Shown here piece after piece: positions 1-64,000 of a stretch of DNA of 64,000 nucleotides (positions within the stretch are counted from its first letter, which is position 1; every line of letters begins with the position of its first letter). The position numbers and the translations under genes were made by a program. The DNA lies in assembly GCA_051882575.1 (NCBI GenBank), contig JBJESB010000092.1, positions 23,421 through 87,420 on the forward strand, read 5' to 3'. This DNA comes from Oscillospiraceae bacterium. Its GTDB lineage: Bacteria > Bacillota > Clostridia > Oscillospirales > Ruminococcaceae. The notes beneath the pieces were generated by a model. The model had not been told where the DNA came from. It worked only from the letters and a program-made list of their open reading frames with translations, and did no database searches.

Positions 1-189
1 ATGCTCGCTTTTTCCGTTGATAATAGAGCACATATCAAAGCTGTTGCCGCAAAAACGCTCTCGTATTTCATCAGCAGCGCTGCATAAAGCGTCAAGCGGA
101 GCTTCAACCAACTGCGTTGCTTCTTCTTTTGAAATGTCCCCGCCGCTTATCACACGATTCTTTAACTCAATGAGATTTTCAGTATTCAA
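1..189 (-). CDS. bioB: Biotin synthase, N-terminal part (runs off window edge)
   Basis: Not in ORF track. Manual translation from TTG at 189 (GGAGG RBS upstream): MNTENLIELKNRVISGGDISKEEATQL...ADEIRERFCGNSFDMCSIINGKSEH, a BioB-like N-terminus leading toward the radical-SAM Cys motif; follows birA-bioY. Confidence 0.85.
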   Translation of the reverse strand, partial: MNTENLIELKNRVISGGDISKEEATQLVEAPLDALCSAADEIRERFCGNSFDMCSIINGKSEH

Positions 190-769
190 TCTTAATAAAC
201 CTCCTTCTGATTCCCTCGGTGCGCTTGCCGATGAATGCAGCTATTGCGCAAAGTACAAGGTCGCCGGGCATATCAATAGGGAAGCAGTCAAGAAAGATTA
301 CCCACAGAGTGGTTTCTTCACCCAGATACAGTGTCGCCATAAAGTATTCATATACCAGTCCGATTGCGTAAGTAACAACAAAACCGCCCAGCGCCGCAAG
401 CAGATATTTCCGGAATTTATCAGCCTTTAGTTTCTTGCAGAGAAGCCCCGTAACTGCGCTAGCTCCAATAAATGCCGCAAGATAGCCGAAGCTGGGGCGC
501 AGAACATAGGCGATTCCGCCGCCTGCTGCGAATATGGGAACACCCGCAAGCCCAAGCAGAACATATACCGCAACAGAAATTGCACCGAGCTTTGGACCGA
601 GGATAATTCCCGAAAGGATTACGAACAGAAACTGCAGCGTAAAGTAGTCAAGATGGGGCAGGGGAATCTGAATGAATGCGCCAACTGCAATAAGCGCAGC
701 GAACAGCGCACACATTACCAGAGCAAGCACGTTTACTTTTTTCTTGCTGATTGTATTTTCGTTTGTCAT
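179..769 (-). CDS. bioY: Biotin transporter BioY (ECF S component)
   Basis: Hydrophobic 196 aa with FTLQFLFVILSGIILG, YVLLGLAGVPIFA and PSFGYL motifs; between birA and bioB. Confidence 0.92.
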   Translation of the reverse strand: MTNENTISKKKVNVLALVMCALFAALIAVGAFIQIPLPHLDYFTLQFLFVILSGIILGPKLGAISVAVYVLLGLAGVPIFAAGGGIAYVLRPSFGYLAAFIGASAVTGLLCKKLKADKFRKYLLAALGGFVVTYAIGLVYEYFMATLYLGEETTLWVIFLDCFPIDMPGDLVLCAIAAFIGKRTEGIRRRFIKIEY

Positions 770-1725
770 ATTGTCCTCCTGATTGATATTTCTCCCGATT
801 TCAGCACCTCGGTGCCGGCGGGCGTTTGTACAATAAGATTACCCTCGTCGTTGATATCTGTTGCAAGAGCGGTTATTGTCTCGCCGTTTCGTGTAAACGA
901 GACAGTTTCCCCCAGCGCAGCCGAACGTTTCCGATAATCTTCAAGTAATTTTCTGCTGTCGGTTTCTGTCGTATAGTCCAGCAGCCTTGAAATAATACCC
1001 GCAGCAAGCCGGTTTCTTGTTACAGAGGATTTCAGTGAACCCGCGGTATCAGCGATATCAGGCGGGAAATCGCGCGTAGTAATATTCACTCCTGCGCCTA
1101 CGATTATTGCTTCTGCCATACCGCTTTCAATGTCGCTGATTGCCTCGGTAAGAATCCCGCAAACCTTACGCCCGTTTACCAGAATATCGTTTACCCATTT
1201 TATCTCGGTCTTGCAGTCGGTAAGCTCTTCAATTGTGTCCGCCAGAGCGTCAGCGGCGGCGATAGTTGTCAAAGTGCAGTCTGCAAGCGGCTTCTCGGGC
1301 TTTAGCACCACACTTAAATATAATCCTGTTCCTGCGGGCGAATAAAACGAGTGACCATGACGACCTCTGCCGCACGTTTGTGTATCAGCTGCTATAACAG
1401 TACCATGCGTCGCTCCCAGCATAACAGAGCGTTTGGCTTCAGTGTTGGTTGAGTCAATGCTTTTGTAAACGGTGATGCTGTTGGAGCAGTATTTCTCACC
1501 TAGCATTGCGTGAATGCCCTCTGCAGAAAGCACATCAGTGCTTTCATCCAGAATGTAGCCCTTGTTTGTGGCAGCTGAAATGCAGTACCCTTCATCACGG
1601 AGCTGCTTTACAGCCTTACAGACCGCCGCGCGAGTAACTCCAAGCCTGTCGGCAAGCTCTTGACCGGAAACCACACATCCGCGATTTTTTTCCAGTATCA
1701 GCGCAATATCACTGCGTAATGACAT
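766..1725 (-). CDS. birA: Bifunctional biotin operon repressor / biotin-protein ligase
   Basis: N-terminal HTH (SGQELADRLGVTRAAV), STN, QTCGRGR, KWVND and KVCGIL motifs. Confidence 0.95.
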   Translation of the reverse strand: MSLRSDIALILEKNRGCVVSGQELADRLGVTRAAVCKAVKQLRDEGYCISAATNKGYILDESTDVLSAEGIHAMLGEKYCSNSITVYKSIDSTNTEAKRSVMLGATHGTVIAADTQTCGRGRHGHSFYSPAGTGLYLSVVLKPEKPLADCTLTTIAAADALADTIEELTDCKTEIKWVNDILVNGRKVCGILTEAISDIESGMAEAIIVGAGVNITTRDFPPDIADTAGSLKSSVTRNRLAAGIISRLLDYTTETDSRKLLEDYRKRSAALGETVSFTRNGETITALATDINDEGNLIVQTPAGTEVLKSGEISIRRTI

Positions 1726-1755
1726 ACTATCCCTCCGAAATCAGATTACCTATTT

Positions 1756-1784
1756 ATTATACATCAAGATTTTTAATTTGTCAA
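1756..1784 (-). promoter_or_regulatory. SigA-type promoter of birA-bioY-bioB
   Basis: Minus strand TTGACA (1784-1779), 17 bp, TATAAT (1761-1756). Confidence 0.8.
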
Positions 1785-1809
1785 CTAATATTTCAAATAT
1801 GGTTAACAA
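1778..1809. promoter_or_regulatory. BirA operator
   Basis: TTGTCAAC-N16-GTTAACAA inverted repeat fitting the TGTtAAC-N14..16-GTTaACA BirA box; overlaps the -35 of the bio promoter. Confidence 0.8.
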
Positions 1810-1816
1810 TCTGCGT

Positions 1817-1846
1817 AAAAAGAAAGCAGGGCGAAAACCGCCCTGC
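1817..1846 (-). terminator. Intrinsic terminator after rhomboid gene
   Basis: GCAGGGCG/CGCCCTGC stem with U-rich tail on minus strand. Confidence 0.7.
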
Positions 1847-1852
1847 AAAGAA

Positions 1853-2443
1853 TCAGTAATTTCCGTTAAACTTTTTGAAATGATAATAGATGCCGAATCC
1901 TAAGCCAAATAGACCGCCCATAATATGACCGAATTGCGATATGCCGTCATTGGGATAAGCAATCGCATTCCATACTTCCTGACCGAGATAAATTGCCGAA
2001 ACGAGAATTAACGATAAGGGAATTTCACCGCGTTTCATGTTGGTGAATGCGCTGAGAATAATCATCAGGAATACAATACCGCTTGCGCCTATAACGCCTG
2101 AGCTGAAGAAAATGCTGTTAAGTATTCCCGATGCCAGACCGGTAATAAGAATCATAACCGCGGTGTTCCAGCTGCCGTATTTTTCTTCTACAACAGGACC
2201 TACCAGCAAGAGCATAATCATGTTGTTAGCAAAATGCTGAACTCCCGAGTGACCGAAAATATACAGCAGGGTACGCACATAGGTAAGCGGGTCAAGCAGT
2301 GACGGATGACCGTAGCACACAAGAAACATCTTGTGAAACCAACCTGAGGTAATCATGTCAATTATAAGAAATACCAGACAGATTCCCGCAAATGTAAGTA
2401 TAACCGGTGAGTTGTAGCTGAGTTTGTATTTTTGTTTGGTCAT
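1853..2443 (-). CDS. Rhomboid family intramembrane serine protease
   Basis: Multi-TM; H...HFANNM, catalytic GASG and GHIMGG motifs. Confidence 0.88.
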   Translation of the reverse strand: MTKQKYKLSYNSPVILTFAGICLVFLIIDMITSGWFHKMFLVCYGHPSLLDPLTYVRTLLYIFGHSGVQHFANNMIMLLLVGPVVEEKYGSWNTAVMILITGLASGILNSIFFSSGVIGASGIVFLMIILSAFTNMKRGEIPLSLILVSAIYLGQEVWNAIAYPNDGISQFGHIMGGLFGLGFGIYYHFKKFNGNY

Positions 2444-2497
2444 TTTCTGCCTCCTTTATTTTTTAGAATTATATCACATTTGAAATAATATTGCAAG

Positions 2498-3877
2498 CTA
2501 ATTTTCTGAATTTTGTTTTCTTGTTTTCTTCTTCAGTATCGCTCTGATAATCACATAGCAGACAATATGCGCTAAAATAGTTACAAACCATGATACAGGA
2601 TAGGAGGCGTAAACGGTGAACGGCGTGTGATACTCTTCAATATTGAACACAGTTGCAAGCCATACCAGTCTTAAACCGCAAGCGCCCAGCAGCGATACAA
2701 TCATAGGCATAACCGAGTAACCAAGACCTCGTATTCCGCCAACCAACACATCCATTATCCCGCAAAGCGCGTACGTTCCCGAAACCACCAAAAGTCTCTG
2801 GGCGCCTGCGTCTATTGCTTCCGCTCCCGAGGTGTAGATGCCAAGCAGAGGTTTGCTTAGTGCAACAACGCCCAATCCCAGAACAGCCCATGTTACAGTT
2901 ACGCAGAGCAAGCCTGAAAGCAGAATTTTGGTAATTCGCTCATATCTGCAAGCGCCGATATTCTGGCTTGTGAACGAAAGTGTAGACTGATACCATGAGT
3001 TCATTGCAATGTATACAAAGCCCTCAATGCTGGAAGCAGCGGAATTACCCGCAACAACCGTTTCGCCGAACAGGTTTATCGAGGATTGAATTACAACATT
3101 AGACAATGAAAAAATCGTGCCCTGAAAACCCGCAGGCAGCCCTATTCTGGCGATAAGAATAAGCTTGGAACGGTAGATTTTCAGCTTGCGAAGATACAGA
3201 GTTATTCCGCTGTCCTCGGGTTCATTTATAAGTATGCGCACAATCAGAAACGCCGACACACCCTGTGAAATAACCGTAGCAAGCGCAACTCCGCTGACGC
3301 TCATCTTAAACAGGATAACAAAAATCAGGTTGAGAATAACATTGACAATACCCGATATTACCAGAATAATTAACGGTCGCCGCGTGTCGCCTATCGCGCG
3401 CAGAATTGCGTTGCCGAAGTTGAATATCATCATAAATGTCATGCCGCAGAAATAAATTGTGAGATAGTCGGTTGCAAGCCCAAGAATTGTATCGGGAGTC
3501 TGCATAAGCGTCAGCAGAAGCCTTGCCATGGGAATGCCGGCTGCTGTAAGAACCAATCCGCAAATGACGCTAAGCAGCATTGATGTATGTACGGTGTGAG
3601 ACAGTTCTTCTTTCTGACCTGCGCCTGCGTATCTGGCAGCGGCGACATTTGCTCCTACCGAAAGACCGATAAACAGATTTGTAATTAGGTTAATCAGAGC
3701 CGTAGTAGAGCCTACTGCTCCCAGCGCAGCGTTGCCCGCAAATTTACCTACAACGATTATATCCGCTGCGTTGAACAGCAGCTGCAGCACACCCGAAGCC
3801 ATAAGCGGCAGGGTATAGATAATCATTTTGCGAAGAATCGGTCCGCTGCACATATCCATTGAAAATGCCGAACTCAA
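2498..3877 (-). CDS. MATE family efflux transporter
   Basis: 459 aa, about 12 TM; LQLLFNAADIIVVG, RAIGDTRRPL, GVALAT motifs. Confidence 0.92.
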   Translation of the reverse strand: MSSAFSMDMCSGPILRKMIIYTLPLMASGVLQLLFNAADIIVVGKFAGNAALGAVGSTTALINLITNLFIGLSVGANVAAARYAGAGQKEELSHTVHTSMLLSVICGLVLTAAGIPMARLLLTLMQTPDTILGLATDYLTIYFCGMTFMMIFNFGNAILRAIGDTRRPLIILVISGIVNVILNLIFVILFKMSVSGVALATVISQGVSAFLIVRILINEPEDSGITLYLRKLKIYRSKLILIARIGLPAGFQGTIFSLSNVVIQSSINLFGETVVAGNSAASSIEGFVYIAMNSWYQSTLSFTSQNIGACRYERITKILLSGLLCVTVTWAVLGLGVVALSKPLLGIYTSGAEAIDAGAQRLLVVSGTYALCGIMDVLVGGIRGLGYSVMPMIVSLLGACGLRLVWLATVFNIEEYHTPFTVYASYPVSWFVTILAHIVCYVIIRAILKKKTRKQNSEN

Positions 3878-3898
3878 AATTATCTCCCTTTCATTATG

Positions 3899-3923
3899 AA
3901 AGGGCTGCTATCATGCAGCCCTT
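3899..3923 (-). terminator. Hairpin / probable terminator following the channel remnant
   Basis: AAGGGCTGC/GCAGCCCTT stem. Confidence 0.5.
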
Positions 3924-3927
3924 ATCT

Positions 3928-4069
3928 TTAATGCTTAATATTATTTTCCACGCATACCTCGTTAAGTGCGGGTACTGTCTGTAATCCCAGTATTACGGCG
4001 TTGAAAATGATTACACCCAGAATTACGGTCTAAAAATGTGCTTTCTACAAAATTTTTAAATTTCTGCAT
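3928..4069 (-). pseudogene. Frameshifted, truncated remnant of an ion-transport (BacNav-like voltage-gated channel) gene
   Basis: AAGGAG RBS, ATG at 4069: MQKFKNFVESTF, then in a shifted frame TVILGVIIFNAVILGLQTVPALNEVCVENNIKH*; resembles the S1 helix start of bacterial Ion_trans channels. Confidence 0.6.
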
Positions 4070-4394
4070 AATTGTGCTCCTTTTAAAATCACATTATATA
4101 TTTTATCACTATTGATAATTTTTGTCAATAATTTTGTTGCTTATATTTTTGCATTTTGCGCAGAATATCCACTTTTCTTTCAAAATTTATTGAGTTTTCT
4201 GCGTTTACGTTTTACTTTGACATATAGTAATTTTTTTTATGAAGGAAGGTAATATTTTTCTTGCTTTATTATATATTTTGCGGAATTATATAGTATATTG
4301 TATAAAACTATTGTTAATATTTACAAAAAGCACTTGCAATTGTAGAAAAATTATGTTATAATAATAACATAGATATTGGAAATGAGGTGAAAGC

Positions 4395-6041
4395 ATGGGT
4401 ATGACAGCTGACGATTGCCAAAAGCTGATGGATATGCTTGCAAGCGATTCTGATTGTGTGCATTTTATGTGGAATTGCAAAACCGGCACTGTTAATTGCA
4501 TAGGCAACAATTATATTCCCGACGGTGTTGAGGACCCGCTGGACTATATTCGTGCAAGTGGATATATCAATGAAAAATCGCTTTCGGTTTTTGATGTTTT
4601 TGCATCTCAAATTGAGCAGGGAATTATCTCGGGAATTGACCGCAGTAATCTTTCTTCCGATATCTTAATTCGCCTGAATCCAGACAGTGAATATCGCAAG
4701 TGCCATGTATTCGCTCTGTTTATGCGCGGCAATGATAACAAAATCACTGATGTGCATTTTAACATCAGACCTTTCACCAAAAAAGAAGAGTTTGACAGCA
4801 ATGTTTTAAGCGAGTTTTCATCCGACCGCGCACCAAAGCATTTCGGCAACAGGGTATCGGCACTGATGGCTGCCAATACCGACTGTGAAATTGCTTTTAT
4901 TCAGTTTGATGTTGAACGCTTCAAGATTGTTAACGATACCTATGGAGTAGAAACAGGCGACGAGATACTTAAGTTCTTTTCGGAGTCATTAAACGTAATT
5001 TGCAGTGATAATCAGCCATTCTGCCGTCTGACTGCGGATGTTTTTATGATAGTAACCCCTTTTGAATCCTACAACGATTTGATTGAGTTCATCCGCAGAA
5101 TTGAAAGCTGCCTTACAGGCTACAAGGGAATTGAATACAGACTCATTTTCGGTGTTGCAATCGCAGAGGAAAGAGCTGTTCATAGCCGACAATACGGAGA
5201 TAATGCATCTATTGCCAGAAAGTCGATAAAGGGTAATGCTCTTAACAATATAGGTTTCTATAACGGCGAAATGAAGAGCGAGCTGCAAAAGAAGCACACG
5301 CTTGAAGATTATATGTATAAAGCGCTGCTTAATAACGAGTTCGTGATGTATCTTCAGCCCAAGTACTCCATTTCCAGCGGCAGAATAATCGGCGCAGAGG
5401 CTCTTGCAAGGTGGCTTCATCCCGAAAAGGGAATGATAGCACCCGCAGATTTTATACCGTTGTTTGAGCAGAACGGCTTTATTGTAAAGCTTGACCAGCT
5501 AATTTGGGAGAGTGCCTGCAAGAAAATCAGAAGCTGGATTGACAACGGGCTTGAGCCTGTTCCGATATCGGTAAATGTATCGCGTGAGTACCTCAACAGC
5601 TTTGATGCTGTCGGTAAACTGAAATCGCTTGTGAATAAATATTCTATACCGATTCATCTGCTGGAGCTTGAAATAACCGAAACTATTGACACCGAAGGTG
5701 TTCAGGCTGTAGTACGGGATATGAAGGAAGCGGGCTTCACTATGCTGATGGATGATTTCGGCTCGGGTTATTCATCACTTAATATGCTTAAGACTACTCA
5801 ATTTGACGTGCTGAAAATTGACCGAAGCTTTTTGTCGGAGTTCATGGAAAGCTCGCGTGGAAGAAAGATTATTTCACACACGATTTCCATGTCACAGGAC
5901 ATTGGACTTGATATAATAGCCGAGGGCGTTGAAACCTATGAGCAGGCTCAATTCCTGAAAAATTGCGGCTGTGATTCCGCACAGGGCTTTTACTATTCCA
6001 AGCCCGTTCCTGCCGAAGAGTTTGATGCTATTCTTGCATAA
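4395..6041 (+). CDS. c-di-GMP phosphodiesterase, degenerate GGDEF plus intact EAL domain
   Basis: FKIVNDTYG...GDEIL with RLTADVF in place of RxGGDEF; EALARW, DDFGSGYSS, KIDRSF, AEGVET, QGFYYSKP. Confidence 0.9.
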   Translation: MGMTADDCQKLMDMLASDSDCVHFMWNCKTGTVNCIGNNYIPDGVEDPLDYIRASGYINEKSLSVFDVFASQIEQGIISGIDRSNLSSDILIRLNPDSEYRKCHVFALFMRGNDNKITDVHFNIRPFTKKEEFDSNVLSEFSSDRAPKHFGNRVSALMAANTDCEIAFIQFDVERFKIVNDTYGVETGDEILKFFSESLNVICSDNQPFCRLTADVFMIVTPFESYNDLIEFIRRIESCLTGYKGIEYRLIFGVAIAEERAVHSRQYGDNASIARKSIKGNALNNIGFYNGEMKSELQKKHTLEDYMYKALLNNEFVMYLQPKYSISSGRIIGAEALARWLHPEKGMIAPADFIPLFEQNGFIVKLDQLIWESACKKIRSWIDNGLEPVPISVNVSREYLNSFDAVGKLKSLVNKYSIPIHLLELEITETIDTEGVQAVVRDMKEAGFTMLMDDFGSGYSSLNMLKTTQFDVLKIDRSFLSEFMESSRGRKIISHTISMSQDIGLDIIAEGVETYEQAQFLKNCGCDSAQGFYYSKPVPAEEFDAILA

Positions 6042-6043
6042 AT

Positions 6044-6075
6044 AAAAGCGGCTGTTTTAGCCGCTTTTTGCTTTT
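6044..6075 (+). terminator. Intrinsic terminator
   Basis: AAAAGCGGCT/AGCCGCTTTT stem plus T tract. Confidence 0.75.
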
Positions 6076-6107
6076 AATCGGAATAATAAAAATTTGAAGG
6101 GGACGTA

Positions 6108-6136
6108 TTGACAAAACCGAATGATTGTAGTATAAT
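6108..6136 (+). promoter_or_regulatory. SigA promoter of tRNA-Pro
   Basis: TTGACA-17-TATAAT. Confidence 0.8.
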
Positions 6137-6157
6137 GATGTAGGTTTTGATATAAAT

Positions 6158-6233
6158 CGGGGTGTGGCGCAGTTGGTAGCGCGCGACTTTTGGGAAGTTG
6201 AGGCCGCAGGTTCGAATCCTGTCACTCCGACCA
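6158..6233 (+). tRNA. tRNA-Pro(TGG)
   Basis: CGGGGTG/CACTCCG acceptor stem, D arm TGGCGCAGTTGGTAGCGC, anticodon loop TT-TGG-GA, GGTTCGAATCC T arm, encoded CCA. Confidence 0.95.
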
Positions 6234-6240
6234 TTCGAGT

Positions 6241-6282
6241 AGCCTCGACACGCATTTCGCGCGTTGAGGCTCTTTTCTTTTG
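6241..6282 (+). terminator. Terminator after tRNA-Pro
   Basis: AGCCTCGAC...GTTGAGGCT stem followed by CTTTTCTTTT. Confidence 0.6.
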
Positions 6283-6354
6283 CGTGTTTTCGCCCGCGTT
6301 AAAAAATCTATTTTGTATATCGACAGATTATGATGAGCTTTCTGCTCAGCTTTT

Positions 6355-7023
6355 TTATTTTACGCCCACGACAGTTAATGTATTACCATCAACCGTAAAG
6401 CTGATTTGATACTCCGCAAAGCTCATGGTGTACATTCTGCTGTCGCTCTGGTACTGAGGGCGTGGGTCTTGAGACAGAACTTCAATAACTCCGCTTTGTT
6501 TTTCCTTCGGAATGCGTTCCAACAGTTCGGGCGAAAATTCTACATTTAATGAACCTTTCTTTTGTGCGAGTGCAAATCCGTTGTTAGCTTCGGGTATGCT
6601 GTCGGTATATTGCAAATAGGGCTTTATGTCAAATATTGGCGTACCGTTAAGCAAATCGGCGCCTGTAACATACAGAACATCTCCCTTTGTTGTACCTCGC
6701 TCAATTTTCTCAAGCTTAACCACACTCAACCCCAGCGGATTTGGTCTGAAAGGGGAACGGGTAGCGAATACTCCCATGCGGGTGTTCCCGCCAAGTCTTG
6801 GCGGGCGAACAGTTGGCTGCCATTCGTCGCGCAAGGATTCGGAAAAATGCCAGATAAGCCATAAATGCGAAAATTGTTCAATGCCCCTGATTGCGTCGGG
6901 ATTACGATATTCGGGAGTGAAAATAATCTGCGATATAACATTGTTTACCAGCCCGCTCTGCCGAGGTATTCCGAATTTTTCGGCATAATCGTTATAAATA
7001 TGAGCTATAATTTTCAGTTCCAT
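6355..7023 (-). CDS. trmO: tRNA (N6-threonylcarbamoyladenosine(37)-N6)-methyltransferase TrmO/TsaA
   Basis: KFGIPRQSG, TVRPPRLGGN, GVFATRSPFRPNPLGLS, DLLNGTPIFDIKPY, QDPRPQY. Confidence 0.92.
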   Translation of the reverse strand: MELKIIAHIYNDYAEKFGIPRQSGLVNNVISQIIFTPEYRNPDAIRGIEQFSHLWLIWHFSESLRDEWQPTVRPPRLGGNTRMGVFATRSPFRPNPLGLSVVKLEKIERGTTKGDVLYVTGADLLNGTPIFDIKPYLQYTDSIPEANNGFALAQKKGSLNVEFSPELLERIPKEKQSGVIEVLSQDPRPQYQSDSRMYTMSFAEYQISFTVDGNTLTVVGVK

Positions 7024-7034
7024 ATCCGCTCTTA

Positions 7035-9587
7035 TTAACCTCCGATTATCTCGCGTATTGTTTTCTCAACCAGCTTAACCTCGTCATAAAACTCGCTTGC
7101 GGAAACTCGCAGCGCACCGCTTCCCATAATAATAATTTGCTCAATATTATCTGATGTTGCAACGCGAACACGATATTTTTTTGAGAGGTCATGCGCAGTC
7201 TTTTCAATGTACATATCAGCGGTTTCCGCTTCTTTTGTATATACCACCGTGATATTTTGCTCCTTTTCGATTTCCCTGTGATTTCCTTTCACCTTGTAGG
7301 CGTCAAATACAAGAATGAGATTGCACTGCCTGAATCCCTGATAGTTGCACAGAATATTTATCAGCCGATTTCTCGCGGCATCCAAGCCGGACTTTGCAAG
7401 CTCTTTCAGCTCATCCCATGCAAATATGATATTGTAGCCGTCAACAAGCAGGTATTCCGGACCTGTTAGGATAGGCACACATTTTGGAATCTTGTGTGAT
7501 TCAGCTTGCTTTTCCCGACGCATTGCCGCATGGGGGTCGCGATTGATTTTACCGTAGGTTCGCTCAAAAATTGCCATAAGCTCATTATCATCGGCGATTC
7601 TCTGCTTATAGCTTGAGATTCTTTCGGGAGTAACAGGCGAGCTTTCGGTTTCCGATACATCAGAGCCAAAGCTGATACCGGGGTCTGTGTGCATTCGCTG
7701 ACGTGCAACGTCCCATTTAACAAGCTCACCCGAGCCGTGAGAACAGAATACGCTGTCAGCAGAGTTTTCGGTGTCCGAGTCGCAGTCGTAACCTATTGCA
7801 GCAATAACCTTATCTGTTTCGTGACACGGAAAAAATCCGCACGGGGTGCAGTTCAGACGACCCTTGCCCTTTGTATAACCAAGCATCTCCGACTGATACC
7901 CGCGAAACTCCGAAACAGGAACCTTACCGTTAATTATCGCAGTTTCCATCCCCTCGGGCTGTGAAAATTCCGCGCCCATTCGCTGTAAGTCGGTCATTGC
8001 TCTGCCAACATTTTCCGCGGGTATTTCCAGCGTGAAGCTGTACCACGGCTCTAACAGTACCGATTCGGCGCTGCGAAGTCCTTGCCTTACAGCTCGATAC
8101 GTTGCCTGTCGAAAATCGCCGCCCTCGGTATGCTTAAGATGTGCTTTTCCGGCAACGAGTGTGATTTTCATATCGGTTATCGGTGAGCCCGTGAGCACTC
8201 CGATATGTGTCTTTTCCTCTAGATGAGTCAGAATCAATCTCTGCCAGTTCCTGTCAAGCTTGTCCTCGCTGACATCAGACGAAAAATGCAAGCCTGTGCC
8301 ACGCTCGGCGGGCTCCATCAGCAGCTGTACCTCGGCGTAGTGTCTTAACGGCTCATAGTGGCCCGCGCCGATTACAGGCGCCTCAATGGTTTCCTTATAT
8401 GCAATACTGCCGCTGTCAAATTCTACATCAAGCGCAAAGCGCTCCTTGATAATGGTTTTCAGCACCTCAAGCTGAATGTCGCCCATAAGACTTACAGTTA
8501 TCTCGCGCAAACGAGAATTCCATGTAATATGAAGCTGCGGGTCTTCCTCCTCAAGCGTTCTGAACTGTTCCAGCACAGTGTGCTCGTCCGCTCCCTGCGG
8601 TAGAATTACACGATAGCTTAGTACCGGCTCAAGTACGGGTGAAGAGGCGTCCTTTTCTGCTCCCAGACACTCTCCCGCAAATGATTTTGTAAGACCGGTA
8701 ACAGCGCAGATTGTCCCGGCGGGCGCTTCTTCGGTAAGTCGGTATTTCATACCCGAGTATATTCGTATCTGATTCACTTTTTCGGATAATCCGCCCGCAT
8801 CAATAAGCGATTTTACCTTCAGCGTTCCGCCTGTGACCTTCAGATGAGTAAGTCTTGCGCCTTGCTCATCCTGTGTAATTTTGAAAATTTTTGCCGCAAA
8901 TTCATTATAATACTGTCTTGATGAGGAATAAGCACAGATAAGCGAAATCAGCTCGTCAATGCCGTTGATTTTAAGTGCAGAGCCGAATAGGCAGGGAAAT
9001 ACGGTTCTCTTTCGCACAGCCCTCGAAATAATATCATCGGAGATTTTCCCACTATCAAGGAACGCATTCATTGCATCCTCGTCGCACTCGGCGATTCTTT
9101 CCTCCAACGTCTCTTTGTCCGAAAAATCAATACAGCCCGCCGAAAGCCGCTTTTTTAATTCATTCAGCAGGCTTTCCTTGCCGAGGTACGAGATATCCAT
9201 TTTGTTTACAAAAATAAAGGTTGGAATATCATAACGCGCAAGCAATCTCCACAGCGTTTCGGTATGGCTTTGCACACCGTCTGTTCCGCTGATTACAAGT
9301 ACTGCCGCATCCAGCACATTAAGGGTGCGCTCCGTTTCAGCTGAAAAATCAACGTGACCCGGAGTATCAAGCAGCGTAAGCTCTGTATCACCCAGATTGA
9401 TTATTGCTTGCTTTGAGAATATTGTGATACCGCGGTTTCGTTCAATGCTGTTGGTATCAAGAAAGGCGTCGGCATGGTCAACTCTGCCCGGTTTTCGGAT
9501 GGTGCCGGTGCGGAAAAGCAAGGCTTCTGAAAGTGTTGTTTTTCCTGCGTCAACATGAGCAACCATTCCCAGAGCAATTCGTTTCAT
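7035..9587 (-). CDS. TetM/EF-G-like translational GTPase with C-terminal NYN (YacP/Rae1-like) nuclease domain
   Basis: AHVDAGKTT, RGITI, DTPGH, NKMD; C-terminal VDGYNII...LVFDAY...ETADMYIE...VATSD. Confidence 0.88.
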   Translation of the reverse strand: MKRIALGMVAHVDAGKTTLSEALLFRTGTIRKPGRVDHADAFLDTNSIERNRGITIFSKQAIINLGDTELTLLDTPGHVDFSAETERTLNVLDAAVLVISGTDGVQSHTETLWRLLARYDIPTFIFVNKMDISYLGKESLLNELKKRLSAGCIDFSDKETLEERIAECDEDAMNAFLDSGKISDDIISRAVRKRTVFPCLFGSALKINGIDELISLICAYSSSRQYYNEFAAKIFKITQDEQGARLTHLKVTGGTLKVKSLIDAGGLSEKVNQIRIYSGMKYRLTEEAPAGTICAVTGLTKSFAGECLGAEKDASSPVLEPVLSYRVILPQGADEHTVLEQFRTLEEEDPQLHITWNSRLREITVSLMGDIQLEVLKTIIKERFALDVEFDSGSIAYKETIEAPVIGAGHYEPLRHYAEVQLLMEPAERGTGLHFSSDVSEDKLDRNWQRLILTHLEEKTHIGVLTGSPITDMKITLVAGKAHLKHTEGGDFRQATYRAVRQGLRSAESVLLEPWYSFTLEIPAENVGRAMTDLQRMGAEFSQPEGMETAIINGKVPVSEFRGYQSEMLGYTKGKGRLNCTPCGFFPCHETDKVIAAIGYDCDSDTENSADSVFCSHGSGELVKWDVARQRMHTDPGISFGSDVSETESSPVTPERISSYKQRIADDNELMAIFERTYGKINRDPHAAMRREKQAESHKIPKCVPILTGPEYLLVDGYNIIFAWDELKELAKSGLDAARNRLINILCNYQGFRQCNLILVFDAYKVKGNHREIEKEQNITVVYTKEAETADMYIEKTAHDLSKKYRVRVATSDNIEQIIIMGSGALRVSASEFYDEVKLVEKTIREIIGG

Positions 9588-9699
9588 TACTATCAGTCCG
9601 TTTCATAATCAAAATTCATATACTATTTTAGCATAAACCTCTGTTTTTTGCAACTTAATAATAAATTTAGTCAAAATGATAAAAAAGTTGAAAACCTAC

Positions 9700-9728
9700 T
9701 TGAAAAAATGATATATATGTGATAAAAT
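9700..9728 (+). promoter_or_regulatory. SigA-type promoter upstream of glgA
   Basis: TTGAAA-17-TAAAAT with TG extension. Confidence 0.55.
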
Positions 9729-9848
9729 ATACACAAGGCAACGAAACTATGCTGACGTTACGCTCACCGTTTGATTGTAAGACTATTACAAAACGCGGAG
9801 GCTCGCGAAGCCGGTTCGCTAACCAAACTATTTCGGAGGATTATTTCT

Positions 9849-11270
9849 ATGAGAATTCTTTACGCAGCCAGCGAAGCATTACCCTTTGCCGCATCGGGCG
9901 GACTTGCAGATGTTGCGGGCTCTCTGCCCAAGGCACTCTGCGATGCAGGCCATGAGGCTTGTGTTGTTATGCCTTATTATGTAAATTCGTTTAAGCCCGA
10001 GCAGAAGGAGAAGCTGAATTACATCACAAACTTCACAGTACCTGTCGGATGGCGTCACCAGTATTGCGGTTTGTTTTCGCAGCAGGTTAACGGCGTTACA
10101 TATTTCTTCATTGATAACGAGTATTATTTCAAGCGCGACAACGGTCTTTACGGCTATTATGACGATGCTGAAAGATATGTTTTCTTCAGCCGCGCTGTGC
10201 TTGAAATGCTCAAATACATTCAGTTCAAGCCGCAGATTATCAACTCTAACGACTGGCAGTGTGCGCTTATCCCTGTGTATTATAACCTGTTCTATAAGAA
10301 TGTATGGGGTTATGAGAATATCAAGCACGTATTTACAATACACAATATCGGTTATCAGGGACAGTATGGTCTTGACCTTGTAAGGGATATTGTCGGTATT
10401 CCTCCGCAGAATGTAAATATTATCGAATACGATGGCGATATCAACTTTATGAAGGGCGCTATCGAGGTTTCGGATAAGGTTACAACCGTTTCTCCCACTT
10501 ACGCAAAGGAGATTCTTAACCCGTGGTTCTCGCATGGTCTTGACAGAATCCTTGTTAACAAGCAGTATAAGACCTGCGGCTTCCTCAACGGTATTGATAC
10601 TGTGCTTTATAATCCCGAAACCGACCCGAACATTGCCGCAAAATTCAGCGCAAGAAATCACAAGGGCAAGGCTGCCTGCAAGAGTGCGCTGTTTGAGGAG
10701 TTCGGTATGCCCGAGTACAACATCCCTCTGCTTGTAATGATTTCCCGCTTTGCCGACCACAAGGGCTTTGACCTTGTAAGAGCTGTATTCGACGAAATCA
10801 TAGCAACCGATATGCAGGTAATGATTCTCGGCTCGGGTGAAAAGCAGTATGAGGATTTCTTCCAGAATATGCACTGGAGATATCCCGATAAGGTTGGTTT
10901 CTACCGCGGATATAATCCGCAGCTTGCAAAACGTCTTTATGCAGGCGCTGATATGTTCCTTATGCCCAGTAAGAGTGAGCCGTGCGGACTTGCGCAGATG
11001 ATTGCTGCGCGCTACGGAACAGTTCCGATTGTACGCGCAACAGGCGGTCTTAAGGACAGCATTATCGACTACGGCGACGACGGAATCGGCTTCACATTCC
11101 AGAGCTACAATGCACACGATATGCTGAATGCAATTCGTCGTGCAAAGGGCGTATACGATAACAAGTCCGAGTGGAGCAAGCTGGTTACCAGAGCAATGAA
11201 GGCAGACTTCACATGGGACACTTCGGCTAAACTGTATATTGGCTTGTATAAAGAGCTTTGCGGTGAGTAA
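9849..11270 (+). CDS. glgA: Glycogen synthase
   Basis: MRILYAASE...SGGLADV, TIHNIGYQG, NGID, MPSKSEPCGL, TGGL; start set at the ATG after GGAGG. Confidence 0.93.
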   Translation: MRILYAASEALPFAASGGLADVAGSLPKALCDAGHEACVVMPYYVNSFKPEQKEKLNYITNFTVPVGWRHQYCGLFSQQVNGVTYFFIDNEYYFKRDNGLYGYYDDAERYVFFSRAVLEMLKYIQFKPQIINSNDWQCALIPVYYNLFYKNVWGYENIKHVFTIHNIGYQGQYGLDLVRDIVGIPPQNVNIIEYDGDINFMKGAIEVSDKVTTVSPTYAKEILNPWFSHGLDRILVNKQYKTCGFLNGIDTVLYNPETDPNIAAKFSARNHKGKAACKSALFEEFGMPEYNIPLLVMISRFADHKGFDLVRAVFDEIIATDMQVMILGSGEKQYEDFFQNMHWRYPDKVGFYRGYNPQLAKRLYAGADMFLMPSKSEPCGLAQMIAARYGTVPIVRATGGLKDSIIDYGDDGIGFTFQSYNAHDMLNAIRRAKGVYDNKSEWSKLVTRAMKADFTWDTSAKLYIGLYKELCGE

Positions 11271-11280
11271 TCAATAATTT

Positions 11281-11319
11281 TATGCCGAAGCTGCGCTTAT
11301 CCGACACAGCTTCGGCGTA
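11281..11319 (+). terminator. Hairpin after glgA
   Basis: TATGCCGAAGCTG/CAGCTTCGGCGTA stem. Confidence 0.5.
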
Positions 11320-11343
11320 TTTGTGCATAAGCGAGGTGTTTTG

Positions 11344-12147
11344 GTGGCACTGAAATATCCGATTCTCCTTGTTCATGGGATGGGCTTTCGCGACGGCAAG
11401 CTGTTCAATTACTGGGGCAGGATTCCAAAATATTTGGAGGAATGCGGCTGTAAGATATTTTACGGCTTTCAGGACAGCAACGGAACGATTGAGAATAATG
11501 CGGCTTTTTTGAAACAGCGTATTGAAGAAATACTGGAAAACACCGGCGCTGAAAAGCTGAACGTTATTGCGCATTCCAAGGGTGGGCTTGATATGCGATA
11601 TGCACTTTCGGTACTGAATGCTCGGGGCATTGCCTCGCTCACCACCGTTCAGACACCTCACCATGGCTCAAAAACAATGGACGCAGTTTGCAGATTGCCT
11701 GCGCCGATTCTTAAATTTGCAGGCTTGTGTACCGATATTTGCCTGAAGCTTCAAGGCGATAAAAGACCGGAGGGTTATAAGGTTTTTCTGTCATTTTCGG
11801 CAAAAAACGCAGAGATTTTCAATAAAAAAGTACCTGACAGAGAAGATGTGTATTATCAGAGCTACGCTTTCGCTATGAAAAATCCGTTCAGCGATGTTTT
11901 TATGATGTTCACTAACATTATCGTGAGCATATTTGATGGTCAAAATGACGGCTTGCTTTCTCCCGCGTCTGCTATGTGGGGTGATTTTCGCGGTACTTTT
12001 ATGGGCAATTCGCTGCGCGGAATATCGCATTGCGATGAAGTTGATATGTACCGCTTCAGGCTAACACGCAAAAAAGGAAACGGAATCTCTGACATAACGG
12101 AGATTTACGGCGATATAATCACGCAGCTTGAGAGAAAAGGATTTTGA
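11344..12147 (+). CDS. Alpha/beta hydrolase (triacylglycerol lipase-like)
   Basis: YPILLVHG, nucleophile elbow AHSKGG, TPHHGS, NDGL, SH. Confidence 0.85.
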   Translation: MALKYPILLVHGMGFRDGKLFNYWGRIPKYLEECGCKIFYGFQDSNGTIENNAAFLKQRIEEILENTGAEKLNVIAHSKGGLDMRYALSVLNARGIASLTTVQTPHHGSKTMDAVCRLPAPILKFAGLCTDICLKLQGDKRPEGYKVFLSFSAKNAEIFNKKVPDREDVYYQSYAFAMKNPFSDVFMMFTNIIVSIFDGQNDGLLSPASAMWGDFRGTFMGNSLRGISHCDEVDMYRFRLTRKKGNGISDITEIYGDIITQLERKGF

Positions 12148-12231
12148 GGGATTATTTTGCCTTACGGCGAATAGTATAATGGTTCAAAATTCTGCGCCCG
12201 TTGTGCAGGGCTTTTGTGTTGGAGGGGAAGC

Positions 12232-12723
12232 ATGGAAATTTGGGACGGCTATACTGCTGACAGAGCATTGGCAGGTGTAGATATGGTTCGAGAGCGAGAG
12301 TGTGAATACCCTAAATGGCTGTACCACATAGTAGCTGATGTTGTGGTACACCATGCAGACGGAACATATCTTGCAATGCAGCGTGATTTCAATAAAATCG
12401 GTTATCCCGGCGAGTGGGAGCTTGGCGCGGGAGGTTCTGTTGTCAAAGGCGAAACTCCCAATGACGGCGCACTGCGCGAGCTGTATGAGGAAACAGGAAT
12501 CATAGCCGAATCGTTGATTTTGGCTGATGTAGTTACCAAAGAATATGAAAACGGTTGCAATACACATTATTATGTCTATATCTGTGAAACAGACATGGAT
12601 AAAAGCAAAATAACCTTACAGAAAGGCGAAACGATTGCATTTAGGTGGGTTACCGCAGATGAAATCCGAAAAGGGGATTATATTCACGACAGAAAATATA
12701 ATGTAATTCTTGAGCAAAAATAG
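12232..12723 (+). CDS. NUDIX hydrolase
   Basis: Nudix box [23 protein letters not shown]. Confidence 0.88.
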   Translation: MEIWDGYTADRALAGVDMVRERECEYPKWLYHIVADVVVHHADGTYLAMQRDFNKIGYPGEWELGAGGSVVKGETPNDGALRELYEETGIIAESLILADVVTKEYENGCNTHYYVYICETDMDKSKITLQKGETIAFRWVTADEIRKGDYIHDRKYNVILEQK

Positions 12724-12750
12724 TTTTTTTCTGCCCGACCCGAAATCCTC

Positions 12751-12801
12751 TTGACAAAACAACGATTTTGTATTAAACTTTATTATGTAAAAACGTTTTC
12801 A
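12751..12801 (+). promoter_or_regulatory. xylB promoter and LacI/CcpA-type operator
   Basis: TTGACA-17-TAAACT, followed by near-palindrome TAAAAACGTTTTCA (12788-12801). Confidence 0.6.
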
Positions 12802-12822
12802 TTATATAAAGGAGAGAAATTT

Positions 12823-14346
12823 ATGGCATACATTTTAGGCGTTGATATCGGAACCTCCGGCACAAAAACAGTGCTCTTCTGCGAGGACGGCAATCCCGTT
12901 GCTTCTGCAACCTACGAGTACCCGCTCTATACCCCGCAGAACGGTTACGCAGAGCAGGAGCCGCTTGATTGGTGGAACGCTTCGGTAAACGGAATCAAGG
13001 ATGTACTTGAGCAGAGCGGCGTAAATCCCGAGGACATCAAGGGCGTGGGACTTTCGGGACAGATGCACGGACTTGTTATGCTGGACGCAGAGAACAAGCC
13101 TATTCGCAAGAGCATAATCTGGTGCGACCAGCGTACGTCGAAGGAAGTTGTGGAAATCACCGAGAAGGTTGGCGCAGACAGGCTGATTGAAATTACCGCA
13201 AATCCTGCAATCACCGGATTTACCGCTGCAAAAATCATGTGGGTGAAGAACAACGAGCCGCAGAATTACGAGCGCTGCAAGCATATTCTTCTGCCTAAGG
13301 ATTACATCCGCTTTATGCTTACGGGCGAGTACGCAACCGAGGTTTCCGACGCAAGCGGAATGCAGCTTCTTGACATTCCGAAGCGCGATTGGTCTGATGA
13401 GGTTCTTACAAAGCTTGGAATTGACAAGGCGCTTCTTGCAAAGGTCTACGAATCACCCGAAATCACGGGAACAATCACCAAAAAGGCAGCAGAGCTGACA
13501 GGTCTTAAAGAGGGCACTCCTGTTGTCGGCGGCGCGGGCGATAATGCTGCGGCGGCTGTGGGAACGGGTGTTGTCGAGGACGGCAAGGCGTTCACTACAA
13601 TTGGCTCAAGCGGCGTAGTGTTCGCTCATACATCCGATATTGCGATTGATAAAAAGGGCAGAGTTCACACGTTCTGCTGTGCTGTTCCCGGCTGCTGGCA
13701 CGTAATGGGAGTTACACAATCCGCAGGACTTTCGCTGAAATGGTTCAGAGATAATTTTGCGTGGGCTGAAATGGAAACAGCAGTAAATATGGGCGTTGAC
13801 CCCTATTATCTTATGGATAAGGAAGCGGGCAGTGTGCCTATTGGTGCAAACAGGCTGCTTTATATGCCTTACCTCAACGGCGAAAGAACTCCGCACCTTG
13901 ACCCTAACGCAAGAGGCGTATTCTTCGGACTTTCCACCATGCACAAGAAAAAGGATATGCTCCGCGCGGTAATGGAGGGCGTTTCATACTCTCTGCGTGA
14001 CTGTGTTGAGGTTATGCGTGAAATGGATATCAATGTAAGCGATATGATGGCATGCGGCGGCGGCGGTACTTCTCCGCTGTGGCGTCAGATGCTTGCTGAC
14101 CTTTATGGCTGTCCCGTTAAGACCACACTTAATAAGGAAGGTCCTGCGCTTGGCGTTGCGCTGCTTGCAGCAGTAGGCGCCGGGATTTACAGCAGCGTAC
14201 CCGAGGCTTGCCGCGCAGTAATTAAGCCCGAGAAGATACAGGAGCCTGTTGCTGAAAATACAAGACAGTACGATAAGGTTTATGAGATGTACCGCAAGCT
14301 GTATCCAGCAATGAAACAGACATTTGCCGAACTTGCTGAACTTTAA
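12823..14346 (+). CDS. xylB: Xylulokinase (FGGY family)
   Basis: GVDIGTSGTK, GLSGQMHG, WCDQRT, LLPKDY, PYLNGERTPH, RAVMEGV. Confidence 0.88.
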   Translation: MAYILGVDIGTSGTKTVLFCEDGNPVASATYEYPLYTPQNGYAEQEPLDWWNASVNGIKDVLEQSGVNPEDIKGVGLSGQMHGLVMLDAENKPIRKSIIWCDQRTSKEVVEITEKVGADRLIEITANPAITGFTAAKIMWVKNNEPQNYERCKHILLPKDYIRFMLTGEYATEVSDASGMQLLDIPKRDWSDEVLTKLGIDKALLAKVYESPEITGTITKKAAELTGLKEGTPVVGGAGDNAAAAVGTGVVEDGKAFTTIGSSGVVFAHTSDIAIDKKGRVHTFCCAVPGCWHVMGVTQSAGLSLKWFRDNFAWAEMETAVNMGVDPYYLMDKEAGSVPIGANRLLYMPYLNGERTPHLDPNARGVFFGLSTMHKKKDMLRAVMEGVSYSLRDCVEVMREMDINVSDMMACGGGGTSPLWRQMLADLYGCPVKTTLNKEGPALGVALLAAVGAGIYSSVPEACRAVIKPEKIQEPVAENTRQYDKVYEMYRKLYPAMKQTFAELAEL

Positions 14347-14353
14347 GAATATT

Positions 14354-14386
14354 GCCCCTGCGTGGCTCTACCGTGCAGGGGCTTTT
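14354..14386 (+). terminator. Intrinsic terminator after xylB
   Basis: GCCCCTGC/GCAGGGGC stem plus TTTT. Confidence 0.6.
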
Positions 14387-14407
14387 GATGTACAAGGAGG
14401 AATGAAT

Positions 14408-15403
14408 ATGTACACACCGAATGAACATAGATATGATAAAATGATATATAACCGCTGCGGCAGAAGCGGTCTCAAGCTGCCTGCAGTTTCGCTTGGATTG
14501 TGGCAGAATTTTGGCTATCTTGACAATTTCGCAAACATGGAAAATATGTGCCATACTGCATTTGACCTCGGAATAACTCATTTCGACCTTGCCAATAATT
14601 ACGGTAGTCCGTATAACGGTTCTGCCGAGGAGAATTTCGGTTTGATTCTTGACCGCGGCATGAGAGCATATCGTGATGAGCTTTGTATTTCCACAAAAGC
14701 GGGGTATGATATGTGGCCCGGACCATACGGCGACAAAAACGGCTCGCGCAAATACCTGATTTCCTCGCTTGACCAATCCCTCAAACGCATGAAGCTTGAT
14801 TATGTCGATATTTTCTACCACCATGTATTCGACCCTAACACGCCGTTAGAAGAAACAGCCGTCGCACTTGACAGCATTGTAAGAGCGGGCAAAGCGCTGT
14901 ATGTAGGCATTTCAAACTACAACAAACAGCAGACGGAAGAAATTCTTTCAATATTCCGTGAGCTGAAAACGCCGTTTGTTGTAAATCAGCCTTCTTATTC
15001 CATGCTTAACCGCTGGATTGAGCGAGACGGGCTTGATGATTATGCAGTAGAGCAGGGCTTTGGACTTTCTGTTTTCTCGCCGCTGTATCAGGGCTTGCTC
15101 ACCGACAGATATCTCAACGGCGTACCTGAAGATTCCCGAATCGGCAAGGGCAGAACGTGGATTGCAAACGAGCTGAATGACGCTATGCTCTGCAAGCTTC
15201 GTAAGCTTAATGATATTGCTTCGGCGCGCGGTCAGAAGCTTTCACAGCTTGCGCTTTCTTGGGTACTTCGCAACGGTAAGGTGACTACTGTGCTTATCGG
15301 CGCTTCAAAACCCGAGCAGATTATCGAGAATGTTGAAGCTGTATATAAGACCGGCTTCACCGATGAAGAAATTTCGCAGATTGAAGCCGTTCTGGCGGAA
15401 TGA
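14408..15403 (+). CDS. Aldo/keto reductase (YghZ/Gpr-like)
   Basis: GRSGLKLPAVSLGLW, HFDLANNYG, STKAGYDMWPGPYG, SRKYLISSLDQSL. Confidence 0.9.
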   Translation: MYTPNEHRYDKMIYNRCGRSGLKLPAVSLGLWQNFGYLDNFANMENMCHTAFDLGITHFDLANNYGSPYNGSAEENFGLILDRGMRAYRDELCISTKAGYDMWPGPYGDKNGSRKYLISSLDQSLKRMKLDYVDIFYHHVFDPNTPLEETAVALDSIVRAGKALYVGISNYNKQQTEEILSIFRELKTPFVVNQPSYSMLNRWIERDGLDDYAVEQGFGLSVFSPLYQGLLTDRYLNGVPEDSRIGKGRTWIANELNDAMLCKLRKLNDIASARGQKLSQLALSWVLRNGKVTTVLIGASKPEQIIENVEAVYKTGFTDEEISQIEAVLAE

Positions 15404-15435
15404 TAACAGAATTTTTACAAGTAATTAAAAAACAC

Positions 15436-15464
15436 TTGAAAAATATACCGAATTGTGCTATAAT
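15436..15464 (+). promoter_or_regulatory. SigA promoter of hom-pyrH cluster
   Basis: TTGAAA-17-TATAAT with TG extension. Confidence 0.65.
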
Positions 15465-15530
15465 ATTTAAGATATAATTATGTATTAAAGAACGGTTCGG
15501 AGAACAGTTCCAGGAAAGGAAGAAAAAGTA

Positions 15531-16772
15531 ATGACAAAAATTGCGGTATTGGGCTACGGAGTGGTAGGTTCAGGTACGGTGGAGGTTTTCTATAAAAATA
15601 AGGAGAGCCTTGAAAGAAAAGCCGGACAGGAGCTTGATATCAAATATATTCTTGACGTAAGGGATTTTCCCGACAGCCCCTATGCGGATAAGTTTGTAAA
15701 GGATTTTGACATAATACTCAACGACCCCGAGGTAAGCGTTGTCAGCGAGGTAATCGGCGGACTTAAGCCCGCATACGATTTCGTGAAATCTTCGCTTATG
15801 GCAGGCAAGAGTGTTGTAACATCCAATAAAGAGCTTGTTGCTGCAAAGGGCGCAGAGCTTCTTGCAATTGCAAAGGAGAAGAATGTCAATTTCTTCTTTG
15901 AGGCGTCGGTCGGCGGCGGCATTCCTATCATCAAGCCGCTTCATGCCTGCCTTTCCGCAAATGAAATTGACGAGATTGCAGGCATTCTCAACGGAACAAC
16001 AAATTTCATCCTGACGAAGATGATTCGCGACGGAATGGACTTTGATTCTGCACTGAAGCTTGCTCAGCAGCTCGGTTATGCCGAGAGAAACCCCTCTGCT
16101 GATGTAGACGGTCACGACGCTTGCCGCAAGATTTGCATACTTGCTTCTCTGGCGTTCGGAAAGCATGTATACCCCGAAAGTGTCCACACCGAGGGTATCA
16201 CAAAAATCACGCTTGAGGATGTTGAGTACTGCGATACATTCGACTCCAAGATTAAGCTGATTGGCTGCGCAAAGCGTGAAGAGGGCGGCGAGATTTCCAT
16301 AGGCGTATTCCCTGCAATCATAAAGGATGAAAGCCAGCTTGCAGGCGTTAATGACGTATTTAATGCTATTCTTGTACGCGGTGATGCAACGGGTGACGTT
16401 GTGTTCTATGGCAAGGGCGCAGGCAAGCTTCCCACTGCAAGCGCTGTTGTATCGGATATTGTATCTGCTGTAAAGCATGCCGGCACCAGCCGCTCGCTGA
16501 CATGGACTGACAGCGAGCAGAGCTTTATCAGAAGCTTTGACAGATTTAACTGCGCAAGCTATGTTCGTATAAAGGCAAAGAATATTGATGTAAGCAAGGC
16601 AGTAATCAAGGCTGTATTCGGTGATGTTGAGTTCCTCTCAAGAAAGAACAGCCCTGCTGACGAGCTTGCATTTATCACGCCCGTTATGCCTGAAAAGGAA
16701 GCTCTCAGCGCAGTAGAAAAGGTTGCTGACGGAGCGGAGATACTCGGCAGAATCAGAGTTCTCGATTATTGA
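15531..16772 (+). CDS. hom: Homoserine dehydrogenase
   Basis: GYGVVGSG, VVTSNK, FEASVGGGIP, GILNGTTNFIL, GYAE.NPSADVDG, GAGKLPTASAV. Confidence 0.93.
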   Translation: MTKIAVLGYGVVGSGTVEVFYKNKESLERKAGQELDIKYILDVRDFPDSPYADKFVKDFDIILNDPEVSVVSEVIGGLKPAYDFVKSSLMAGKSVVTSNKELVAAKGAELLAIAKEKNVNFFFEASVGGGIPIIKPLHACLSANEIDEIAGILNGTTNFILTKMIRDGMDFDSALKLAQQLGYAERNPSADVDGHDACRKICILASLAFGKHVYPESVHTEGITKITLEDVEYCDTFDSKIKLIGCAKREEGGEISIGVFPAIIKDESQLAGVNDVFNAILVRGDATGDVVFYGKGAGKLPTASAVVSDIVSAVKHAGTSRSLTWTDSEQSFIRSFDRFNCASYVRIKAKNIDVSKAVIKAVFGDVEFLSRKNSPADELAFITPVMPEKEALSAVEKVADGAEILGRIRVLDY

Positions 16773-16814
16773 TTTGCTCTTAATGTAAGAAATAAACAAT
16801 ATATGGAGGTAACT

Positions 16815-17552
16815 ATGGCAGACGAGGAAACGCTCAAGTATAAGAGAGTACTGCTGAAATTAAGCGGCGAGGCTTTGGCAGGACCCAAGGAAAGCGGATT
16901 GGATATTCCTACCATTGAGAATATCTGCAAAAGTATAAAGAAATGCGTTGATGCCGGCGCAGAAATCGGTATTGTAGTCGGCGGCGGAAATTTCTGGCGC
17001 GGCAGAAGCTCCGAGGGTATGGACAGAGCCCGCGCAGACCATATCGGAATGCTTGCAACCACTATGAACGCTCTTGCTGTTGCGGATGTGCTGGAAAAGC
17101 AGGGTTGTATTGTAAGAGTGCAGACGGCAATAACCATGCAGCAGGTTGCCGAGCCGTTTATTCTGGGCAAGGCTATAAGACATCTTGAAAAGGGCAGGGT
17201 TGTAATTTTCGGCTGCGGAACCGGCAATCCGTTCTTCTCAACTGACAGCGCAGCTTCACTTCGTGCGGCAGAGCTTGGCGCAGACATTTTGCTTAAGGCT
17301 ACAATGGTAGACGGAATCTACGACAAAGACCCGAAGAAGTTTACCGATGCAGTTAAGTATGATGTTATCACTCACCATGATATTCTTGTAAAGAAGCTTC
17401 AGGTAATGGACAGCGCTGCAGCAGCTATCTGCACTGAAAATAATATTCCGATAATAGTATTTGACCTTAAGCGTCCCGATAATATTCTCGATGCAATAAT
17501 GGGCAAGAATGTTGGTACGCTTGTTACAAAGCACAGACATGATATTACATGA
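16815..17552 (+). CDS. pyrH: UMP kinase
   Basis: [29 protein letters not shown]. Confidence 0.96.
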
Positions 17553-17567
17553 AATGAGGTATGAGCT

Positions 17568-18122
17568 ATGAAAGAAATTCTTGACAGAACTAAGGAAAAG
17601 ATGACTAAGTGTATCGCTGCTTTGGAAAGTGAGCTTGGCACTATTCGTGCGGGCAGAGCAAATCCGGGTGTGCTTGACAAGATAACCGTAGATTATTACG
17701 GAACGCCTACACCTATCAACCAGATGGCGTCTATTTCTGTTGCCGAGGCAAGAATCCTTGTTGTACAGCCGTATGACGCTTCCACACTCGGAAAGATTGA
17801 AAAGGCTATTCAGGCAAGTGACCTCGGAATCAATCCTACAAACGACGGACGTGTGCTGCGTATAGTATTCCCGCAGCTTACCGAGGAGCGCAGAAAGGAA
17901 CTGTGCAAAACTGTAAGCAAAACGGTTGAGGAAAGCAAGGTAGCTTTGAGAAACGTGCGCCGTGACGCGATGGATAAGATTAAGGCAAAGAAGAAGAACA
18001 ACGAAATCACAGAGGATGATGTTAAGGACGCAGAGAAGAATATTCAGAAGCTGACTGACAAATACTGTGATGAGGCTGACAGCGTCGGAGCTGCAAAAGA
18101 AAAGGAAATCATGTCTATCTGA
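17568..18122 (+). CDS. frr: Ribosome recycling factor
   Basis: IRAGRANP, YYGTPTPI, PQLTEERRKEL. Confidence 0.96.
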   Translation: MKEILDRTKEKMTKCIAALESELGTIRAGRANPGVLDKITVDYYGTPTPINQMASISVAEARILVVQPYDASTLGKIEKAIQASDLGINPTNDGRVLRIVFPQLTEERRKELCKTVSKTVEESKVALRNVRRDAMDKIKAKKKNNEITEDDVKDAEKNIQKLTDKYCDEADSVGAAKEKEIMSI

Positions 18123-18826
18123 TGGAGAATGTATCCGTTCCGAAGCACGTCGGAATCATTATGGACGGCAACGGCAGGTGGGCAAAAAAGCGCGGCTTGC
18201 CGCGTAATCTTGGGCACAAGCAGGGCGCTGCCGTATTTAAGAAAACCATTAACTGGGCGAGAGAGCTTGGAATCTCCTGCGTTACATTCTATGCGTTTTC
18301 AACCGAGAACTGGAAGCGCCCGCAAAGCGAAATCGACGGGATAATATCGCTTTTGCGGCAGTATATTAAGGATATAAAAGCTGCCGCGAAAGAGAATATC
18401 CGCATTATCATTCTCGGAGACTATTCGGCATTTGGTGAGGATATTGCGGCGGAGCTGCTGAATATTGAGCAGACTTCAAAGAATAACACCGGTTTCAAAG
18501 CAGCAATTGCGCTGAATTACGGCGGCAGAGCCGAGATACTCCGAGCAGCGCAGAAGCTTGCGCAGAGATGCTGCGACGGGGCTTTGAATCCAGCCGAGAT
18601 TACGGAGGAAATGCTGGAACACGAGCTTTTCACCGCAGAAATGCCTCCGCTTGACCTTGTGGTTCGACCCAGCGGCGAGCAAAGACTTTCAAATTTTATG
18701 ATTTGGCAGGCTGCTTATGCGGAGTTTGTCTTTATGGATGTACTCTGGCCTGACTTTAATAAATCTCATCTTGAAGCCGCTATTGAGGAATACTCAAGGC
18801 GAAACCGCAGGTATGGCGGGGTTTAG
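18122..18826 (+). CDS. uppS: Undecaprenyl diphosphate synthase
   Basis: HVGIIMDGNGRWAK, YAFSTENWKRP, NYGGR, RPSGEQRLSNF. Confidence 0.95.
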   Translation: MENVSVPKHVGIIMDGNGRWAKKRGLPRNLGHKQGAAVFKKTINWARELGISCVTFYAFSTENWKRPQSEIDGIISLLRQYIKDIKAAAKENIRIIILGDYSAFGEDIAAELLNIEQTSKNNTGFKAAIALNYGGRAEILRAAQKLAQRCCDGALNPAEITEEMLEHELFTAEMPPLDLVVRPSGEQRLSNFMIWQAAYAEFVFMDVLWPDFNKSHLEAAIEEYSRRNRRYGGV

Positions 18827-18853
18827 CGGCTGATAAGAGAAAGGACACACCTT

Positions 18854-19684
18854 ATGGCTGTTCGAATTCTTTCTGCATTTATTGGAATAGTGATAGGTGT
18901 TGCTGTTCTGATTATTGATAATGTGTGGGTCTATACGGCAGTGATGTCTGTTATCAGCGCAATTGCGATTTATGAAATGACCCGCGCGGTAAAATGCGAT
19001 AAGCATAAGCTTCTGCGGTGGTTTTGCATAATCACCGGAGCTGTGATGCCTTTTATCAGAATTATTGAGCAGCTTCGTTTCCTTGATTCGCTTGTTACAA
19101 CGCTGTTTATTCTTGTGTTATTCGGAATCAGGCTGAAGAATCATAAGACTATTACCTATGAACAGCTTGCAATGTGTGGATTTTCAACGATTGCGCTTTC
19201 GTTTTCACTGAGCAGCCTGATACTACTCAGATATTATTACCCTGACGGAAAGCTTGGCGTGTTCTTGATTCTTTTCACGCTTTTCAGCGCATGGTTCGGT
19301 GATTCCGGAGCTTACTTTGTGGGAACATTCCTTGGAAAGCACAAATTGTGTCCGAATGTCAGCCCAAAGAAAACGGTCGAGGGTTTGATTGGCGGAGTTG
19401 TAACTGTTGGTATTGTTACAGTGATTACCTGCATAATATATAATGCGATTGCCATGTACAAGGTTGAGTTGTTTGTAATGGTACCTGTTTCAATGGTTGC
19501 CTCGCTTGTCGGTGTTCTTGGCGACCTATCCGCTTCGGTTATAAAACGCGAGTTTGATGTGAAGGATTTCGGCAACATTATGCCGGGTCACGGCGGCGTA
19601 ATAGACAGATTTGACAGTGTGTTTTTCGTAGCGCCTGTCGTATATTTCCTGTTTACTTTCTTCCCGCCTTCGCTTGGTCTATGA
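18854..19684 (+). CDS. cdsA: Phosphatidate cytidylyltransferase
   Basis: DSGAYFVG, SPKKTVEG, KREFDVKDFG...PGHGGVIDRFD. Confidence 0.93.
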   Translation: MAVRILSAFIGIVIGVAVLIIDNVWVYTAVMSVISAIAIYEMTRAVKCDKHKLLRWFCIITGAVMPFIRIIEQLRFLDSLVTTLFILVLFGIRLKNHKTITYEQLAMCGFSTIALSFSLSSLILLRYYYPDGKLGVFLILFTLFSAWFGDSGAYFVGTFLGKHKLCPNVSPKKTVEGLIGGVVTVGIVTVITCIIYNAIAMYKVELFVMVPVSMVASLVGVLGDLSASVIKREFDVKDFGNIMPGHGGVIDRFDSVFFVAPVVYFLFTFFPPSLGL

Positions 19685-19756
19685 TTTTTTGAGAATATCT
19701 GCCCATTCACAAATGCGACAGCTGATGTGGGTGGGTGGTTTTGTTAGAGGGATATT

Positions 19757-20896
19757 ATGAGTGGAATAGTATTGCTTGGTTCAACGGGCTCAATCGGAGC
19801 GCAGACGCTGGAAGTATGCAGAGCAAACAATATCGGCGTTAAGGCGATTTCTGCAAACAAAAATACCGCCTTGCTTGAAGAACAGGCGCGTGAATTCAGC
19901 CCCGAATATGTTTGTGTTTACGACGAAGGGTATTATTCCGATATAAAATCTCGGCTTGCAGATACTGAAATCAAAATTGTCTGCGGAATGGCAGGGCTTT
20001 GTGAATTAGCGAGCCTTGATTGCGACAAGGTGGTCAATTCTGTTGTTGGAATGGTCGGCTTACAGCCGACGCTTGCCGCAGCAGAGCACGGAAATGATAT
20101 CGCACTTGCCAACAAGGAAACGCTGGTTGCAGGCGGAAAAATTGTGCTGGACGCGGTAAAGAGAAACAATGTTGAGCTGCTGCCGATTGACAGCGAGCAT
20201 TCCGCGATTTTTCAGTGCCTTATGGGAGCAATGGGCAATCCTGTCAGCAAAATTCTGCTTACTGCATCGGGCGGACCTTTTTACGGGATGACATCAGAAC
20301 AGCTTAAGAATGTAACGCGCGAGCAAGCGTTAAAGCATCCCAACTGGAGCATGGGCGCAAAAATCACCATTGACAGCGCCACACTTATGAATAAAGGCTT
20401 GGAGCTTATCGAGGCTGTTCGGCTTTTTGGTGTATCTCCCGAGCGGATTGAAATTGTAGTACACAGGCAGAGCATTGTTCATTCTGCGGTTGAGTTTGAA
20501 GACGGAGCTGTGATTGCTCAGCTTGGAACAGCAGATATGCGCATACCGATACAGCTAGCACTGACATATCCTAAACGATTGCCTTCGCCTGCAAAAAGAT
20601 TGTCGTTATTTGAGGTTGGCAAGCTGACCTTTGAAAGACCCGATGAAAAAACATTTGTTTGTCTTGGCGCTGCCAAAAAAGCGATTACCAAAGAGGGCAA
20701 TGCGCCTTGTATCGTAAACAGTGCAAATGAAGCGGCGGTTGCGCTGTTCTTAAACGGGCGCATTCGTTTCTGTGAAATAGGCGAGGCAGTATGTTCAGCG
20801 CTGGAAAATATAAAGTATATATCCGACCCGTCGTTGGAAGACATTCTTGACACGCAACAGGCGGCAGAGGAGTATGTAAGGAATAGTATTGGCTGA
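19757..20896 (+). CDS. dxr: 1-deoxy-D-xylulose-5-phosphate reductoisomerase
   Basis: LGSTGSIG, LANKETLV, PIDSEHSA, HPNWSMGAKITIDSATLMNKG. Confidence 0.96.
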   Translation: MSGIVLLGSTGSIGAQTLEVCRANNIGVKAISANKNTALLEEQAREFSPEYVCVYDEGYYSDIKSRLADTEIKIVCGMAGLCELASLDCDKVVNSVVGMVGLQPTLAAAEHGNDIALANKETLVAGGKIVLDAVKRNNVELLPIDSEHSAIFQCLMGAMGNPVSKILLTASGGPFYGMTSEQLKNVTREQALKHPNWSMGAKITIDSATLMNKGLELIEAVRLFGVSPERIEIVVHRQSIVHSAVEFEDGAVIAQLGTADMRIPIQLALTYPKRLPSPAKRLSLFEVGKLTFERPDEKTFVCLGAAKKAITKEGNAPCIVNSANEAAVALFLNGRIRFCEIGEAVCSALENIKYISDPSLEDILDTQQAAEEYVRNSIG

Positions 20897-20911
20897 TTTA
20901 TCGGAGGTTGT

Positions 20912-21958
20912 ATGGAGATAGTAATTGCAATACTCGTTTTTTGCGTAATAATAATCATACATGAGCTTGGGCATTTTACTGCGGCAAAGCTTTGTGGTAT
21001 ACAGGTCAATGAGTTTGCGCTTGGTATGGGTCCTGTTATTCTGCGAAAGCAGCACGGTGAAACGGAATATGTGCTGAGATTGTTTCCGATTGGCGGTTCG
21101 GTTTCTATGGAGGGTGAAAACGGCGATTCCGATGAAGATAACCCTCGTGCATTCAACCGCAAGCCGGTATGGCAAAGAATGATAGTAATTCTTGCAGGTC
21201 CAATAATGAATCTTATTCTTGGTTTGATAGTTGTGATTATTTCTACCTGCACAGCAGACCTTGTGGCTACTACGACAATCAGCGTCTTTCGCGAGGATTC
21301 TGTCAGCTCAAACTATCTGATGCTGGATGATGAGATTACCGAAATCGAAGGTCTGCCGATTTTTTCTGCAACAGATATTTCTTATAAGCTGCAAAACAGC
21401 GACCGAAAAAACGAAAGCGGTAATCTTGTTTTCGATTTTACTGTAAGAAGAAACGGCGAGTTGGTTAAGCTCAAAGACGTAGAATTTGCCACAACAACCA
21501 ATGAAAACGGTACAGACAGCCTGTATTTTGATTTCAAGGTTTATCCAATGGAGAAAAACTTCCTCAGTGTGATGTCGCACAGCCTCAGAGAATCACTGTC
21601 TACGGGAAGATTGATAATTATTTCGCTGATTGATATAGTACGCGGCAAATATGGACTAAACGATTTTGCAGGACCTGTAGGAGTTGTGCAGGTAGTGTCA
21701 CAGAGCGTTTCATACGGGCTGTCAACATTTTTAAGCCTTGTTTCAATGATTACAATAAATATCGGTGTGTTCAATCTTCTGCCCATACCTGCGCTGGACG
21801 GCAGCCGCTTTGTGTTCCTGATTATTGAGGCTATACGCCGTAAGCCGTTAAAGCCCGAAGTCGAGGGAATTGTGCATTTTGTGGGATTCGCTCTGCTGAT
21901 GATATTTATGATTGTCGTTACCGCAAGCGATATCACGCGCCTTGTAACAGGAGGATAA
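20912..21958 (+). CDS. rseP: Site-2 protease RseP/RasP
   Basis: HELGH, AGPIMN, NLLPIPALDG. Confidence 0.92.
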   Translation: MEIVIAILVFCVIIIIHELGHFTAAKLCGIQVNEFALGMGPVILRKQHGETEYVLRLFPIGGSVSMEGENGDSDEDNPRAFNRKPVWQRMIVILAGPIMNLILGLIVVIISTCTADLVATTTISVFREDSVSSNYLMLDDEITEIEGLPIFSATDISYKLQNSDRKNESGNLVFDFTVRRNGELVKLKDVEFATTTNENGTDSLYFDFKVYPMEKNFLSVMSHSLRESLSTGRLIIISLIDIVRGKYGLNDFAGPVGVVQVVSQSVSYGLSTFLSLVSMITINIGVFNLLPIPALDGSRFVFLIIEAIRRKPLKPEVEGIVHFVGFALLMIFMIVVTASDITRLVTGG

Positions 21959-21960
21959 TT

Positions 21961-22995
21961 TTGAGCAGAAAAAAGGTTAAGGTCGCAGGGCTTACACTGG
22001 GCGGCGAAAAAGTATATATTCAATCAATGCTGAATATACCCGCAGCAGATGTCGAGGGCAGTGTTTATCAAGCGCTTGAGCTTGAAAAGGCAGGCTGCGA
22101 AATAGTGCGTGCCGCCGTACCTACGCTTGAGGATGTCAGGCTGATTCCTGCAATTAAAGCAAAGGTCAGCATTCCGCTGGTTGCAGATATTCATTTTGAT
22201 TACAGAATAGCCCTTGCCGCGGTTGATGCAGGGGTTGATAAGGTGCGAATCAATCCGGGCAATATAGGCAGCTTTGACAAGGTTAAAGCGGTTGCCGATA
22301 AGTGCCGTCAGAATAATGTTCCAATCAGAATCGGCGTAAATTCAGGCTCTCTGGAACGCGAGCTGCTTGAAAAGTATGGAAGTCCAACTGCCGAAGCGCT
22401 TGTTGAAAGCGCAATGCGTCATGTAGAAATGCTGAATGCCTGTGATTTTGACGATATTGTAATCAGCATAAAGTCCTCTGATGTCAGGCTAATGATACAA
22501 GCGTACCGTTTGCTTGCACAGCGGGTTGATTACCCCTTACACCTTGGAGTTACCGAGGCAGGCACAGAACACATGGGTATGCTGAAATCGGCAGTGGGAA
22601 TCGGCTCTCTGCTGTGCGACGGAATCGGTGATACGATTCGCGTTTCACTCACGGCCGACCCTGTCCGTGAGGTATATGCGGCAAAGGATATACTTAAAGC
22701 CTGTGGAATGGGAACAGGCGTAGAAATAGTATCCTGTCCAACCTGCGGCAGAACAAAAATTGACCTTATCGGTTTGGCGCAGAGAGTGGAAGAAATGTGC
22801 CGCACAATAGACAAGCCAGTTAAGGTTGCGGTTATGGGCTGCGCGGTAAACGGACCGGGTGAAGCGCGCGAGGCAGATATTGGCGTAGCAGGCGGCTGCG
22901 GAGAAGGTCTGATTTTCAAAAAGGGTGAGATTCTGCGCAAGGTGCCCGAGGACAAGATACTTTCGGAACTGAAAAAGGAAATCGAGAAGCTTTAA
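21961..22995 (+). CDS. ispG: HMBPP synthase
   Basis: PLVADIHFD, RINPGNIG, PLHLGVTEAG, SCPTCGR, MGCAVNGPGE. Confidence 0.96.
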   Translation: MSRKKVKVAGLTLGGEKVYIQSMLNIPAADVEGSVYQALELEKAGCEIVRAAVPTLEDVRLIPAIKAKVSIPLVADIHFDYRIALAAVDAGVDKVRINPGNIGSFDKVKAVADKCRQNNVPIRIGVNSGSLERELLEKYGSPTAEALVESAMRHVEMLNACDFDDIVISIKSSDVRLMIQAYRLLAQRVDYPLHLGVTEAGTEHMGMLKSAVGIGSLLCDGIGDTIRVSLTADPVREVYAAKDILKACGMGTGVEIVSCPTCGRTKIDLIGLAQRVEEMCRTIDKPVKVAVMGCAVNGPGEAREADIGVAGGCGEGLIFKKGEILRKVPEDKILSELKKEIEKL

Positions 22996-23006
22996 GGAGA
23001 AGATAG

Positions 23007-26000
23007 ATGTCAAAATTAAGAGAATTGTTTGAAGGTACCGAGCTGCCGCAGTCTATTGCAGACAGTGAAGCTCTTGGCATAATTTACAACAGGGCGAAAG
23101 ACTCTCTGATGATAAATATTTCAATGGATGAGCTTGCTGCGGCTGAAGATATTCTGTCGGCAGAAAGCATTATTAAATCGCTGCTGAAGGATACGGATAT
23201 TTCGCTGTTTCCGAAGTATCATCCGTCGCTTTTTAATCCCGATTATCTTTATGAAATCATCAAAATACTGAAGAGCAGAAATGCTGCAATCAATGGTTAC
23301 CTTGATAACGCGCAAATAGACAATACCGACAATGATTTTGAAATCTCTCTGCAATCGGGCGGCAGAGATTTTCTGCTCAGTTCCGGCATTGATACAAAAA
23401 TCAAGCAGTATGTAAAAGGCTTTTTTGATACACAGATTAACGTCACATTTACAGGCAATTCCGAGGTAGACCTGAACGAGTATCTTACCGACGAACAGAG
23501 TGCGCCGCTGCCAAAGGTTGTAATCGGGCTTACACCGCCGAAGGAGGAATCACCTTATAAAGGCGGCGGGCAAAAGGGCGGGCGTTCACGCCGCCCACAG
23601 TTCATTAAAGAGCCCGTAGAAATAATACTGCCGTTTGAATCACCAAAATTTGGCAATACTGCGAAGCTGTTTTATGGTAAGGAAATCGTTGATGAGCCTA
23701 CACCTATGTCGGGTCAGTTTATTGAAGGCGACGAGGTAACGCTGTGGGGTGAGATATTCAAGCTGGAGGAAAAAACCTCAAAGAATGGCAACACACTCAT
23801 TCTCACCGTATATTTTTCCGATAAGACTTCTTCCATAATCATGAAGGTTATTACAGATACCGACAGTGCTGATATCAAGAATTGCCTTAAAACGGGAAAA
23901 GCAATTGTGGCAAGCGGAAAGTTTGAGATGGATACATACTCAAATCCGTCTTTCCTGTATTTCAGACCTAACTCAATGGCTGAAATCAAGCTCACAAAGA
24001 GAAAAGACAACGCAGAGGAAAAGCGCGTTGAGCTTCACATGCATACCACTATGTCCGATATGGATGCAATAACACCCGCAGGAGTGCTTGTTAATCAGGC
24101 TTTTGAATGGGGACATAAGGCAGTTGCAATCACCGACCACGGCAACTGTCAGGCATATCCCGAGGCTATGAACACTGTTGAGAAAATCCGCAAGGGCGGC
24201 GGTGAGATGAAAGTCATTTACGGCATGGAAGCATACTTTGTAAATGACAGCGAGGCGCTTATAACAGATTCATCCGATTATTCAATCAACGATGATATTG
24301 TTGTGTTTGACCTTGAAACCACAGGCTTGGGCGCGGGTTCTCACAGGATTATTGAAATCGGCGCTGTAAAGCTTCGCGGCATGGAGGTGGTTGAGGAATT
24401 TAACACATTTGTTGACCCCGAGCGCGAAATTACTGCCGAAATCACCAAGCTGACAGGCATTACCGATAACATGGTTGACGGCGCTCCAAAGGAGAAAGAA
24501 GCGGTTGAGAGCTTTCTTGCGTTTGCAGGGAATGCCGTGCTTGTAGCGCACAATGCCGATTTTGATGTTGGCTTTATTCTCGCTGCGTGTGAACGCTGCG
24601 GCATATCGTACAAGCCAAAGTATGTTGATACCGTAAAGCTGTGCCGCGCTGCGCTGCCTCACCTTAAAAAGCACAAGCTGGATGTGGTTGCAAAGGAATA
24701 CGGCTTAGGCGACTTTAATCATCATCGCGGAATTGACGACGCAAAAATGCTCGCTCTGATTTTCCAGCGGTTGATTTCAGATGCAGGTAAGGGCAGAAAG
24801 CTCGAAAAGCTCGGCGACCTTAACTCCGCCCTTGGAAGCATTGATATCAAGAAGCTGCCGACCTATCACATGATTATTCTTGTGCAGAATGCGGTAGGTC
24901 TTAAAAATCTCTATAAGCTTATATCCTATTCAAACCTTAATTATTTTTATAAGAAACCTCGAGTACCGTATTCGGTGCTTGAAAAGCACCGCGAGGGATT
25001 GCTGCTTGGCAGTGCGTGTGAGGCGGGAGAGCTTTTTCACGCAATACTTGAAAACAAATCCGAGGAATACATTGAAAGCATTGCTTCAATGTATGATTTC
25101 CTTGAAATCCAGCCAATCGGAAACAATGCATTCCTTATGCGAAAGGGTCTTGTTTCAGACGAGGAGGACCTGCGTGACCTCAACAAACGTATAGTTGCGC
25201 TTGGAGAAAAACTGGGCAAGCCTGTTGTTGCTACCTGTGACGTTCATTTCATGGATGCAGAGGACGCAGTATACAGAAAGATACTTCAGGCGGGACAGGG
25301 CTATGATGACGCAGATTATCAGGCGCCGCTCTATTTCAGAACAACCGATGAAATGCTTGCGGAGTTCATGTATCTCGGTGAGGAAAAGGCAAAAGAGGTT
25401 GTCATTACCAATACAAACATGATAGCGGATATGATTTCCGATGATATCCGACCCATTCCCAAGGGTACCTTTACGCCCTCAATTGAAGGCGCAGTGGAGG
25501 AGCTTCAGGACTTGTGCTGGACACGAGCTCATGCTTGGTACGGCGATGAGCTTCCCGAGATAGTAGAATCAAGATTGAGCAGAGAACTTCAAGCCATAAC
25601 TCAATATGGATTCTCCGTGCTGTATATGATTGCACAGAAGCTGGTTAAGTTCAGCGAGGATAATGGCTACTTAGTAGGCTCAAGAGGCTCGGTAGGCTCT
25701 TCGTTTGTCGCAATAATGTCGGGAATATCCGAGGTTAATCCGCTTGCGCCGCATTACCGCTGCCCAAAGTGCCGCTACAATGAGTTTGTAACCGATGGTT
25801 CGGTCGGCTCGGGATTCGACCTTCCGCAGAAGAACTGTCCAAACTGCGGCACAGATATGATTCGTGACGGACACGATATACCGTTTGAAACCTTCCTTGG
25901 TTTCAAGGGTGATAAAGCGCCCGATATTGACCTTAATTTCTCCGGAGAGGTACAGGGAAAGGTTCACAGATACACCGAAGAATTGTTCGGTAAAGACCAT

Positions 26001-27347
26001 GTGTTCAAGGCGGGTACAATTTCCGCTGTGCAGGACAAGACCGCTTTCGGTTATGTTAAGAAATACTGCGAGGAACGCGGTATTGTGCTTAATAATGCCG
26101 AAATGGAGCGCCTTGCAATCGGATGTACCGGAGTTAAGAGAACCACATCCCAGCATCCCGGAGGCATGGTTGTTGTTCCCGGAGACCACGAGGTATATGA
26201 TTTCACACCCGTGCAGCATCCTGCCGATAAAACCGAGAGCGACATGATTACAACGCACTTCGACTTCCACGCTCTGCATGACACCATTCTTAAGCTGGAT
26301 GAGCTCGGACACGATGTGCCTACGCTCTATAAGCATCTTGAGGATATGACAGGAATAAAGATTGCGGATGTTCCGACCTCCGACCCGCAGGTGTACAAGC
26401 TGTTTACTTCAACAGAGCCGATAGGACTGACATACGAGGATATCGGCGTATACAGCGGAACATTCGGCATTCCGGAGTTTGGCACGACTTTCTCTATGCA
26501 GATGCTTAGAGACGCCCAGCCGAAATGCTTCTCCGACCTGCTTCAGATATCCGGTCTCTCACACGGAGAGGGTGTTTGGGTTAACAACGCCAAGGACTTG
26601 ATTGAGAACGGAACCTGTACTATTTCCAATGTTATCGGTACCCGTGATAATATCATGGTCTATCTTATGCACAAGGGAGTTGAGCCCGGTCTTGCATTTA
26701 AGATTATGGAGATAACAAGAAAGGGCAACGCACTTAAGCTGTTTGATGACACAATTTATCAGGCGTTTAAGGATAACAACGTACCGGATTGGTATGTTGA
26801 AAGCTGCAAAAAGATAAAGTATATGTTCCCTAAGGCTCACGCTGCGGCTTATGTAACTGCTGCTGTAAAGCTGTGCTGGTTCAAGATTTACAAGCCCTGT
26901 GAATTCTACGCAGCAACCCTTACAAAGCATACGGAAAACCTTGAGCTTGAAACAATCCTTGCGGGTAAGGCTGCTGTAAAGAACAGGGTTCAGGAGCTTT
27001 CGCAGATACAAAAACCGCAGGTTAAGGAAAAGGGTACACTTGATGCGCTTCAGCTTGTACATGAGATGATGTGCAGAGGAATAGGTGTTTTGCCTGTTGA
27101 TATTATGAAATCAAAGGCTGTTGAGTATGTTATAGAGGATAACAAGCTGCGTCTGCCGCTGTGTTCGGTAGACGGCTGCGGTGAAAATGCCGCATACAAG
27201 CTGGAGGAGGTTATTCATTCAAATGATGACCTGTGCATTGAGGAGCTTCAGCAGTTAAGCGGCGTAAACAGCTCTGTAATTGAAAAGATGAAAGCGCAGG
27301 GCGTTTTTGGCGATATGCCCGATTCTGCCCAGATGACGCTTTTCTGA
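23007..27347 (+). CDS. polC: DNA polymerase III PolC-type alpha subunit
   Basis: ELHMHT PHP domain, inserted DLETTG exonuclease, GSRGSVGSS, PDIDLNFSG, YMFPKAHA; 1446 aa, no intein apparent. Confidence 0.97.
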   Translation: MSKLRELFEGTELPQSIADSEALGIIYNRAKDSLMINISMDELAAAEDILSAESIIKSLLKDTDISLFPKYHPSLFNPDYLYEIIKILKSRNAAINGYLDNAQIDNTDNDFEISLQSGGRDFLLSSGIDTKIKQYVKGFFDTQINVTFTGNSEVDLNEYLTDEQSAPLPKVVIGLTPPKEESPYKGGGQKGGRSRRPQFIKEPVEIILPFESPKFGNTAKLFYGKEIVDEPTPMSGQFIEGDEVTLWGEIFKLEEKTSKNGNTLILTVYFSDKTSSIIMKVITDTDSADIKNCLKTGKAIVASGKFEMDTYSNPSFLYFRPNSMAEIKLTKRKDNAEEKRVELHMHTTMSDMDAITPAGVLVNQAFEWGHKAVAITDHGNCQAYPEAMNTVEKIRKGGGEMKVIYGMEAYFVNDSEALITDSSDYSINDDIVVFDLETTGLGAGSHRIIEIGAVKLRGMEVVEEFNTFVDPEREITAEITKLTGITDNMVDGAPKEKEAVESFLAFAGNAVLVAHNADFDVGFILAACERCGISYKPKYVDTVKLCRAALPHLKKHKLDVVAKEYGLGDFNHHRGIDDAKMLALIFQRLISDAGKGRKLEKLGDLNSALGSIDIKKLPTYHMIILVQNAVGLKNLYKLISYSNLNYFYKKPRVPYSVLEKHREGLLLGSACEAGELFHAILENKSEEYIESIASMYDFLEIQPIGNNAFLMRKGLVSDEEDLRDLNKRIVALGEKLGKPVVATCDVHFMDAEDAVYRKILQAGQGYDDADYQAPLYFRTTDEMLAEFMYLGEEKAKEVVITNTNMIADMISDDIRPIPKGTFTPSIEGAVEELQDLCWTRAHAWYGDELPEIVESRLSRELQAITQYGFSVLYMIAQKLVKFSEDNGYLVGSRGSVGSSFVAIMSGISEVNPLAPHYRCPKCRYNEFVTDGSVGSGFDLPQKNCPNCGTDMIRDGHDIPFETFLGFKGDKAPDIDLNFSGEVQGKVHRYTEELFGKDHVFKAGTISAVQDKTAFGYVKKYCEERGIVLNNAEMERLAIGCTGVKRTTSQHPGGMVVVPGDHEVYDFTPVQHPADKTESDMITTHFDFHALHDTILKLDELGHDVPTLYKHLEDMTGIKIADVPTSDPQVYKLFTSTEPIGLTYEDIGVYSGTFGIPEFGTTFSMQMLRDAQPKCFSDLLQISGLSHGEGVWVNNAKDLIENGTCTISNVIGTRDNIMVYLMHKGVEPGLAFKIMEITRKGNALKLFDDTIYQAFKDNNVPDWYVESCKKIKYMFPKAHAAAYVTAAVKLCWFKIYKPCEFYAATLTKHTENLELETILAGKAAVKNRVQELSQIQKPQVKEKGTLDALQLVHEMMCRGIGVLPVDIMKSKAVEYVIEDNKLRLPLCSVDGCGENAAYKLEEVIHSNDDLCIEELQQLSGVNSSVIEKMKAQGVFGDMPDSAQMTLF

Positions 27348-27408
27348 CCAAAATATTCTGCCCTTGTTGATAATGCTCTGTTAATTATGCTGAAAAAATC
27401 AGCTGAAC

Positions 27409-27437
27409 TTGACAAAGCATTATCAATGTGGTATGAT
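27409..27437 (+). promoter_or_regulatory. SigA promoter of his operon
   Basis: TTGACA-17-TATGAT with TG extension. Confidence 0.7.
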
Positions 27438-27455
27438 AATATAGTAATGTAGTAG

Positions 27456-27475
27456 CATATTACCACACTAAAGTG
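27456..27475. promoter_or_regulatory. Candidate HisR (YerC-family) operator
   Basis: CATATTA-N6-TAAAGTG versus the YACTTTA-N6-TAAAGTR type consensus; between promoter and hisZ RBS. Confidence 0.5.
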
Positions 27476-27505
27476 ATAAAAAGATAATAAAGAGAGGTTA
27501 CCGAA

Positions 27506-28720
27506 TTGAAGAGATACGACCTGCTCACACCGGAGGGAACGCGGGATTTACTTTTTGACGAGTGCATAGCCAAGCGCTTTGTACAGGATAATCTGACAAG
27601 GCTGTTTTCAAGCTTTGGCTATTCGGAGGTAATGACGCCGGGCGTTGAGTTTTATGATGTGTTTAACGGAAAGGTGAGATATTTTCCGCAGGAAACGATG
27701 TACAAGCTTGTTGACGGAAAGAATCGGCTTATGGTTTTAAGACCCGACAATACAATGCCGATTGCGCGTCTTGCCGCTACCAGATTAAAGGAAGAGCCGC
27801 TGCCGCTGAAATTGTTCTATAACCAGAGCATATTCATGGTGAACCCCAAGAACAGCGGAAGAGACGACGAGTTTACTCAAAGCGGAATAGAGATTCTTGG
27901 CGGGGAAAGCAGGGCGGCAGATTATGAGGCTTTGATTTTAGCGGCAAAATCGCTGTTTGCGTGCAGTAATTCCGAGGATGTCAGCGTTCGGCTAGAAATC
28001 GGCGAGAGCAGTATATTCAGAATGCTGATTGAGGAGTTGAATGTAAGCGAGGAAGAAGCCGATAGTATCCAGTCGCTTATTGATTCCAAGAATTACCCTG
28101 CGCTAAATGAGGCGCTTTCCAAGTTCAACAGTACAGCTGCCGAAGCCCTGAAAAATCTTCCCAAGTTGTTTGGCGGAGCAGAGGTATTTGACAAGGCGGA
28201 GCAGTACATGATAACCGACGGATTAAAGCAGAAGCTTGCTTCACTTCGTGAGGTATACGACGGATTGATTAGCTTCGGTATTGATATTGTAAAGGTAGAT
28301 TTGGGTCTTGTACATAAGAAGAATTATTATACCGGACTGATATTCCGCGGATATATGGCAGGTTACGGTCAGCCGGTGCTTTCGGGCGGTCGTTATGACG
28401 CGCTTGCAGGTGATTTTGGAAGAGATGTGCCTGCTGTAGGTTTTGCTGTGAATGTTGAAGCAGCAGCAAAGATACTGTTAAAGAATCTGAAAAGCATAGA
28501 TGCAAGGCTGTCTTGCCCGCCGGATGTCCTTGTTTTTGCCGAAAAGGGCGCAGAGCTGTGCGGTTTGAAGCATTGTTCCGAGATTGCGGCGAAGGGAAAA
28601 AACGCTCTGAATTCGCTGTTTGCAACCATAGAAGAGGCAGAAACATACGCCAAGCGCAGAGGAATATCTCAAATTGATATTGTAGCTGCAAATGGCACAG
28701 TAATCAGCAGGGAGGTGTGA
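27506..28720 (+). CDS. hisZ: ATP phosphoribosyltransferase regulatory subunit
   Basis: TPEGTRDLL, LRPDNTMPIAR, YYTGLIFRG, SGGRYD; precedes short hisG. Confidence 0.92.
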   Translation: MKRYDLLTPEGTRDLLFDECIAKRFVQDNLTRLFSSFGYSEVMTPGVEFYDVFNGKVRYFPQETMYKLVDGKNRLMVLRPDNTMPIARLAATRLKEEPLPLKLFYNQSIFMVNPKNSGRDDEFTQSGIEILGGESRAADYEALILAAKSLFACSNSEDVSVRLEIGESSIFRMLIEELNVSEEEADSIQSLIDSKNYPALNEALSKFNSTAAEALKNLPKLFGGAEVFDKAEQYMITDGLKQKLASLREVYDGLISFGIDIVKVDLGLVHKKNYYTGLIFRGYMAGYGQPVLSGGRYDALAGDFGRDVPAVGFAVNVEAAAKILLKNLKSIDARLSCPPDVLVFAEKGAELCGLKHCSEIAAKGKNALNSLFATIEEAETYAKRRGISQIDIVAANGTVISREV

Positions 28721-28722
28721 GC

Positions 28723-29355
28723 ATGGAGAATGTAAAGGTCAGAATTGCTCTCACCAAGGGCAGAATTGAAAAGTTTGCGGTTGATACTCTCGAAAAGATT
28801 GGCTATGATGTCACTGAGCTTCGCGAAAAGGGCAGACGGCTTATACTATCCATTCCCGGCGAGAATATTGAGGTAGTACTTGCAAAGGCAGCTGATGTAA
28901 TAACCTATGTAGAGCATGGTGTGTGTGATATCGGTGTTGTTGGCAAGGATACCATTATGGAGCACGGCGGAAAGTTTTTTGAGGTCACGGATTTAGGCTT
29001 CGGCAAATGCAAATTTGCTCTTGCCGTAAAAAAAGGAACCGATTTTTACGACGGTTACGGAGTTAAGACCGTAGCTACAAAGTATCCCGAGGTCACACGA
29101 GCTTTCTTTGAAGCGAAGGGTATGGATGTTGATATCGTCAAGATTGAAGGCTCTGTGGAATTAGCGCCGCTGGTTGGATTGGCTGACGGAATCGTTGATA
29201 TTGTTGAAACAGGAACAACTCTTAAGGAAAACGGGCTTGAGGTATACGAGGATGTTGCGCCGATTTCCGCAAGACTTATTGTAAATACGGTGAGCATGAA
29301 GCTGAAGCAGGAGCGGATTGCCGAAATAGTAAAGCTGATAGAGGAGACATTATAA
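28723..29355 (+). CDS. hisG: ATP phosphoribosyltransferase, short form
   Basis: IALTKGR, DLGFGKC, ATKYP, GSVELAP, DIVETGTTLKENGL. Confidence 0.95.
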   Translation: MENVKVRIALTKGRIEKFAVDTLEKIGYDVTELREKGRRLILSIPGENIEVVLAKAADVITYVEHGVCDIGVVGKDTIMEHGGKFFEVTDLGFGKCKFALAVKKGTDFYDGYGVKTVATKYPEVTRAFFEAKGMDVDIVKIEGSVELAPLVGLADGIVDIVETGTTLKENGLEVYEDVAPISARLIVNTVSMKLKQERIAEIVKLIEETL

Positions 29356-30653
29356 TGATAAGAATAATTAAGGCAGACGGCGCCGAAAAAGAATTCCTCG
29401 CCGAAGTTGAAAAGCGCGCAGGTCAGGTTAATGCAGAGGTAGAGGAGATTGTAAAGGGTATTCTTGCCGATGTAAAGAGCAACGGCGATTCAGCCGTAAA
29501 AAGCTATACTGCAAAGTTTGATTGCCCCAACGCGCAGTATTACAGAGTTCCCGACGAGGCTATTCAGGACGCGCTTACAGAAGCAAACGAGCTGAATCCC
29601 GAATTTGTAAATGCAATGCTCAACGCTGTTGAGAATATTACTGCATTTCACACCCGTCAGAAGCAGAATGGTTTTTGCGTAACCGAAGAAAACGGAGTAA
29701 TGATGGGTCAGCGCGTACGCGGCTTGGACAAGGTTGGATTGTATGTTCCCGGCGGTACAGCAGCTTATCCTTCTTCGGTGCTGATGAACGCAATTCCCGC
29801 AAAAATTGCCGGCGTTAAGGAAATAATCATGGTTACACCGCCGCTTAAAGACGGTACTGCAAATAAGGATATTCTGGTGGCGGCTGCGCTTTGCGGCGTT
29901 GATAAGGTCTATCTTGCAGGCGGCGCACAGGCGGTTGCGGCGCTGGCTTACGGTACAGAGGAAATTCCTAAGGTTGCGAAGATTGTCGGACCGGGAAATA
30001 TCTTTGTTGCAACTGCAAAGAAACTTCTTTATGGTACGGTTGATATTGATATGTTTGCAGGTCCTAGTGAGATTCTTGTTCTTGCGGATGAAACCGCAAA
30101 TCCGAAATACCTTGCAGCAGACCTTATGTCACAGGCAGAGCACGATAAGCTGGCAAGTGCAATCTTAATCACAACCAGTATGGATGTCGCTGAGAAAACT
30201 CAGGCAGAAATCGAGCGTCAGTCAGCAGAGCTTTCGCGCAAGGAGATAATAGATATCTCAATCACAAATTACGGTGCAATAATTGTATGTGACAATATGG
30301 ATTATGCGGTAGAGCTTGCAAACAAGCTTGCTCCCGAGCACCTTGAGGTAGTAACAAAGAACCCCACTGAATATATAGGCAGACTTGACAATGTAGGCTC
30401 GCTGTTCCTCGGTCAGTATTCGCCCGAGCCTCTTGGAGATTACTATGCAGGTCCTAACCATGTTCTTCCCACCAGCGGCACCGCTCGTTTCTTCTCACCG
30501 CTGGGAGTGGACAGCTTTGTAAAGCGCAGCTCTTACATCTACTACACAAAAGACGCTCTGCTTGATGCTGCGGATGATATCATACTTATCGCAGAGCGCG
30601 AGAAGCTGACTGCGCACGCTAATTCAATCAGGGTTAGAAAAGAAATCAACTGA
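29355..30653 (+). CDS. hisD: Histidinol dehydrogenase
   Basis: GLYVPGG, GPGNIFV, AGPSE, SQAEHD, APEHLE, GPNHVLPT. Confidence 0.96.
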   Translation: MIRIIKADGAEKEFLAEVEKRAGQVNAEVEEIVKGILADVKSNGDSAVKSYTAKFDCPNAQYYRVPDEAIQDALTEANELNPEFVNAMLNAVENITAFHTRQKQNGFCVTEENGVMMGQRVRGLDKVGLYVPGGTAAYPSSVLMNAIPAKIAGVKEIIMVTPPLKDGTANKDILVAAALCGVDKVYLAGGAQAVAALAYGTEEIPKVAKIVGPGNIFVATAKKLLYGTVDIDMFAGPSEILVLADETANPKYLAADLMSQAEHDKLASAILITTSMDVAEKTQAEIERQSAELSRKEIIDISITNYGAIIVCDNMDYAVELANKLAPEHLEVVTKNPTEYIGRLDNVGSLFLGQYSPEPLGDYYAGPNHVLPTSGTARFFSPLGVDSFVKRSSYIYYTKDALLDAADDIILIAEREKLTAHANSIRVRKEIN

Positions 30654-30673
30654 CTATCTCAAAGGAGAATACC

Positions 30674-31258
30674 ATGAACAGAGCGGCAGAAATCACCAGA
30701 AAGACAAAGGAAACCGATATCACAGCTTGGCTTGATTTGGACAACAGCGGCAAAACCGAGATTTCAACAGGGATAGGCTTTCTCGACCATATGCTTACCG
30801 CGCTTTCGGTACATGGCGGGTTCAGTCTTGTCCTTAATGCAAAGGGCGACCTCAATGTTGACGGGCATCATACAGCTGAAGACATCGGAATTGTGCTTGG
30901 TATGGCGTTTAAGGAAGCGCTGGGTGACAAGTCGGGTATCATGCGCTACGGAAACGCATTTGTTCCGATGGATGAATCTCTTGCATTTGCAAGCCTTGAC
31001 ATAAGCGCCAGACCGTATCTGGTGTTCAATGCCGAGTTTTCTAACGAGAGGGTAGGGGAGTTTGACACCTGTCTAACGGAAGAATTCATGCGCGCATTTG
31101 CGTTTAATGCAGGGATTACCCTGCACCTTCGCTGTGAGTACGGCAGCAATGACCACCACAAGATAGAAGCAATGTTTAAAGCGCTTGCCTACGCATTAAA
31201 GCAGGCTGTAAAGCGCAATACCGACGGCTCTGTTGTATCGACCAAGGGCGTTCTCTGA
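30674..31258 (+). CDS. hisB: Imidazoleglycerol-phosphate dehydratase (monofunctional)
   Basis: RKTKETDI, GFLDHML, DGHHTAED, NDHHKIE. Confidence 0.96.
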   Translation: MNRAAEITRKTKETDITAWLDLDNSGKTEISTGIGFLDHMLTALSVHGGFSLVLNAKGDLNVDGHHTAEDIGIVLGMAFKEALGDKSGIMRYGNAFVPMDESLAFASLDISARPYLVFNAEFSNERVGEFDTCLTEEFMRAFAFNAGITLHLRCEYGSNDHHKIEAMFKALAYALKQAVKRNTDGSVVSTKGVL

Positions 31259-31689
31259 TGCAAGGGTACAATCTTATCGTTGTATTTTCGTGTCAGGGTG
31301 ACAAAATGCTGATGTGCCGCCGAATTAAAGACCCGTACAATGGTTTGTTGAATTTTGTCGGCGGAAAGATTGAGTCGGGAGAAACCGGCGAAGAATCTGC
31401 TTATCGCGAGTTGTTTGAAGAAACCGGAATTACACACGATGATATTTCGCTTATTCATCTTATGGATTTCAGCTATCCGCTCGACCCTTGCTATGTAGAG
31501 GTTTACGCGGGACAGCTGAAACATGATTTAAGCGTTAAGGCTTCTGAAAACCCGCTGTTATGGTCTGATTTTGAACACAATTTCTTTGACATGAGTGAAT
31601 ATGCCGGCGAAGGTAATATAGGGCATATTTTGGAGCATGTCAAGCTTAATGCAGACAAAATCTTCCTCGTGAAAGGAACAAAGCTATGA
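31258..31689 (+). CDS. NUDIX hydrolase (MutT-like)
   Basis: GGKIESGETGEESAYRELFEETG; overlaps hisB stop and hisH start. Confidence 0.88.
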   Translation: MQGYNLIVVFSCQGDKMLMCRRIKDPYNGLLNFVGGKIESGETGEESAYRELFEETGITHDDISLIHLMDFSYPLDPCYVEVYAGQLKHDLSVKASENPLLWSDFEHNFFDMSEYAGEGNIGHILEHVKLNADKIFLVKGTKL

Positions 31690-32285
31690 TTGCAATAATT
31701 GATTACGGCGCTGGAAATCTGTTCAGCGTCAAAAATGCGCTGGATTATCTTGAGCTGGAAAGCAAAATCACAAATTCCGCAGATGACCTGCGCTGTGCCG
31801 ACAGGCTGATTCTTCCGGGAGTAGGCGCGTTTCCCGACGCTATGCGAATGCTGGGCGAAACAGGACTTATTGAGGTAATAAAACAAGAGGTTCAGCGAAA
31901 GCCGCTGCTGGGAATTTGTCTTGGAATGCAGATGCTGTTTGAGAAAAGCTATGAGTTTGCTGAAACAGAGGGTCTTGGGTTAATAGGCGGCTCTGTAAAG
32001 CTGATGAAGCCCAAGGGTAATCTGCCCATTCCTCACATTGGCTGGAATTCGCTGGAATTCAACGAGGGATGCCAGCTGTTAAGCAGGTGCAAGGAGGGCG
32101 AGTATGTCTATTTTGTACATTCCTTTGCGGCAGAATGCGACAGCAAGAACGTTGCGGCATACTGTGATTACGGCATGAAAGTGCCTGCGCTGGTCTTTGA
32201 GGGCAATGTCTACGGCGCACAGTTCCACCCCGAAAAGAGCGGTGAAACGGGACTTAATATTCTGCGGTGCTTTTCGGAATTATAA
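31686..32285 (+). CDS. hisH: Imidazole glycerol phosphate synthase, glutaminase subunit
   Basis: DYGAGN, LPGVGAF, GICLGMQ, PHIGWN, QFHPEKS. Confidence 0.96.
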   Translation: MIAIIDYGAGNLFSVKNALDYLELESKITNSADDLRCADRLILPGVGAFPDAMRMLGETGLIEVIKQEVQRKPLLGICLGMQMLFEKSYEFAETEGLGLIGGSVKLMKPKGNLPIPHIGWNSLEFNEGCQLLSRCKEGEYVYFVHSFAAECDSKNVAAYCDYGMKVPALVFEGNVYGAQFHPEKSGETGLNILRCFSEL

Positions 32286-32341
32286 TTATGCATAAAAGTT
32301 AAGTTTTACGCAATTTTATGATTTCTACAAGGGAGTAATAG

Positions 32342-32530
32342 ATGGAAAAGAAATGCTCATGCGGGGGAACGCTAAAAGCGTGTGCCCTTAATACAGGATT
32401 AGGCTCTGTACAAAGCGTAACCGTACAAAATGGGTACAATTTCCCGAAACAATATCAAGTCCAAGCGTTTCTTTGCGAAAGCTGCGGAAAAATTGAGCTG
32501 TTTGCTGTTATACCGGATAATAAATCGTGA
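32342..32530 (+). CDS. Small putative zinc-ribbon protein
   Basis: 62 aa, KCSCGG...CESCGKIE; AGGGAG RBS. Confidence 0.6.
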   Translation: MEKKCSCGGTLKACALNTGLGSVQSVTVQNGYNFPKQYQVQAFLCESCGKIELFAVIPDNKS

Positions 32531-32539
32531 GGAGCATAT

Positions 32540-33160
32540 ATGGACAGCATAAAGTGGATATTCTTCGACTTGGGCTCAACGATTGTCGATGAAACAGACG
32601 CATATTATTATCGGCATTTAAACGCTGTCCGAGGCAGCAATATCAGCTATGAACAGTTCATTGCGGAGGTAATCGAATTACAAAAGCAGAACCTTAAAGC
32701 TGATGTAATGGTTATTGAACGGTACGGATTGCCGCGTACACCATGGAGAAGTGACCTTGAAAAGCTTTACCCTGACGCAGACGATACCGTGAAAACGCTT
32801 TATAAGCGCGGATATAAGCTGGGCGTTATAGCTAATCAGAAGCTTGGTTCATTGCGGCGTCTTGAAGCATGGGGCATTGCTGAATATTTTGATGTTATAG
32901 CAGCGTCTGCCGAAGAGGGCGTTGCAAAGCCGGACCCGCAAATATTTCTTCGTGCGCTTGAACGTGCCGGATGTCCTGCCGAGAACGCCGTAATGGTAGG
33001 CGACCGAATCGACAATGATATTGTTCCCGCCAAAAGGCTTGGAATGAAAACCGTCAGAATTTTGCAGTCATTCAGCGCTTACGGGATTCCTCGCTGCAAG
33101 GAAGAAACCGCAGATATCACAATTAACAGCTTATCCGAGCTATTAGAACATTTTGTGTAA
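32540..33160 (+). CDS. HAD-superfamily hydrolase (subfamily IA)
   Basis: FFDLGST, KPDPQIF, MVGDRIDND, AKRLGM. Confidence 0.88.
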   Translation: MDSIKWIFFDLGSTIVDETDAYYYRHLNAVRGSNISYEQFIAEVIELQKQNLKADVMVIERYGLPRTPWRSDLEKLYPDADDTVKTLYKRGYKLGVIANQKLGSLRRLEAWGIAEYFDVIAASAEEGVAKPDPQIFLRALERAGCPAENAVMVGDRIDNDIVPAKRLGMKTVRILQSFSAYGIPRCKEETADITINSLSELLEHFV

Positions 33161-33171
33161 GGAGAACACCA

Positions 33172-33885
33172 ATGGTAATTTTACCTGCAATAGATATCAA
33201 GGACGGCAATTGTGTACGCTTGTTCAAGGGCGATTACAATACCGTTCAAAAGGTAGCCGACAGTTACATGGATACCGCTCTTTCATTTGCAAATGCGGGA
33301 GCGGAGTGGATTCACATGGTTGACCTTGACGGCGCAAAGGACGCTTCGCAGCAGAACAAGAATATTTTCATTGATGTTGCGAAAAATACCGGGCTAAAGG
33401 TTGAGGTCGGCGGCGGCATACGCTCGCTTGACACCGTTGAGATGTACCTTTCGCAGGGAATATCCCGCGTAATTATCGGCTCGGCTGCGGTAAAGAATCC
33501 CGAGCTTGTAAAGCAAGCTGTAAAGGAGTTCGGAGAGAGAATCGCTGTCGGAATTGACGCAAAGAACGGTTACGTTGCAACAGAGGGCTGGCTTGAAACC
33601 TCAAATGTTCTGTTTACAGACCTTGCAAAGGAAATGAGCAGAATTGGCGTAAAATACATAATCTTTACCGATATTTCAAAGGATGGCACGCTGTCGGGAG
33701 TCAATTCACAGCAGCTTGAGCAAATCAACACCTGCTGTTCGGCGGAAATCATAGCCAGCGGCGGCGTTCATACCATTGAAGATATAAAAATCTGCAAAAA
33801 GCTGAATCTGTATGGCACAATTTGCGGCAAGTCGATTTATTCGGGCAGCCTCGATTTGGCTGAAGCAATTCAACTGTCGAAGTAA
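33172..33885 (+). CDS. hisA: ProFAR isomerase
   Basis: [39 protein letters not shown]. Confidence 0.96.
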
Positions 33886-33896
33886 AGGAGAACACT

Positions 33897-34652
33897 ATGC
33901 TTGCAAAAAGAATTATCCCGTGCCTTGATGTAAGAAACGGCAAGGTAGTTAAGGGCGTAAATTTTGAAGGCGTCAAGGATGTCGGCGACCCGGTAAAGCT
34001 TGCGATTGAGTACAACAAACAAGGCGCCGACGAGCTTGTTTTTTATGATATAACCGCTTCATACGAGGGCAGGGGCGTAATGCTCGATGTTGTGAGAAAG
34101 ACAGCGCAGCAGGTTTTTGTTCCGCTGTGCGTAGGCGGCGGAATATCCTCGGTTGAGGATTTCCGCGACACATTAAGAGCAGGCGCTGACAAGGTTTCGG
34201 TAAATTCACAGGCGGTTAAGAATCCCAAGCTGATTAGCGATGCCGCAGAAATATTCGGCAGCCAGTGCGTGGTTGTAGGCATAGACGCCAAGCGCAATGG
34301 CAGGGGCGGTTACAGCGTATTTATAAACGGCGGCAGAGTTGATATGAATCTCGATTTAGGCGATTGGGTAAAAGAAATTGAGGAACGCGGCGCAGGCGAA
34401 ATATGCCTTAATTCCATTGATACAGACGGAGTGCGCGGCGGTTTTGATATTGATATGCTAAACTTTGTTTGCAGCAGAGTCTCGATTCCCGTAATTGCAA
34501 GCGGCGGCTGCGGAGCTATCAATCATTTTTCAGAGGTGTTTGAAAAGACTGCAAGCTCTGCGGCTTTGGCTGCTTCGCTGTTTCACTTTGGAGAGCTTAC
34601 AGTAGATGAAGTAAAAAATCATCTGCGCGAGCATGGTATTCCCGCGAGATAA
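33897..34652 (+). CDS. hisF: Imidazole glycerol phosphate synthase, cyclase subunit
   Basis: [41 protein letters not shown]. Confidence 0.96.
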
Positions 34653-34663
34653 ATAGTTAACAG

Positions 34664-34692
34664 TTGCAATTTTCCGAAAAGCGTGATATAAT
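34664..34692 (+). promoter_or_regulatory. Internal SigA-type promoter in his cluster
   Basis: TTGCAA-17-TATAAT with TG extension between hisF and the second NUDIX gene. Confidence 0.6.
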
Positions 34693-34752
34693 AAGAGTAG
34701 CATTTAGCACATGGCATATTGCCATGGAAATATATGGATAGGAGTGCCGATT

Positions 34753-35187
34753 ATGGAAGTCAGCTTTCCCGAAACCTATGATGAATCGCTTATAAAATTT
34801 GCAGTTATTGTAACGTACAGATTAGGAAAATGCGCATTCTGCAAGCACCGCGAGCGCATTACTCTGGAGCTGCCCGGAGGGCATATTGAAGACGGCGAAT
34901 CTCCGGAAGATGCAGCAAAGCGCGAGCTTTATGAAGAAACAGGCGCATTGAAGTACAAGCTAAAAAAGCTGAGCTGTTACACAGTTACCGACGACAGCGG
35001 CGACACAACCTACGGAATGCTGTTTTTTGCGCGGATTGAAGAAATGGGAGCAATTCCTCCGTCGGAAATAGGCAGCGTATATTTTCTTGACGAGCCGCCC
35101 GAAAGCATGGACAAATGGACTTATCCGGATATTCAGCCAAAGTTACTTGAGCGTGCAAAGCAGCTGGTACCGGAGATAAATACCTGA
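34753..35187 (+). CDS. NUDIX hydrolase (YtkD/MutT-like)
   Basis: [27 protein letters not shown]; [10 protein letters not shown]. Confidence 0.88.
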
Positions 35188-35203
35188 ATTTTGGAGAGCA
35201 AGA

Positions 35204-35518
35204 ATGGACTTAAAAAAATATTTCAAGAAATCAGAGCTTATACCCGCGATTATAACGGATGTTGAAAACGGCGAAGTGCTGATGCTTGCATACATGAACG
35301 AGGAAAGCATGGCTAAGACGCTTCAAACAGGCTACACATGGTTCTGGAGCCGTTCTCGACAGGAGCTTTGGAATAAGGGCGCAACCTCGGGTCATTTGCA
35401 GAAGGTAGTTGAGATTTACAGCGATTGTGATGACGATACACTGCTGATTAAGGTTGAGCAAATCGGCGCAGCTTGCCACACAGGTAATCGCACCTGCTTC
35501 TTCAACAGAATAAAGTGA
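35204..35518 (+). CDS. hisI: Phosphoribosyl-AMP cyclohydrolase
   Basis: [34 protein letters not shown]. Confidence 0.95.
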
Positions 35519-35525
35519 GGATAGC

Positions 35526-36155
35526 ATGATACTGCTTTACGGTACTACAAATCCCTCAAAGCTCGCTGCCATGAAACAGTATTTGCAGCCGCTCAAAGGT
35601 ATTGAGATTATAGGGCTTAATGATATGTCGGAAAAACCGCCGAGTGTGTACGAGGGTGGCAGCAGTCCCCTTGAAAACGCGCGGATAAAAGCGCTAGCAT
35701 ATCAAAAGTACTACGGGGTTTCCGTTTTTTCCTGCGATTCGGGTCTGTATTTCGACAATGTTCCCGAGGAAATTCAGCCGGGGGTTCATGTTAGGAATAT
35801 AGGCGGGAGATGTCTTTCCGACGAGGAAATGACAGAGTATTACAGCTCACTTGCCGCAAAATACGGCAAGCTTACAGCAAGGTATAAAAACGCTGTCTGC
35901 CTTGTTCTTGCTGACGGAAGAATGGCGGAAAGCATGGATATCTCGCTTTCGGGAAATCCGTTTTACATTGTGGAGAAACCACACTCCAAGCGTGCCGAAG
36001 GCTTTCCGCTTGACTGCCTTTCGGTTCATATTGCAAGCGGGGAATACTACTATGACCTGCCGCAGGAGACATATTGCGTAGATATTACAATAGGCGACGG
36101 ATTCTGCCGTTTTTTTGAAAACGCTCTCCGTTCGTTCAAAATCAAAGGAGAATAG
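35526..36155 (+). CDS. Ham1/ITPase-like non-canonical purine NTP pyrophosphatase homologue
   Basis: GTTNPSKL, ENARIKA, DSGL, PGVHVR; C-terminal SHR motif not seen. Confidence 0.75.
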   Translation: MILLYGTTNPSKLAAMKQYLQPLKGIEIIGLNDMSEKPPSVYEGGSSPLENARIKALAYQKYYGVSVFSCDSGLYFDNVPEEIQPGVHVRNIGGRCLSDEEMTEYYSSLAAKYGKLTARYKNAVCLVLADGRMAESMDISLSGNPFYIVEKPHSKRAEGFPLDCLSVHIASGEYYYDLPQETYCVDITIGDGFCRFFENALRSFKIKGE

Positions 36156-36159
36156 ATTT

Positions 36160-36486
36160 ATGACAGACGCATTCAGAGATATGTATAATGTTGTGGCAAA
36201 TCGCCGCGAAAACCCGCAGGAGGGCAGCTATACCTGCTATCTGTTTGACAAAGGGCTTGACAAGATTCTGAAAAAGTGCGGCGAGGAATGCACCGAAATG
36301 GTGATTGCTGCAAAAAATCGCGACAATGATGAGCTTGCCAATGAAATTAACGATTTGCTGTATCACATGGTTGTGCTTATGGTTCAAAACGGCGTAACCG
36401 TAGATGATATTGAGAAAATCATGGTAGAGCGCAGCGCAAAAATCGGTAATCTCAAGCAATTCCACGTAAGCGACCATAATACTTGA
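36160..36486 (+). CDS. hisE: Phosphoribosyl-ATP pyrophosphatase
   Basis: EGSYTCYLF.KGLDKILKKCGEE, EINDLLYH. Confidence 0.94.
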   Translation: MTDAFRDMYNVVANRRENPQEGSYTCYLFDKGLDKILKKCGEECTEMVIAAKNRDNDELANEINDLLYHMVVLMVQNGVTVDDIEKIMVERSAKIGNLKQFHVSDHNT

Positions 36487-36487
36487 T

Positions 36488-37258
36488 ATGGAAATTCAAA
36501 AGCTGATTGATACCTACGGTGACGATATCTACGCTCTTGCCCTTATAATCACCAAGGACTTTAACGCCGCGAAACAGATTTTTGCAGCTGTAACAAGCCA
36601 ATATAATGATTTCCGTGACGGAGTTTCGCTCGCGGAGCTTGCAAAGCTAACATACGAGGCAAGCGAAGATATTGAAAGAAATGAGTCAGCCGAGGTTCTC
36701 ACCGAGCTGGAATTGAGCCCTCGCCTTGAAAAGCTGTTGGGCGAGGTCATTCAGCGTCCGCAGGCAATAAGAACGGCAATTCACCTGTTCTATGAGAACG
36801 ACCTTGATATCAAGCAGATTTCTGTAGTCCTCGGAGAAAGCGAGCGATATATAAAGGGCATAATCTCGGAGCTTGACGCTGATTTCGCGGAAGCGCTTGA
36901 AGCTGATTATAAGGTCATCTGTACCAAAATAACAGCCGGAGACCTCTTAAAATCCTATGTCATAATTAGTTCGACCAAAAAAGACGGAAGAATGTTTGAG
37001 GCAAAAGGTGACGCTGTACCGCGTCATACATGGTCAAAGACGCAGAAAATTGCTGTAATTGCCGCTGCTTGTATTCTTTCGGTTGCGGTGCTGATTGTAA
37101 TGCCGATTGTTAAGTCCTACACCGAAATGCTTGAACGTGAATCAGAAATGGATTTTGAAGAAGCGGAAACCTCCGAGATATTCCACAGAGAAGATGAAAC
37201 TCCCGATTTACAAAAACCGCAGACGCTTATTGAGCAAATAATTGATATGTTTTGTTAA
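36488..37258 (+). CDS. Degenerate ECF sigma-70-like protein with C-terminal transmembrane helix
   Basis: LIDTYGDDIYALA (region-2-like), RTAIHLFYENDLDIKQISVVLG (region-4-like), TM IAVIAAACILSVAVLIVMPIV. Confidence 0.55.
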   Translation: MEIQKLIDTYGDDIYALALIITKDFNAAKQIFAAVTSQYNDFRDGVSLAELAKLTYEASEDIERNESAEVLTELELSPRLEKLLGEVIQRPQAIRTAIHLFYENDLDIKQISVVLGESERYIKGIISELDADFAEALEADYKVICTKITAGDLLKSYVIISSTKKDGRMFEAKGDAVPRHTWSKTQKIAVIAAACILSVAVLIVMPIVKSYTEMLERESEMDFEEAETSEIFHREDETPDLQKPQTLIEQIIDMFC

Positions 37259-37275
37259 AAAATTTTCAAAATATA

Positions 37276-37304
37276 TTGCTTTTTGTAAAGAAATGCGGTA
37301 TAAT
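37276..37304 (+). promoter_or_regulatory. SigA promoter of fba
   Basis: TTGCTT-17-TATAAT. Confidence 0.55.
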
Positions 37305-37358
37305 GATAATGACGGGTTTTATATCCAGTATTAGTAAAAACAAAGGAGAAATTAACAA

Positions 37359-38222
37359 ATGTTAGTATCAGCAAAAGAAATGCTGAACAAGGCTCGCGAC
37401 GGCAAGTACGCTGTTGGTCAGTTCAACATTAACAACCTTGAGTGGACAAAGGCTATTCTTCAGACAGCGCAGGAGCTCCAGTCACCTGTAATTCTTGGTG
37501 TATCCGAGGGCGCTGGCAAGTATATGTGCGGTTATTCCACAATCGTAGGTATGGTAAAGGGCATGATTGAGAACCTCGGTATCACTGTTCCTGTTGCTCT
37601 TCACCTTGACCACGGCTCTTTCGAGGGCGCAAAGGCTTGCATCAATGCGGGATTCTCTTCCATTATGTTTGATGGCTCACACCTTCCTTTTGAGGAGAAT
37701 GTTGCCAAGACAACAGCTCTGAAGAACACCTGTGATGTACTTGGTCTGTCTCTTGAGGCTGAGGTTGGTTCAATCGGCGGTGAGGAAGACGGCGTTGTAG
37801 GCATGGGCGAATGCGCAGACCCCGATGAGTGCAAGCAGGTTGCAGACCTGGGTGTTACAATGCTTGCTGCAGGTATTGGTAACATTCACGGCAAGTACCC
37901 CGAGAACTGGGCAGGTCTGTCCTTCGATACTCTGGCTGCTATCAAGGAAAAGGTTGGCGATATGCCTCTGGTTCTTCACGGTGGTACAGGTATTCCCGAC
38001 GATATGATTAAGAAGGCAATTTCTCTGGGCGTTGCAAAAATCAACGTTAACACAGAGTGCCAGCTGGTATTCCAGGAAGCAACAAGAGCATACATTGAAG
38101 CAGGTAAGGACCAGCAGGGCAAGGGCTTTGACCCCAGAAAGCTGCTCGCACCCGGCACCGAGGCAATAAAGGCTAAGGTTAAGGAGAAGATGGAGCTGTT
38201 CGGTTCTGTCGGCAAGGCTTAA
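37359..38222 (+). CDS. fba: Class II fructose-1,6-bisphosphate aldolase
   Basis: YAVGQFNINNLE, LHLDHG, GNIHGKY, LVLHGGTG, KINVNT. Confidence 0.95.
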   Translation: MLVSAKEMLNKARDGKYAVGQFNINNLEWTKAILQTAQELQSPVILGVSEGAGKYMCGYSTIVGMVKGMIENLGITVPVALHLDHGSFEGAKACINAGFSSIMFDGSHLPFEENVAKTTALKNTCDVLGLSLEAEVGSIGGEEDGVVGMGECADPDECKQVADLGVTMLAAGIGNIHGKYPENWAGLSFDTLAAIKEKVGDMPLVLHGGTGIPDDMIKKAISLGVAKINVNTECQLVFQEATRAYIEAGKDQQGKGFDPRKLLAPGTEAIKAKVKEKMELFGSVGKA

Positions 38223-38237
38223 TTACTGAAAATACAG

Positions 38238-38266
38238 CACCGTCGCTATAAAAGCGGCGGTGTTTT
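38238..38266 (+). terminator. Terminator after fba
   Basis: GCACCGTCGCT/AGCGGCGGTGT stem plus TTT. Confidence 0.55.
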
Positions 38267-38288
38267 GCGCATAGCAAGGAGTAATAGT

Positions 38289-38702
38289 ATGCGACTTGAT
38301 GGCATGGGTCTGTTCGTTAAGGATATGGCAAAGATGATTAGGTTTTACAGAGATGTTCTTGGGTTTGAGATAAAAGAGAATGAGGACACCGGGAATGTAT
38401 ATCTTGTAAAAGACGGAACATTGTTTTTGCTTTATGGCAGAAAAGACTTTGAGAAAATGACAGGCAGGGAATTTGAGTACACCAAAGGCATGAACGGTCA
38501 CTTTGAGATTGCCCTGTATGTTGACACATTTGACGAAGTTGATTCGGAATTTGAAAAAGCAGTACAAAACGGCGCAACGCCCGTAATGAGTCCCGCAACC
38601 GAGCCATGGGGACAAAGAACCTGCTACATTGCTGACCCCGAAGGCAATCTGATTGAGATTGGTTCATTTAACAAGCCTTTCGATATAAAGGATAACAACT
38701 GA
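38289..38702 (+). CDS. VOC/glyoxalase family protein
   Basis: FYRDVLGF, EPWGQRTCYIADPEGNLIEI. Confidence 0.9.
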   Translation: MRLDGMGLFVKDMAKMIRFYRDVLGFEIKENEDTGNVYLVKDGTLFLLYGRKDFEKMTGREFEYTKGMNGHFEIALYVDTFDEVDSEFEKAVQNGATPVMSPATEPWGQRTCYIADPEGNLIEIGSFNKPFDIKDNN

Positions 38703-38761
38703 TTATCTGCCGTTTAAATAATCAATATCGGTTATTCTATCAAAGCGCAAAATATTTCACA

Positions 38762-38792
38762 GCCCTCTGCTAATGATTATTTAGCAGAGGGC
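38762..38792. terminator. Hairpin downstream of VOC gene
   Basis: GCCCTCTGCTAA/TTAGCAGAGGGC perfect stem. Confidence 0.5.
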
Positions 38793-38967
38793 AATTTGCT
38801 ATATCAGCTATTCGTGATTTGTTACAAATTATGTTTAGATAAGCATTTGATTTTGTTTGATATTTGCCACTTTACAAATCGAGAATTTCTGCTATACTTA
38901 AATATGTTTGATTAGGTTTTCGTATATAAATCAGAAAACGATTACACTGTTTTGGGGAGGGATTGCA

Positions 38968-40707
38968 ATGTTCATGTTCAGGTGGTTGTGGAAAAACATG
39001 GAGGGCTGCAGAGCGCTGTATATCTGTGCGTTGATTCTGACAGTGGTCTGCCAGTCTATGACGATATTCACACCATACTTTTCAGGACAGATAACCGATA
39101 CATTTATTGTAAGCGAAAACGCAGCCGAGAATTTAAAAACACAGCCCGAGCTGCTGGTTTACCTGCTTATTGCAATGTTCGGATTTACGCTTATGCGCTC
39201 AATATTGATGTACACAACAGCAATGATGTACGAGCATTCGTCGCAGACTGTAATCTACCGTGTGCGCAAGGTATTGTTTGATAAGATTGAACATCAGGAT
39301 GCCCGCTTTTATAATGTCTACCGTACCGGTGATATTATGACGCGCGTTACCTCCGACCTTGATATGGTGCGCCACTCGCTTGCGTGGATAATCAAGGCAA
39401 TGGTAGAGTGTCTGGCTCTGTTCAGTGCGTCGTTGATTTTCTTCTTTACAATGGATTGGCTGATGGCGCTGTGCCTGATTGCGCTTACGCCGATGATTCT
39501 GTTTATTACATGGCTGTTTAAGCGTAAGGCAGGACCTATGTATGTTGACCTTCGCGACAAGCTTTCAGGCATGAATACAGCAGCAGAGGAAAACATCTCC
39601 GGTAACAGAGTAATTAAGGCGTTTGCCCGCGAGCCTTACGAAATCAAGCAGTTTGACAAATACAGCAAGGAATACAGCGAGGCATCCAAAAAGACGGCAT
39701 TCATGTGGCTGAAATTCTTTCCGTATCTAGAAACTGTCGCGCAGGCTCTGAGCGTAGTAATGCTGGTATGCGGCGGTTTGTTTGTAATCTTCGGCAGAAT
39801 AACTGCGGGACAGTATGTTGCCTTTTCAGGACTCATCTGGACTCTTTCAAACCCCATGCGTACTCTTGGAAACATTGTAAACGACCTTCAGCGATTCTCG
39901 GCGTCAATGGATAAGATTATTGAGATTTACTACGGCAGTCCTACAATCGTTGACCGCGCAGACGCAGTGGACAAGCCTTCGCGCTTTGATGGAAAAGTAG
40001 AGTTCAGTCATGTCAGCTTTTCTTTTGGCAAGACAAAAATTCTTGACGATGTGTCATTTGAAATAAATGCAGGCGAAACAGTAGTTATAATGGGCGAAAC
40101 CGGCTCCGGCAAAACAACACTGCTTAATCTCATTCCGCGAATTTATGACCCCGAATCGGGAGAGGTTAAGGTTGACGGCGTGAATGTGAAAATGCTGAAG
40201 CTTAATCAGCTGCGCGGTAATATCGGAATGGCAACGCAGGATGTACTGCTTTATTCAGACACAATAGACGGAAATATCAGCTTCGGAAATACATCAATGT
40301 CCGAAGAAGAGGTTGAGAAATCCGCAAAGCTTGCAGATGCTGACGGCTTCATCAGAAAATTGGCTGACGGTTATGATACAATTGTAGGCGAGCGTGGTGT
40401 GGGTCTTTCGGGCGGTCAGAAGCAGAGAATATCCTTAGCCCGCGCATTAGCGGTGAAGCCTGCAATACTTATTCTTGACGACACCACATCTGCAGTTGAC
40501 CTTGAAACAGAAAAGCACATACAGGACTCGCTAAACAGCCTTGAATTTCCCTGCACGAAGATTATTGTTGCGCAGAGAATATCCACAGCACGATTTGCCG
40601 ATAAGATAATTGTACTGCGCGGCGGAAAGATACTGGAGCAGGGCACGCATGATGAGCTTATTCAGCGTGACGGCTATTACCGCGAGGTATATGAACTTCA
40701 GAAGTAA
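38968..40707 (+). CDS. ABC exporter, fused permease/ATPase (degenerate-site half)
   Basis: TMD plus GETGSGKT, LSGGQKQR, Walker B ILDDT, AQR switch. Confidence 0.92.
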   Translation: MFMFRWLWKNMEGCRALYICALILTVVCQSMTIFTPYFSGQITDTFIVSENAAENLKTQPELLVYLLIAMFGFTLMRSILMYTTAMMYEHSSQTVIYRVRKVLFDKIEHQDARFYNVYRTGDIMTRVTSDLDMVRHSLAWIIKAMVECLALFSASLIFFFTMDWLMALCLIALTPMILFITWLFKRKAGPMYVDLRDKLSGMNTAAEENISGNRVIKAFAREPYEIKQFDKYSKEYSEASKKTAFMWLKFFPYLETVAQALSVVMLVCGGLFVIFGRITAGQYVAFSGLIWTLSNPMRTLGNIVNDLQRFSASMDKIIEIYYGSPTIVDRADAVDKPSRFDGKVEFSHVSFSFGKTKILDDVSFEINAGETVVIMGETGSGKTTLLNLIPRIYDPESGEVKVDGVNVKMLKLNQLRGNIGMATQDVLLYSDTIDGNISFGNTSMSEEEVEKSAKLADADGFIRKLADGYDTIVGERGVGLSGGQKQRISLARALAVKPAILILDDTTSAVDLETEKHIQDSLNSLEFPCTKIIVAQRISTARFADKIIVLRGGKILEQGTHDELIQRDGYYREVYELQK

Positions 40708-40719
40708 GGAGGCGAGCAC

Positions 40720-42489
40720 ATGGCACGAAATAAATTCGATATAGACGAAACACTTGAAACTCCGTTTGACCTGCGTCATCTGAAACGCTCACTGGTGTAT
40801 GCCGCAAGGTACAAGGGCAGAATAGCGCTGGCGCTTCTTTTAAGTACTGCTGCGGCTGTAATTGGTCTGCTCTCACCGCTGATTATAAAGAATGCTGTCG
40901 ATAATTATATGGACAGCACGGAAGATATACCATTACTGCTGTTAAGCGGCGCAGGAGTACTGGCGTGTATCATTGTCAGCGTTGTATTCTCAAAAATACG
41001 CTCTCAGATTATGACTGATGTCGGTCAGAATATTGTGTATGATATCCGCAAGGATTTGTTTGCGCACATGCAGAAGCTGTCGTTTGAGTACTATGACAGC
41101 CGCCCGCACGGTAAAATACTTACGCGAATAATAAACTATATAAATTCAATCGGCGACCTTATGACTAACGGAATCATAAATTTTATACTGGAATTGCTAA
41201 ATCTGGTATTCATTATGATTTTTATGTTCTTTGTTTCATGGCAGCTTGCGCTGGTAACTCTTGCGGGTCTGCCGGTATATGCAGTGGTAATGATTGCGAT
41301 AAAAAACGGACAGCGAAAAGCTTGGCAGTCAGTTTCAAACAAGAGCAGCAATCTTAATGCATACCTTCACGAAAGCATAGTTGGTGTACAAATTTCGCAG
41401 ATATTCACCCGTGAGGAAGAGAACGCTGAAATTAACGATAAGCTCGCAAAGGCATATCGAAAAAGCTGGATGAAAGCAGTAAGCTTTTCAAACCTTGTCT
41501 GGCCAACGACCGATGTTATTTCGATTGGTGTACGAGTATTTATTTTTGCGGTAGGATTATTCGGCTTCGGCGGCACGATTTCCCTCGGTACTATTCTCTC
41601 AATGACAGATTACGCGTCGCGATTCTGGATGCCGCTGATGAACCTGTCAAACCTTATGAATACGTTTATAAATGCAGTAGCGTATCTTGAGAGAATTTTT
41701 GAGATGATGGACGAGCCGGTAACAGTATGTGATATCGATAATGCAGCCGAAATGCCGGAAATACGCGGTGATGTTAAGTTTGATAATGTAACCTTCCGCT
41801 ATGAAGAGGGAATCGACATCCTGAAAGACTTAAGCTTTGAGGTTAAAGCAGGCGAAAGCGTTGCGCTTGTTGGTCCGACGGGCGCAGGTAAGACAACAAT
41901 TGTCAATCTGCTGTCGCGTTTTTATAATATAAATGGCGGTAAGGTACTAATAGACGGCACAGATATTTCGCAGGTAACACTGCGTTCTCTGCGTTCGCAG
42001 ATGGGTATTATGCTTCAGGACAGCTTCATTTTCAGCGGAACAATTCGCGATAATATCAGGTATGGCAGGCTTGACGCAACAGATGAGGAAATCCGCGAGG
42101 CTTGCAGAATAGTCGGTATTGATGACTATATCATATCACTGAAAGACGGATACGATACAGAAGTAAATGAACGCGGCGCGGGACTTTCACAAGGTCAGAA
42201 GCAGCTGATTGCTTTTGCGCGCACCATAGTGTCCAATCCAAAAATACTTGTTCTTGATGAAGCCACTTCTTCGATTGACGCTAAAACAGAGCGTTACCTG
42301 CAAAACGGACTTAATCATCTTCTTAAAGGCAGGACTTCATTCATTATTGCACACCGTCTTTCCACCATACGCAGCTGCGACCGAATAATGTACATTTCCA
42401 ACAAGGGAATAACCGAATCTGGTACGCATGAAGAACTTATGGCAAAGCGCGGTGATTATTACAAGCTATACACAGCGCAGAGTGTATAA
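40720..42489 (+). CDS. ABC exporter, fused permease/ATPase (consensus-site half)
   Basis: TMD plus GPTGAGKT, LSQGQKQ, VLDEAT, AHRLST. Confidence 0.92.
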   Translation: MARNKFDIDETLETPFDLRHLKRSLVYAARYKGRIALALLLSTAAAVIGLLSPLIIKNAVDNYMDSTEDIPLLLLSGAGVLACIIVSVVFSKIRSQIMTDVGQNIVYDIRKDLFAHMQKLSFEYYDSRPHGKILTRIINYINSIGDLMTNGIINFILELLNLVFIMIFMFFVSWQLALVTLAGLPVYAVVMIAIKNGQRKAWQSVSNKSSNLNAYLHESIVGVQISQIFTREEENAEINDKLAKAYRKSWMKAVSFSNLVWPTTDVISIGVRVFIFAVGLFGFGGTISLGTILSMTDYASRFWMPLMNLSNLMNTFINAVAYLERIFEMMDEPVTVCDIDNAAEMPEIRGDVKFDNVTFRYEEGIDILKDLSFEVKAGESVALVGPTGAGKTTIVNLLSRFYNINGGKVLIDGTDISQVTLRSLRSQMGIMLQDSFIFSGTIRDNIRYGRLDATDEEIREACRIVGIDDYIISLKDGYDTEVNERGAGLSQGQKQLIAFARTIVSNPKILVLDEATSSIDAKTERYLQNGLNHLLKGRTSFIIAHRLSTIRSCDRIMYISNKGITESGTHEELMAKRGDYYKLYTAQSV

Positions 42490-42525
42490 TTGTTTATTCG
42501 GCTGAAAGTGTATTCATTCAGCCGT

Positions 42526-42630
42526 CAGTCTGTCGATAAAGGCACATCTGCGTTGTCAGCGGCATATCAGCAGGCACAAAGCCTAGCTGATATGCCGCTT
42601 CCTAGTATCTGCACCTTTCTCACCAGACTG
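42526..42630. repeat. Long palindromic intergenic element (MITE/REP-like)
   Basis: Ends CAGTCTGTCGATAAAGG / CCTTTCTCACCAGACTG; internal AGCGGCATATCAGC / GCTGATATGCCGCT stem. Confidence 0.55.
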
Positions 42631-42824
42631 GGAATGACACTTCTTCGTCAAGTTGTCGGCTGATAATGTTTTTTCAACCGTTTCTTACATTTTGCTTAAT
42701 TATTGAAAAAAACTGCTTATATTTTACAAAACCTCTTGATTTTTAAGTCAAAATATGAGAAAATAAAAGAGAGTTTATATTTGACTCTTTTTGTATTTTA
42801 GAAAAACTGAAAGGTGATATATAA

Positions 42825-45275
42825 ATGGCGCGCTTTTTTAATTTCGAGGGAGATTACTTTGGACTGAATGATGAAGAGCTTGCGACAAATTTTGAGCTTT
42901 ACGGTGAAAATGTGTACGAAAAGCCTGATGATGAAGATTATTTTTCACCGTTAAGAATTGTGTTGTCGCCATCTGTAATTCTCATGTTTGTAACAGGCTT
43001 GGTAAGCCTGTTCAGCGATAATCTTGCTTCGGGAATCATAATACTTGTACTTGACGCACTGTTCGTAGCTTCTCAGCTGTTTGTACGCCACGAAGCGATA
43101 AAGCGGCTTGACGCAATCGGCAGTTCAGCTTCTATGAAATTCCGTGTTATCCGCAACGGAACAATGTCTTATGTTGAAAAGAGATATATTGTACCGGATG
43201 ATATTCTTGTAATAGAAGCAGGCGAGCAAGTTCCTGCTGATGCAATGCTGCTGGAGTCGCGCGATGTTACGGTAGACGAGAGCGTGCTTACCAACAGCTC
43301 AAAGCCTGCGGCAAAGTATGCAGGTGCTATCTCAAAATCCGAGTGTAACCCATCTTTCTTTTACAGCGGTACAAAGATGCTGACAGGCATAGCAGTCTGC
43401 AAGGTTCGTGCCACAGGCGTTGATACCAAGCTTTACCGCAAGCTTCTTGATACCCAGCCCGAGCGCAGCCACACTACTCGTCTTGACCGCACAGTACGCA
43501 TAACCGTACTGTACAGCTCTGTTGTGGCTGCGGTACTTACATTGGTATTACTTATTATCTCGTTAGTTACCGGAGCACCGTTTATTGACAGCACACTTCA
43601 TGCGCTTTCAATAGGTCTTTGCTTTATTCCGGCGGGAATAAGCACGGTTATCCGCGCGTATTATTTAAGGGGAGTATCACAGCTTCAGGCATCGGGCGGA
43701 CTTATCAAGTCGCTGGATATGATTGAAAAGCTCAATTCTTTATCGGTACTGTGCGTCGAAAAAGAGGGTGCAATCTCACGCGACCGTCTTTCTGTGCGCG
43801 AGGTATACACAAATAACGAAGAATTGCTGTACATGGTTGCTGCACTGGCTTGTGAAAAAGAGCCTGCCGACGATTCCGAGAGTGCAATAATGATGAAAGC
43901 GTCATTCTATGACGAGAATATCACCGATTTGTACTCACAGCACAAGCTGCTGAAAAGAATAAAAGAAGAAAACGGTGTAAGCGGAGCCCTTTGGAAAACG
44001 GGCGACAGCAAGCTTTACTGTATTAAAGGCGCTCCCGACAGTATTCTTCCGCTTTGCAAAATGAGCTCCGATGAACTTTATTCGGTAAAGAGCAAGCAGC
44101 AGGCTTATTATGAAGCAGGCTGGAGCGTAATTGCTGTGGCTTGTGTTGAAGCTTCCGGCAGTACGCATGATGTAACATCGGGCTTCAGGTATATTTTCTG
44201 CGGATTTTTTGCAGTGTCTGCGCCGCTGCGTGATTCTGTCGCAGCCGCTGTAAAGACTTGCAAGCGCACAGGTGTAAAAGTAGTAATGCTTACCGAGGAA
44301 AGCGCACCGGTTGCGGAATCTACCGGTAAGATGATTGGTTTGCCCGGCAAAACAATTACCGGAAAGATGATTTCCGATTCAATCAATAACGGAACACCGC
44401 TTGAGTATGACGCTGATATTTATGCTAAAGTGACGCCTGAACAGAAGCTGTTTATCATTGATAATATCAAGCGGCAGGGCAAGGTTGTTGCAATGACCGG
44501 TACACGGGTTTCCGATGCGGATACGCTGGAGCTTGCCGACATAGGGCTTACAATCCGCGACCATACCCAGGGCAGCGCCTATGAGTCTGCTGATATAATA
44601 ATGAACGACGATAATCTTGGCTCAATTGCCGACATGATAGCTGCCGCTCGTCAGATTCATCGCAATGTAAAGCGCGCAGTTTCGGTTATGATTTCGGGAT
44701 ATATTGCGCTGATAATGCTTGTAGTGCTGAATTTATTCAACAGTTCAGCGCTGATGATAAACCCCACAATGGTTGCGTTGACTACAATGGTGATTCTGCC
44801 TGTAATCTCACTTGTATTTATTCGCAATGGAAGCGATTTGAAGAATAATATGCCTCCCAGTGAGTTTGTAATTCAGAATAAAATCAACTACCGTTTTATT
44901 CTGCAAACAGCGCTGTACGGGCTTATTATCGGTGTTGGAGCGATAGCGTCGTATTTCTTTATGTACAACGGCAGAACCGTAGAGTTCGCAAGAAGCTGCG
45001 CGTTTATATCATTCGGAATAGGGCTTGCATTGATGTCGCTGCACAATTTCAACACCGAAAGTGTGCTGGATTCGTTCAAGCACGTTGATAAGAAGGCAGC
45101 GATAATACTTATCGGAACTGTTCTTCTTCCGATACTGCTGGTCTACATTCCGTTTGTGAATACGGCTTTCGGTCTTGAAGCAATTGATATTGTCGCGCTG
45201 ATTATTTCGATTCTTTCGGGCGTTGTACTTCCGGCAGTATATGTGCTAATAAAGAGGCTTGCAAAATTCCATTGA
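42825..45275 (+). CDS. P-type (P2-like) ATPase homologue with substituted catalytic motifs (pseudo-ATPase)
   Basis: Full P2 layout (GEQVPAD, KGAP, TPEQK, ADIG, DDN) but DKTGT>EKEGA, TGES>TNSS, TGD>TEE, GDGVND>GTRVSD, PEGL>PAGI. Confidence 0.85.
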   Translation: MARFFNFEGDYFGLNDEELATNFELYGENVYEKPDDEDYFSPLRIVLSPSVILMFVTGLVSLFSDNLASGIIILVLDALFVASQLFVRHEAIKRLDAIGSSASMKFRVIRNGTMSYVEKRYIVPDDILVIEAGEQVPADAMLLESRDVTVDESVLTNSSKPAAKYAGAISKSECNPSFFYSGTKMLTGIAVCKVRATGVDTKLYRKLLDTQPERSHTTRLDRTVRITVLYSSVVAAVLTLVLLIISLVTGAPFIDSTLHALSIGLCFIPAGISTVIRAYYLRGVSQLQASGGLIKSLDMIEKLNSLSVLCVEKEGAISRDRLSVREVYTNNEELLYMVAALACEKEPADDSESAIMMKASFYDENITDLYSQHKLLKRIKEENGVSGALWKTGDSKLYCIKGAPDSILPLCKMSSDELYSVKSKQQAYYEAGWSVIAVACVEASGSTHDVTSGFRYIFCGFFAVSAPLRDSVAAAVKTCKRTGVKVVMLTEESAPVAESTGKMIGLPGKTITGKMISDSINNGTPLEYDADIYAKVTPEQKLFIIDNIKRQGKVVAMTGTRVSDADTLELADIGLTIRDHTQGSAYESADIIMNDDNLGSIADMIAAARQIHRNVKRAVSVMISGYIALIMLVVLNLFNSSALMINPTMVALTTMVILPVISLVFIRNGSDLKNNMPPSEFVIQNKINYRFILQTALYGLIIGVGAIASYFFMYNGRTVEFARSCAFISFGIGLALMSLHNFNTESVLDSFKHVDKKAAIILIGTVLLPILLVYIPFVNTAFGLEAIDIVALIISILSGVVLPAVYVLIKRLAKFH

Positions 45276-45288
45276 ACTGGGAGGTATT

Positions 45289-46146
45289 ATGAAAACTTTT
45301 GTAAAATATCTCGGGTATTTTATCTGCGGACTTTCATTCGGAATAGCGAATGTCATTCCGGGAGTTAGCGGTGGCACAATGCTGGTTGTATTTGGCATTT
45401 TTGATAAGCTGACCGAATCAATTTCCGGCATAAAAGCAATTTTTAAGAACATCTGGTTTTTGCTCTGCTTTGGCGCAGGCGCAGGAATAGGAATATTAGG
45501 TTTTTCGTTTGTGATATCATGGCTGTTTGCTGGCTTTGGTGTGCAGACCAATATGTTCTTTATCGGACTGATACTTGGCAGTATTCCTCTGATAATTAAA
45601 ACAGGCACATCCGATGAAAAGGTCAAGCCGCTGTGCATTATTCCGTTTGTGATAGCCTTTGCAGTGGTTATATTGCTTTCTGTTCTTGAGCGTTATGATA
45701 TCGTCAGCATTACGCCGGATGTTGTAAACGGCTTTGATATTATGATGACGCTAAAGCTATTTGTCTGTGCGCTGGTTGCAGCGGTAACAATGATAATCCC
45801 CGGTGTAAGCGGCTCGTTTGTAATGATGCTGCTGGGCGTGTATGAAACGGTTATCGGAGCAATCAAGGATTTGAATTTATTTGTACTTGTTCCTTTTGCG
45901 ATTGGCGTAGTTATAGGAATAATCGGCGGCGCAAAGCTGATTTCTGTTCTGATTAAGAAGCATAAGCTTATGGTTTACAGCGCAATTATGGGACTAATCG
46001 CAGGGTCGGTTTACGCGATACTTCCCGAGGGATTCGGATTCAATCTGCAAACAGGCTATGGCTTTGTCGCGCTGATTTTCGGCGTACTTGCAGCAATTCT
46101 TGTTGATAAGCTTGGACACAATCACGCACAGGAAGAGAAAGCATAA
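45289..46146 (+). CDS. DUF368 family membrane protein (undecaprenyl-phosphate translocase family)
   Basis: Internal repeat ANVIPGVSGGT / MIIPGVSGS; multi-TM. Confidence 0.88.
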   Translation: MKTFVKYLGYFICGLSFGIANVIPGVSGGTMLVVFGIFDKLTESISGIKAIFKNIWFLLCFGAGAGIGILGFSFVISWLFAGFGVQTNMFFIGLILGSIPLIIKTGTSDEKVKPLCIIPFVIAFAVVILLSVLERYDIVSITPDVVNGFDIMMTLKLFVCALVAAVTMIIPGVSGSFVMMLLGVYETVIGAIKDLNLFVLVPFAIGVVIGIIGGAKLISVLIKKHKLMVYSAIMGLIAGSVYAILPEGFGFNLQTGYGFVALIFGVLAAILVDKLGHNHAQEEKA

Positions 46147-46200
46147 TCACATTTCTCGAATGCAGGCATATTTTAGCAGATTGAACTGCATAGATTAACA

Positions 46201-46262
46201 GAATAACGAAACCACTTTCTGACAATACTACTTGTACAAAAAAGTATTGCAGAGGTGGTTTT
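46201..46262 (+). promoter_or_regulatory. Candidate SigF/SigG promoter and RBS-sequestering hairpin of sigG
   Basis: GAATA-18-AATACTA; stem AAACCAC..TCTG.CAATACT / AGTATTG-CAGAG-GTGGTTT covers the GAGGTG RBS. Confidence 0.6.
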
Positions 46263-47033
46263 GTGTATTATAACAAGGTTGAAATCAGCGGCGTGAATAC
46301 CTCAAAGCTAAAAGTATTGCGCGAGAGCGAAAAAATGGCTCTGCTGAAAAAAGTAAAAGAGGGAGATATGCAAGCACGCGAGGAGCTGATTAACGGAAAT
46401 CTGCGGCTGGTGCTAAGCGTAATACAGCAATTTGCAGGCAGAGGGGAAAACGCAGATGATTTATTTCAGGTTGGGTGTATCGGTCTTATCAAGGCGATTG
46501 ACAATTTTGATATCACGCAGCCGGTACGATTTTCAACCTATGCAGTGCCGATGATTCAAGGTGAGCTAAGGCGATATCTTCGCGACAACGCGCCCGTACG
46601 CGTCAGCCGCTCTCTGCGTGATTTGGCATACCGCGCAATGCAGGCAAAGGAAAAGCTGACAGCAAAAAATGGCAGTGAGCCGTCAATTGACGCTATATCA
46701 AAAGAACTGAATGTCCCGCGTCAGGATATCGTAATGGCGCTGGAAGCGATTAGCGAGCCAATTTCACTGTATGAGCCTGTATATTCCGAAACAGGTGACA
46801 CAATTTACGTTCTTGACCAGCTTGGCGACCATAACGACGATATGAACTGGCTTGATGAACTCTCGCTAAAAGAAGCCATGCGTCAACTGGGTGCGCGGGA
46901 AAAGCGAATAATAAATTTAAGATTCTTCTGCGGTAAAACCCAAGTTGAGGTTGCAAAAGAGATTGGCATAAGTCAGGCACAGGTATCACGATTGGAAAAG
47001 GGCGCATTAAACAAGATTAAAAACAGATTTTGA
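46263..47033 (+). CDS. sigG: Sporulation sigma factor SigG
   Basis: NKVEISGVNTSKL, GNLRLVLSVIQ, DDLFQVGCIGL, FSTYAVPMI, GKTQVEVA; GTG start. Confidence 0.92.
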   Translation: MYYNKVEISGVNTSKLKVLRESEKMALLKKVKEGDMQAREELINGNLRLVLSVIQQFAGRGENADDLFQVGCIGLIKAIDNFDITQPVRFSTYAVPMIQGELRRYLRDNAPVRVSRSLRDLAYRAMQAKEKLTAKNGSEPSIDAISKELNVPRQDIVMALEAISEPISLYEPVYSETGDTIYVLDQLGDHNDDMNWLDELSLKEAMRQLGAREKRIINLRFFCGKTQVEVAKEIGISQAQVSRLEKGALNKIKNRF

Positions 47034-47070
47034 TTATACACGGCGCATAGTATTTGTTGTATAAAAACTG

Positions 47071-47107
47071 AAAGCCTCCTATGGAAAACTCACCACAGGA
47101 GGCTTTT
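47071..47107. terminator. Bidirectional terminator
   Basis: AAAGCCTCCT...AGGAGGCTTTT between convergent genes. Confidence 0.7.
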
Positions 47108-47132
47108 GTGTTGCAGATTAAGACGTAATGAT

Positions 47133-47681
47133 TTATGCCGAATAAGCCTTAAACTTTGAAAGCACCTTTGTTTTTTCAAGTATCTGAATAATTACAACAC
47201 CGCAAATCACGCCAAATGCGCCCTGTACAAGATTTCCGGGAACACTTGCAAGCGCACCTTCAAAGCTCTTTCCAAGAAGCAGAGCGGCATAAATATAGTA
47301 ACCGCCTACCATGATTATTTCTCCTACAACAGAGCCTGTAATATACGCGGGAAGTCTCAGCTTGTCGCTTCTTTTTGCGATTGCACGGAAAATAAGCGCC
47401 GCAGCAACAGCAATAAGTCCCTTGATTACAAATGTACCGGGAACATAGTGAACATATCCTGTGAAGAGGTCGGCAAGCGCTGAACCAATACCGCCTGCTG
47501 CAAAGCCATATACAGGACCAAGCACCCAAGCGGCAATCAGAATAAAGCAATCACCGAAATTAACATAACCATTAAGCGGCGACGGAATCTGAATCAGCAT
47601 GGTAGCAACACAAATCAGCGCTGCAAACATGGCTGCTACACAGATTTTCAGCAGGTTTTCTCTTGTTTTGTTTTCTTTCAT
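47133..47681 (-). CDS. ECF transporter S component, probably vitamin B6 related
   Basis: AMFAALICVATM, GYVNFGD, GIGSALAD, TFVIKG; substrate inferred from divergent PdxR-like regulator. Confidence 0.8.
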   Translation of the reverse strand: MKENKTRENLLKICVAAMFAALICVATMLIQIPSPLNGYVNFGDCFILIAAWVLGPVYGFAAGGIGSALADLFTGYVHYVPGTFVIKGLIAVAAALIFRAIAKRSDKLRLPAYITGSVVGEIIMVGGYYIYAALLLGKSFEGALASVPGNLVQGAFGVICGVVIIQILEKTKVLSKFKAYSA

Positions 47682-47801
47682 AGTTGTTTCTCCTTCCATA
47701 TTGGGGGTTGATTTTTTCTACAATTTATATTATAATGATTTTTGGAAATATCACAATGTCCAATTTTATTTTATTTTATAAGACCAGATTGGAGAAAAGC
47801 T

Positions 47802-49127
47802 ATGATAGAAATGCCTGACAGAACCGGTGGCATAAGTCTGTATGAACAGATTTATGAAAGCATAAAAAAGGATATTCTTTCAGGGAAAATGAAACACGGC
47901 GAAAAACTGCCGTCGAAACGCAACATTTCCGAAAAATTGGGAGTAAGCCTTATCACAATAGAAAACGCGTATTCGCAGCTTATTGCAGAGGGGTATGTAA
48001 AAGCAGTTGAGCGCAGCGGATACTATGTTAATTACAGCGGAGGCATGGTAATATTACCTCCAAAGCCTCAAATTACACACATCCCCGAATCACAAGCTCA
48101 TACAGATACAGCAAACGACACACTTTTTCCGTTCTCTGTGTGGACAAAATTGATGCGTTCCGTGATTCTTGAAAAGGGAACAGTGCTGCTAAAACCCGTA
48201 TCACCAAATGGCGCAGAAGAGCTTCGTGCAGCAATAAGCGATTATTTGTACAGAGCGCGTGGAGTATATGCGCCGCCGGAGCAGATAATAATCGGCGCAG
48301 GAACGGACTATCTGTATAATTTGCTGATTCAGCTGCTTGGCAGGGAACGTTGCTTTGCAGTTGAGAATCCGGGCTATGATAAGCTGACAAAAATATATAA
48401 TGCAAATCATGTCAAGAGCGTCAGCATTCCTCTTGATGAGCAGGGAATGTCCTGTAAAGAGCTTATAGCAAGCAGCGCAGATATAGCTCATATTTCACCG
48501 GCACATCATTATCCCACGGGTATAATCATGCCTATATCCCGAAGAAGCGAGCTGATGAGATGGGCAGAGAAGGGCAGCAGATACATAATAGAGGATGATT
48601 ATGACAGTGAATTTCGCTGGAGCGGCAGACCTGTACCGACTATGTTTGGAATGGACACCTTGCAAAAGGTGATATATATAAACACATTTTCGCTCACAAT
48701 TGCACCGTCGGTCAGAATCAGCTATATGGTGCTTCCCGAGAAGCTGGCTGCACGTTGGCGCGATAAGCTCGGGTTTTATTCATGTTCGGTACCTGTATTT
48801 GAGCAGTACACTCTGGCGCGTTTCATATCAGAGGGATATTTTGAGAGGCATATCAACCGAATGAAAAAGCACTATCGCTCAATCAGGGAGCTTGCGCTGG
48901 AGCTGGCTGAAAAGCTGGGGGGAACAGATATTCGCGAAGAAAATGCCGGTCTGCACTTTCTGATGAAGGCAGACGAGCAAATAATATCCAACCTTGAAAG
49001 CTGCGGAGTAGAAATCCGCCCATTAAGTGATTATTACAGTGATAATTTCTCGGCTGACGGATTACAGGTGGTAAGCTACTATTCGGCTGATGAACATAAG
49101 CTAATGAATCTTAAGAGCAAATTATAA
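47802..49127 (+). CDS. MocR/PdxR-family PLP-dependent transcriptional regulator
   Basis: GntR HTH (LYEQIY...KLPSKR...AYSQLIAEGY), ENPGY, SPAHHYPTG, IIEDDYDSEF. Confidence 0.92.
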   Translation: MIEMPDRTGGISLYEQIYESIKKDILSGKMKHGEKLPSKRNISEKLGVSLITIENAYSQLIAEGYVKAVERSGYYVNYSGGMVILPPKPQITHIPESQAHTDTANDTLFPFSVWTKLMRSVILEKGTVLLKPVSPNGAEELRAAISDYLYRARGVYAPPEQIIIGAGTDYLYNLLIQLLGRERCFAVENPGYDKLTKIYNANHVKSVSIPLDEQGMSCKELIASSADIAHISPAHHYPTGIIMPISRRSELMRWAEKGSRYIIEDDYDSEFRWSGRPVPTMFGMDTLQKVIYINTFSLTIAPSVRISYMVLPEKLAARWRDKLGFYSCSVPVFEQYTLARFISEGYFERHINRMKKHYRSIRELALELAEKLGGTDIREENAGLHFLMKADEQIISNLESCGVEIRPLSDYYSDNFSADGLQVVSYYSADEHKLMNLKSKL

Positions 49128-49133
49128 AAAGTT

Positions 49134-49157
49134 CAGCCGCTTCAATCGAAGCGGCTG
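49134..49157. terminator. Hairpin between convergent regulator and aspS
   Basis: CAGCCGCTTC/GAAGCGGCTG stem. Confidence 0.6.
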
Positions 49158-49172
49158 CTATAATTATGGTAA

Positions 49173-50945
49173 TCAGTTCTGTTTTCTGACCTTTATATGA
49201 ACCTCACGAAGCTGCTGCTCTGTAACCTCTGTCGGAGCGCCGAGCAAAAGATCCTGAGCATTAGAGTTGAGCGGGAATGCGATAACCTCACGGATGCTTT
49301 CTTCGCCTGTAAGAAGCATTATCATGCGGTCAACGCCGGGAGCCATACCTGCATGGGGCGGAGCGCCGTATTTGAATGCATTGTAAAGAGCGCCAAACTT
49401 GCTTGCAACATCTTCTTCGGTGTAGCCTGCAATTTCAAAAGCCTTAACCATGATGTCAAGGTCGTGATTTCTGACTGCGCCCGAAGAAAGCTCAACACCG
49501 TTGCAGACAATATCGTACTGGTATGCGAGAATATCAAGCGGATTCTTGTTCAGCAGCGCGTCAAGACCACCCTGAGGCATGGAGAAAGGATTGTGCGTAA
49601 AGATAATCTTGCCGGTTTCTTCGTCAAGCTCGTACATGGGGAAATCAACGATAAAGCACAGCTCAAAGCGGCTCTCATCAATGAGGTTCATGCGCTTTGC
49701 AACTTCAGTGCGAATCTGTCCCGCAAATTTAGGTGCATTCTTTGCGCTGTCTGCGATAAAGTACAATACATCGTCAACCTCAAGCTCGCAGCGCTTTGCA
49801 AGCTCGGCTCTCTGGCTGTCGTCAAGGAACTTGTCGATAGGACCGTTGAACTTAAAGCCGCCGTTCTCGCCGGCTTCAACCTTGAAATAGCCCAAGCCCT
49901 TCATGCCAACCTCTTGGGTAGCAAATTCCTCCATGCTCTTGAAGAAATTCTTGGACTGTTTTGCCATATTAGGAACTCTGATACCGCGAACGCACTTATT
50001 GCAGAAAGGCTTGAAATCACTGTCAACAAACAAGTCTGAAAGCTCCTTGATTATCAGCGGATTGCGAAGGTCAGGCTTGTCAGAGCCGTAAGTCAGCATA
50101 GCCTCACTGTACGGGATTCTTCTGAACGGGGCAGAGGAAACCTGCTTATCGGAGAACTTTGCGAATGTGGCTGAAAGAACCTCCTCTGCAACAGCAAATA
50201 CATCCTCCTGCGTAGCAAACGACATCTCAAAGTCAAGCTGATAGAACTCGCCGGGTGAACGGTCTGCTCTTGCATCCTCGTCACGGAAGCAGGGAGCTAT
50301 CTGGAAATACTTATCAAAGCCGGAAACCATGTAAATCTGCTTAAAAATCTGCGGAGCCTGCGGCAGAGCGTAGAACTTGCCGTGGTGCTTGCGGCTGGGA
50401 ATGAGATAGTCACGAGCGCCCTCGGGCGAGGATGTGGAAAGAATAGGAGTCTGAAGCTCCAGAAAGCCCATTTCGCTCATTTTATTGCGCAGGAACGAGA
50501 TAATCTGCGAGCGCAGAACAATATTATCATGCATTTTCTTGTTGCGCAGGTCAAGATAGCGGTACTTTAAGCGTACCTCTTCTCTTGTTTCGCGTGAGGA
50601 TGCAATCTCAAACGGAAGCTGCTCTGTAACCTTACCGAGAATACGAACCTCTTCAGCCTCAATTTCAATTTTACCGGTTTCAATTTTGTCGTTATAGGTG
50701 CTTTCGTCACGCTTAAGAACCGTACCCGTGATAGATACAGCGCACTCCTTATGAATGCCCTCAAGTAAGGTCTCATTGTGGAAAACCACCTGTACAACGC
50801 CGTAGTGGTCACGAAGGTCAACAAACATAATTCCGCCGTGGTCGCGGATATTTTCTACCCAGCCTGCTGCACGAACTTTCTTGCCAATTTCATTTTCGGA
50901 GAATGAGTTGCAGTAGCCTGTACGGTATTCGTTTTCAAGAAACAC
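49173..50945 (-). CDS. aspS: Aspartate-tRNA ligase, copy 1 (non-discriminating-like signature RDHGG)
   Basis: IRDHGG, RLKYRYLDLR, PEGARDY, FYALPQAPQ, CFRDED, GAPPHAG. Confidence 0.95.
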   Translation of the reverse strand: MFLENEYRTGYCNSFSENEIGKKVRAAGWVENIRDHGGIMFVDLRDHYGVVQVVFHNETLLEGIHKECAVSITGTVLKRDESTYNDKIETGKIEIEAEEVRILGKVTEQLPFEIASSRETREEVRLKYRYLDLRNKKMHDNIVLRSQIISFLRNKMSEMGFLELQTPILSTSSPEGARDYLIPSRKHHGKFYALPQAPQIFKQIYMVSGFDKYFQIAPCFRDEDARADRSPGEFYQLDFEMSFATQEDVFAVAEEVLSATFAKFSDKQVSSAPFRRIPYSEAMLTYGSDKPDLRNPLIIKELSDLFVDSDFKPFCNKCVRGIRVPNMAKQSKNFFKSMEEFATQEVGMKGLGYFKVEAGENGGFKFNGPIDKFLDDSQRAELAKRCELEVDDVLYFIADSAKNAPKFAGQIRTEVAKRMNLIDESRFELCFIVDFPMYELDEETGKIIFTHNPFSMPQGGLDALLNKNPLDILAYQYDIVCNGVELSSGAVRNHDLDIMVKAFEIAGYTEEDVASKFGALYNAFKYGAPPHAGMAPGVDRMIMLLTGEESIREVIAFPLNSNAQDLLLGAPTEVTEQQLREVHIKVRKQN

Positions 50946-51005
50946 TGATATTCAATCCTTTCTTCTGTTACCCTAGGGGTATCTGTATTATAACAAACAC
51001 TGATT

Positions 51006-51034
51006 ATTATAACACTTTGGTTTGCGGTTGTCAA
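51006..51034 (-). promoter_or_regulatory. SigA promoter of minus-strand aspS
   Basis: TTGACA-17-TATAAT on minus strand. Confidence 0.75.
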
Positions 51035-51136
51035 TATTTTTACATGATTTTGTTTATAAATTCCTTATCCGAGTGAATTATATTTAAAAAGAATCATGAA
51101 ATTTAATAATTACGCATAAAAAATTTGATGTCCTAC

Positions 51137-51165
51137 TTGAAAAAGTACATAATTGATGATATAAT
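51137..51165 (+). promoter_or_regulatory. SigA promoter of plus-strand aspS
   Basis: TTGAAA-17-TATAAT with TG extension. Confidence 0.7.
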
Positions 51166-51254
51166 ATATCAGTGCAGTTTTTTCAGAGGCGGAAATACCG
51201 CTTCAGGAATGCAAAAATGGGGCAATCCCGTATATAAGAAAGAAGGACAAAATT

Positions 51255-53030
51255 ATGGCAGACACAATGCAGGGTCTGAAAAGAACACATTACTGCGGCG
51301 AGGTTACACTTGAAGCAGGCGAGGTTGTAGTTGGCGGATTTACTCAAAGAGTGCGCGATAAAGGCAGCCTGATATTTATAGATTTAAGGGACAAGACAGG
51401 AATAGTACAGCTTGTTTTTGATGAGAACACAGACAGAAGCGTATTTGAAAAGGCAGAATCTGTTCGTTCGGAATATGTTCTTATGGCAAAAGGCGCAGTA
51501 CGCGCACGCGAGAGCGTTAACACCGAAATCAAGACAGGTGCAATAGAAATTGTTGTCAGCGAATTGAGAATCCTTTCAAAAGCGCAGACTCCTCCTTTTG
51601 AAATCACTTCCAACACAAAAACCAACGAGGAACTTCGTTTGAAGTATCGCTACCTTGATTTGCGCCGCGAGCCGCTTCAGCGCAACCTTATGATGCGCCA
51701 CGAGATTGCAAAGTGCGCGCGCGAGTATTTCTACGAAAACGGCTTTACCGAAATTGAAACGCCCATGATGATTAAGTCAACACCCGAGGGCGCGCGTGAC
51801 TATATCGTACCGTCGAGAATACACAACGGCAAATTCTATGCGCTGCCGCAGTCCCCGCAGATTTACAAGCAGCTGCTTATGATTGCCGGAATGGACAGAT
51901 ACATTCAGCTTGCACGCTGCTTCCGCGACGAGGATTTAAGAGCGGACAGACAGCCGGAATTTACACAGATTGACCTTGAGATGTCATTCGTTGATGTAGA
52001 GGACATTCTTGAGATGCTGGAGGGCTTTGTTCAGCGCCTTTACAAGCAGGTACTCAATGTTGATATCCCGCTGCCGCTGCCCCGACTCACCTACAACGAG
52101 GCAATGAACCGCTTCGGCTCGGACAAGCCCGATACCAGATTCGGAATGGAAATCACAGATATCTCGGAAATCGTAAAGGACTGCGGTTTCAGCGTTTTCA
52201 AGGATGCGATTGCAAACGGCGGCTCTGTTCGCGGCATTGTTGCAAAGGGTGCAGCAGGCACGCTTACAAGAAAAGAAATCGACAAGCAGACCGAATTTGT
52301 ACGCGGAATCGGAGCAAAGGGTCTGGCATACATTCGCTGGGTTGATGACGCACCAAACTGCTCATTCGGCAAGTTTATGGGCGAGGGCGAGCTTAAGGCT
52401 ATTCTTAACGCTCTTGGCTGCGAAAAGGGCGACGTTGCGTTTATTGTTGCCGATAAGAACAAGGTAACACTGCCCGTTTTGGGCGCACTTCGTCTGAAAA
52501 TTGCAAAGCAGCTCGACATCATTCCCGAGGGCTGGAATTTTCTTTGGATTACCGAGTTCCCGTTCTTTGAATACGATGAAGAAAGCGGCGAATGGCTCGC
52601 TATGCACCATCCGTTTACAATGCCCATGGATGAGTGCCTTGAGTATCTTGAAACCGATAAGGAAAAGGTACGCGCAAAGGCTTACGACCTTGTTCTTAAC
52701 GGCGTAGAGCTTTCCAGCGGCTCTATTAGAATCACAAACTACGAGCTTCAGCAGCGTATGTTTGAGCTGCTGGGACTTACCAAGGAAGAAATTGACGCAA
52801 AGTTCGGTTTCCTTGTAGACGCTTATAAGTATGGAGCTCCCCCTCACGGCGGCGCAGGCATTGGTCTGGACAGACTTTCAATGCTCATGTGCGGCTGCGA
52901 CAGCCTGCGTGATGTAACTGCATTCCCGAAAGTACAGAACGCAAGCGAGCTGATGAGCGAAGCGCCCTCAATTGTAAGCGAAGAGCAGCTTAAGGAACTG
53001 GGCATTGCAGTAACGGCAACAGAAGACTAA
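51255..53030 (+). CDS. aspS: Aspartate-tRNA ligase, copy 2 (discriminating-like signature RDKGS)
   Basis: KRTHYCG, RLKYRYLDLR, FYALPQSPQ, RADRQPEFTQID, MHHPFT, GAPPHGG. Confidence 0.95.
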   Translation: MADTMQGLKRTHYCGEVTLEAGEVVVGGFTQRVRDKGSLIFIDLRDKTGIVQLVFDENTDRSVFEKAESVRSEYVLMAKGAVRARESVNTEIKTGAIEIVVSELRILSKAQTPPFEITSNTKTNEELRLKYRYLDLRREPLQRNLMMRHEIAKCAREYFYENGFTEIETPMMIKSTPEGARDYIVPSRIHNGKFYALPQSPQIYKQLLMIAGMDRYIQLARCFRDEDLRADRQPEFTQIDLEMSFVDVEDILEMLEGFVQRLYKQVLNVDIPLPLPRLTYNEAMNRFGSDKPDTRFGMEITDISEIVKDCGFSVFKDAIANGGSVRGIVAKGAAGTLTRKEIDKQTEFVRGIGAKGLAYIRWVDDAPNCSFGKFMGEGELKAILNALGCEKGDVAFIVADKNKVTLPVLGALRLKIAKQLDIIPEGWNFLWITEFPFFEYDEESGEWLAMHHPFTMPMDECLEYLETDKEKVRAKAYDLVLNGVELSSGSIRITNYELQQRMFELLGLTKEEIDAKFGFLVDAYKYGAPPHGGAGIGLDRLSMLMCGCDSLRDVTAFPKVQNASELMSEAPSIVSEEQLKELGIAVTATED

Positions 53031-53049
53031 TATTTCAGGCGGTGAGTAC

Positions 53050-53517
53050 ATGGAAAAACATCTATATAAGGAGCTTTCATCACAGGCAGCAAACGGCGGT
53101 ACAAAAGCATTTGCCAAGCTGTATGAAGCTGTTTATCAGCCCATGTACTACACCGCCTATTTTTCGTTATATGACAATACCGAGGCAGTAAATATAATTC
53201 GCCGAACCGTGCGAGAGGGTTTTAATGCCATTGGTCGTCTGCATACGGAAAAAGCCTTTGAAATGTTTATGCTTAAAACTTTGTGCTCGCATATTAAAGC
53301 GAGCAACAAGGGCAAGGAGCCTGTGCAGCGTGAGCGAAGCGAAAGATTTGATATTATGACGGAATTCAGCAGACTTACAGAGCAGGAACGCATGGTTACT
53401 TGCTTGTATGTTGTTGGAAAGTACACACCCGATGAGATATCGCAGTTTATGGGTATTTCCAAGGGCGCTGTTCGCAAGCTAATAAAAAAGACGGTAGAAA
53501 GCTTTTCATTAGATTGA
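53050..53517 (+). CDS. Degenerate ECF-type sigma-70 factor
   Basis: AFAKLYEAVYQPMYYTA (region 2), LTEQERMV..LY...TPDEISQFMGISKGAVR (region 4). Confidence 0.7.
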   Translation: MEKHLYKELSSQAANGGTKAFAKLYEAVYQPMYYTAYFSLYDNTEAVNIIRRTVREGFNAIGRLHTEKAFEMFMLKTLCSHIKASNKGKEPVQRERSERFDIMTEFSRLTEQERMVTCLYVVGKYTPDEISQFMGISKGAVRKLIKKTVESFSLD

Positions 53518-53598
53518 ATATATTCGGCATTAAACACGGTAAGTGCTGCAACAAAAGGCAGCAGACGTACCCTGTCAGTGTCAAGCGAAAGGAGCGGT

Positions 53599-55686
53599 AT
53601 GATGACAATAACCGAATTGTATGACCATATAACCGAATCGGTAGTGCCCGAGACCGTTCTGCCGCAGAATATAGCTTCATGTCTGATGGATGAAAATGCT
53701 GAAATACCCGAGCTTGATGCATTTACTTTTCTTAACAGGCTCCGTGACCTCGGCATAGGTTCGGCAGATTTCATATACCTGCTGAAAAGCTGCAATGCGC
53801 CCGAAGAAGCCATAGAGAAAATAGAAAGCAATCCCGCAATGAATTTGCAGGGTCTGATTGTAACGCTTGAACACGCCGGTTTGCAGCCCAAGGACTACAC
53901 AAGAATGCTGTATTCAGCGCGTAAAATCTGGGAGCGTACCCAGACCATGCGTATAAGTGCGGTTCTTGAAGCGGTTGAAGCGACAAAACAAAACGGTGAA
54001 ACAGAGCAATTATCGGATGAAATTCACACCGAAAAAAATGTCGCTGACGATGAGCATTTTGAGAATGCTGCTGTCGAAGCCGAAAGATTATCCGAAAGCG
54101 ATGCCGAAGATATTCAAGCCGATGCGGAAAATTCAATCAGCGAGCACTTAAAAGGTATTACTGTTATCAGCGGCGAGGAATTAACCGAGATTCACACAGC
54201 CGAGCCCACCACCGAGGAAGAAGCCAAGCCCTCCGAAACAGACGGAGTATCAGTAAAAGGGCTTGCTGCGTCTGCTTGCGGAGCGGTAATTTTATTGGCG
54301 TTTGGCGCTGTGATGAGCTGCGGTATATTGCCTGCAAGGAATCAGCATACACCCGACCTGCGTTTTGCATCAAATGCTCTCGAAGTATTCGCCGATATTC
54401 ACTATGCTTATAACAGCGGCGAATCCTGCGGAAAGAATGTGGTTGCTCTGCCGACCGACAAGGGAAGAGTTTTCTGCGATATGTTAGTTGAGAATACAGG
54501 CTTGGATAAAGGCGTATTTTCAACAAATGATTATGTTTACAGCACTTATTCCGACCGTGTTTTGGTATATGACCGCGAAAAAAGCGGATTGGTCAACGAG
54601 CTTACACCGCCCGAGGGCTGCGAGTTTATTGAAGTCTTTGAATGCGGCGATTTGTATGCAGTGTATTATGGAAAAAAATCGGGCGTTATCAGGCTCACAG
54701 GCTCGGATTTTAACGCGGAGCTTTGCGGTACGCTCACCGACTACACAATCTCGGAAAACTCTGTAACGCTTGCCTGTGTATATTTCCCCGAGTTTACGGA
54801 GAGCTTCAAAGCTGAACAATCGGAGTGTTACCTGCCTTTTACGCTTATAAACGGGAAGCAAAAAACGATTCCGGCTGAAAGGGTAGTGCTTGGCGCTGAA
54901 AAGCGAGCCTGCGGCTATGCTGTCAGCGTTACTGTTGACCTTTCGCGCGGAGAGATTACAGACTGCGTTGCCGTGCTTGGCGACGCGCAGTTTTGTGATT
55001 CTGACGGAGCTTATGCGGTTGTACGCAGTGAAAACGGCTCGCAGATTGTTGGCATTGGAGAGCAGATTGTTGCTGAAAACACCCCGCTGATAACTGCGTG
55101 TGATTATTCCGGCGGAGTACTTTGCACAATAGAAACGGGTGATGAACCTGTGGCGTATATTCGCGGTGACGACCTGAAACCAACAGTTGCTATGCAGAAT
55201 TTTACCGAGACGGTATGTTCGGCGGAAATATCTGGTAAGCATCTTTACATAAGCGGCGAGAACGGAGTATTTTCAGTTGCAGAGCTTTCAGAGGAATCAC
55301 CAAAAACTCTTGGATTAGAGCGTAAAGATGGTGTTATCTTGGGTGAATATGCGCTTGTTGGAGAGATAAACGGCAGTGAAGTAAGCTTTGTTTTGTACAG
55401 CAATGATGGTTCGGAGGCGGCAAGATGTTCAAAGGTAATCGTTGCCGATACTATTTCTGATTTTTCATTGAGCGGAGCAAATACCTTTATCATGCAAAGC
55501 CCGACCAAATGCGGCGCAGCATATTCATATTTTGACGGGGTATCATTTGTTTCGGAATTTGCCCAATTTGGCGCTGCACGCAAGAATATCTCCATATATG
55601 ACGACCGTACGGGATTTACAGCCGCTTTCGCCGAAGACGATACTATTAAGCTGATTTACAGCAACGGTTCAACAAAAATCAATTAA
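53599..55686 (+). CDS. Large single-pass membrane protein (cytoplasmic N-domain, acidic linker, TM, beta-rich extracellular domain); possible anti-sigma factor
   Basis: AAGGAG RBS; TM GAVILLAFGAVMSCGIL; beta-strand-rich C-terminus; function inferred from context only. Confidence 0.6.
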   Translation: MMTITELYDHITESVVPETVLPQNIASCLMDENAEIPELDAFTFLNRLRDLGIGSADFIYLLKSCNAPEEAIEKIESNPAMNLQGLIVTLEHAGLQPKDYTRMLYSARKIWERTQTMRISAVLEAVEATKQNGETEQLSDEIHTEKNVADDEHFENAAVEAERLSESDAEDIQADAENSISEHLKGITVISGEELTEIHTAEPTTEEEAKPSETDGVSVKGLAASACGAVILLAFGAVMSCGILPARNQHTPDLRFASNALEVFADIHYAYNSGESCGKNVVALPTDKGRVFCDMLVENTGLDKGVFSTNDYVYSTYSDRVLVYDREKSGLVNELTPPEGCEFIEVFECGDLYAVYYGKKSGVIRLTGSDFNAELCGTLTDYTISENSVTLACVYFPEFTESFKAEQSECYLPFTLINGKQKTIPAERVVLGAEKRACGYAVSVTVDLSRGEITDCVAVLGDAQFCDSDGAYAVVRSENGSQIVGIGEQIVAENTPLITACDYSGGVLCTIETGDEPVAYIRGDDLKPTVAMQNFTETVCSAEISGKHLYISGENGVFSVAELSEESPKTLGLERKDGVILGEYALVGEINGSEVSFVLYSNDGSEAARCSKVIVADTISDFSLSGANTFIMQSPTKCGAAYSYFDGVSFVSEFAQFGAARKNISIYDDRTGFTAAFAEDDTIKLIYSNGSTKIN

Positions 55687-55712
55687 GCCGCAGTTACTTC
55701 TGCGGCTTTTTT
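55685..55712 (+). terminator. Terminator overlapping dgkA 3' end
   Basis: AAGCCGCAG/CTGCGGCTT stem plus T tract. Confidence 0.65.
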
Positions 55713-56170
55713 CTGTTTATGAGTTCGGGTAAAACAACAAATAATATTGCTGCTGAAAGCGAGATTAGGAATAATAGTAATCTTAAGATATCCGAGATAA
55801 AATATTCAAATATCTGTGAGAAAATCTCGGTATCCCACAACAGAGTGATACCTACAAATACTGAACCAATCGCCGAAACAAGCACAGCACCCGCAGCGCA
55901 ATCCTTGCATTTTGCAATAAGCGGGTGAGTATCAAGCGTAACCGAATCCGCTAATCGCTCAACAGCAGTATTAAGCGTTTCCAGCGATATTACAGCCGTT
56001 ATAGTCAGTATTAACGCTGCAAGCTCCCCGCGGGAAAGGCTGTAAAATTTCAGCGAAAAATATAATACATACGCCGCAGCGCACAGGTGGATTCTCATGT
56101 TTCTGCCGGTTGAAATTGCATGGATTATCCCCTTTGCAGCGTAGACAAAGCTTTTCAGAAACGCTATCAT
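55694..56170 (-). CDS. dgkA: Diacylglycerol/undecaprenol kinase
   Basis: SFVYAAKGI, NMRIH, ETLNTAVERLAD, KDCAAGAVL; ybeY-dgkA synteny. Confidence 0.9.
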   Translation of the reverse strand: MIAFLKSFVYAAKGIIHAISTGRNMRIHLCAAAYVLYFSLKFYSLSRGELAALILTITAVISLETLNTAVERLADSVTLDTHPLIAKCKDCAAGAVLVSAIGSVFVGITLLWDTEIFSQIFEYFISDILRLLLFLISLSAAILFVVLPELINRKKPQK

Positions 56171-56652
56171 GCTTCGCGTGTTATTCCAAGTGCGTCCAGC
56201 ACCTTTTCCTGCTTGCCGAACATTTCTTTTTCTTCCTCCTCGCTGTTAACATGGTCATAGCCAAGCAGGTGAAACAGCGAGTGCGTAATAAGAAAAGCAA
56301 CCTCCCTGCGGAACGAGTGACCATATTCCTTTGCCTGTTCAGCCGCTCTTTCCATAGATATAACAATATCGCCAAGCACGATAGCGTCGGTTTCGGGATT
56401 TGTTTCAAGATTTCCGTCTTCGTCAAACATCGGAAACGATAGAACATCGGTTGCCGAATCAATGCCGCGATGCTCGTTGTTAATTGCCCTGATATTCTCG
56501 TTATCCGTGAGCGTTACAGAAACCTCTGCGCTGTATTCGCCCAGATTCTCTTCGCGAAGCGCTTCGGCAGTGCAGAGCTTTACAAGTTCCTCAATGTCCT
56601 CGGGCGGTGTAATCTTATCCTGTTCATCCTCTAAATAAACCGTAATTTCCAT
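56167..56652 (-). CDS. ybeY: rRNA maturation endoribonuclease YbeY
   Basis: TDVLSFP, LGDIVIS, HSLFHLLGYDH. Confidence 0.95.
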   Translation of the reverse strand: MEITVYLEDEQDKITPPEDIEELVKLCTAEALREENLGEYSAEVSVTLTDNENIRAINNEHRGIDSATDVLSFPMFDEDGNLETNPETDAIVLGDIVISMERAAEQAKEYGHSFRREVAFLITHSLFHLLGYDHVNSEEEEKEMFGKQEKVLDALGITREA

Positions 56653-57635
56653 TAGCTCCTCCTGCTGTTGTCCTGCGCTTTTTTCTGACCGGTGTAGTTC
56701 TCGTAAGCCTTTACAATATCCTGAACAAGTCTGTGACGAACAACATCCTTCTCCGAGAAGCGGTTCTGCGCAATTCCATCAACATTTTTCAGCACCTTTA
56801 GCGCTTCAATAAGACCGGATTTAGAGGTCTCGGGAAGGTCAATCTGCGTAATATCGCCCGTGATGACCATTTTGCTGTTAAATCCAAGTCGCGTAAGGAA
56901 CATTTTCATCTGCTCGCGCGTGGTGTTCTGTGCTTCATCAAGAATTATAAAGCTGTCGTCAAGAGTGCGTCCGCGCATATAGGCAAGCGGAGCAACCTCA
57001 ATCGAACCGCGCTCAAGATGCTTGGCAAAGGATTCCTGACCAAACATCTCAAAGAGAGCGTCATAAAGCGGGCGCAGATAGGGGTCAACCTTATTCTGCA
57101 AATCACCCGGAAGAAAACCCAGTTTTTCGCCTGCTTCAACCGCAGGCCGGGTCAGAATAATGCGATTTATCTCATGCGCCTTGAATGCGCTTACAGCAAG
57201 AGCAACCGCCAGGTAAGTCTTGCCGGTGCCTGCGGGTCCCACGCCAAAGGTTATTGTATTTTTGCGAATCATATCGCAGTATTTCTTCTGACCGAGCGTT
57301 TTTGGCTTGATTGGCTTGCCTGCATAGCTTACGCATACGCAGTCAGAGGATATGGAGTCAACCTCGTTTTCAGTGCCATCATTTACCATTGATATTACAT
57401 ATCGTACGTTCTGCTCGTTAATAGTTTCGCCCTTTGCGTATAGTCGAAGCAAGCTGTTCATAGCTTTTTCTGCGCGCTGTACCGCCGATTCATCACCTGT
57501 GATTTTTACATCTGTTCCGCGGCTGAAAATTGTAACGCCGAACGCTTTTTGCAACAGGTTAATATTGCTGTCAAAATCACCGAATACTGCATGAAGCTGT
57601 TCCATGCTGTCCATTGCTGCTGTTATTTCCGACAT
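56652..57635 (-). CDS. phoH: PhoH family ATPase
   Basis: GPAGTGKT, TRPAVEAGEKLGFLPG, RGRTL, DEAQN; start set at the ATG after GAAAGGA. Confidence 0.94.
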   Translation of the reverse strand: MSEITAAMDSMEQLHAVFGDFDSNINLLQKAFGVTIFSRGTDVKITGDESAVQRAEKAMNSLLRLYAKGETINEQNVRYVISMVNDGTENEVDSISSDCVCVSYAGKPIKPKTLGQKKYCDMIRKNTITFGVGPAGTGKTYLAVALAVSAFKAHEINRIILTRPAVEAGEKLGFLPGDLQNKVDPYLRPLYDALFEMFGQESFAKHLERGSIEVAPLAYMRGRTLDDSFIILDEAQNTTREQMKMFLTRLGFNSKMVITGDITQIDLPETSKSGLIEALKVLKNVDGIAQNRFSEKDVVRHRLVQDIVKAYENYTGQKKAQDNSRRS

Positions 57636-57915
57636 TGTAATCCTTTCACACATCAGATATAGTTAGTGTACCGATAAAAATGTACAACTTATTATAACAC
57701 CATATCCATAAAAAGTCAACAATCCATTTTTGATACAATTCGATTATATTTCAAAAAAATCAGAAAAAAGTATTTGAAATTCTGATGAGAATATGCTATA
57801 ATAATAAAGAATGGTTGCAGTCATTCATAATTTAAGAATTGTAGGGCTTTTCCGAATATTTCCGCCATGTTCTGAAATAATATGTTGTAAGCATTTTCAG
57901 AAAGGTGGTAAAACT

Positions 57916-58821
57916 ATGAGTGATGAATGCAAAAATGGGGCTCCGTTCTCCGAGGAACAGAATCAGCAGATTATCGACACGGGAATAGTAGCTTCCAACA
58001 ATGCGCGGCATAATATCCACTGCCTGACGATAATAGGGCAGATAGAGGGGCATTATATTCTCCCGCCGCAGAACAAAACCACAAAATATGAGCATATCAT
58101 TCCCGCGCTGGTAGCCATCGAGGAGGACGACTCTATCGAGGGCTTGCTGATTGTTCTTAACACGGTCGGCGGTGACGTTGAGGCAGGCTTGGCAATTTCA
58201 GAGCTTATCGCAGGCATGTCAAAGCCTACCGTATCAATCGTTGTTGGCGGGGGACATTCAATAGGTGTTCCGCTTGCAGTCAGCGCACAGCGCAGCTTTA
58301 TTGTTCCATCGGCTACAATGACTATCCACCCGGTACGAATGAACGGCATGGTGCTGGGCATTCCGCAGACTATATCATACTTTGAGAAAATGCAGCAGAG
58401 AATAATCCGCTTTGTTACCAACAACAGCAATATTTCATCAAAGCGCTTTCTTGAATTTATGATGGAAAAAGACGAGCTGGTTATGGATGTTGGCTCTGTT
58501 CTTGACGGCGAAACCGCGGTTAAAGAAGGTCTGATTGACCGCTTGGGCGGTCTTGCCGATGCGGTTGATTGCCTATACGAGCTGATTGAGCAGCGTTCCG
58601 GCGGCAAGAAAATTGCGAAATCCGGCGAGAGAAAGAGGAATGAATCCAAACCGAAAACCGAGAAGCCTGAACTATCCGAAAAGACGACCGTTCAGCCCAA
58701 AAAGCGTGGCAGAAAGCCAAAATCCGCAACCGCTTCAAGGACGTCTACCGAGCCTGCAAAGCACACTTCGGTACGGTCATACTGCGACATAAATCGCGGA
58801 GATTGGAGCGGCGAGCGATGA
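57916..58821 (+). CDS. tepA: TepA, ClpP-like protease with basic C-terminal extension
   Basis: [38 protein letters not shown]; tepA-ylzJ-ftsK synteny. Confidence 0.88.
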
Positions 58822-59012
58822 TTCACACAATTATCAGCCTGTATGACGTTTTTGCTTCGCCCCAGCCCGAGCAAGTCGTTACGGAGCGAATAAGCTGCGG
58901 ATACGCGGAATATCGGAGCGTAAACGGAAAAAGGACGCTTTCAAGGGTAATATCTACCGACCCGCGAGTATATCTCAACAGCAATTATCAGCCAACAAAA
59001 TACTATTTTTAA
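58818..59012 (+). CDS. ylzJ: YlzJ-like protein
   Basis: MIHTII...[12 protein letters not shown]; directly after tepA. Confidence 0.8.
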
Positions 59013-59045
59013 TCCGCCGCCCGGCGGTACATAGAAAGGCAGAAT

Positions 59046-59918
59046 ATGGACATTCTAACAGTAATTATTCAAGCAGTTGTTCAGGGCTTAACGGAGTTTC
59101 TTCCTGTATCCAGCTCGGGGCATCTTTCGGTGGTGCAGCATGTAACGGGTATTGACGGTGAAGCTGCGCTGATACTCTCTATTGTGCTTCATGTTGGAAC
59201 GCTTGCGGCAGTATTCGCTGCATTCTATAAGACGATATTCAGTATGATAAAAGAGTTTTTCCTGACAATCCGCGATGTTTTTACGGGCAAGTTTTCATGG
59301 AGCGGCATGAACGGCGACAGGCGAATGATGTTTATGGTAATAATCGCAACGTTTATTCTTGTGCCGTTTTATCTGTTTAAGGATTTCTTCACAGGCAGAC
59401 AGGGCGACGGCGACATTGTATTTGAAGGCGTAGCGTTTTTGTTCACCGCAATGCTGTTGTTTATATCCTCAAAATGCAGCAAGGGCGAGCGCGAGGGTAA
59501 GGATATGACCATAAAAGACGCAGTAACGGTTGGCTTATTCCAGTGCGTTGCGCTGTTCCCGGGAGTATCAAGGTCAGGCTCTACAACTGCGGCAGGACTT
59601 ATGCGCGGGCTATCAAAAGAAACTGCGGTTACATATTCATTTATTTTGGGAATACCCGCAATACTCGGCGGCAGTGTGCTGGAATTGGGCGACGCGATTC
59701 ATTCGGAAATGGAGCTTGACTGGCTTGCACTGGGAATCGGCTTTGTTGTATCAGCAGTTGTGGGATTTGCCGCAATAAAACTTGTAAGCTGGCTGCTTAA
59801 AAAGGACAGATTTGTAATCTTCGGAGTATATACGGCGATAATCGGTGTGCTTTGCGCAGCAGGGGGATTGTGGGAGCACATCACAGGAAATACGCTGATG
59901 TCGCTGTTTGCTGCATAA
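59046..59918 (+). CDS. uppP: Undecaprenyl-diphosphate phosphatase
   Basis: QGLTEFLPVSSSGH, PGVSRSGST. Confidence 0.94.
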   Translation: MDILTVIIQAVVQGLTEFLPVSSSGHLSVVQHVTGIDGEAALILSIVLHVGTLAAVFAAFYKTIFSMIKEFFLTIRDVFTGKFSWSGMNGDRRMMFMVIIATFILVPFYLFKDFFTGRQGDGDIVFEGVAFLFTAMLLFISSKCSKGEREGKDMTIKDAVTVGLFQCVALFPGVSRSGSTTAAGLMRGLSKETAVTYSFILGIPAILGGSVLELGDAIHSEMELDWLALGIGFVVSAVVGFAAIKLVSWLLKKDRFVIFGVYTAIIGVLCAAGGLWEHITGNTLMSLFAA

Positions 59919-59958
59919 AGGGAATTAGCTGAAAAAATAGAAAAGGAAGTATGACATC

Positions 59959-62787
59959 ATGGCAGAAAAAAACACAAATTCAAAAAAGACCTCGCTTGAA
60001 AAGGGGACATCAAAAGCAGCGTCTGCCAGAAGCAAAAAAGCTCTGGAGGAACAGCAGCAAAGAATGAAAGAAGCTGCGCTTGCGCAAAGCCGACGCAGAC
60101 GGCATCTGACGTCTGTGATACTGTTTGCATTGGGCTTGTTTGTGCTGCTGGCGTCAGTAATTCCCGGCTCCGAGGGCTGGCGCGCTATATTTGATTTTAC
60201 GCATGGAGTGTTCGGCTATTCGGCATTTCTGGTAGGACCCGTGCTGATGTATATTGCAGTGCTTGTATCACTTAATAAGCCCGAAAAAAGAGTCGGATTT
60301 TCTGCATTTAAGCTATCAATGCTGATACTGCTTGTATGTGCCGCTGTACAGATTTTCGCCGTTGGCAGGAACGAGGGAGAAAATTTTGGCGAGCTGATTT
60401 CCAACCTGTATGTTCAGGGAATGGAGTTTCGCGGCGGAGGCGTGCTTTCGTTCATTTTAGGCTCGCCGCTGCTAATGCTGGGTCAGCTTGGCGCAGCAAT
60501 AATCGTGATAATTCTCGCGCTTGTGATATTTTTGCTTGTATCGGGATTATCGGTTGCAGATTTAGTCGAGAGAATGGCAAATCCCGTAAAGAAAGCCAAG
60601 GAAGCAACCGGCGAGCATATCAAGCGCAGAAAAGAGGAAAAAGCGCTTGCAGAGCAGGAATACGAGCGCATGGAACAAGAGCGTGAGGAACAGCAGCAGC
60701 GCGAGCAGAAAGAACGAGATGAAGTTCGTGAGGAGATTGAGCGTGGTCAGGAGGAGCTTGAAAACAAGCGCCGCTTTAACAAAATGCTAAACGCAATAGA
60801 AAAGCGCAATGAAACTCCGCGCAATAAAAACGAGGCGCCCACGCCCGAATTGCCGCTTCCCGAGGAGAACGCAGCACCCGCGCCGGAGCAAAAGCCCGAC
60901 CCTGATTTTCTGCCCGAGCTTCCCGATATGAAGCCCGACAGCGAGCAATCATCCGACGAGAGCAGCGACTATATGCAGGAGCTTAAGAATTACATTCTTC
61001 AAAAGAATCAGGCACTGATTGACGCCTCGGAAGAGCCTGACGAGGATGAGCTTGAGGACCGCGACGCGCAGCTTGTTTCAATCATGGATGCAATTCACAG
61101 ATTTGACAGCGAAAATGAGAAGCCCTCAAAAATCAGCGAGATTATTGACGTTCCCAAACCCAGCACCGACTCTGATAAAGCCACTGCCGATGAGCCTGCA
61201 AGGCCCGCTGAAACCATTTTCGCAGCTGATGCTCCCAAGCAGGAAGTCGTACAGCCTGCCGCAGAACCTCAAGAGGAGAAAAAGACGCTTAATCTTACGC
61301 TTAACGAGCTTTACCAGCTGCCGCCAATGAGCCTGCTGAACCCTGTTGAGCATTCAATTGCGCAGGAGGACATTGAGAGCGAAATTCAAAAGAACTCGGA
61401 TACTCTGGTAGAAACGCTCAAAAGCTTTGGTGTTCAGACAAAGATTGTCGGCGTAAGCCGTGGTCCGTCTGTTACGCGCTATGAGCTGCAGCCTGCGCCG
61501 GGCGTGAAGATTTCAAAAATCACCGGGCTTGTGGATGATATCACACTTAACCTTGCATCGGCAGGCGTTAGAATAGAAGCTCCCATACCCAACAAAGCCG
61601 CTGTTGGTATCGAGGTACCCAACAAGCAGAAGGAAACCGTATATTTCCGCGAGCTGGTAGATACCCCGGAGTTCAAAAAGACTTTTGACAAAAAGCTTGA
61701 AACCGTACTCGGAAAGGATATCAGCGGAGAAACAGTAAGCTGTAATGTTGCCAAAATGCCGCACCTGCTAATTGCGGGAACAACAGGCTCGGGTAAGTCG
61801 GTATGCGTAAACTCAATAATTATGAGCATACTTATGAAATCCACCCCCGAGGATGTCCGTTTTATAATGATTGACCCGAAAAAGGTTGAATTTATGATGT
61901 ACAACGGAATCCCGCACCTGCTGATTCCCGTAGTTACAGACGCTAAAAAGGCAGCGGGCGCTCTTGCGTGGGCAGTTAATGAAATGCTGAATCGTTATAA
62001 GGCTTTCTCCGAGAACAATGTGCGAGATTTCGGCGGTTACAATCAGCTTGCCGCAGAACCCGACAGCGGTCTTGAAAAGATGTCGCATATTGTAATCTTT
62101 ATAGATGAGCTTGCAGACCTGATGATGGCTTCACCAAAGGATGTCGAGGACAGCATTGTCAGACTTGCACAGATGGCTCGTGCGGCAGGAATGCATTTGG
62201 TAATTGCTACCCAGCGACCCACCGTAAACGTTGTAACCGGACTTATCAAGGCTAATATTCCCAGCCGAATCGCGCTGATGGTCGCTTCGCAGATGGACAG
62301 CCGAGTAATCCTTGACAGCAGCGGCGCAGAAAAGCTTCTGGGCAACGGCGATATGCTGTATATGCCCGTTGGAATGCCAAAGCCCGTGCGTATTCAGGGC
62401 TGCTATGTTGCAGATAAAGAGGTCGAGCGTGTTGTTGAGTTCATCAAGCAGGTATTCACAGCCGAGTACGACCAGACTATTATGGATGAGATTGAGCGCC
62501 AGACCGAGATGGTGAACAGCGCCGAGAAATCAAGTGATTCAAGTGATGACGGTGATATTGATACATCAGACGACAAGCTCGAGGAGGCTATTGATTTTGT
62601 AGTTGAGGCAGGTCAGGCGAGCACCTCTTTGCTTCAGCGCAGATTAAAGCTGGGCTATGGCAGAGCAGCAAGAATTATCGACATAATGGAGGAGATGGGC
62701 GTGGTTGGTCCGTACGAGGGCAGCAAACCGCGTCAGGTGCTTATGACCAAGCAGGAATGGTATGAGCGCAAAATGAATAAAAAGTAA
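59959..62787 (+). CDS. ftsK: DNA translocase FtsK/SpoIIIE
   Basis: N-terminal TM domain, [34 protein letters not shown], gamma domain [14 protein letters not shown]. Confidence 0.95.
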
Positions 62788-62858
62788 CAGTTTATCAAAA
62801 AGCAAAGCAAGATAACTGTTTATCACAGCTTGAAGTATTTTTGAAAGGGAAATGGAAT

Positions 62859-64000
62859 ATGCCTTTTTTACCCGTATCAAGGAAGGACATGGCAGAGCGC
62901 GGTATTGAGCAGCTGGATTTTATCTGCTTTACAGGCGACGCTTATGTTGACCATCCATCCTTTGGTATCGCTATAATTTCTCGCATGATAGAAGCAGCGG
63001 GATTTACTGTCGGGATAATCGCGCAGCCCGTAACCGACGCGGATTATATGAAGCTGGGCAAGCCAAAATATTGCTTTATGGTAACGGGCGGAAATATAGA
63101 CAGCATGGTGTCTAACTATACAGTCGCGCTGAAAAAGCGTTACGACGACGCGTATTCACCGGGCGGAAAGGGCGGCAAACGTCCCGACCGTGCAGTGATA
63201 ACCTATTGCAAAAAGCTTAAGCAGCTTTTCCCCGACGTAGAGATTTCAATCGGCGGCTTGGAGGCTTCCTTGCGCAGATTTGCTCACTATGATTACTGGG
63301 CTGATAGGGTTATGCCATCTATTCTTGTGGACAGCGGCGCTGACTTTCTCATGTTCGGCATGGGCGAGGTAACGCTTACGCAGATGCTGAATAATTTCAA
63401 GGCAGGATTAAAGCTTGCCGATATGCACGACCTTCGCGGAACCTGCTATCTCACTGCTCCCGAAAACACCCCGCTGGGTGCAGTTCAGTGTGACAGCTTT
63501 GAAATTGTTAGCACCAATAAGAAAGCTTACGCCAAGTCCTGCCGCAAACAGTATGACGAACAAGACGAGGTATACGGAAGAACAATTGTTCAGCGCCACG
63601 GAAACGTTATGCTGGTACAGAATCCGCCTCAGCGCAGTGTAACGCAGTCCGAGTTTGACCGAACCTACGAGCTGCCATATATGCGTATGTATCATCCCAT
63701 GTATGAAAAAGAGGGCGGAGTGCCCGCAATACAAGAGGTTGAGTTCTCCATTACGCATAACCGCGGCTGCTTCGGTTTTTGCAATTTCTGTTCAATTGCG
63801 CTGCATCAGGGCAGAAAAATTCAGACCCGCAGCGAGGATTCGGTATATAACGAGGCAGTAATGCTTTCGGAAAAACCGAATTTTAAGGGCTATATCCATG
63901 ATGTCGGCGGTCCTACCGCGAATTTCCGTCATCCTTCGTGTGAAAAGCAAGAGGAGCATGGTATGTGCAAGGGCAGGAAATGTCTTGCGCCCCAGCCTTG
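62859..64000 (+). CDS. ygiQ: YgiQ-family radical SAM protein (runs off window edge)
   Basis: Not in ORF track. Manual translation MPFLPVSRKDM...TGDAYVDHPSFG, GNIDSMVSNY, RRFAHYDYW, RGCFGFCNFC, DVGGPTAN. Confidence 0.9.
   Translation, partial: MPFLPVSRKDMAERGIEQLDFICFTGDAYVDHPSFGIAIISRMIEAAGFTVGIIAQPVTDADYMKLGKPKYCFMVTGGNIDSMVSNYTVALKKRYDDAYSPGGKGGKRPDRAVITYCKKLKQLFPDVEISIGGLEASLRRFAHYDYWADRVMPSILVDSGADFLMFGMGEVTLTQMLNNFKAGLKLADMHDLRGTCYLTAPENTPLGAVQCDSFEIVSTNKKAYAKSCRKQYDEQDEVYGRTIVQRHGNVMLVQNPPQRSVTQSEFDRTYELPYMRMYHPMYEKEGGVPAIQEVEFSITHNRGCFGFCNFCSIALHQGRKIQTRSEDSVYNEAVMLSEKPNFKGYIHDVGGPTANFRHPSCEKQEEHGMCKGRKCLAPQP

Follow-up and report, generated by a model that had tools for sequence, protein, structure and literature searches.

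A conserved P-type pseudo-ATPase encoded next to a PopT homologue in Oscillospiraceae

The window analysed here is a stretch of 64,000 nucleotides from contig JBJESB010000092.1 of an Oscillospiraceae bacterium (assembly GCA_051882575.1). On its forward strand it carries a gene for a degenerate P-type ATPase, followed by a DUF368/PopT gene and by sigG, with the following features:

42736..42764, + strand: predicted sigma-A-type promoter (TTGATT, 17 nt, TGn-GAAAAT; extended -10)
42810..42816, + strand: pseudo-ATPase ribosome-binding site AAAGGTG, 8 nt 5' of the ATG
42825..45275, + strand: P-type pseudo-ATPase, 816 aa, with an N-terminal MAxFxNF motif, A, N and P domains and ten membrane helices
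43290..43301, + strand: A-domain TNSS replacing TGES (residues 156-159; the dephosphorylation Glu is S158)
43629..43640, + strand: M4 PAGI replacing PEEF (residues 269-272; cation-binding Glu gone)
43758..43778, + strand: phosphorylation loop EKEGAIS replacing DKTGTLT (GAA at 43758 encodes E312)
44292..44300, + strand: TEE replacing TGD (residues 490-492; E491 in the phosphate pocket)
44499..44516, + strand: GTRVSD replacing GDGVND (residues 559-564; Mg-binding Asp gone, final Asp retained)
44649..44675, + strand: M5 stalk motif RQIHRNVKR (Q610, H612 and K616 conserved in the degenerate clade)
45280..45285, + strand: popT ribosome-binding site GGAGGT, within the 13-nt gap 3' of the pseudo-ATPase stop
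45289..46146, + strand: DUF368/PopT undecaprenyl-phosphate translocase homologue, 285 aa (PF04018, 147.9 bits; cut-off 26)
46263..47033, + strand: sigG (NF006071, 413 bits; cut-off 372)

The 816-codon reading frame translates without an internal stop behind its ribosome-binding site, as stated in a preliminary description made from the DNA letters. The sequence also bears out the substituted motifs listed there (EKEGAIS, TNSS, TEE, GTRVSD and PAGI) and the retained ones (KGAP, TPEQK, ADIG and DDN). The ancestral M4 motif had been named PEGL; it is PEEFP. The statement that every motif is substituted was correct but understated the loss: compared with the parent pumps, the M5 His, the M6 Glu and Asp, the DPPR Asp, the N-domain Arg and the YPF aromatics are gone as well. 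By column comparison, the cation ligands of M4, M5 and M6 (Glu/Glu, His, Glu and Asp) have become A270/G271, Y626, T654 and L658. The final Asp of GDGxND and the TPEQK Lys are the sole catalytic phosphate or Mg ligands retained; the roles of these single residues are established from SERCA-type pumps. M3–M7 and M9–M10 contain no acidic residue; the membrane segments have them only in M2 (D77, and E90 at the helix end) and at E720, where M8 begins.

The protein scores above the Pfam cut-offs for E1-E2_ATPase and Cation_ATPase_C; in NCBIfam it falls under every subtype cut-off and passes only the general model TIGR01494. An AlphaFold model built on a 51-row alignment (pLDDT 75.7, pTM 0.71) contains the A, N and P domains and ten membrane helices. 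Its best structural matches are the Listeria Ca2+-ATPase (LMCA1), Na,K-ATPase and SPCA1, with TM-scores of 0.65–0.78; in this comparison, which the preliminary description had proposed, the P2 architecture is whole. The P2 pumps (LMCA1, SERCA and SPCA1) and the PEEFP/LELIIDP subfamily have the fold, domain order and ten helices in common with the pseudo-ATPase, and P2 pumps give its best PDB matches in both sequence and structure. Unlike them, it lacks the phospho-Asp, the TGES Glu, GDGxND and the M4/M5/M6 cation ligands. This confirmed that the window encodes a real P2-type fold without six core catalytic and ion-binding residues, which we define as the TGES Glu, M4 Glu, phospho-Asp, GDG Asp, M6 Glu and M6 Asp.

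Where P4 flippases have DGET, PISL and DKTGT, the protein reads TNSS, PAGI and EKEGA, and TIGR01652 is absent among its 19 NCBIfam matches. The motifs LDGET and DKTGT are those given for P4 proteins in the available part of PMC13466520. The KdpB profile yields 61 bits against a cut-off of 528, a separate KdpB-like gene lies on contig C82, and no kdp-like genes recur beside pseudo-ATPase loci. Judged by its residues and profile scores, the protein falls outside P2, P4 and Kdp as defined and is best called a P-type pseudo-ATPase.

A protein search returned 1385 matches, and we aligned the query with the best 120 (48–93% identity). These 121 listed proteins (query plus matches) are termed g1-type, g1 being the window's genus; g35, g148, g161 and g83 are four further genera. 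All 121 listed proteins have none of the six core residues, which speaks against chance and assembly error alike, and the 116 active relatives keep five or six; these relatives were partly chosen by their M4 motif, which makes the M4 column circular. The Asp column holds Glu in 120 of the 121 listed proteins, Lys in one and Asp in none, and EK[EQ]G stands in place of DKTG in 120. K313, G315, K541 and D564 are invariant among the 121 listed, E491 and R561 each occur in 120, and D560 in none. The A-domain Glu is present in 0/121 listed proteins, 1/32 g35 proteins and 116/116 active relatives, and the first M4 Glu in 0/121 listed and 0/32 g35. None of the complete sequences from g35 (31), the outlying members (4) or the cluster representatives (23) has more than two of the six core residues. 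The KGxPE Lys is retained in 118/121 listed and 30/32 g35 proteins; the YPF/YPY aromatics persist in g35 and the outlying members and are gone from the window protein's own group.

Over 29 independent, non-overlapping pairs drawn from 83 paired loci, pseudo-ATPase dN/dS (Nei–Gojobori) had a median of 0.088 (range 0.03–0.33), similar to the 0.080 of PopT; the window's own gene lies outside these pairs, with a dS above 1.6 to every partner. The preliminary description had proposed a selected pseudoenzyme, an idea that DKTGT-keeping orthologues and neutral evolution would contradict. Neither was found: the orthologues likewise lack the Asp (0/121, query plus matches listed) and dN/dS is about 0.09. 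We are highly confident that the pseudo-ATPase is a conserved, selected P-type pseudoenzyme. A single locus (L083) is split by a frameshift. One g1-type gene (L096) sits on a contig titled Escherichia coli, which is likely mis-binned.

All degenerate proteins form one clade with a support of 1.0 (FastTree, 165 sequences), nested inside the PEEFP-type pumps; its distant members were found by a profile search of 50% representatives and by genome searches. Long branches could inflate this support, and the shared residues agree with a single clade. The tree indicates that the clade derived once from PEEFP-type pumps. Across it, the ion site, A-domain Glu and GDG Asp are gone almost without exception, while the phospho-Asp persists in 22/32 g35 and 3/4 outlying sequences. 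Loss of the transport cycle thus came before loss of the phosphorylation loop, which happened more than twice. The phosphorylation site of the wider clade drifts to GKDSV, NKAGG, DASSG and GRNSV, and g1 and g35 pseudo-ATPases are only about 30% identical. One sub-branch (P0132, P0139, P0143, L225 and L232) has PVSL or PISL in M4 and a fully eroded phosphorylation loop; PISL is the M4 motif of P4 flippases. The intact PEEFP pumps P0140, P0151 and L107 already carry an N-terminal motif like MAxFxNF, which is thus older than the loss of catalysis. The parent PEEFP/LELIIDP subfamily (L106-L117, L279-L358) is widespread; NCBIfam has no dedicated subtype model for it, and our literature search gave no match.

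We found the degenerate clade only in five genera of one family labelled Oscillospiraceae or Ruminococcaceae. Carriers comprise 23/24 g1 genomes (the exception is 66% complete), 31/31 g35 genomes, both g148 genomes and one genome each of g161 and g83. In an order-wide draw of 401 genomes, matches outside the family scored 590–676 bits, as active pumps do, and the ones retrieved have DKTGT. By GyrB identity, g35 and g148 (75% each) are the two genera nearest to g1, with all others at 69% or less, which fits vertical descent. A search among relatives of G106, G171 and G184 gave no further outlying members, and a metagenome scan for such members, run with an overly general pattern, returned only active PEEFP-type pumps, which we reused as a negative control. 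Named carrier records bear Oscillospiraceae, Ruminococcaceae or Clostridia labels and come from gut samples; family members appear in public records as 'cation-transporting P-type ATPase'.

Upstream of the pseudo-ATPase, the strict promoter pattern TTGATT-17-TGnxAxAAT was present in 70 of 81 regions (64/67 g1, 6/14 g35), against a mean of 0.05 and a maximum of 1 in shuffled controls; the pattern was derived from the same alignment on which it was counted. A generic promoter and terminator scan gave nothing above shuffles and did not list the promoter at 42736..42764. Downstream, a sporulation sigma gene in either orientation occurs in 63 loci, to be set against 78 g1 loci with at least 1.4 kb of downstream sequence. 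The sigG gene is likely to lie outside the pseudo-ATPase/popT unit, as a frequent neighbour in g1 only. The spoIIGA-sigE-sigG cluster is rearranged in g1 (L055, L022 and L084): in L055 the pseudo-ATPase/popT pair lies between sigE and sigG, and elsewhere sigG faces sigE head-on. In L192 (g148), sigG is directly upstream of the pseudo-ATPase. A role in sporulation, raised by the sigG, sigE and spoIIGA neighbours, was rejected: orientation varies, the link is limited to g1 and one g148 locus, it is absent from the extended g35 loci, one of which carries a sigF-like gene, and the promoter is sigma-A-like. Further along the window, at 49173-50945 and 51255-53030, lie what we take to be two different aspartate-tRNA ligase-like genes in tandem.

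The PopT homologue, of which a single gene copy was found in the source genome (G000), has both PGVSG motifs intact; the PG(V/I)SG motifs are invariant in 83 rows. Its 134 bits against the cut-off of 400 for NF052563, the NCBIfam PopT equivalog, make it a family member and not the named equivalog. From family membership, it would be expected to transport undecaprenyl phosphate. We counted pairing in 119 de-duplicated non-canonical loci with at least 250 nt downstream, from which four DKTGT pumps (split or variant frame) and one duplicate were dropped to give 114; a further 16 loci, including three truncated active pumps, were left out because too little sequence followed the gene. A popT gene lies downstream on the same strand in 79/79 g1 and 32/32 g35 informative loci (111/111), directly next in 109 and after one metallophosphoesterase gene in two. 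The gap has a median of 12 nt over 83 pairs, 12 of which overlap. In the active-pump control, pairing was seen in 0/106 informative loci, one of which has popT elsewhere on the other strand. Pseudo-ATPase and popT are thus a gene pair in g1 and g35. All three informative outlying loci (L121 and L192, both of g148, and L119 of g161) have no adjacent popT; the PopT genes of outlying members lie elsewhere in the genome and in other branches of the PopT tree, in which g1 and g35 PopTs group together (support 0.75). The preliminary description had recognized the pseudoenzyme but missed this downstream gene, the shared promoter and the PEEFP-type origin.

Other neighbours vary. In g1 the upstream genes include an ABC pair, tig-clpP-clpX, uvrAB and others, and in g35 at most 8 of the 23 extended loci share any family besides PopT. 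A PopT gene is present in 204/401 family genomes; the 13 pseudo-ATPase carriers in that draw all hold one, although they represent five genera and kin are not independent. In three small, partly overlapping sets, branch rates of the pseudo-ATPase covaried with those of PopT at -0.04, 0.41 and 0.57, and more with an unrelated neighbour (0.62, 0.86 and 0.68). We treated the correlations with prfC, tig and ABC genes as noise of small sets.

Several paired loci have additional features. PopT contains an insert of 96–123 aa between its halves in 11/14 g35 and 12/69 g1 pairs (for example, L105:648-947 and L022:8867-9235); the window PopT has none. The insert is modelled as a beta-sandwich that most resembles CBM2/CBM3 carbohydrate-binding modules (E 6e-4, TM 0.4-0.58); it had no ESM Atlas match and no Pfam family at cut-off. 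In two g35 genomes (L259:3509-4330 and L260:8629-9456), the gene between pseudo-ATPase and popT encodes a membrane-anchored YaeI-like metallophosphoesterase, which has its fold class in common with B. subtilis UpsH. The accessible part of PMC11898649 reports that UpsH, a metallophosphoesterase, and UshA, an alpha/beta hydrolase, free carrier lipid; proteins with folds like these two are encoded beside popT in a few g35 loci. In L268 and L272, popT is followed by genes for an alpha/beta hydrolase, a MurF-like ligase and a D-Ala-D-Ala ligase; in L269 and L271, galU lies within two genes 3' of popT; and in eight g35 loci (L120, L122, L256 and five more) an APH/Bud32-like kinase gene comes after popT.

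Among known systems, the closest precedent, by analogy, is the degenerate P4 module of alveolate guanylate cyclases. As described in the portion of PMC13466520 available, P4GC-beta of Cryptosporidium and ciliates keeps the P-type fold and has lost the DKTGT Asp and the A-domain Glu, as here, and a structural or regulatory role for the attached enzyme has been proposed. That module is eukaryotic, P4-derived, fused to its client and CDC50-dependent (PMC13466520, same portion), whereas the pseudo-ATPase is bacterial, P2-derived and encoded by a separate gene beside a lipid-carrier transporter. KdpB, the P-type subunit of bacterial KdpFABC, is likewise encoded together with a transporter from a different family, which it serves (PMC9651954, in the part available). 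However, KdpB is active and powers KdpA; the pseudo-ATPase has neither catalytic residues nor kdp neighbours. S. aureus PopT and V. cholerae VCA0040 are DUF368 proteins with both PGVSG motifs, like the window neighbour (bioRxiv 2022.02.03.479048 and PMC9876793, main text). In contrast to these described proteins, 23/83 paired PopTs carry the CBM2-like insert. The main text of the same two papers contains no link between DUF368 and a P-type ATPase ('ATPase' has zero and one unrelated match). Our literature searches, which left subscription journals mostly outside coverage, returned no description of the pseudo-ATPase family or of its pairing with PopT. The family is real and looks undescribed.

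The reading that we favour, held tentatively and at a little under an even chance, is that the pseudo-ATPase is locked, does not pump and acts in the membrane as a scaffold that aids or regulates PopT. Both genes would be transcribed in vegetative cells from the one sigma-A-type promoter. The old active site may be plugged by fixed charges (E312, E314, E491 and R561, with K541 and D564 alongside); these would keep the headpiece in a single conformation, a Glu taking the place of the phospho-Asp. The conserved residues gained in the clade are concentrated in the stalk (R277, Y279, Y280, Q610, H612, K616, D671 and S679). Going by known P-type anatomy, the residues of RQIHRNVKR would cluster with R277/Y279/Y280 and S679 into a candidate binding surface, so that R277, Y279, Y280, Q610, H612, K616 and S679 may face the inner side of the membrane and bind PopT or the phosphate head of the carrier lipid. 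The pseudo-ATPase could thereby position, stabilize or tune undecaprenyl-phosphate recycling. We therefore favour a static scaffold that would bind a partner or an anionic lipid there, and PopT is the sole recurring partner candidate. The dead pump predates the pairing, so a link to PopT would mean that a scaffold which had already lost catalysis was put to use later. Counting against a lock, the plugged-site residues are fixed only in g1, and g35 keeps the Asp in 22/32. Counting against PopT as the partner, about half of the family has PopT, mostly without the pseudo-ATPase, and the unpaired g148 is as near to g1 by GyrB (75%) as g35. PopT is itself argued to act as the transporter in the portion of Roney and Rudner's preprint (bioRxiv 2022.02.03.479048) available. 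A bolder version is unlikely: a two-subunit machine for lipid-carrier recycling in which the dead pump, locked by a phospho-mimicking Glu, would be a dedicated PopT accessory subunit. That would turn the KdpFABC arrangement around and make this the first family of P-type pseudoenzymes that stands alone and has a defined client.

The pseudo-ATPase may instead have a scaffold or nucleotide-sensing job of its own, unrelated to PopT, with popT a passenger placed behind a constitutive promoter by one event in the g1 and g35 ancestor. We regard this as a close rival, only somewhat less probable than the favoured reading. A shared promoter alone can keep two genes together, the outlying members have no neighbouring popT, the grouping of g1 and g35 PopTs fits one event, and the rate covariation with PopT is unspecific. 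Set against this are zero separations in 111 loci over about 70% protein divergence, while the other g35 neighbours are all reshuffled, and the lack of any other recurring partner candidate. For nucleotide sensing, one of four roles raised in the preliminary description, the retained KGxPE Lys (g1 and g35) and YPF/YPY (g35 and outlying members) leave room in g35 and the outlying members, but the loss of the adenine-pocket aromatics in g1 makes ATP sensing doubtful for the window protein. A scaffold or regulator is the best fit of those four roles. Two others, a passive channel and an ion sensor, fit poorly, since the membrane has lost its cation ligands without gaining a polar path in their stead. 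A passive channel or leak would be consistent with the ten helices kept, but with M3–M7 and M9–M10 free of acidic residues we consider it most improbable.

We give very little weight to continued ATP-driven transport, by glutamyl-phosphate chemistry or of a new lipid-like substrate as in P4 flippases. The near-invariance of E312, K313, K541 and D564 in g1 and the PVSL/PISL of a few g35-side members would suit such a transporter, yet no cycle is left once the A-domain Glu, the Gly of TGD and both Asp and Asn of GDGxND have been lost, the phosphorylation site drifts in the wider clade, and an Asp/Glu substitution in Toxoplasma P4GC was non-viable according to the accessible part of PMC13466520. 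It is also highly unlikely that the protein joins a different, active P-type pump of the cell in a hetero-oligomer, as its dominant regulatory subunit. The source genome encodes five further P-type ATPases, all with DKTGT, that could serve as partners, and fold and headpiece are preserved; however, the PEEFP-type parent pump was not found in that genome (G000), none of the 24 g1 genomes gave a parent-level score, and pump genes do not recur in the neighbourhood. Gene decay or misassembly, to which the frameshift in L083 might point, is already refuted by the low dN/dS, the absence of core residues from the 121 proteins (query plus matches listed), the conservation of the substituted residues, near-universal presence in two genera and a conserved promoter.

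P-type ATPases are defined by the phospho-Asp, and databases annotate these pseudo-ATPases as working cation pumps. The clade forms a natural series, from active PEEFP pumps, via proteins with DKTG intact but ion site and TGES lost, to a site rebuilt throughout, and opens the question of what function a P-type scaffold has once its cycle is gone. Should the PopT link prove functional, the pseudo-ATPase would be the first candidate accessory subunit for DUF368 carrier-lipid transporters.
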